A stretch of DNA of 63,936 nucleotides, counting the filler, from Olpidium bornovanus S191 (taxonomy: Eukaryota > Fungi > Olpidiomycota): assembly GCA_017911155.1 (NCBI GenBank). It is 25 parts of 25 records of this genome, joined end to end, with 100 filler letters (N's around TTAATTAATTAA, not from the genome) between each part and the next. Parts side by side here need not be neighbours in the genome. Positions count along the whole stretch, not along the records: positions 34,253 to 36,372 come from JAEFCI010008762.1; 24 more parts are not named here. One strand, given 5' to 3'. Made by a program: the position numbers and the translations under genes. Below the pieces are notes generated by a model. That model was not told where the DNA came from and ran no database searches. It saw nothing but the letters and a program-made list of their open reading frames with translations. This document shows, piece after piece, positions 1 through 63,936 of this stretch (the stretch's first letter is position 1; each line of letters begins with the position of its first letter).

Positions 1-26338: not shown

Positions 26339-28393
26339 TCACAAAAGTGTGGTTGTCGCCAACTGCCGCGCCACTCCAGCCGAAGAATCGTCAGATTCAA
26401 GGCCCTGTTTGAAGCCGTTGGCACCGCTTTCGGGCCTCGTGTCATCATCGCCCGAAGGCTCTGCGTGCCTGGAATGCTCTTCATTGACCAAAGGCTCAGA
26501 GCGCCAAGCATCCGGCGCAAATCTGAGGCCCCTTGCAGTGATAAAGGACCACAAGCGCGTGGGAACGGCGTGCGCCATGGTGACCCGTCCGTCATGCCCT
26601 TCCGGGAAGTCGAGGACGCCGGTCCCATGAGGCTCCATGTTGGCGAAGAAAAACAGCATGTTATTTTCCAACCGAAAGCAGATGCAGTGCCCAGGCAAAA
26701 TGAACTCGCCCCCGATAATCCCCGGCTGCTCCATGCAAAACGCCAGGCACAAATGATTGGCATCATGGTCTATGTGGATTCGCGGCTCGAAACGCACAAA
26801 ACCAATGTCAAAATATGACCCCAACTGTCCCCCACAAAAAAAACAAGCGCACACACCGCACACACTTGGTAATTATACGTCGCCCACATCGGCGGCGACG
26901 CATCCGGGAAAACATTATGGAAGGCAGCAAGTTTGTCGCTCAGGCACGGATTATGCGCCTCCACATGCGCCAAGAACTTCTTTGCCAGACCATGCTGCGC
27001 AGAACAGTTGGCTCGCATCGTCAGGCCTGCAGGCTCCCTCCGCAGCGCCGGTTTTGCCAAATAGTTGTGCAATTCGCCCCCCCCACGAGGGCTCGCAAGC
27101 CCAAAACCGGCTATCTGGCCGCCGGTCCGCCCTCCCGCAAGATGTTGTCGCATCCGGCTCTGACTGACCCCCATCTGCGTCTCCATCAAGATTTTGCACT
27201 TGTGGAGCCAGCGGTTAACCGTTGTTGCCGACGCAAAATCGCGGCAAAATCCGCCGATGACGGCCATGGTCTCCTCGTTGAATACCCAGCACTCGCGCAT
27301 ATGCCTTGTCGGATTGATGTTTTCCAGGCTCGAAATGTCTAATAACTCGTCCGACACTGGCGTAAGTGACGCATCCAAGCTCAACATAAACTTGCCCAGG
27401 CACAAATCGGCAAGATCCTGATGTCAAGGAAGGATGAAGCAGACCAGAGCTCCGCGACAACGGCTTTCCGGCGTTTTCGGCCGACCCGGGCGCGCTCGAC
27501 GGCCCCAGGCAGCAGAGATACGCGGAAAGCGGGCTTTCCGCGTGCCAATTTGGCTTCCCAGCAAAGTGCACGCCTGCCGCTCGGAGGGCCATGCAAAAAG
27601 CGTTTCGGCCGTTGTTTGCAGGCCTTCGCGGTCAGCCAGAAGCACTTCCAGCGCCCCAGGCACGGCAATGCCCTCCAACAGCGTCATAACAGCCTGCGCG
27701 CATGCACGAAGCCGAAGCGTGAACAGGCTTAGCTTGCTCCCTTCCGAACAAAACGCGCCTCTCCCGAGCTGAACGCAGCGCTATGACGCTGCCCCCACGG
27801 CGTCCCGCAGAGACGCCTCGACGCTTGGGCACCCAGCCATGCACCAGGCGGACACCGTTGCACTGGCTGCCCGATAATGCCACAGACTAAGGCATACTGC
27901 GCGGTGGCTGTCCGCCAGCAGCCCTCGTCCGTGCGTACCTCAGGAAGTCACCAGGCAGCGGGCCGTCCGGACACACAGGGCGCACCAAGGCCAAGAAGCA
28001 TGCGCATCCACCACGCGTGCCGCCATGCGCCGACTAAACGCCGTTGCACTAGCTACCCGATAATACCACGGACTAAGGCATACTGTGCGGTGGCCTTCCG
28101 CCAGCAGCCCTCGTCCGTGCGTACTTCAGGAAGTCACTAGGCAGCGGGCCCATTCACCACATGGGTCACGCGTGAAGACGGCGGAAATGCGTGCCCGAAG
28201 CACGAAAAAGCGTGCGCGCAGCACGAAAAAGCGTGCGCAAACAAAGGGAAGCAATGGGCAGGACAGACGCAGGACGTCTCACCTCCAGCTTGACGCGCAG
28301 GCCGCGCCGCGTGTTATCGGCCTTCCAGTCCTCCGCGACCTCCCAGTACCCGCGCACAGACGCGATTGCAGCGTCCGCTGCGCCTGACGCCAT
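26339..28393 (-). pseudogene. TET/JBP-like 2OG-Fe(II) dioxygenase gene, paralogue 1 (complete span, one in-frame TGA)
   Basis: Model: exons 28393-28283, 27693-26866 and 26824-26339. HID at 26776-26768, GGEFILP, HGT at 26629, RVT at 26587. TGA at 27426-27424. Confidence 0.75.
27870..28150. repeat. Two ~95-bp direct repeats in intron 1 of paralogue 1
   Basis: 27870-27964 and 28056-28150 are near-identical. Confidence 0.9.
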
Positions 28394-29003
28394 GGTGTCA
28401 CGACGGCCTCGCCCGTTCTCTTTCTTTTTTTTGGCCTTCCCTTCTTTCCGCTTGTTTCGTTTTGTTTTTTTTATCCCCGTTTTCGCCGAGCGCCATCGGG
28501 AACCGCCCTTTTATGCTTGCCAAGAATTAGACTTCGACCCCGGGCGGCGTTAAAATTTCCAAAACATTGGCCGGCCCGTCAACCTCACTCGTTTACGCTT
28601 CCAACGCGTCCCTTTTTCTTGCCCTTAACTTCCCGTTCCGGGAAGTGGGGGGGGGGTGTCACAATGGCAGGCGCTGCGGCGCCTAACAGCCTCGATACAC
28701 CCACGCCCTTTGCGGGGTGCGCACTGTTCTTGCCATCACTGTGCGCGCCGTTCTTGTCATTCTCGATAACGGCGCCCGCATCCACGCCGCGCACAAAAAG
28801 GCCCGAGGGAAGCCCCGCATGGGGCTCTGGCCAATGGAAATAGTCGGCACCGACTCTGCGGCCAATAAGTGCAGAGACGAAACGCCCCGGGCGTAACGAG
28901 ACACCCATGCGTAACGAGACGCCCATGCACAACACGGCGCACGAGAACCACGCAAGGGTACATTGAAACACGACGAAGTCTGAGCGCCAAGACCCGTAAT
29001 CCA

Positions 29004-29143
29004 GCAAGGCTTGTCTACGGCGTATATAAGCCGTAGTCGAGCAAGGCTTGTCTACGGCGTATATAAGCCGTAGTCGAGCAAGGCTTGTCTACGGCGTATA
29101 TAAGCCGTAGTCGAGCAAGGCTTGTCTATGGCGTATATAAGCC
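29004..29143. repeat. 37-bp tandem array (3.8 copies) with an internal hairpin
   Basis: Unit GCAAGGCTTGTCTACGGCGTATATAAGCCGTAGTCGA; CTACGGC/GCCGTAG stem with loop GTATATAA. Confidence 0.95.
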
Positions 29144-31425
29144 TGTATACATCGTAATCAACGTTGAAGGGCACAGAACTTTCCCCGAACCCGCGCTCCC
29201 GAACCCCTCGATCCAGATCTAGCCAGAAATCCCACAAGTCCCCCGAATCTGTTCCTCGATAGCACTTTTCTGTGCGTAGCAGATAATAGACTTGTTACAT
29301 GCAGCAAGGTTCAAGTCTCTTTATTGCGACGTCAGGTCCGGGTGCTACAGGTATGGTGACGTGCTAGCAAGTAAGAAAGAAGAACTGTGAACTGGGGAAT
29401 TGGGGGTCAGTGAGGAGNNNNNNNNNNNNNNNNNNNNNNNNNNNNNNNNNNNNNNNNNNNNTTAATTAATTAANNNNNNNNNNNNNNNNNNNNNNNNNNN
29501 NNNNNNNNNNNNNNNNNTAACGAGCAGCAATCCTATATAAATTGCTTGTAACTGGTAATGTGCTGATCTCGGTACCACGTGCGACGTTTGCAAGCGGAAG
29601 CAAGGCGGTGCTTCTGACAAATGATATCGCCGTCCATGCTCCTGCAAGCACGCGTCGATCCAAATCCGCGCAGCCGGGTAAGACACCATGGCGAGCACTA
29701 TCGCCACGCGTGACGACGCAAAACCCGAACTGCAGTTCCCTACGCTGGGCGGTCGACACTAACTTGGTGCCAGCGAGGCGCGTGTGGGACATGATAATTC
29801 AGGCGCCGTTCGGAGACGGTGTAACGCTGTGCGCCGGCGCCGCCTTATCCGCTTGGAGTTTAGCCCGCGCAGCAATCAAGCGGCGCTGACGCTATCTGGA
29901 CGGAGACCTGCTCGTCTGCTGTGTTCCCACGTGGACAAGCTTCCGCGCCTCTTCGGCGACGCCGCCAGACGCCGCGCGGCGCCGCCTTCTCCGCCTTGGC
30001 CGATTTCTATATTCTTGGCAGGCGAGCATCAGCGGACATCCACCTTTGGGGGTATTCGTTCCCGAAAGCTTTGCTAACCAAGCGCCTTCGAAAGCCATGC
30101 TTTTTCTTCTCCGAAAGCTTTCGCCCACCCGAACAAGAAACACTTTGAGAAAGCCGGGCTGCTGGGCAGACGTTGGAATAAACCGGCACAGGACAGCCTC
30201 AACGGACCTACGACGCCGCGTTAAATTGCAACGCCGACCCAGTTACTTCGTCAAAAGTTGTCACAGAAGCGCCTGGAGGATAAGCTCCGGCTACCGAAAT
30301 ACTCGGCGGGCCATCGCACTCTCCCCGCGATCGCTCACCTGCGTTTGGCCGGCCAAATGACGTCGGCAGATGAGTCCTCGTTAGCATTCTGCATGTTATT
30401 CCGCTCAGCCACGGAAGGTATACTTTTCGGCTTTTTTGTCGTGCACGTTCGGTCAAGGCACTTTCGGCAGCGGCATCGTTGTTGTCCCCGTCACATCCGT
30501 CTGCTCCTGCCGCCGGTCCCGTGCGCGCCTTGCCGTTTCTCGTCACATGAAGCTCGGGCGGCCCGTCTCCTGCGGAAGCTGGCCCCGTTGCCGACGACCA
30601 GTGCCGTTACCTTGGCTCCGACGCATCCTTCATCTCCAACATCTTCAATGTATTGGCGTATCTCTGCCGCCGGCTGGTTGTGCCTCCGTGCGGGCGGCTG
30701 GGCTGCAGTATATCAATGGGTGCCCAAACGACGCAGCGGCCCCAGTTGCCGTCGAAACCGGGGCGAGGCCAATGCAACGTGATACTCACGCGTAAACGAT
30801 GAGTGTCCCGTTGGCGGCAATCGACGCGTGAAACCCCCCTGCCCCTTGGCCCCAGTCGGCGCTTCCGACAAGGCAACAGTCTCCGCTGCAGATGCGGATC
30901 CCCATGCGAGGACAGAGTCCCTGTGCGTACAAACAGCGCCTCTTCGTGATAAATCGGTCCTCGTCTTTTTCGTTTGCCTCGGGGCGGGCGCCAGTGAAAC
31001 AGGGTTCTCCCGACCGGACATCTGCGCCCAACCGCTTCTGTGTGGGACACAGCCTGGAGAGCGGCAGGGAAGCGTGCCTTGCGTCGAAAAAAGAAGAATT
31101 TGTGCAAAAATTTTCGGGAGCTTTTGGGTTCTTTGACTGGGAAGAACACGGACGTAACGACTTCAGAAAACGGAACATACAGAATTTGAAAAGGGCATGA
31201 NNNNNNNNNNNNNNNNNNNNNNNNNNNNNNNNNNNNNNNNNNNNTTAATTAATTAANNNNNNNNNNNNNNNNNNNNNNNNNNNNNNNNNNNNNNNNNNNN
31301 CAAAATGCGGGGGGCCGGTTGGACGTCAAAGCGAAGCGGGGTTTGGGAATGCAGTCTCTGGGCAAAAATTTTCTTCGCGAAGTGGGTGGTCGGGGGGGGG
31401 GGGTATATCGGAAAATTCCTTTTGT

Positions 31426-32278
31426 CTATTCGACGCACTTGTCGGCCTGATTCGCCCTTGGCCGCGGGGGCCTAAAATAGCAGACGACGCCCGGCAGCAC
31501 AAAGCTTATGGCGAAGAGGACGGCGAAGCAGGCCACGAGGGCGGCGGAGCCCTCGGCGCCGTTGGCAAAGCTCGTGACCGCCTCGACCAGGATCATGCCA
31601 TTGATCGCGGTGCAGACGATGACGAACAAGATCGGCAGGGCGATAGGAGCCTTGAACGGGCGCGGCGCGTCCGGCCTCTTCCACCGGAGGCGGACGAGAG
31701 CCAAGTTGGAGGCGATGTAGTGGGAGAAGAGGCTGAACACCGACGCCGTCGCCAGCGCGGTGAAGTCCGGGAAGCACAGCATGATGGCGACCGAGATCAC
31801 GGCGTTGAGGAGGAGCGCGTAGACCGGGGTGCCCCGGGACGAGACCTTGGAGAACACCTTGGGCATCCAGGAGTTCTCCTCGGCGGCGGCCATGATGAGG
31901 CGCGAGTGGCCAATACAGGCTCCGTTCGAGGCGCCGAAAGCCGAGAGCATGACGCCGATGGCCGTCAAGCAGGCGCCCGCGAACCCGAGGACTTCCGCCC
32001 CGACGAGCTTTTTTTTCCACGGAATTTTGGCGTGACAACACGACAAGTTAGCCGCAAGGCCGACATTCTGAAAATTTGCGCGCGCGCGGCCGCTCATCGC
32101 GGTCGCACGGAGGACAAAAGAAAAAAAAAAGGGTCTCACCATCGCAATCGCATTACCGGCGGTAATCACATCAGTAGTCAGGACTGCCATGTACGAAACG
32201 TTGATCAAGGCGTAGAAGACAATCACAACACCCAACGCTATCCCAATGGCGAGCGGGAGATTTCTCCGCGGATTCTTC
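31426..32278 (-). CDS. APC/LAT-family amino acid permease, C-terminal part
   Basis: KNPRRNLPLAI, SAFGASNG...SRLIMAAAEE...PKVFSKV...GTPVYALLL, LRWKRPDAPRPFKAP. Confidence 0.9.
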
Positions 32279-32474
32279 CTGACATATAAAACAAAGCGCG
32301 ACCCGCACTCAAATTAGAAACGGTCACTGGCCAAGGGACTCGCGCGGTTTTGACCGCGAGAAGGAAAAAGGGGGNNNNNNNNNNNNNNNNNNNNNNNNNN
32401 NNNNNNNNNNNNNNNNNNTTAATTAATTAANNNNNNNNNNNNNNNNNNNNNNNNNNNNNNNNNNNNNNNNNNNN

Positions 32475-33378
32475 CCATCGTCGCCTCGTCGAAGATCCGA
32501 CACTCGCGGATGCGGCGCCCAGGGCCGAGGTTCATCAAGCCTTCCAGAGCGACGCAGTTAGCCGACGGCGGGGTGCCGGGCAAGCCTAACATGAATTTTC
32601 CCAGGCACCGGGAATGAACAGCGGCATTGTGCGAAAGAACAGAACACACTGGAGGCCCTTGCCGACGCGTAACAGGCCCCACACACCCTTGGAAAACATT
32701 CTGCATGATGGCCCAGCAGGGCGCCAAGACTTGCCCAGACAGGGTGCTCAGGTGGCCACCCGACGGGCGCCTCAGCCCAAGCTTGCAACCCTTCACGGTC
32801 GGCAAGGAGGGCCTCGAGAGCCAGGGGCAGTGTGACGCCCTCCAAGACTTGAAAGAGGATCTGTGCGTGCGACGTGTTTAAAAAATTAACTTCCGTGCCA
32901 AAGGCAAATCGGGCACTGGGGTTGCGAGTTGGCCATGACAGCCCACGCCGCCCTTCCAACAAAGCTTGCAGACCATACCCCGGGCTTAGCCCCTCGCGCG
33001 GTGGCCAGCCGCTGAAGGCCCGCGCCCGAGTGTAAGCTGCTGCGCTCCGTCTTCCTGACACGTGAGCTCGTCGGAGGGTTGACGTCGACCCTTTGGTGGA
33101 GTTCTCAGACCATACCACGGGCTTAGCCCTCCGCGCAGTGGCCAACCGCCAAAGGCACGCCCCCCTGCGTAAGATGACGCCCTCCCCCATCAGGACGTGT
33201 CGCCCCTCACAGACGCAGGCAGAGCACCCATGCCGACGACAAGGTCACGCACCTCAATCTTAACCTGCAAGCCTTTGCGGGCGTTGTCTGACCACCAGGT
33301 ATCCGCGACATTCCGATACTCGTTCACGGCCCGAGTCGCCGCTGTGATGGCAGTAGGAAGCTCTGGCCGCAGCGCCAT
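32475..33378 (-). pseudogene. TET/JBP-like family paralogue 2 (N-terminal part, frameshifted, truncated)
   Basis: Exon 1 33378-33253 (...WWSDNARKGLQVKIE|gt). Exon 2 from 32860 (ILFQVLEGVTLPLALEALLADREG...CLGKFML...RECRIFDEATM). About 35 nt deleted relative to paralogue 3 near 32670. Confidence 0.75.
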
Positions 33379-33574
33379 GTTTTTTTTGCCCTTCATTTTT
33401 CGTCTTTCTTCCTTTTTTTCCCGAGGATGATTTTTTTTCTTGGAGGGTGGCCAGGGCCCACCTTTTATGTTTGCCAAGCTGTCGGAAGTTTGTTTTGGCT
33501 TTGGTGCAGCTGTCTGCCAGCGCACATCTGTCGTGCGGATTCCATCCCGGCTTTCCTGCCAAAAGCTTGCACAC

Positions 33575-33965
33575 ACAACTTTTCATGCGACACACTTTTC
33601 CCGACACAACTTTTGCCGACCCAACTTTCCGCGACACAGACACACTTTTTCCGACACAATCTTTCCCGACACAGTTTTCTCGACACAGTTTTTCCGACAC
33701 ACTTTTCCCGACACATTTTTCTTGACACACTTTTCTTGACACCCTTTTGCCGACACAATTCTCCCGACACACTTTTCCCGACACACTTTTCCCGACACAC
33801 TTTTCCTGACACACTTTTCCCGGGGCACTTCTTCCGACACGTTTCCCCACACGTTTCCGCGTCACAACTTCTCAGCACACCTTTCCCGCCACACTTTTTC
33901 CGTCCCAACTCCGCACGATATCTTTCCCCTCATGATTTTCCTGCATAACTTCTCCTCACAACTTT
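33575..33965. repeat. Degenerate ~14-bp minisatellite (CCGACACACTTTTC)n
   Basis: More than 20 imperfect units, starting about 200 bp upstream of the paralogue 2 ATG. Confidence 0.9.
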
Positions 33966-34252
33966 CTGTTTCGGAAAGTGGGGGAGGGGTGTTGCAGGCA
34001 CACAGAGGGGGTGCGTGCAGGCATATGGAGGGGTGGTTTTGCAGCATACGGAAGGGGGTGTCGCAGGCTTACAGATATCGCGAAGATACGGGCACGTGCA
34101 CACAAGAGTGTGTTGATAGACACACGGTGGCCTGTGTGGCCGGTGTGGCCGGNNNNNNNNNNNNNNNNNNNNNNNNNNNNNNNNNNNNNNNNNNNNTTAA
34201 TTAATTAANNNNNNNNNNNNNNNNNNNNNNNNNNNNNNNNNNNNNNNNNNNN

Positions 34253-35465
34253 CATGTCCGTCATAAAGCCGCAGTCCAGCGGAGTACCGCTGAACGCGGT
34301 TCCGGGCAGGACGAGCTGCGGCGCGTGAAACGGGACGTCAATGAAGTCGGGGAACAGAATGGCCGCGGTGTCGTCAGAGGACACCTGGTTGACGAGAGCT
34401 TCCGTAACTCCGGCGGCCGCAGGTAGCACGGGATCGACATCCGCTGCGGGGACATCGGAGTGACCGGCAAGAAAACGCGGGCTTCTTGTGAGGCGAGTAC
34501 TCAACTGTGACGGACGCGACGATCAAATCTTCACTTGCGAGGCATTTTGAGAACGTGGTTATTCGTCTCGGTAGGGCGGACTCGAAGAGCGGCAAAGCCG
34601 TCGTAACGATGCCCTGTGAGGACGAAGGTGACTGCTCTGGGCGATCTCGCAGACTTCGCCCTCCCGGCCAGTGCACCCGACGGCGCGCGATTCCAAACGA
34701 GGGGTGTCGATTTCGACAGGCTGCACGCTCGCTCTTCATCCGCTGCTGCCGCAGGACGCCACCGGGCGGGGTGGGTCCGTCGTGCCGGTCCTTGTGACCG
34801 GGGAGAACGAGGGGGAGTGAGGGTGATCGTCGCGGCAGTGCCGAGTCTGGCACAGTATGGCGGTCTCTCCTGTCGGACGAACGCTGCTGGTTCGCCGAGA
34901 TCGATTCCGGCCGGCCCGCGGCCGCCGTCGTGCTTCCCGACCAAGGTCGTGCCGTCGCAAAACCATCTCGTTTCGAGGAGCTGGTCGACCTCTACGGCGG
35001 CGGCGCCGGCGTCCGGCAAGCAGAGCATGGGCGCCTCGGCGTCGTTGGTTTCGCCGTCGAACATTCCGCACGCACGGGCGGGCCCTGGAGCGGGCGGCGG
35101 AGGGGCCCACCGCCGCACCGCGGCAGGCGGCTGGACGGGCCCCAAAGCGTCGGTTAACGCTTTCAGCTGCGCGGCGAGCGCGTCGCACTTGCCGGCGAGG
35201 ACGGCGTTCTGCAGCTCCGCGACGCGGAGATGCGCGGCCAGCCCCTCGTTGTCGCGAGTGAGCCGCGCGACGGTGCCTTCCAGCTCCGTGACGTAGCGCC
35301 GCTTCTTTGCACGCGACTCGTGCGCCGCGGCGCGGTTGCGCACTTTTCTCTGCTCCAAGGTGCTCAGCTGCTGCTGCTGCTGCCGTTGCCTGGCGGGCGC
35401 CGTTCCACGCGCGCGCGACGGGACGGTGTTGCCGGAGAAACTTTTGCATCGTCCGGCCACACCGC
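34253..35465 (-). CDS. HAC1: Hac1/XBP1-type bZIP transcription factor; partial at both ends
   Basis: Basic region RKVRNRAAAHESRAKKRRYVTELE plus leucine zipper, and EPAA at an IRE1-type stem-loop. A probable upstream exon starts at 35864; its junction is unresolved. Confidence 0.85.
34447..34886 (-). other. Predicted IRE1-cleaved non-canonical intron (440 nt)
   Basis: 5' hairpin has loop CAG^CAGC (34889-34883); 3' hairpin has loop CCG^CAGC (34449-34443). Both cuts fall after the first base of a codon, in different frames. Confidence 0.8.
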
Positions 35466-35896
35466 CTGAAGGTGTTGCGTCGGTAAAGCTTTTTTTTTCG
35501 CGCGAACGGAACACGCGGAAAAAGGGGCGGGGCGGGGTGGGGGGAAAGAGAGGGGGAGGATACGCGAGTTACGAAACGGCAGAAACGCGGCGGGTGGGAG
35601 AGGAGAACGCCGGATAAGGGGGTTTGTGGGCGAAAGGCGGCTGCGCGCGGATCCTGGCAGCTCGGGGGAGGGGCGCAGCAGACTCACGGCGGGGTGCGTT
35701 TCATCCCGGCAGGCAGGACACCGGCGGCCGCCGACGGCGCTGACGCGGCGCCGCTGACCTCCGCCGGGCGCGGCAGCGCAAGGGACGCGCCCCGCGCCGA
35801 CGCGGGGGGGCCGTCGGCGGCGTCGGCGGCGGCGCTGGCGAGAGGCAGGAGGGCAGCGGCGTCCATCGGGGGGCCTCCTGTTGAAGCCGGGGGGGG

Positions 35897-35930
<34 letters not shown>

Positions 35931-36087
35931 GTTTGTGGGAGGCGAAGTGAGGGAAGAAGCGGTTGTGGCGTGCGGCCTCCCTTCCTCGCGAGAAGAAAAT
36001 TTAAAAAGAGTTTACAGATTTTAGTTAATACCAATTCACACGAACTCAAAGGCAACAAACTCAAGCAAAAAAAAATAATAATTAGTA

Positions 36088-36157
36088 CTGGCAGTAAGGA
36101 TTGAACCGATGACCTAGAGTGTAACGTGCAAATTACTAGCCGTTTAGCTACGCGGTT
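36088..36157 (-). pseudogene. Degenerate tRNA-like sequence (tRNA pseudogene or SINE head)
   Basis: A-box-like TAGCTAAACGG, B-box GGTTCAATCC and a downstream T9 run. The acceptor and anticodon stems do not pair. Confidence 0.4.
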
Positions 36158-37013
36158 TGGAACTGAAGTACTAGCACCACAGCAGGTTTATATAGTGCTA
36201 GCAGCTCTCAATGTTCCGGACAAGCTTGGTGCCGCTCCTGTGGTGCGCAGCGCGCTCTTGACGCTCCTGTTGCCGGTCTTGATGTTCCTGATGTGCTTAA
36301 TGACGCTCTCAACGTTCCGGACGTGCTCAATGCCGCTCTCGATGCTCTTGACGTGCTCAGTGTCGCTCATGANNNNNNNNNNNNNNNNNNNNNNNNNNNN
36401 NNNNNNNNNNNNNNNNTTAATTAATTAANNNNNNNNNNNNNNNNNNNNNNNNNNNNNNNNNNNNNNNNNNNNCATGGTTAAAGCGGCTAGCCTAAAAGAT
36501 TCCAGGGAGAGAGGGGGTACACGGGTGTGTTACATCATCTCACTCGTTGGAAACCGTCAGTATCTTGGAGTTATTCGCTCGCAGGTACCGTTCGAGTTTT
36601 AAAATTTCATATAAAACATTCTGACTACGTGAACTCAGAACAACAATCCTTGCAACACTGTTCTTTATCATCATCGGCTCAACTATCTGTTTCACATCCA
36701 AGCTGTGTACTGTAGTCTGCACAGCGATCTCCATCTTAAGAACTGCATCTATAATCAGCGGTGTCGCACGTTTGTGATTGCCACCAGCACACTGAGAAAA
36801 ACAATTGCTTTAGCTAGGACCATGATGCGTGTATAACTATTTCGTGCTCGTGCTCGTATGGTCTCGGGAAAGTAAAGGTCTTCTTTTATATCATTATAGA
36901 GCACAGATCTGGAGTGGGGGAACAAAAAAGTGCTAACACTCGGATTAATAGCTCTACTCAACGTTTGACTGTATTCCAACATGACGGACGCGACATCCGG
37001 AGTGTTTTATAAC

Positions 37014-37400
37014 TCACAGGATTGAACACAATTTTATGTCGCCAAAATACCTGTTATCTCGGGCAAACGTGTGGTGTACGTGGAATTCTCTCCGGTCTGG
37101 GATGTCCTCGGGTACCTGTTGTACTTCGCTTTCGGATGGTACAGTCCCGGTGCCGTACCTCCTCTGCATATTGTAACTCCTCGTGCACGAGTTGCACCAC
37201 CTCTGTCTGGGAGACAATTCCTGATCTGCTTTGTCTATTCTGCAACTTGTGCAGTGCCTCATTTTATCTTTGCAAACCGTCGGGCCGAAAACGTTTGTGC
37301 GTCTGAGATCAAATTCCTGAAACGTTCGGGTGTAGACCGGGAGGTGTTCCGGAAGGCAGACCGTAGTGCTTTTGCGCCAAGCTGGATCAAAAAAAAACAT
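37014..37400 (-). CDS. Hypothetical protein with a CxxC...CxxC zinc-finger motif in an AT-richer segment
   Basis: CTSCRIDKADQELSPRQRWCNSC; intronless 128-aa ORF. Confidence 0.4.
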   Translation of the reverse strand: MFFFDPAWRKSTTVCLPEHLPVYTRTFQEFDLRRTNVFGPTVCKDKMRHCTSCRIDKADQELSPRQRWCNSCTRSYNMQRRYGTGTVPSESEVQQVPEDIPDRREFHVHHTFARDNRYFGDIKLCSIL

Positions 37401-37879
37401 ATTTCTGTTTCTCAGTAGTGGTGTGGAAAAAGCAAGAACCTGAGGCTATGACGTCGCCAGTTTCGGTCTCGCCGTATTCAGGCACGCCTTCGCTGCGTCG
37501 GCCGACCTTCCGCGCGACGGAAAGGTTTCGGTCCGGAGGACTCGGTGCGCGGGCGTCGGGGCCCTTGGTTCGGAACGACGGGACTTTGCGCGGCTCCCTC
37601 GGCGTGGCGTTTTGCGGATCTCGGTCGGCTCCCGGAGACGGTGGCGTCTTTCTGGCCGGCAACGCCTTCGCCGCTGCTTATCCTTCTCCGCAGGGAAAGG
37701 ACGTATTTATCTCCATGAAAGAAGGCGTCGCTGCTTTCGCCGCCGCCCCCCCCCCTCTTTTCCGCGCGGAATAACGCGCCGTCGAACGCCGACGTCCAGG
37801 TCAGAAAAAGCACCTGCTCGTCTCTCGCCGTCGTCCGCCTCCCGACCCGAATTTCAGCCAGATGGTCCGCACGCGAGCC

Positions 37880-40641
37880 ATGAACGTCCTGGTCTACTCC
37901 GGAGACGGCGTGTCGTCAACGTCCGTAGAGCACGCCCGGGCGTCCCTCCGCGCCCTCCTCGCGCACCGCTACGACGTCATGATCGTTGACGCCAACGTGC
38001 TCAGGTCCGAGCCCTGGACGGAACAGTGCGCGCTGCTGGTGTTCCCGGGCGGCAGGGACCTCCCCTACCTGCGGGACCTGGCGGGAACGGCCAACCAGCG
38101 CATTCTTTCCTACGTTCGCCGTGGCGGGCGCTATCTGGGGATCTGCGCCGGGGCCTACTACGCGTCCGCGAGGGTCGAGTTCGAGCTCGGAGGGCCGCTC
38201 GCGGTAGAGGGCAGCAGGGAGCTCGCGTTCTTCCCCGGCGTCTGCCAAGGGAGCGTGTTTCCCGGATTCCAGTACAATAGCATGGTTGGCGCGCGGGCCG
38301 CCGCGATCCACGTGGATCCCGGCGCCCTCGGGGACGGAGACCTCCCGGAAGAGTTCCGGGTGTATCACAACGGCGGCGGGGCGTTCGTGGGCGCGGACTC
38401 GCTGCCCGGCGTGACCGTGTTGGCCCGCTACGCTAACGCGGACGCGCTGTTCCGCGAGCCGTCGGGCCTTGGCGCCGCCTCGGTGGTGGACTGCCAGGTC
38501 GGATCGGGCCGGGCGATCCTGACGGCCGTTCACCCGGAGTACATCCCGTCGCGGCTGGACCCGGCAGAATACGCCAGCGTCGACTCCGCGGCGCCTTTCG
38601 CCGCTCTTTTTCAGGACAACCCCGCCCGCGAGCGGCTGCTGAGCGCCTTACTCGCCCGACTGGGCTTGGAGACCTCGGCGGCCGTCGCCGCCGAGGACTC
38701 CGCCTGTACGCCGTTGTACCTCACCTGCGCCTCTGAAGCTCTCCTCCGCCGCGTCGTGGACGCCTGGGCCGCCCGCTTCGTCCCCGGGACGACCACGATC
38801 CGCGATGAGCGCTACGTCTTTAACATCGTCGAGGGGGGCTGCTGCTACCCGGCAGGCGCGCCTGAGAACGAAAAGACGGTCATTGTCATCCCCGCGGGTT
38901 CGGCGCCCCCGGCTTCGCTCACCCCGGGCTTCGACGTGGAGAAGTACCTGGGGTATCTCAAAAAATGCCAGCGGGAGGAGGAAGCCAATCAACGCTACGA
39001 CGGGATCCCCGGAGAGCTCTCGTTCGGTTGCGCGCTGCTCTACGCGTCTGTCACCGAGTCGACGCAGAATTTGTTAGAGTGCGTTTTTTCCTTTTCTTTT
39101 TTCTTTGCCGGGAGAGGAATTGCGCACGAAACGCCGAACGCCCTCGTTTCTGCCGAGCTTTTTCTTTTTTATTGTGGCAGGAAGAGAGGAAAGGGAGTGG
39201 GGGGAGGGGGAAGGAGGGAGGGGTGGGGGCGAGGTGGGGCCGGCCCGTTTCGATCCGTTCGCGGTCGCTGTTGACGTAAGCCTCTTTCCCACGGCACGCT
39301 TCGTCGTCCGTGAAAGAAACACCTCCTTTACCGAGTCCCTCCCAGACGGGTCCACCTTTGTGGCGACTCGACAGTTGCAAGGCCGAGGTGAGGACGCTTT
39401 ATTTCCGCATACGACGGCATTCGCAGAGGGTCTTGTTGTTCCCGGCAAAACCGACCGGCCCACATACCTTGCTCTCTTTTCGTTCCCGTGGCGGGCGATC
39501 TCTCTCGCAGGCCGTGGCCGCAACTCGTGGATCTCCCCGCCGGGTTGCCTGCAGTTCTCGACCTACTTCCGTCACCCCCTGGCGGCTGCGCCGTTGACGG
39601 TTTTTATTCAGTACATCGCTGCTCTCGCCGTTGTGCAGGCCGTCAAGCAGAGACCGGGGCACGAGGTGCGTTCTTTTCTTAAACAAAGCAGTCCAAGCGG
39701 TCTATCCCTGGTTCGTTCCGTCGCCCTCTTCCGTTACTCTTCCCCTCTCCCTTCCCCTTTCCCCCGTTTCCTTTTCCCCCGTGCTTTCCTTTACTTTCCG
39801 CTTTCTTTTTTTATTTTTTTTTTTCCTCGTTGCGGCAAGATTTCGATTGCCCCAATTCGCACATCATACATAACTTACTCGAAAACGCGGAACGTTTCCT
39901 CCCACTCTGTTGTTCTTGACTCCAATTTTTGGAAAGGATGTCCCGCTGGCCTTGAAATGGCCGAACGACATATACGCGGTGCTCCCCGAGGCCGCCGCCG
40001 GGGGCGAGGCCAAAATCGTAAAGATTGGCGGCGTGTTGGTTAACTCGACCTTCCAGAATGACGAGTTCCGGCTCGTCGTCGGTCAGTGTTTTTTTCTCCT
40101 GCGTGGCGGTCGTAGGGAAGAACGGTTGTCAAAAGCCTTTTCCGTCCGTTTTTTTTTTGTTGTTGTTGGTATCTCACCTGATAACTCTGCTTTCCCCACA
40201 CCGCCCTTTCCCCCCAGGTGTCGGCGTGAACGTCAACACGTCGCTCCTTACTTCCGTCAATGAGCTCATCTCCCGCTTGAACGCCGCCCGCCGGACCGCG
40301 GGACGCGGGGAGGCCCCGCTGGAACCGCTGGAGGTGGAGGACCTGCTCGCGTCCGCGCTGTGCACTTTTGAGCTGTACCATCGGGTGCTGGTCCGCTACG
40401 GGTTCGGAGGAAAGGCGTTTATGGACTCTGACGGGATGCCCGTCAGCTTAAAAGATCTTTACCTAAGGAGGTGGCTGCACAGGTGAGAGCACAATTTCCG
40501 CTATTTTTTTTTTTGGTTGCTCATGCCGCGCAATGAGATATCCCTAAACCGCGCGTCGGTTCGCATTTCACCCCTCTTTCCTTTTTCCCAGTAATCAAAC
40601 GGTCACCCTCCTGACGGAGACGCCGAACGTCGACGTGGTCA
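37880..40641 (+). CDS. BPL1: Biotin--protein ligase (BPL_N + catalytic domain); multi-exon, 3'-truncated
   Basis: MNVLVYSGDG...PGGRDLPY...YLGICAGAYYAS, GRGRNSWISPPGCLQFS, LKWPNDIYA, KIGGVLVN, GVGVNV. Confidence 0.96.
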
Positions 40642-40744
40642 NNNNNNNNNNNNNNNNNNNNNNNNNNNNNNNNNNNNNNNNNNNNTTAATTAATTAANNN
40701 NNNNNNNNNNNNNNNNNNNNNNNNNNNNNNNNNNNNNNNNNACG

Positions 40745-40805
<61 letters not shown>

Positions 40806-40951
40806 TTCCTGCGGGGGCCGGGGGGCGCGCTTTTTTTTTTTTTTTTTTTTAAAAAAAACCCCCCCCCCCCCCCCCCCCCCCTTCCCGGCCCGCTGATTTC
40901 CGAGATCAGGAAAACGGAGCAAAAGTGAAAAAAAAAAAATAAAACTTGCTT

Positions 40952-44109
<3,158 letters not shown>

Positions 44110-44211
44110 ACNNNNNNNNNNNNNNNNNNNNNNNNNNNNNNNNNNNNNNNNNNNNTTAATTAATTAANNNNNNNNNNNNNNNNNNNNNNNNNNNNNNNNN
44201 NNNNNNNNNNN

Positions 44212-44900
44212 GATGATCCTTCGAACGGTCGTCTCACCTACAGATGTTGTCGATGCTAACATCAGCCCGACTACAACGTACGGTGACTTGGAGCACACGG
44301 GCGGAATCATTCTCGTTGCGACAAAGCATGACAAGATCATTGTCGAACTACCCGACCTGATGTTTGGGGCTCTCCTCTACCATTGGTCCATGCCGAGTCC
44401 GGCGCTCCGAAGCCTCCGCGCCATGTTTGACACCTCCAGCACGTTTCGTTCGATTTACTGGCAAGCCTTCGCGGACTTGATATCTAACTACGAAGCCGCT
44501 CGTCAAATGTTGCTCGGAGGGTAGAGAAGGGCGTTGGTCTCCCGTTGCACATGCCACTGCAAAAATTCTACCTCGGCGGCATCCTCGGAAGGTCCGCTCG
44601 CGAGATGGAAATCACGCTGAGCGAAATGGTTGTCACAAACGAATCCACGTGCCGTTTTCCGGACGGTCTGCACATCCGCGATGTCACGACGGGAGATGAA
44701 ATACCCTGGCACACCTGCGGGGTGTGTCGTGAAGAACGCCCCAGGGGCGGCATTCGACACGTTTGCCACACATCAGGACGTTTTTGTGTGCGGCCAACAG
44801 AAGCAATGTCAGGAAGCGCTCACCCCGCAAAAGCTGGGAGACGAATAAGAGAAGGCGATGGGTGCAGTCAAAAATTTACAAGGCTACGACCGCGCGCTGT
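44212..44900 (+). pseudogene. Crinkler (CRN)-type effector C-terminal nuclease-like domain, disrupted
   Basis: WQAFADLISNYEA...LQKFYLGG...VVKNAPGAAFDTF...VFVCGQQKQ...LTPQKLGDE*EKA across frame changes, with stops at 44522 and 44846. Confidence 0.6.
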
Positions 44901-45467
44901 TGGTCGTGTACACAAAGCGCCGATACGATTGCACCGCGGTTCCGTTCTTCTTTCCGGGCGCGGCCTCGTGGACTACCTGGGGCCGGTCATCGCCGAACGC
45001 GCCTTTTCGAGCCTGGATGGATTTCGGGTAAACATCAACACCGAAACTCCGACCGGTACTCGAGCAGGTGCAAGGTCTGGGGGAAGCGAGTATCAACATG
45101 AACGAACGGGAGAGGAACGGGCAATTCGCGGACTGGAACGATCTAATTACACGTGTTCCACGCCTGCGGAAGAGCCTGCAGAATATGTTTTCCTATTAAG
45201 CTCGGGCATAACTCGGGCATAACTCGGGCATAACCTCGGGCATATTTCCGGGCCGCCCGTCGCGGTTGCAACCCGAATCCGCTGGCAACGACACGCCCTC
45301 GAATGGCGTCGTTCTCCAACCGCGTTTCGCCCACCCTTTCCGCCCACCCCCCGCCTCGCCACCAATTTCAACCAAGTCGTCGAGAACGGGGCGGGGGCGG
45401 GGACCGACCCGTCGGGCAGCTTCTTTTTCTTTCTCTTGCTCTTTCTCTTACTGGTTTTTTTTTTGTT

Positions 45468-46523
45468 TTACGGCGCGCCCGGCGACGACGACGGTTCGGC
45501 CATGACGGCCCGGCCCCCATCGCCGGCCGCTATCATCTCGGCGACGACGAATGCCGAGAAGGTGCTCTCCGCGGTGCCGACGAAGTACCGCGCGCGGGAG
45601 CAGACCAGCTGCTCGACGAACGGGTACGCGAACAGCACGAGCTGCCGCTCGACCGAGTCCTCCGGCTCGTCAGCCTCCCGGCGCCCGGCCGGGTCCGGGC
45701 CGGACGGGTCGCGGAAGGAGAGGTGCCGGAGGGAATCCATTTCGGGAGAAGAAGAAGAAGAAGGAGAAGACTTCGCGGTCCCGCCGGCCGAGCGGCTCCA
45801 CCAGCGGTCCAGCGCGGGACGCACGTCCTCGACGACGTCCTCCAGCGTCCAGAAGCCCGCGCCGCCTTCGCCGAAGGCGCGGCGGAAATTCCCCACGGCG
45901 CGACCGCCGGGCGGCGCGTCGGTGGCGAGGTACAGCGGGGGACGAGCGGCCCCTGCGGAAGCCTGCGTTTTCGGCGGGACCGGCGAGATTCCGGAGGATA
46001 AGTAAGGCGACGTTCGCGGCGAGCGCGGCGCCAACCGCAATGGACGTAAGCCTGACGACCAAGGGGCAGACGCGACCCGCCCGGGTCTGGCCGGTCCCGG
46101 TGCTCCTTCGTCGCCATCGGTTTTCCGCTTTCTCTGCATTGTTCTGGGGTGCTCCCGCAAACCGTCGGGCCGGCTGCTGGCGTCACTGCGAGTCGGTCGG
46201 GAATGCTGTGCCGCGTGACTTTTGAGCTTTCTCGAAAATCGCGGGCCGTCCGGCGGTAAGTCAGTGGCTTCAGAGTGACCGGTGGTCCCGCCGTCATTCT
46301 CGGATCCGGATAAATCTCCTTCGTCGCCAGGGTAGCCTTTTTCTTCGACGGTGTCGGCTGCCGGGTTTCCCGTTGGGTCACGTGGGTTGGCTGCCATCAG
46401 GACGTTGAGTAGGTTGATCATGGACGCCGAGAGCGATTCTGCTCTTGTAGAGAACGACCGCCCTGCGGCGCGAAAATGGCCGCAGACAAAAGATCCGGGA
46501 CCGCCGAGGCGCTCCACGGTCAT
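45468..46523 (-). CDS. GDP-fucose O-fucosyltransferase-family protein, C-terminal part
   Basis: PPLYLATD and VEQLVCSRARYFVGTAESTFS. The upstream half is low-complexity and the boundaries are uncertain. Confidence 0.7.
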   Translation of the reverse strand: MTVERLGGPGSFVCGHFRAAGRSFSTRAESLSASMINLLNVLMAANPRDPTGNPAADTVEEKGYPGDEGDLSGSENDGGTTGHSEATDLPPDGPRFSRKLKSHAAQHSRPTRSDASSRPDGLREHPRTMQRKRKTDGDEGAPGPARPGRVASAPWSSGLRPLRLAPRSPRTSPYLSSGISPVPPKTQASAGAARPPLYLATDAPPGGRAVGNFRRAFGEGGAGFWTLEDVVEDVRPALDRWWSRSAGGTAKSSPSSSSSPEMDSLRHLSFRDPSGPDPAGRREADEPEDSVERQLVLFAYPFVEQLVCSRARYFVGTAESTFSAFVVAEMIAAGDGGRAVMAEPSSSPGAP

Positions 46524-46638
46524 TTCGGCGGCGCGAGCNNNNNNNNNNNNNNNNNNNNNNNNNNNNNNNNNNNNNNNNNNNNTTAATTAATTAANNNNNN
46601 NNNNNNNNNNNNNNNNNNNNNNNNNNNNNNNNNNNNNN

Positions 46639-46830
46639 CCTCGGGCTGCCTCCATGGTTCACGCGGCCACCGCCGCGGCCACCTTGGCCGCCTGCGCGGT
46701 TTACGCGGCCGCCTCCATGGTTCAAGCAGCCACCGTTGTGGCCGTCTCTGCCGCCTCTGCGGCTCACGCGGCCACCTCCGCGGCCCCCCTTGGCCGCCAG
46801 CGCGGCCACCTTGGCCGTGCCCATGGTCAC
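46639..46830 (-). repeat. Low-complexity Gly/Arg-rich (GGRGGGRVNH) repeat; coding status unknown
   Basis: Recurrent CCACCGCCGCGGCCACC-like units. Confidence 0.4.
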
Positions 46831-47306
46831 GCGGCGCCTTCTTCGGAAAGAGGTCTCGGAGGTCTCGGAGAAAAAGAGGTCTTGGAGGTCTCGGAGGAAA
46901 AGAGGTCTCGGAGGAGGGAGAGGTTCTGCCCGCGTGGCCCGCCCAGGCGGTTTTTTTTAGGGGAGCGTCCGTGTGGCGTCGTCCCATTTTTTTTTTTTTT
47001 TTTCTTTCCCGGCGCAAAATCGCCGCCCGGCGCCCGGCGGAAAAACGCCGCCAGCGTTGGGCTGCAGGCAATGGCGACTTCTTCTTCTTAATTCGCTTCC
47101 TTCGCCTGCCCTGCACCCACACGCATCCTAAACTTCTCGACAGAACTTCTTGACTCTGGGAATTTTGCCGTTCCTGTGGACGTCACCGGGGGTCCCAGCT
47201 TCCCATGCCTTCCCCGCGTGATCGACCACACCAGGTGGCGAGTCCGCTTGTTCCTGTCAGTTCTCAGGCAGTTTTACGTCCTACCCAGGACGCATCCTGA
47301 ACTTGC

Positions 47307-47640
47307 TCAATGTGCATCGCCTCGGAGCTCTTGGTGAATTTCTTGTAGCCCAAGAGCTTCCCGATGCTGCACTGTCCTTGGTCCTGGCAGTGCCTTCGTC
47401 AGGAGGTCAGCGTGGCTGTCCTCCGTCGAAATATACCGGAAGGCGACAAGTTTCTTGGAGACAATGTCCCGGACAAAATGTAGTCTTATGTCTATTTGTT
47501 TTGTCCCGGCATGGTCCACGGCGTCCTTGGCGAAGGCGAGGCATCCCTGGTTATCGCAGTGAATTTCCAAGGGCGCTTCCTGCTTCTTCCCAAGCTGTTC
47601 CAGCAGTGCCGTGGTCCACATCGCCTCCTTGACAGCCTCG
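47307..47640 (-). mobile_element. Ty1/copia RNase H C-terminus (second element)
   Basis: EAVKEAMW...IHCDNQGCLAFAKD...TKQIDIRLHFVRD...ADLLTKALP. Probable 3' LTR sequence follows; its limits were not resolved. Confidence 0.93.
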
Positions 47641-47830
47641 NNNNNNNNNNNNNNNNNNNNNNNNNNNNNNNNNNNNNNNNNNNNTTAATTAATTAANNNN
47701 NNNNNNNNNNNNNNNNNNNNNNNNNNNNNNNNNNNNNNNNGACGCCGTGGCGAGCGACCCGGGCACCCCCCGGGGCCCGGAGCACCGAACACCCCCCGCC
47801 CCCGGGAGCCGACCTGCCCCGGGCCCGGGG

Positions 47831-47868
<38 letters not shown>

Positions 47869-50800
47869 AGACGCGCGCGCGGTTCCTGCACCGCCCCCCT
47901 CCCCCGTGACCCGCTGCTGCGACGTACACACGCCACCCGACTAAGCGGGCGGGCCCCCGCCCGGCCCCGCAGCACACGCGGCACGGCGCGGTCCGTTTCC
48001 CCCCCCCCCGGCGCCCGTTTTCTCCTTACCAAGCCCCTCCGGCACCCCCCCCCCCCCCCCCCCCTTCTTTTGCGGCACATGCGCGCCCGCAGCACCAGCA
48101 GCACGGGGAAAAGAGGGAGAGGGGGCCGGGGCCGTTAAGAGTGCGTGTGTGGATCCATGCTCGATTTGGGACTGTGCGACGACGCGGGGCGGGGCGGGGC
48201 CGGGCGGGGCGGGGCGGGGCCGGGACGGGACGGGACGGGACGGAGGAGGGGGGAGGGCGTGCGTCGCCACATCTCGCCTCGCCGCAGGAGGCCACGGGTG
48301 GGTGAACGGGTGGCGGGGCTTTTCGCAGCAAAACCGCGTCCATGCCTCCCCCCTCCCCCGCGTCCGCGTGACCACGCGGCGGTGTTATGCGTTGTTGGGT
48401 GTCGGGAAAAGGATGGGGGAGGCGTTTTTCGAGAATCCAAGTCCAGGTCACTAAAAATCATTTTAGTTTTGTGGTCGCAAAACCTTTAAACACTCGAAGA
48501 GGGAGAGGCGGCGTCGTATACGCTGTAATGTACTGTTATTGCGCGGACGGCCGGCCGTTTTTCTTTTCGTAACAACGCAATACCACATATCACACCAGCA
48601 AAACGACGGATCGATTTGCAATGCTCCACCAATTTCTACATATTTATTTTATTTTCGCCTTTCCTTCCGCCGAGCGCGGGCGTCCCGTTCGTCTCGCTCG
48701 GCCGAGGCCCGCCGAAATGCCGCGGCCACCGGAGGGAAGGGGGGGGGGGCAAAGTTAAACACGGGGTGGTTTCTCATCATCAGCTTGTTTTCACAATCAC
48801 GAGCGGATTCAGAGCAAGGCGGATCGAAGATAAGGCACGCACCGCCGGCTGACGATACAGCGCGTGCATATGTAAAGTACACAACCCTTTCGAGAGAGAG
48901 TTGTTGACTGCAAACCGCCCGGAACGGAGAGGGAAGGAAGGGAGGAACCTGTTGCGCCTTTCCGGGAGAACCCGTCAGTTTCCCCCCCACGCACCCGAAA
49001 CGCGTATGATTATCTGTCGCACGCGGACAGCTCTTTTCATTTTTGCAGCATTATATCCCGCACGCGTAACATTCCCACGTGAAATTTTCTGGACTAGATC
49101 GTCCACCACAAAGAGAACAGTTGAGTGCATTTTCGCAACAGTATTTGCAGTACTTGTAAGTATACACCTCGGTCTCATCCTCCCAAGATTTCCTTCTCAA
49201 GGCAATACTCGGAACACATACTACACTCGGCAGCAGATTCAAACATTACCAGGTTGGTATTTATCTTTCCTTTGAAAATTTCAAAGGAAGCAAACTTATC
49301 TGGAAGCAAACTTATCGGTCCTCCGTTTTTGAGGGACGTTATCAGGGCGTGCTTGTTAATTCTAGCCCCTAGTTGGACACTCTTACCGGGAAATATAGGC
49401 CAGTTTCGGTTGGTGTTGGAAATCCGAAGATCTCCAAGAACAGCACCTATTTAAAATGATTTTCTTTGAGAGATCGATTCTCGAATTCGCTGCGGTCTCT
49501 CTCGTCCGGATGGGTCTGGCAAAAATTGGCTTTGTGTTTGTGATCGTTGCGGGAACTGTGCTCACGGCGGCTGCTATACAGGGTATAGTTCTCTGGGGAC
49601 CCGTTGGCAGGTAGGCCACCCTTGCGGCAGTGGCCTCCAACTGCGTACGTATGTATGCGTACGCCCGCGGTGGTGTGGCAAAGGCACGGCTGCGGGCGAT
49701 AGCCGAGGAGTGTGCGTGAGCGGAGGGGGGAGGGGAAGGAGAGAGCGGGAGAGAGGGCGGGGGAAGAGAGGGTGCGTGTCTCGCGTATCAGCACAACACC
49801 GGAAGGGTTCGTTTTTTTCCTCCTCCCCGCCCCGCATTTTCCCGGTTATTTCGGCTTTTTGAATTTTTTTTTTTTTTTCTTCTCGTTAGCCGCGTCACCG
49901 GCCTTCCCCAATCATTCAACCAACCAGCCAATCAATCAATCAATTACCCAACGGGGGAAAGGGTATGTAATCAATCTGTCCGCCGTCAGGGGGGAGGAGG
50001 GTAAGGGAAAAAGGGAAGGGAAAAAAGGGGCGATGTGGAAAGTGCGGGTCCACAAAGGGCAAGCGGACAAGGGGAGGAAAGGGGGAAAAGGGGGGCCGGT
50101 TCCNNNNNNNNNNNNNNNNNNNNNNNNNNNNNNNNNNNNNNNNNNNNTTAATTAATTAANNNNNNNNNNNNNNNNNNNNNNNNNNNNNNNNNNNNNNNNN
50201 NNNAAAAAAAAAAAAAAAAAAAAAAAAGAAACGAGAGGCAGGCGGGAAGTGAGCGGGGGGTGGGGAACTGATTGACGCTCCGGCCGCAGTCCGCGCTTTA
50301 GGAAAATCGTCCACTTTTCCCGGGGGGTGTGCCGAACGAGCTTTTTTTTTTTTTTTTGGTTTTTGGTTTTTGGTTTTTTGTTTTTTGTTTTTGTTTTTTT
50401 GTTTTTGTTTTTGTTTTTCGTTGTTTTTACCCGACCGTACGAAGAAAGATGGTTTTCCGTTGCGTCTGGATGCGAGGCCGGGATGGAACGGGCCGAGCAC
50501 ACGGTTTTTCCACCGCTCCGCCCGCTTGTAGGGATCTCGGCCGTGTTCGTACGGCGAATTACGCCGGACGGCGAAACCGCGGCACGGCGTGCATGGCGGT
50601 GTTGCCGACGAATTTTTTTTTTTTTTTTTTTTTTTTTTGGAGCCCGGTAAAGTTCACACTTTTTACAATTTTTTGTTTTCTCGGACTGCAAATTTCGCTC
50701 AGTGCATTTTTCTTTTTTGAGGCACTCGTGGGATCCTCGGTCGCGTTTGGGGCGGGGGCACTCGTGGGATCCTCGGTCGCGTTTGGGGCGGGAATCGCAC

Positions 50801-52010
50801 GGGATGCCCGAAACCGTGGCGTGGCTTCGGTGACCGCTCCATTTTTTTTTTTTTTTCTACTTTTGTTTTTTTTTTTTTTTGCAGTTCCGCGGCGTGCGTT
50901 CTCTTGCCGGCACCGCCTTATTGTTTTATTTTATTTTTTACCCCTTTCGTTTCTTTGATGCCGCAGGTTTCGGAGGCGACGTGCGGTTCGTAAAACAGGC
51001 AAAACAAGAACTGCTATATTCCGTGTCAAGGTTTCCTTCAGAGGGCAGCATTCAGATGACCGCGGAGTCCCCCGCTCGGGATTCGGGGGGGGGGGGATGG
51101 ACAAGGGTCAACAAGGTGGGTGTGCCGTAAACGAGGGTTTGTGCGACACGAAGGCCGCCCACTCCCGAGCCAGGGGGATCCACTCCCGAGCCAGGGGATT
51201 CGCGCGAGAGGAGGGGCAACTTTGTGATGAAGCAGGCCTCGACGAGCTGGAACCACTCGACGAGGACCTGCGGAAGGCCGTGGACCTGTCGAAGTGTCGA
51301 GTGCGGGAAGATTTTCCGGCCGTACGCGGCGGCGCAAAGGCGGGAAAGGGGACGAGGGCAGGCGAGGCGATCGAGTCTTTCTGCTCTGCCGGGAGGCCGT
51401 CGGTGAGGACGCCGCGGGCCAACAACGTCGCCGTTTCTGCGAGTCCGTGGGGTGGTTCAGCGGGGGGGAAAAAAAACCCTAACCCTACCTTCTCTTTCCA
51501 ACCACGGCTCCCAGCTCGTTTTTACCGCGCTTTGCGCACGGAACCGCCTTCCTTCGCCTCCAAAAAGCTCAACACCTCCCGGCACCCCACCCCCCATCCC
51601 CCTCCGCCACTCCAGTCTCGCTGCGCAACGCAAACTAATACTTTAGCCCAAGTTGTACCAGGTAAGTCCGTGGGCAAAGAGGAACGTTCTTTGATGACCC
51701 CCGGCCTTTTATTTTTTCCATCTCGTACCGCACAATCAATCACAGCCTCCCCTGTCTCGTGCACCGAAGTAAAATTCATTGCGGGGAAGCTTGCTCGGCA
51801 CAAGGTTGTGGGGGCGTGGAAAAAAACGGGAGTAAAAAATTGCGCGGCAGCGCAAACATAAAAGGTTACGCTGGGGCGGCGCAAATGAGAACACAGTGTG
51901 ACCAGTATGTAAGTCGTTAGACAACAGGAAAAAAAAAAAAAAAAAAAAAAAAGGAAATCGCCCCAACGGGTCGACGAATTTTAGTTTCCAATTTTCCCGT
52001 TCAATTCTGC

Positions 52011-53586
<1,576 letters not shown>

Positions 53587-54130
53587 TTATTTGTAATTGG
53601 GGCGTCACACGGGATCCCCGACTTTTTTTTTTTCTTTTTCTCTTTTTTTTTGGGAAGGGGGGGGGGGAAGGCTGTCCGGGGGGGGATGCGGGATACTGCG
53701 GGCATGGCGCGAAGAAAACAAAAAACCGTCTCCCGTGCCAAAGTACACGGTGCAGAAACCGCAATGGGCCAAAGCAAAGCCATGGGGCATACGGCAAAAA
53801 GAAAAAGCCGATCGGCGGAGAGAGGACGGGCAGGAAAAAAAAAAGGGCTCAAAACTGCAAAATCCTTCTCTCCCTTTTCTCTCGCTCTCTCTCTCTCTCT
53901 CGCTCTCTCGCGATTCGCCAAGTCGCCGCGCCGTCCGATTTTTTTTTTTTTGCGCACCGACCGCTTTTCACCCGCTTTTTTATTTTGTTTTTGTTTTATT
54001 CTTTTTTCCTGCGCCGGAGTCGCCTGCAGCGCTCGCGCCTCTAAACGATCGACGCGGGGCCGTGGTGGTCTTGACGTTAGCAGATAGACCGGAGCGCCAC
54101 CGTGCGCGCGAGAGAGAGAGGGAAAGAATG

Positions 54131-54757
54131 TCATCCTATTTCGGTACGCTCGACGACGAGGTCGAGAGCGTCCTTCTCTATGATGACGTTCCGGTACTTC
54201 ATCAGGCGGTAACAGTCGAGGTCGTTGGCGAAACAGACCTCGACCTTTTCGCTCTTGTGCGCCGCTTCCCAGATGTTCCAGTACGAATCCAGGTACTTGC
54301 CGAGCGGCCTCTTGGCGTCCGGCGGAGGGCGGAGCCCGGCGCGGACCTCCATGTCGGCCAGCCGCTTCTCTTCCTCCGGCTTGCGGGAGACGCACAGCAG
54401 CACGCGGTCGAACTCGACCGCCATCCTGAACTTGGCGTCGACGTCGTTCAGCGTGGGGACGTATTGGGGAACGAACTCCCTCGGCGGCTTCTTGGAGGCG
54501 ACAAAGTCGCGGTGCTCGTTGAACTCCAGGACGTGTTCCAGGCGCCGGCGGAGCAGGTCCTTGTTCTCCTCGTATATCGCCAGGACGGCCTGCGGCGTCA
54601 ACTTTGTTTGTTTCGGCCGCGCCGGCGCCTGCTTGTCACCCGGCGGCGGTGTCTCCTTCAACGACTCGACCACTATGAGCTGGTTCTGGATGAACTTCGC
54701 CGTCAACGCGGCCCGGAGGGCAAGGCACTGGCTCTTGAGGCTGAGTTTGGTAGCATG
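54131..54757 (-). CDS. YML6: Mitochondrial ribosomal protein uL4m, C-terminal part
   Basis: LALRAALTAKFIQNQLIVVESL and YRNVIIEKDALD match the uL4 C-terminal pattern. Confidence 0.75.
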   Translation of the reverse strand, partial: HATKLSLKSQCLALRAALTAKFIQNQLIVVESLKETPPPGDKQAPARPKQTKLTPQAVLAIYEENKDLLRRRLEHVLEFNEHRDFVASKKPPREFVPQYVPTLNDVDAKFRMAVEFDRVLLCVSRKPEEEKRLADMEVRAGLRPPPDAKRPLGKYLDSYWNIWEAAHKSEKVEVCFANDLDCYRLMKYRNVIIEKDALDLVVERTEIG

Positions 54758-55280
54758 NNNNNNNNNNNNNNNNNNNNNNNNNNNNNNNNNNNNNNNNNNN
54801 NTTAATTAATTAANNNNNNNNNNNNNNNNNNNNNNNNNNNNNNNNNNNNNNNNNNNNCGGCGCCAAAGACAAGAGTCGACACAGCGTTCAGAGCGTGACA
54901 GTCGTGCCTGGCTCGCTGTGCAGCGGCAACAGCCGCCATTGCCCGATTGACATCTGGCGACCTAGCAACTCGTCGGGGCCCGGCCGAGCGCCCGCAAAAC
55001 AGCGCGCGCGGCAGCCGCACGGCAAACGGGGACGTCGGCAGCGGAAGGCAGAGGCGTCCGGCGCCGGCGTTCGGCGGGAAGGGACGCCCAGACGGATGGG
55101 AATGAGGCGGGGGTTGAGGGGCGGGGAAGGTCCGCCTGCGTTCCTCACCATGGCGGGTTCGTTTTACCGGTTCGGGGGGAAAGGGAAGGGGGTGGGGGGC
55201 TGACGGGAGGTGCGCGCGGGATTTTTTTTTTTTTTTTTTTTTTTCCGGGGGGGGGGGGGTTGGGCGGGGGGGGGGGGAGG

Positions 55281-55313
<33 letters not shown>

Positions 55314-58300
55314 GGGGGTTTTTTTTTTTTTTTTTTTTTTTCCGGTGGGAGGGGGTTTAAGGGCGAGGGGGGCCGCAGAGTCCGCAAATTGCGGCCCGAA
55401 AACGCAGAAAGAAAACAGCGGCCCGCATTTCCGCCCGCGCCCGCCGCCCGCTCTTCCTTTCCGCCACGCACCCGCGCACGCGCGTGCCAAGGTGCCGGGC
55501 AGCGCAGAGCGGGCTCAAGGGGACGCGCAGAACTCGGCATCGGCAGCTGCCGAAATTTGCTGCCGCATCGCGACAGCGCGGCTAAGGGGCCTGCTGTGCT
55601 CAACCGTCCCGGGAGCAGGCTTTGAGAGAGGTCCTGACCTCACCGACGGTGCGTACGCACTTGGACAGGAGAAAACGTGCACAGTGGTGCGCGCCGATGC
55701 GTTAAATTACGATGGGCAAGTGCCGCACCAGCGAAGGTATAAATTCGCGAATAGAGCCTGGCTCTTCCGGCGTCGTCCTTGGCCACGAGGGCTGCTCGAA
55801 ACAGCAATCTCCGTTGCTTTACTCGCTTGGGCTCGTAACTTACTTAAAAGGGCTTACGAGAGTGTTGTACTATGCCGCTGGAAGTATGGGTTATCGGTAG
55901 TATTGGAATTACGACGCGTAGTTCCGGTTTTACGCATTACGTGCGGAGCACATGAGCGCGCCACAGAGCCCCTCCCACATCGGCTCTTAACAGATTCAAT
56001 ACATAGCGCTCACCCACCAAATCCCAAACCACGTTTGATTCTGAGATGTCGAACTCGGTTAACCACTTTGGATTTGCTCCACAGAAGTAGTCTTTCCCGA
56101 TGTTTCTCGCTACATCACATTGCCGTCATGCTGCCCTCCAGCCGGTCAAACCGTGTTTAGGGTCCCTGCGGCAGAAGTTCGGGTCAGCGGCCGCGGACCG
56201 CACTGCGTCATCCGCCACTTCAGTATGAACGTGCCAAACAAAACAGGGAACTCCACCACTTGCAAGGATAAACAAAAGCGATTCTCAGTCAGTAAAGCCG
56301 TGACCGAAAAGAAAAAAATTGTTTGTGAAACAAAAGGATGTTTTTGTGTCGCTGCATCGCCACAGTTTGTGCCGATGAAGAAACCGAGCAAAGACAGTCT
56401 TTGGATACAATGCCCTTTTGCCTTTTTTTCCGAAAGCAAATGTCATTCTCAATCCGCCGTTCCCCCAAACCGCCCGTGCTCAAAAGAAAACGTTGATGCA
56501 GATGTGGTGGCAGACATTTTTTTATTTTTTTTCCCCCATGANNNNNNNNNNNNNNNNNNNNNNNNNNNNNNNNNNNNNNNNNNNNTTAATTAATTAANNN
56601 NNNNNNNNNNNNNNNNNNNNNNNNNNNNNNNNNNNNNNNNNGCATGAATTAGGCGGCCCGGTTGCAGTTTGCCGGGCACGTGATATGCAAACGCACGGGA
56701 GGTGCATAACATACGTAGTCTGTGGTCGTCTCAACGATAGTCGACGACCAACCGTTAAACCCGAACACCTCGTTTGCCAGTTGAATGGCTTTGCTGCCCT
56801 CTAAGTACAGCACTCGGCCTTCGGTTCGTTAGGTATCGACAGAGATGTATTTTTAGAAAAAAGTCGGAACAGTAAGCTCTCCGCGATGCGATCCTCGGTA
56901 TAGCCACGGCCTTGCCTCCGCGCGAGGGCGCGCCTCTACCGCGGAGTACGAATACGGGGAATAGTCTACCAATCCTCTCGCAACCAGCACCGCCAAATCG
57001 CGGAGGCCGCTCATCCTGAGGAACCTCGGCGTACGCGCGTTCCGAGGCGCAGAGGGCGCCCCAAAACGCCAACTTGCCTTCCTGTCGGAGCCCTCCCACG
57101 CGCGTCGCCCGACACCGCGATTACTCACTGCCTCCGGGTCCGGACCGCGAGGATACGTACTCCGGGCCCAGCTTTCGCGCCGCGCGCGAGGCGGTCTCCC
57201 GCAGCTCTTGGGGGCCGTACTCCCTCGTCCCGAACGTCTGCCCGGCAAGCGGCGGGCGGTTGTTGTGCCTGATCGTGGTCGGGCAGGCGCTCGAACTGGG
57301 CGAATCCGCCGGGGCGGCGTTCCAGCCGCCGCCGGCCGCCCTCTCCGCGGCGGGAGTGTGCGCCAGCGCCTGCGGCGGCGGCTCCGGACAGGCGGCGGCG
57401 GCGGCGGCGATAGCGTGCGGCAGCGGTCGGGCCGCGAACGAGGGAGGGGCGCGGCAGTTCTGCGCCATGGAGGGGGTTTCCGATCTGGAGCGCGTTTCCC
57501 ACCCCAGCCGCGCCCCCGAGATTGAAATTGTTTGGGTGCGGGGAACCAACTCCACCCCCAGCGCCTCCCGGGTTGACTTTTGGGAGAGCCGGAGGAACGA
57601 GATCCAGCAGAGCCCGCAGCGAGCCCGCGAGAAGGAGAGCGGAAAGGAAGATTTTCCGTTCGGGGGCGTAACGAAACGCTGCCTGCCAATGTCTGTTGTG
57701 GCAAAGGCGGGGTCGATTGTTGACGAACGACCGGCATGTCAACGCAAGTTGGGCACATGCCCACCAGCTCGCTGCATATTTTATGCGTTTTTTTTTTTTT
57801 TTTTTTTTTTTTTGGCCACGAGGAACACACGCACGTCACGCACCGCAGGCGCGCACTCTCTCCTCCTCCGCTGCGGGACCACACGCCCCCCCCCCCCGCC
57901 AGCCTGGCCCCCAGCCTTTTTTCAGGGACACACCCCATTTCCCCCACGCCGCAAATAACCCGTGTTGCCCACTTCGCTCCCTCACACGAAATAAGGCCAG
58001 AAAGGAGCCGCGTAGTCAACCACGCTCTCTGGAATTTACGTTGACTCTTTCACAAGCACTTGGGTTACGCCTCGCAGAACTGTCGGCCGGTGCCATTTTA
58101 CGCTCACGTGATTCTCACGGGCATCGGTGAGCTTTGCACGGGGATCTTGCGCTGGAGCCAAGGCCTGCTCTTGCGATAAAGAGACCAACTGATTGTGCAG
58201 GATGTGTTGCTGATGAGGTGGCAGTTGATCATGACCTTCTCTGAACGCCGGCAGATAGCTCACAGCAGTCAGCGCTGGCCGGAGATCGAGGCTTATTGAG

Positions 58301-58492
58301 CTACCAGTGCACAAAAGAATAGGCGACATCGAATTGGAGAATTGCCCTTCTGTTGCGAAAATTCTGCGAACACAAGGAGAGCATGTCTGGCCCATAATGC
58401 TTGTAACGACGCGTGTACACGACATTGCAGTGCCTTTGTCGTGCGGTGCTTACCTTGACTCCTCGTGCATCAACTTCAGTGCGTGACTTGAG

Positions 58493-58674
58493 ATGCTGCG
58501 GCAAGTGTCTGCCCGGGATCTCGTTGTGCTGCGTGTTCGCGCAAATTCAGTTGCATGGGACGACTTGAAGAAAGCGCTTTTCAAGAATTACTACCCACGA
58601 GAACACCAACAAAGTACAATGAAGACGCTGGTCAACCTGTCCCAAGGGAAGTGCGGGGAAGACCTGGAGGGGTA
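58493..58674 (+). mobile_element. Ty3/gypsy gag remnant
   Basis: WDDLKKALFKNYYPREHQQSTMKTLVNLSQG (retrotransposon gag motif). Confidence 0.7.
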
Positions 58675-58774
58675 NNNNNNNNNNNNNNNNNNNNNNNNNN
58701 NNNNNNNNNNNNNNNNNNTTAATTAATTAANNNNNNNNNNNNNNNNNNNNNNNNNNNNNNNNNNNNNNNNNNNN

Positions 58775-60635
58775 ACCATTCTTGTAAACGGGATCAGCGG
58801 AGAGCGCTTCCTTGCAACTATCGATCAGGATTTGGCCAAGGGACCTCGTCCGCACGTGGTTTTCCCCATCGCAGTTCTCGAGGTAGTACTCCATGAACGA
58901 GATCAGCGATTCCGCGTCGTCGACCCGATTCATGAGATGAATGCACTGGTTCATCAGCTCATGGTCGACTTTGGTGATTTTACCGAAGATCATGTCGTAG
59001 TACAGCTGAAGAGCGTCTTGGCGAGCCCACTGTCCGATGTGCAAATGCGGGAGGATTCCCCGTTAGTCCCAAATTGCCGGTGCGGGACAACGAGAAAAGG
59101 CGGCTCATTCGTCAGAAATGCTCACATTCCAGTAAGAATCAAAGGTCCGCGCCTTCTGCAAGGTGAACTGAGGGCGAATTCCCTCGCCGTACTTGTCGCC
59201 ATGTTCCTTCAACCACTCGTCGAGATCTTCCTGTAGAGCCGTCGCTGCGTCTTTCTCAAGCGACACGCGGCCGTTTCCGATCAAATCGACGCCCAAGTAC
59301 CGAGCTGAAGACTCCAGCTGTTCGCGGACCATGGTGTCGAGCCGAAGCTTGTGCTTGTCGAACTCTTCGCTGTTGATCGCGACGACCGCAAAAGATGTCC
59401 CCCCGGCTTGCCCTTCCGCGGCGGACGCACCGAGAGCAATCCCGACGGAAACTGCGTACGACTTGGCGACGGCGTCCAACCAGGTCTTGGCTTCGCCCTC
59501 GCTGGCGAGCCGCGAAGCCGGCTCCTGGACGAGACCGTGAAGAAGAGCACCTGACGCGCGCTGGGGACCCAGGCCGTACGTCGAACTCAGGTAGGCCTTC
59601 ACCTGGCCCATACCGAAGCCGGCGGGCATCTTGCTGCTAATCATCTTGTTGACGTGGCCGTTGCTGATCTTCCCCAGCGAACCGGAGTGGGATTCCTGAA
59701 GCGCTCCCGCAATGTCGCTAAGAGGAAGTTCCTCCGCCTTGTCGTTCAACACATTGCCGAACTCCGCGGCGAGGTCGCCGAGGATCTCGTTCTGCAGCGT
59801 GGACTTCCCTCCGACAAGGTCTTTGATGCTCTTGCTCGGCGCAATCTCAGACAGGGGCTTCTTGAGCTTGTGCGCGACGAGGACAAACAGAATATCCTTC
59901 GCTCGCACGGGTTCGTCGCTGAAAAAAAAACGATGGCCAACATTTTGTTCAGAAAAACGCACCAATTTAGAAACCTTGTGGGGAAAACACACATACGTTA
60001 CGGACGTCGCCGCCGGACGCGGAGGCGCGGCGGCGGTAACCGCCGTCGCAGGAGCGGGCGCAGGAGCCGACGCGGCCGCCGCCGATTGCGGAGCAGCAGT
60101 GTCCGCCGGAGCTTCTGCCGATTCCGCCGGAGCGTCTTCGAAACCGTAGTATATCTCACGCTTGTGCTTGGTGGTCACCAGTTGGACGCGCCGGTGTGTG
60201 AGGGCGTCGTCAAAGGCCTCGTATTTGACCTTCAGCGTGCGCGCGGCCATGGTGCACAGGACCGGGCTCGGTCCGACTTCGATGAGGCGTTCCACCCTGA
60301 AGTCGCGGAAAAGCACGTCCTGCGTTTCAATCCAGCGGACCGGGCTCGCAAACTGGTGCGCGAGGAGCTCGATGAGGATGAGGTAGCCGAGCTCCTGCTG
60401 TCCCGCGGCGGTGGAGAACGCCTCGTCGTCCCAGCTGCGGAGGATCTGGTTGAGCTGCTCCGCGTGAGTCAGGTCGTACACGAGCTGGGCGTACTCCTTG
60501 GAGACGTCAAACGGGATCGCGGTCAGGTTCGGAATGTACTTCCCGATCAGGAGCCTGACGTTGATGTACTTGGGGTCCAGCTTAGCGCAAAGCATTTGGC
60601 GGAAGGGGACGACTCCATTCAGCAAAAAGCTGGAG
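58775..60635 (-). CDS. Fungal type I fatty acid synthase, single-chain (MPT-ACP region); internal fragment
   Basis: LIGKYIPNLTAIPF...ELLAHQFASPVRWIETQD...EVGPSPVL in one frame; ACP DLVGGKSTLQNEILGDL; one intron near 59995-59920. Confidence 0.95.
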
Positions 60636-60735
60636 NNNNNNNNNNNNNNNNNNNNNNNNNNNNNNNNNNNNNNNNNNNNTTAATTAATTAANNNNNNNNN
60701 NNNNNNNNNNNNNNNNNNNNNNNNNNNNNNNNNNN

Positions 60736-61221
60736 ACGTACCCCGAAGCGCTCTGCCCCTCCGATTCCGAAGGCGAAGGCGCCGGACCTTTGCCGAGCAA
60801 CTGGTCGTCGGATTCGGCATCATCGAACTCACCGCGGTTGACGCCGGCGGACATGGACCTGCGTTGGTTCAACGCTCCACGTACCGCATACCTACAGCAA
60901 CCGCGGCGCATGCAAACCGGAGACGAGGAGGTGTCGATATACCAGCTGATGGTTCCGGCCACAGCAGACTTCGAAGCGAGCGACAGCGGCACCGGCACCT
61001 GCTCCAGCGGCGGCAACGAGGACCCGGACAGCGGCAGTACCGGGAGCGAACTGGAGGACGGTGCCGGATACGTGTCGGCGGAAGGTGCGTCTGACGACGA
61101 CGACAACGAGGCGGACGCTGATTACGCTTACGAGTCATTCGGGAACGCCGCCGAGGGCGCCGGCGACGCAGAAGAGTGGGAGTTTGAGGATGAGGACATC
61201 CGCAAAGTGCTGGACATCTAA
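60736..61221 (+). CDS. Hypothetical acidic, low-complexity ORF (5'-truncated)
   Basis: Asp/Glu/Ser-rich open frame ending EEWEFEDEDIRKVLDI*; no recognised domain. Confidence 0.35.
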   Translation, partial: TYPEALCPSDSEGEGAGPLPSNWSSDSASSNSPRLTPADMDLRWFNAPRTAYLQQPRRMQTGDEEVSIYQLMVPATADFEASDSGTGTCSSGGNEDPDSGSTGSELEDGAGYVSAEGASDDDDNEADADYAYESFGNAAEGAGDAEEWEFEDEDIRKVLDI

Positions 61222-61560
61222 CCCCGTTCCCCCGCAAAATCTGCCTTTTGCGGGGACGTCGGAGGTTATGCCACATTCATTTGCTTTCCGTCTGCTACCG
61301 GCTGCTCCGTGGAAGGTGGAACCCAACCGACCTCCCTTCACCCCCCGCCCGGGCGGGGTTATTGCGCGCCCGAAAAGATTCGACCGGCACTCCGCGGTTA
61401 TCGTGCCCGACGGGATGTCCCGAGACCGGCGTCGGATACATTTTCAGCTCTGCAGGAAACCCCGGGTTTTGCGCGTCCTCGGGAAACCAGAGAAGTCGCT
61501 TCTGCCAAGGATATCGCAGGAGACCGCGCTGCCGGAGACGTCTAGACGTATTTCACCCCC

Positions 61561-61599
<39 letters not shown>

Positions 61600-61620
61600 C
61601 CCCCCCCCCCCCCCCCCCCG

Positions 61621-61652
<32 letters not shown>

Positions 61653-61653
61653 A

Positions 61654-62673
61654 ATGGCGCCTTCTGCCGTCACCGCCGCCGTCGCGGCTGTCCGCGGGTA
61701 CTGGCACGTCCCCGAAGCATGGCAGTCCGACAACACGCGCCGAGGTCTGCGTGTCAAACTTGAGGTGCGGACAGAGGCGGGGGCGACCACGCGCCGCGTC
61801 ATACAAAGCGGAAGCCTGGAGGACCGAAGGCGGCCCTCCCGGGGTGCGTGTGGGCGCGGGTCTCTGACGGTTGGCCACCGGAGCAGAGGTCCCAAGCCCA
61901 CAGCACTATCCGGGGGCCGCTGGGCGTCCTTCTTGCGGAGGCTTCTTGTGGGCGCGGCCGTGTGCGCGAGGCAGATGGAGTGGATGCTTGGAGGACCGAA
62001 GGCGGTTCTCCCGGGGTGCGTGCGGGCGCGGGTCTCTGACGGTTGGCCACCGGAGCAGAGGTCCCAAGCCCACAGCACTATCCGGGGGCCGCTGGGCGTC
62101 CTTCTTGCGGAGGCTTCTTGTTGGCGCGACCGTGTGTGCGAGGCAGGTGGAGTGGATGCTCGGGGGACCGAAGGCGGCTCTCCCGGGGTGCGTGCGGGCG
62201 CGGGTCTCTGACGGTTGGCCACCGGAGCAGAGGTCCCAAGCCCGCAGCACTATCCGGGGGCCGCTGAACGTCCTTCTTGCCGAAGCTTCCGCCCGCGGCC
62301 TTTTTGGGTCTTTTTTATCTGCGGGGTCTCGGACGACCATGCCTGACGTGTTTCCCGATTTTCGCCTTTCCGTGCCCCGGGGCAGATCTTGGTCAACCTT
62401 CTTGCCAAGGTGACGGTGCCGGGGGCGTTGGAGGTGTTGCTTGCCGACAGGGAGGGCATGCAGAAATGGTGCCAACGCGCGTTATCCTGGCCTGGGGAGG
62501 CGCACGTGTGGGACCGGCTCGGGGCCCTCCTCGGAGGTCGGGAGCTCCGATACCCTCGTGTGCGAGAAGCTTGGGGACGTCGGGCCAAGCCTGGGCGCCC
62601 GCGGGCCATGGCGCGTCGTCAGGGAGCCCCGGTCTGCCTCATTCTCCCGCACCGACCAGAGCTGCGCTCGCAG
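61654..62673 (+). CDS. TET/JBP-like family paralogue 3 (N-terminal part, truncated)
   Basis: Exon 1 61654-61764 is 26/37 aa identical to paralogue 1. Exon 2 from 62386: ILVNLLAKVTVPGALEVLLADREG...AWGRRAKPGRP. Confidence 0.75.
61818..62290. repeat. 172-bp tandem repeat (about 2.75 copies) in intron 1 of paralogue 3
   Basis: Units start at 61818, 61990 and 62162. Confidence 0.95.
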
Positions 62674-62944
62674 NNNNNNNNNNNNNNNNNNNNNNNNNNN
62701 NNNNNNNNNNNNNNNNNTTAATTAATTAANNNNNNNNNNNNNNNNNNNNNNNNNNNNNNNNNNNNNNNNNNNNCCTCCCCCCCCCCTTCGCCCCCCCGCT
62801 CCGCCGTAATCCTCCTCTTTCTCTTCCACCTCCTCCTCCTGGGGTTCTGACGACTCGAGACGCCCAACGTTTTTTCTTTTTGCCCCTTCCTCCCCCCCCC
62901 TCTCCCCGCCATCGCTTTCAATTTTTTTTGTTCAAAAAAAAAAG

Positions 62945-63935
<991 letters not shown>

Positions 63936-63936
63936 C

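Follow-up and report, generated by a model that had tools for sequence, protein, structure and literature searches.

TET/JBP enzymes carried by mobile elements are thought to act as a counter-defence against silencing by DNA methylation, and dioxygenases of this kind borne by fungal transposons were reportedly described by Iyer et al. in 2014. Fungal examples of the AG, PU and PE types are carried by Kyakuja/Dileera/Zisupton, hAT, Harbinger, IS3EU, EnSpm, Plavaka and Helitron elements (Kojima 2025, PMC12730594), the hallmark of the PE type being an HxE motif that replaces HxD (PMC12730594, section 3.4). The TET/JBP homologue CMD1 (5mC-modifying enzyme 1) from Chlamydomonas reinhardtii (PDB 7CY4-7CY8; PMC7854593) is also borne by a mobile element, the DNA transposon DNA-1_cRei (bioRxiv 10.1101/2022.06.16.496473). 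According to the 2025 survey, TET/JBP enzymes are not encoded by any retrotransposon, an absence for which reasons were offered (PMC12730594), and TET is not mentioned in the paper on retrotransposons with cytosine methyltransferases (PMC5890265).

Here we describe a gene for a TET/JBP-like enzyme from the fungus Olpidium bornovanus S191 which looks like an antisense, intron-bearing passenger of a chromovirus, and whose product would be the first enzyme of TET-like type known from a retrotransposon. The window, by which we mean the whole stretch of DNA that was analysed (63,936 nucleotides, filler included), is assembled from 25 parts of this genome; the piece studied covers positions 26,122 to 29,417 and comes from JAEFCI010009412.1.

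Exons, introns and an in-frame stop codon

The gene is located on the minus strand and consists of three exons (28393-28283, 27693-26866 and 26785-26342), which code for a conceptual product of 461 codons if the second intron is 80 nt long. Exon 1 (28283..28393, 37 codons, ATG at 28393-28391) encodes MASGAADAAIASVRGYWEVAEDWKADNTRRGLRVKLE and was recognised by its match to positions 1011-1106 of L003, another O. bornovanus contig (48% identity, E 6e-7), both sequences ending at KLE. Intron 1 (27694..28282, minus strand) is 589 nt long, runs from GTGAGA to GCGCAG and was delimited by its donor and acceptor contexts. The exon ends are shared with L003, where KLE is followed by GTGCAT and the acceptor CGCGCAG by ILFQALEG, with an intron of 373 nt. 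Repeats within this intron of the window copy are a pair of direct repeats, each 129 nt long (27836-27964 and 28022-28150), and a tandem array of 2.6 copies of a 21-nt unit (28185-28238).

Exon 2 (26866..27693, minus strand; 276 codons) is supported by tblastn matches to other loci and encodes two conserved segments, first Up (AVMTLLEGIAVPGALEVLLADREGLQ...) and then N (MAVIGGFCRDF...EPAGLTMRANCSAQHGL...PMWATYNYQ), which are separated by a basic linker. By tblastn, the N segment has matches of 33-72% in L002, L003, L006 and L007, and matches to the Up segment are present in L003 and L007. Exon 3 (26339..26785, minus strand) has 148 codons followed by a TGA stop at 26341-26339, and it encodes PRIH-I-D (which contains the HxD motif), GGEFILP, PHGT, GRVTMAH, an acidic tail and a C-terminal ATTTLL.

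Intron 2 (26786..26865, minus strand; 80 nt, GTGTGT...TTTCGAG) was delimited by comparison across loci. Its donor (26865) is found directly after ..NYQ and its position is kept in the window copy, L001, L002, L004 and L007, while the acceptor AG immediately precedes P-R-M/I-H in L001, L004 and L007, with a TACTAAC branch site in L004. At the same site L006 has an intronless NYQ-PKTH junction. A reading made earlier from this sequence alone (the sequence-only reading) had joined the motif-bearing region to the upstream sequence either by a 41-nt intron or by a homopolymer indel, and had modelled a protein of about 474 aa. A 41-nt GT..AG intron with the same donor does exist (acceptor 26825), and both versions keep the frame, but the shorter one leads to stop codons in L001. 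On this comparison the intron is probably 80 nt long, with the acceptor at 26786, so that exon 3 begins at PRIHIDHD; LGSYFDIGFVRFE is then probably intronic, and the figure of about 474 aa corresponds to the 41-nt intron. The homopolymer indel was rejected, as five loci share the donor.

The conceptual product is interrupted at codon 126 by a premature in-frame TGA (27424..27426, minus strand), which was read directly from the sequence. In L003 it is aligned to a codon for His; L007 is stop-free at this position but has a stop of its own about 60 codons further on. Given this TGA, the window copy is probably inactive or encodes just a product that is started downstream.

The N-terminus had been put at about 300 aa of unknown kind; it comprises approximately 313 residues, which match nothing known. 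The region does not form a single open frame, having the in-frame TGA, which had been overlooked, and the 589-nt intron. These residues yielded no match in Pfam, in the PDB profile search or in the Atlas, and the N piece returned nothing in a word-indexed search of 5.8 billion proteins. The region is conserved and under purifying selection: dN/dS is 0.09-0.30 for exon 2 and 0.14-0.20 for exon 3, and the range for the N and C segments (0.09-0.30) is like that of the adjoining chromodomain. Both intron positions are kept between divergent copies.

Linkage to the chromodomain end of pol

On the plus strand of the piece lies the 3'-terminal part of a pol ORF of Ty3/gypsy (chromovirus) type (26122..26326, stop codon at 26324-26326), its left side being cut by the edge of the piece. 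This part of pol encodes a chromodomain (Pfam Chromo, E 1.6e-13) and shares 49-78% identity with the corresponding chromodomain ends in L001-L005. In L004 a single Pol ORF of 910 aa comprises RVT_1, RT_RNaseH, Integrase_H2C2, rve, SH3_Tf2-1 and Chromo; the pol genes of L002 and L008 have SH3 and Chromo.

The TET/JBP-like gene is arranged tail-to-tail with this end of pol in the window and in seven loci beyond it, which are found on three O. bornovanus contigs (L001-L003) and four environmental contigs (L004, L005, L007 and L008), two of the latter (L004/L005) being near-identical. In the four copies whose frames are clean, the stop codons of the two genes are -36 to +12 nt apart. Several of the Olpidium copies are frameshifted.

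On the far side of the gene, a purine-tract scan identified a candidate polypurine tract, GGGAAGTGGGGGGGGGG, which is followed by TGTCAC (28639..28658, plus strand), so that a putative 3' LTR may start at 28657. A purine tract of 51 nt, with TGTCCG after it, occupies the equivalent place beyond exon 1 in L003. The putative LTRs of these two copies are no more similar to each other than shuffled sequence, and none of the contigs carrying the gene, which are all short, has a second LTR copy. A tandem array with a 37-nt unit (28994..29143, plus strand; 4.1 copies, each with TATATAAG) would sit in the putative LTR/U3 region and may have a role there. ORFs within 27700-29417 had no Pfam match, no Rfam family or tRNA gene was found in the piece, and scans of metagenome contigs (two scans) and of viral contigs were blank.

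One explanation of this arrangement is that the dioxygenase gene is part of a DNA transposon or composite repeat which is nested with, or was repeatedly hit by, a heterochromatin-targeting chromovirus. The TET/JBP genes hitherto reported from TEs are all carried by DNA transposons or Helitrons (PMC12730594; bioRxiv 10.1101/2022.06.16.496473), an LTR pair is not seen here, and in the most distant member of the family (P0011, on L009), as well as on the contig of P0015, the gene is convergent with a Harbinger transposase (DDE_Tnp_4). However, the abutting or overlapping junction with pol recurs in all seven further loci, at protein identities between the pol-linked copies of just 36-78%, and independent insertions would not reproduce such a junction. 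In addition, no transposase was detected in the window or in L001-L008, and purifying selection is similar for the dioxygenase gene and the chromodomain. We thus regard an origin of the arrangement by nesting or repeated hits as unlikely, and favour a gene that belongs to the chromovirus itself.

Motifs and family assignment of the enzyme

The peptide that drew attention to this locus is present on the minus strand, within an ORF at 26339-26863, and its motifs HxD (HID), GGEFILP, HGT and RVTMAH have the order claimed for them. As it is matched by 11 proteins among 1.84 billion representatives, the motifs are not due to chance; HxD, GGEFxLP, HGT and R-x-T are conserved in 12 relatives. In alignments of 12-13 sequences, G38, N55, F60, G67 and T68 are invariant, while the distal His and GGEF are conserved to at least 90%. 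H-I-D is encoded near the beginning of exon 3 and the H of PHGT follows 49 residues later, and the HxD...H iron-binding triad thus has the order and spacing found in TET enzymes. HxD is present in nine of the ten members covering the region, L003 having H-I-S instead. In TET/JBP dioxygenases, an Arg located 10-15 residues past the distal His binds the C5 carboxylate of 2OG (R1896 in TET2, R289 in NgTet1). The R of GRVTMAH is at distal His+14, and an Arg is present in 9 of the 13 members; L007 and P0005 have Gln in its place and the degenerate L002 has Cys, and it is absent in P0009.

When a family profile built from 13 members was compared to 177,635 PDB sequences, the sole match was CMD1 (7cy4, E 3.4e-4), and the H/D/H of the family aligned with His345, Asp347 and His397 of that enzyme (residue numbers from PMC7854593), which bears out the claim of TET/JBP-like order and spacing. 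PF20515 (2OG-FeII_Oxy_6) matches 8 of the 13 members (best 6e-5) and PF12851 (Tet_JBP) matches 5 (best 9e-4). These scans used exon-sized pieces, the gene being split by an intron, and all scores are under the gathering threshold (for PF20515 at best 23.6 bits vs 27, in P0010; for PF12851 at best 18.9 vs 34.9, in P0011), with 12.2 bits for the piece from the window. The approximately 140 residues which precede HxD may correspond to the approximately 145 profile positions ahead of HxD in PF20515. In the ESM-Atlas, 51 of the 100 clusters nearest to the window peptide are Tet_JBP or PF20515 (top score 0.94), and the same holds for 87 of 100 named neighbours of P0004. A search of 5.8 billion proteins with the family profile retrieved no sequences that bridge to annotated TETs, and the AlphaFold2 models of the C piece (13-row alignment, pLDDT 43.7) and the N piece (39.4) are too low in confidence for a reading of the fold. 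Membership in the TET/JBP superfamily, as proposed by the sequence-only reading, is supported by the PDB profile, Pfam and ESM-Atlas look-ups, which returned TET-type families alone, with the qualification that the Pfam matches are sub-threshold. Judged from these comparisons, the family is probably a very divergent TET/JBP-type dioxygenase.

The residues which hold the base in canonical TET/JBP enzymes are an aromatic residue at R+6, His or Arg at R+8, and Asp or Asn at HxD+3 (PMC7854593). By position count, which may be subject to a one-residue register shift, none of these is matched in the window copy: it has Ala at R+6, as had been noted from the sequence (most relatives have Ser), Pro at R+8 and Ala at HxD+3; at HxD+4, Asn or Asp is found in most family members. 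An activity on 6mA, which had been considered, found no support. Of the CcTet determinants, Gly331 (HxD+3) corresponds by position counting to another small residue, Ala, but the residue equivalent to Asp337 (HxD+9) is not Asp, so that CcTet-like 6mA determinants were ruled out. Membership in the PE type of fungal TET/JBP proteins was also ruled out, as the family has HxD, not HxE.

Because of these unmatched residues, and because the Pfam matches are sub-threshold and span just 40-55 residues or so, it could be argued that the gene codes for some other 2OG/Fe(II) oxygenase, such as an AlkB-type RNA demethylase or a protein hydroxylase, and that its likeness to TET/JBP reflects the generic double-stranded beta-helix. 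AlkB, a 2OG oxygenase, has been found on Gypsy elements before (PMC9289625), and the structural neighbours of one Atlas match include several cupin and 2OG families. We consider this improbable, as AlkB (PF13532), PF13640 and other 2OG families were not encountered at E<=1 in any of the 13 members, most of which match the two TET families. No AlkB or protein-hydroxylase family came up in the profile comparison, so that the better match to another kind of 2OG oxygenase that would have spoken against the sequence-only reading did not arise; furthermore, the sole PDB match is a TET homologue in which the 7-residue GGEFVLP is identical, and the great majority of feature neighbours in the Atlas are Tet_JBP. 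It is more improbable still that we are dealing with an ordinary host gene which by chance lies beside a retrotransposon remnant, even if the piece has just 205 nt of pol and NCBI annotates the Olpidium paralogues as ordinary hypothetical proteins, since the gene is multi-copy in one genome with a constant neighbour (L001-L003), the same neighbour is found in the environmental L004, L007 and L008, and many copies are degenerate, which is typical of repeats.

The proposed element and known systems

We think, with moderate confidence, that the window contains the 3' part of a chromovirus which carries an antisense TET/JBP-type gene, likely for a 5mC oxidiser directed against silencing. The piece would be the 3' portion of a Ty3/gypsy LTR retrotransposon with a pol that ends in a chromodomain, and the accessory gene, with its three exons and two introns, would occupy the opposite strand in the interval that separates pol from the presumed 3' LTR, and thus lie inside the LTRs. 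Its 461-codon product would end in a divergent Fe(II) dioxygenase core of TET/JBP type, formed by the HxD...H triad, the GGEFxLP strand and the Arg 14 residues past the distal His. As the gene is antisense, its introns would not be spliced from the sense-strand genomic RNA of the element and would survive retrotransposition, so that divergent copies keep introns at the same positions. The integrase chromodomain may steer the element into heterochromatin, where methylation-based silencing is to be expected, and the enzyme would counteract such silencing by oxidising a methylated DNA base. By analogy with TET/JBP enzymes on fungal and algal DNA transposons this base is most likely 5mC; the substrate, the co-substrate and the biological role are inferred. 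The earlier proposal of a DNA-modifying enzyme of this lineage is supported as far as its TET type is concerned, and is more precisely stated as a passenger gene of a retrotransposon, adjoining the pol gene of a chromovirus.

On balance we lean towards the view that a chromovirus lineage, present in Olpidium and in environmental eukaryotes, captured such an antisense, intron-bearing gene, possibly from a Harbinger element, and has kept it for long, this being the first case on a retrotransposon. If true, the retrotransposon exception among carriers of TET/JBP genes would be removed and TE-borne TETs would be extended to early-diverging fungi. A heterochromatin-targeting chromodomain integrase would be paired with a possible eraser of methyl marks in one element, which would also be a natural example of antisense introns that are preserved through retrotransposition. 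As the family is very divergent, with those 11 matches among 1.84 billion representatives, and has base-binding residues unlike those of every characterised TET, the enzyme may have another base as its target or work by a different chemistry, as the ascorbate-dependent CMD1 does.

CMD1 and the Olpidium family have HxD, an identical GGEFVLP and HGT in common at similar spacing, with 52 vs 49 residues from HxD to the distal His and 13 vs 14 from there to the Arg, but their similarity is limited to about 60 residues. Phe416 (R+6), Arg418 (R+8) and Asp350 (HxD+3) of CMD1 are replaced by Ala/Ser, Pro and Ala, and the Arg of CMD1 that is equivalent to the one in GRVTMAH points away; its co-substrate is ascorbate. 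CMD1 is found on a DNA transposon, whereas the Olpidium gene adjoins the pol of a retrotransposon. The fungal TE-borne TET/JBP genes resemble the Olpidium family in being multi-copy, in their association with a selfish element and in a presumed escape from methylation-based silencing, and PF20515, the best Pfam match of the family, is built on their proteins; the host is an early-diverging fungus, however, and not a member of the Dikarya.

With respect to architecture, the proposed arrangement, with tandem-repeat arrays and an accessory gene in antisense orientation in the interval from pol to the 3' LTR, also occurs in plant retroelement lineages that are not chromoviruses. Most antisense ORFs of these plant elements code for TRP28, a domain of unknown function, and not for an enzyme. 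Ty3/gypsy elements of the orchid Phalaenopsis have captured a 2OG/Fe(II) dioxygenase, which was proposed to counter host surveillance (PMC9289625). That plant enzyme is an m6A RNA demethylase of AlkB type (PMC9289625), while the family described here has no AlkB signal and matches TET/JBP. Retrotransposons of dinoflagellates and charophytes that encode cytosine methyltransferases likewise carry an enzyme of the DNA methylation pathway (PMC5890265); the lineages differ, and the captured methyltransferases are writers of the mark (PMC5890265), whereas the Olpidium enzyme is presumed to be an eraser or oxidiser.

Assignment of the dioxygenase

The peptide singled out in the sequence-only reading, with its HxD, GGEFILP, HGT and RVTMAH motifs, is present in the window and conserved; it lies in a minus-strand ORF at 26339-26863. 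Searched with HMMER against 1.84 billion cluster representatives, this C-terminal piece returned just 11 proteins: three from Olpidium bornovanus GCA_017911155.1 (P0001-P0003, 60–67% identical) and eight short ORFs of exon size from environmental assemblies. At the DNA level, the window is 74% identical to one Olpidium contig across 1.27 kb. In alignments of 12–13 sequences, G38, N55, F60, G67 and T68 are invariant, while conservation reaches 90% or more at the distal His and, within GGEF, at the second Gly and at the Phe. An acidic stretch (SEP.GDD...) and a conserved motif (26342-26359, minus strand) form the end of the protein, the motif being seen as ATTTLL, ATTTLV, VTDLL, LSSIL, VSDVL or LEQL in the window, the Olpidium contig L001 and relatives P0004-P0007.

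Three independent look-ups gave only TET-type families, but the scores are weak, all those from Pfam being below the gathering threshold. When a profile of the family (the window gene and its protein relatives) was compared with all 177,635 distinct PDB sequences at E<=10, the single match was CMD1, the TET homologue of Chlamydomonas (7cy4; E 3.4e-4, or 7.5e-4 with a trimmed profile). The alignment places H-x-D on His345/Asp347 and HGT on His397 of CMD1 (residue roles in PMC7854593), with an identical GGEFVLP between them. Of 13 members scanned with Pfam, eight match PF20515 (Tet-like 2OG-Fe(II) oxygenase; best 6e-5) and five match PF12851 (Tet_JBP; best 9e-4), and no other 2OG family matches any of them at E<=1. 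Tet_JBP or PF20515 is also carried by 51 of the 100 ESM Atlas clusters nearest to the window peptide (top score 0.94), and by 87 of 100 named neighbours of the divergent member P0004.

The matched stretch spans just 40–60 residues or so, and AlphaFold2 pLDDT values (43.7 for the C half, 39.4 for the N half) are too low to test the fold. Counted by position, none of the residues holding the flipped base in TET2, NgTet1 and CMD1 has a match in the family: six positions after the Arg of RVTMAH an aromatic residue is replaced by Ala or Ser, eight positions after it His or Arg by Pro, and three positions after HxD Asp or Asn by Ala. Because of the sub-threshold scores, the short match and these unmatched residues, we file the predicted protein under no characterised subfamily, while considering that it very probably belongs to the TET/JBP superfamily as a divergent member. 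The predicted catalytic triad, like the family assignment, is drawn from tool results. The PE type of Kojima, which has HxE as its hallmark, was rejected as the family has HxD.

Gene model and coding constraint

The gene model was compared with seven fetched loci. Exon 1 (28393-28283, minus strand; MASGAADAAI...KLE) ends at a GTGAGA donor and is 48% identical to positions 1011-1106 of the Olpidium contig L003, which likewise end in KLE, with GTGCAT next; coding resumes after GCGCAG in both. Intron 1 is longer in the window (589 nt vs 373 nt in L003) because it contains two 129-nt direct repeats (27836-27964 and 28022-28150, 87% identical, 186 nt apart) and a 21-nt tandem array of 2.6 units (28185-28238). 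A long stretch directly upstream of the exon 1 ATG (28407-28484), pyrimidine-rich on the plus strand and thus purine-rich on the gene strand, presumably serves this antisense gene as its 5' leader or promoter region. Exon 2 (27693-26866, minus strand) has 276 codons in one frame with an in-frame TGA at 27426-27424, where L003 has a His codon; the environmental locus L007 also lacks a stop there, and has its own about 60 codons further on.

For the junction to the catalytic exon a 41-nt intron had been proposed. Its donor GT stands, as it immediately follows NYQ in the window, L001, L002, L004 and L007. Its acceptor has to be moved: an AG directly precedes P-R-(M/I)-H in L001, L004 and L007, and the window equivalent is at 26786 (TTTCGAG, then CCGCGAATC), giving an 80-nt intron that keeps the frame of the shorter one. 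The intron is 83 nt in L001 (branch site CTAAC) and 146 nt in L004 (TACTAAC), and the 41-nt version would bring two stop codons into L001. In locus L006 the junction is intronless (NYQ-PKTH). The conceptual product has 461 codons, the earlier figure of about 474 residues following from the 41-nt intron.

L006 (1140-1896 and 1857-2297, plus strand) thus lacks intron 2; the frame shifts some 20 codons before that junction, and its arrangement differs from the other loci, with a weak integrase-like similarity on the same strand after the gene (25%, E 4e-9 to L004 Pol residues 500-650). Each of the deposited models P0001-P0003 (from L001-L003, GCA_017911155.1) is a chimera: the first two continue into the antisense strand of the pol chromodomain, the HxD segment is missing from P0002, and in P0003 the upstream part of exon 2 is joined straight to exon 3. 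The dioxygenase gene of L003 is also overlapped by a 614-aa model lying on the other strand.

Between copies, dN/dS (Nei-Gojobori) was 0.09–0.30 for the N segment of exon 2, 0.11–0.20 for the catalytic segment and 0.11–0.19 for the adjacent chromodomain; in the more upstream part of exon 2, pN was 0.29 vs a pS of 0.76. Selection has therefore maintained the coding capacity of the whole gene, including that for the uncharacterised first 313 residues, as the copies diverged. Individual copies decay, with the TGA in the window and frameshifts or stop codons in L002, L003, L006 and L007, and the window copy is probably inactive.

Probable setting within a Ty3/gypsy element

While the TET/JBP-like motifs noted earlier are real, the main additional result is their setting. 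The genomic piece (26122-29417) opens with the end of a pol gene, a plus-strand chromodomain (26123-26323; Pfam Chromo, E 1.6e-13; stop codon 26324-26326), on which the dioxygenase gene converges. The same convergence is seen in L001, L002, L003, the near-identical environmental pair L004/L005, L007 and L008. The stop codon of the minus-strand ORF lies 12 bases past that of pol in the window, and the two overlap in L001, L004 and L007. On its opposite strand, L004 encodes a whole Pol (RVT_1, RT_RNaseH, Integrase_H2C2, rve, SH3_Tf2-1, Chromo). As the dioxygenases of pol-linked copies share just 36–78% protein identity, the arrangement is old and inherited rather than a coincidence of insertion.

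Past exon 1, both the window (28639-28658; GGGAAGTGGGGGGGGGG, then TGTCAC) and L003 (509-559; 51 nt, then TGTCCG, about 450 nt beyond exon 1) have a purine tract and then TGTC on the pol-sense strand, as expected of a junction between polypurine tract and 3' LTR. The gene would lie within the putative LTRs, of which no contig carries a second copy and which show no similarity between the window and L003. No Pfam, Rfam or tRNA match was found in the region 27700-29417, which contains a plus-strand tandem array (28994-29143; 37 nt x 4.1, 97% matches, TATATAAG in each unit) that could be a repeated promoter/enhancer module in the U3 of the putative LTR. From established retrotransposon biology, introns can be retained in such a gene because, with the gene antisense, they do not read as introns in the sense-strand genomic RNA. 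We consider it likely that the gene is part of a retroelement, and somewhat less so, though still favoured, that it is both this and of TET/JBP type.

Possible role and comparison with known systems

The element would express the enzyme from an antisense transcript; as an Fe(II) dioxygenase, the enzyme would flip a methylated base, most probably 5mC, out of DNA and oxidise it, using 2OG or, as in CMD1, ascorbate. It may help the element to escape methylation-based silencing in the heterochromatin to which its chromodomain integrase would target it.

TET/JBP genes are known from fungal KDZ, hAT, Harbinger, IS3EU, EnSpm, Plavaka and Helitron elements, and in Chlamydomonas from Helitrons and DNA-1_cRei, which carries CMD1 (PMC12730594; bioRxiv 10.1101/2022.06.16.496473). 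The present family also occurs in a DNA-transposon setting, as its most distant relative (P0011, 29% identical; contig L009) and a second contig of the same cluster converge with a PIF/Harbinger DDE_Tnp_4 transposase (in L009, the two convergent genes are at 167-451, plus strand, and 513-1319, minus strand), which hints at exchange between element classes. The second contig (ERZ27397459, of P0015) also carries a DUF6818 gene. What is of interest is the carrier: a chromovirus bearing a TET-like gene as a passenger would be a variant of transposon-borne TET/JBP not known before. Its layout, an antisense gene between pol and the putative 3' LTR, is shared with plant Retand Ty3/gypsy elements, which have tandem repeats there too (PMC11963269). 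The nearest precedents for pathway enzymes on retrotransposons are the AlkB RNA demethylase in Gypsy elements of orchids (PMC9289625) and the DNMTs in retrotransposons of dinoflagellates and charophytes (PMC5890265).

Follow-up and report, generated by a model that had tools for sequence, protein, structure and literature searches.

The HAC1 mRNA of Olpidium bornovanus very probably contains an IRE1-type intron of 440 nt. This reading combines observation with interpretation: two hairpins, a retained segment and an open frame beyond it were read from the sequence, and we infer cleavage by IRE1, ligation of the exons and dependence on stress. The gene lies on the minus strand of a 2120-nt piece (34253-36372), which is a contig of an O. 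bornovanus metagenome-assembled genome; positions are those of the window, the whole stretch of 63,936 nt of DNA. Judged by its sequence, the Olpidium gene displays every feature that is expected of the family of IRE1-spliced bZIP mRNAs. Its parts are listed in Table 1.

Table 1 Features of the O. bornovanus HAC1 locus, in the order of the gene (5' to 3').
Feature	Position	Strand	Basis or remark
Coding exon 1	35688-35866	-	ATG at 35866; 3' boundary from RNA-contig joint 35688/35488
Ordinary spliceosomal intron, 199 nt, GT..AG on gene strand	35489-35687	-	Starts GTGAGT; skipped in RNA contigs X1 and X2
Coding exon 2	34887-35488	-	Ends at predicted IRE1-type 5' cut, after G34887
bZIP basic region and start of leucine zipper (RNRAAAHESRAKKRRYVTELE...)	35227-35355	-	Pfam match; motif in all orthologues
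Closing helix, 5' strand	34900-34927	-	Exon 2, upstream of 5' hairpin; minimum-energy fold
5' splice-site stem-loop	34876-34898	-	Loop CAG/CAGC 34889-34883; predicted cut after G34887
Predicted IRE1-excised intron, 440 nt, non-GT-AG	34447-34886	-	Two hairpins; present in RNA contigs
Conserved internal intron hairpin	34677-34755	-	Islands GATGAAGAGCGAG and ACACCCCTCGTTTGGAATCGCGCGC; RNAalifold
Stop codon TGA of unspliced reading frame, within intron	34531-34533	-	Read from ORF
3' splice-site stem-loop	34435-34457	-	Loop CCG/CAGC 34449-34443; predicted cut after G34447
Closing helix, 3' strand	34411-34438	-	Exon 3, downstream of 3' hairpin; minimum-energy fold
Exon 3, acidic C-terminus, predicted to be read only after excision	34253-34446	-	Truncated by piece edge

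Gene identity and transcript structure

The open reading frame starting at 35514 matched the Pfam families bZIP_1 (E 1.6e-8) and bZIP_2 (E 4.5e-7) over residues 54-96. A profile search of 1.84 billion representatives returned a single close relative, P0002, the next matches being bZIP proteins of Mucoromycota and Zoopagomycota, and one homologue is named 'bZIP transcription factor HacA [Rhizophagus clarus]' by its source (BLASTP E 2e-13). The basic region RNRAAAxESRxKKRRY (RNRAAAHESRAKKRRY) is common to the O. bornovanus protein and the Mucoromycota and Zoopagomycota orthologues, with a consensus across all homologues of (L/I)RNR(A/H)AAQ.SR(D/E).KR(R/K). An earlier note on this DNA had taken the gene for a HAC1 orthologue in an early-diverging fungus, and the bZIP domain, the shared basic region and the HacA-named homologue bear this out. 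The sequence evidence thus supports its assignment as the HAC1/HacA/XBP1 orthologue, a stress-response transcription factor, of this root-infecting zoosporic fungus. Separately, the bZIP profile matched a 4333-residue library protein (P0003) at 24 separate places; P0003 may be a repeat protein of an unusual kind, or it may reflect an artefact of assembly or annotation.

RNA runs labelled as O. bornovanus contain the piece, and assembled contigs of two independent studies (runs X1 and X2) lack precisely 35489-35687, the ends of which read CT..AC on the plus strand; these contigs therefore derive from spliced mRNA. From 35488 to 34253 the same contigs are contiguous and keep the 440 nt, and they extend 209 nt past the edge of the piece. 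This excludes the 440-nt segment as a constitutive spliceosomal intron and makes the unspliced form the dominant one, as would be expected of HAC1 mRNA without stress. The contigs, in which rare isoforms are lost, contain no 34887/34446 junction and show the unspliced form alone; two raw-read runs (X21 and X24) contributed 0 reads over the piece. No protein of the spliced form was found in database searches with the whole ORF, with the profile (1.84 billion representatives) or with the C-terminal region of P0001. Three positions (34390, 34685 and 35158) distinguish the RNA runs from the assembly: the variant at 34390 changes Asn to Asp within the acidic C-terminus, and that at 34685 converts a G-C pair of the internal intron hairpin to G-U. 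Just upstream of the ATG (35881-35939), about 30 consecutive A and then a stretch of C occur on the gene strand, and the RNA contigs end there, at a homopolymer run.

The NCBI protein BJ554DRAFT_1552 (P0001) is a partial model. Its first-intron acceptor differs (35392-35488 region), and it reaches the C-terminal frame by way of internal introns that lie between 34887 and 34446; neither feature agrees with the RNA contigs, and the present analysis thus corrects the public gene model. The expectation that gene finders would miss the active isoform is supported, P0001 using internal introns that do not appear in the RNA contigs. Each orthologue annotation that we read likewise shows the unspliced form or resorts to false introns.

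It could be argued from P0001, which arrives at the same C-terminus by predicted introns, that the downstream frame is reached through small spliceosomal introns of this kind and that the hairpins are coincidental or serve another purpose. We consider this very improbable. The contigs of both studies run through 34253-35488 without those introns, yet a real GT-AG intron has been removed from them; the proposed boundaries are CA..CG; and the hairpins are conserved and covary across phyla. A constitutive spliceosomal intron behind the frame change, which the earlier note had named as the competing explanation, is ruled out by the RNA contigs.

Twin hairpins and the predicted excision

The 5' hairpin, UCGG-CGAAC[CAG/CAGC]GUUCG-U-CCGA, is the minimum-energy fold obtained with RNAfold (-11.2 kcal/mol, z -2.5). 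The 3' hairpin, CGAUGUCC[CCG/CAGC]GGAUGUCG, has 8 bp including two G-U pairs, and its stability taken alone is not above that of shuffles (z -0.8). The stems comprise 7 bp at the 5' site and 8 bp at the 3' site, and both 7-nt loops fit the consensus CNG/CNGN. The predicted intron starts with CAGC and ends with CCCG, so that its borders are CA..CG and not GT-AG. On the sense strand these two sites are the only CNGCNGN loops with a stem of at least 5 bp, and when the 2120-nt piece was shuffled 2000 times with its dinucleotides preserved, two or more such hairpins arose in 1.2% of cases. A further hairpin at 34274 (TGGA-CTGCGGC-TTTA) is weak and was attributed to chance. A search of Rfam on both strands with E up to 10 found no HAC1/XBP1 family and gave two chance matches, FTX_5 and gntR-DTE.

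Joining G34887 to C34446 yields ...GIDLGEP-A-ADVDPVLPAAAG...FPDFIDVPF..., a frame that stays open to the edge of the piece. Within the piece, exon 3 encodes 64 residues of the C-terminus, with 9 D/E and 0 K/R, and in silico excision replaces a basic tail (pI 11.8) with this acidic one (pI 4.05). The earlier note had described both hairpins, a 440-nt excision (34886-34447) moving the bZIP frame into an acidic frame, and a stop of the unspliced frame (34533-34531) inside the intron; the hairpins were confirmed to the base by reading the sequence, the change of frame was reproduced in silico, and the stop lies where it had been placed.

Comparison with a second Olpidium-like species

A 1755-nt Logan RNA contig (L001) encodes P0002, the close relative found in the profile search, and represents a second Olpidium-like species; its protein is 40% identical to that of O. 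bornovanus, and its G+C content is much lower. The 5' site of L001, GGCGAAC-CAG/CAGT-GTTCGTC at 837, differs from that of O. bornovanus only in the last loop base, and its 3' site, TCC-CCG/CAGC-GGA at 1281, is conserved in the core. The predicted intron is 444 nt long and contains a stop (1235-1237), and the joined frame extends for a further 109 residues, its stop lying at 1610-1612. Both species have an acidic C-terminus in the spliced form (pI 4.05), with 9 and 17 D/E and 0 and 1 K/R in O. bornovanus and L001, respectively, and the unspliced tails are strongly basic in both (pI about 12). Because the two spliced C-termini are only weakly similar (BLASTP E 0.12), the species agree here in composition and not in sequence.

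In the nucleotide alignment of the two species, near-identical islands correspond to the 5' site, the 3' site and a pair of internal elements, the intron being otherwise diverged. In codons that specify the same residue in both species, the third base is kept in 8/8 codons at the 5' site and in 7/8 codons of the intron island, compared with 17/33 in the bZIP domain, and the constraint therefore acts on the RNA. A metagenome pattern scan gave 0 matches with the intron island; with the 5' site pattern, one bacterial contig (L010) matched and was judged to be chance.

Closing helix and internal hairpin

In the minimum-energy fold of the whole region, 34927-34900 pairs with 34438-34411 in O. bornovanus to form 25 bp with small interruptions, and in that of L001, 804-825 pairs with 1293-1314 in 22 continuous bp. 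The flank duplex of O. bornovanus has an energy of -54.5 kcal/mol, and the z values against shuffles are -4.0 for O. bornovanus and -7.8 for L001. The outer halves of the helix are unlike between the two species (GGCGGCCGCGGG/CCUGCGGCCGCC versus AAAGCGGAACAA/UUGUUCCGCUUU), indicating that the pairing has been kept by compensatory change. This helix between exon sequences is an enlarged form of the closing stem of the classical twin-hairpin motif, and it would bridge the intron, keeping the two sites and then the exon halves close to each other.

A second conserved structure lies inside the intron. The second of its two islands (ACACCCCTCGTTTGGAATCGCGCGC) is identical in L001 at 25/25 nt despite the 40% protein identity. 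RNAalifold predicted 30 pairs over the whole alignment, about 28 of them in the stem of the internal hairpin, which shows two compensatory changes, one G-U/A-U change and a 9-nt indel located exactly in the apical loop.

Reading frame of the unspliced mRNA

The bZIP frame remains open into the intron for 117 codons in O. bornovanus and for 131 in L001 (P 0.048 and 0.008 against shuffles, respectively), and the indels between the two species are in frame as far as a conserved intron-encoded peptide, AAADEER...STPLVWNRA. These data hint at translation of the unspliced mRNA to give a basic tail, in the manner of XBP1u and HacAu, but they are suggestive and not conclusive in a sequence rich in G+C: one other frame of the intron is free of stops, and open frames are common at 63% G+C.

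The earlier note had proposed that the intron might also repress translation, and for this we found no support. In both Olpidium species, neither the longest complementary helix between the 5' UTR and the intron nor the best 30x30-nt duplex exceeded shuffles, and the unspliced frame is open for 117-131 codons into the intron. The 5' leader used in the pairing scan has an undefined mRNA 5' end in O. bornovanus and comprises 142 nt upstream of the ATG in L001; RNAduplex applied to long stretches was uninformative for this pairing.

A tentative further idea, which we regard as possible but rather doubtful, is that the intron constitutes a regulatory module of its own, with the internal hairpin (34755-34677) and the conserved peptide acting on the unspliced mRNA or protein, and that the exon-exon clamp permits long introns, with an undescribed range of 41-444 nt in early-diverging fungi. 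Such a module might serve in delivery to the ER or IRE1, or it might regulate how stable the unspliced form is or how it is translated.

Conservation in other early-diverging fungi

The genomic loci of eight Mucoromycota and Zoopagomycota orthologues (L002-L009) were scanned for loops of the same kind. The predicted introns measure 41 nt in Syncephalis, 47 nt in both Basidiobolus and Actinomortierella, 53 nt in Podila, 107 nt in Endogone, 131 nt in Calcarisporiella, 182 nt in Rhizophagus and 254 nt in Mycotypha, so that none of the eight falls within the classical range of 20-26 nt. The frame was traceable in seven species (the two Olpidium species, Mycotypha, Rhizophagus, Calcarisporiella, Endogone and Basidiobolus), and in all seven the twin hairpins occur at one and the same peptide position, ..(R/G/C)(E/D/G)(S/P)/A-A... 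The predicted intron length is 2 modulo 3 in 9/10 species, the exception being L001, in which it is a multiple of 3 and contains a stop.

Across the ten species, the 5' stem is 86% paired, compared with at most 50% in slid controls, a percentage that is biased upwards because the sites of the relatives were picked by the hairpin scan; the compensatory changes and the shared peptide position are free of this bias. The covariation score of the 5' stem was 0.63 versus 0.29 in shuffles, with 0/500 shuffles reaching 0.63. The core of the 3' site, TCC-CNGCNGC-GGA, is conserved in all ten species, and the 3' stem has three conserved base pairs only, without significant covariation in this set. The covariation in relatives for which the earlier note had proposed to look is therefore present at the 5' stem and not significant at the 3' stem. 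Among the weaker sites, the 3' stem of Rhizophagus has just 2 bp, and Mycotypha has CAGCACG as its 5' loop. An acidic sequence closes the joined frame of Endogone, Calcarisporiella, Mycotypha and Rhizophagus, and it contains a DF.LLDDL.DWDGQQ-like motif in Endogone, Mycotypha and, more weakly, Calcarisporiella.

Could the loops be functionless matches, with the open frame downstream being a by-product of high G+C? Open frames are indeed to be expected in such a sequence, one of the other intron frames has no stop at all, and the 3' hairpin is thermodynamically unremarkable. Such a chance origin is nonetheless extremely unlikely given that the two hairpins together are expected in so few shuffles, that both sites are kept at synonymous positions in a species with 40% protein identity, and that the sites are orthologous in ten species.

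The HAC1 proteins annotated for Endogone, Calcarisporiella, Rhizophagus and Basidiobolus (P0005, P0006, P0043 and P0025; L003, L004, L006 and L007) represent the unspliced form and run past the 3' site in the other frame. Their four tails share a hydrophobic, W-containing stretch and end in (W/Y/R)-P-P-stop, which the Olpidium tails do not have. By analogy, these tails recall the membrane-binding region and C-terminal pausing peptide of XBP1u, as well as stalling peptides that end in Pro-Pro-stop.

Proposed mechanism

On the basis of these features, the primary transcript loses its ordinary 199-nt GT-AG intron, and the resulting mRNA, retaining the 440-nt segment, encodes a bZIP protein with a basic, intron-encoded tail of 117 residues. 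ER stress is then predicted to trigger cleavage by IRE1 after G34887 and G34447 within the 7-nt CNG/CAGC loops. The 25-bp helix of exon sequence outside the hairpins would keep the sites, and then the exon halves, together across 440 nt, and tRNA ligase would join the exons, with the result that the in-intron stop would be removed and the frame shifted to an acidic C-terminus of the activation type.

The same hairpins might instead be sites at which IRE1 or another nuclease cuts for decay (RIDD-like) or regulation without ligation, the basic-tailed protein then being the sole product. Consistent with such a role, the RNA contigs show the unspliced form only, and the unspliced frame is open for 117/131 codons into the intron and includes the conserved peptide. 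Decay or regulation of this kind would not account for several other observations, however, and we judge it to be improbable: both Olpidium species have an open, acidic frame beyond the 3' site; the motif downstream of the 3' site is conserved in Mucoromycota; all but one of the ten predicted introns are 2 modulo 3 in length, and the exception, that of L001, a multiple of 3, has a stop inside; and the clamp between the exons is what ligation would need. Excision of the segment followed by ligation thus remains the reading that we favour.

Relation to known IRE1-type introns

Long introns have been described for HAC1 of Saccharomycotina (PMC6222058): that of S. cerevisiae has 252 nt, that of C. 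glabrata 379 nt and that of C. parapsilosis 626 nt, and Lodderomyces reaches about 848 nt. Those of hacA in Pezizomycotina are 20-23 nt long (PMC13703316), and metazoan XBP1, plant bZIP60 and Pezizomycotina hacA together span 20-26 nt (PMC13703316, PMC4891664). Our literature search, the scope of which did not extend to the main survey (Hooks & Griffiths-Jones 2011), found no paper on HAC1 introns in Olpidium, Mucoromycota or chytrids.

The Olpidium gene resembles HAC1 of S. cerevisiae and other Saccharomycotina in having a bZIP mRNA with two splice-site hairpins and a non-GT-AG intron of hundreds of nucleotides, a stop of the unspliced frame within the intron, and a new C-terminus after the predicted excision. 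In S. cerevisiae, the unspliced HAC1 frame reads about 10 codons into the intron, whereas that of Olpidium reads 117. Also unlike S. cerevisiae, pairing between the 5' UTR and the intron was not detected above shuffles in Olpidium, and the 25-bp exon-exon clamp and the conserved internal hairpin are prominent in Olpidium relative to the Saccharomycotina genes.

With XBP1, bZIP60 and hacA, the Olpidium gene shares the loop consensus, CNG/CAGC as in XBP1, an exon stem that flanks and closes the twin hairpins, and a shift of frame on excision (440 being 2 modulo 3). It differs from them in that its intron is about 17 to 22 times longer and in that its unspliced frame ends inside the intron, whereas theirs overlaps the spliced frame downstream. 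The Mucoromycota and Zoopagomycota orthologues are similar to it with regard to the hairpin cores, the peptide position of the junction (in the seven frame-readable species) and the 2 modulo 3 length, save for that of L001; their introns are predicted to be shorter, however, and the Olpidium tails are basic, with the stop inside the intron.

The earlier note had set a long intron against the usual 20-26 nt. The length itself stands, but the jump does not: with relatives predicted at 41-254 nt, the Olpidium intron lies at the upper end of a range and is not a leap from 20-26 nt. Taken together with these predicted lengths, it suggests that early-diverging fungi do not conform to the textbook figure of 20-26 nt. 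Among the introns compared, that of Olpidium is the longest of the IRE1 type outside Saccharomycotina. Given that Olpidiomycota and Saccharomycotina are different lineages, the length of the Olpidium intron arose independently, and we thus have an independently lengthened intron in a phylum in which one had not been described before. Olpidiomycota are the zoosporic lineage closest to terrestrial fungi, and the presence of a long IRE1-type intron in this phylum means that expansion of the intron at this site happened outside Saccharomycotina. The gene offers a natural system in which to study how IRE1 and the ligase would handle sites that are 440 nt apart, by means of a long exon-exon clamp.

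Other features of the piece

ARAGORN found no tRNA in the piece. An AT-rich stretch on the minus strand (36080-36190) contains a GGTTCAATCC motif that resembles the T-arm of a tRNA, and no tRNA is called in this stretch by ARAGORN or Rfam. A 30-nt tandem repeat (2.8 copies, 80% match) occupies 36284-36368, at the far end of the piece, and is covered by low-depth contigs from one RNA run; it may belong to an adjacent gene that ends here and encodes a peptide repeat of 10 residues.
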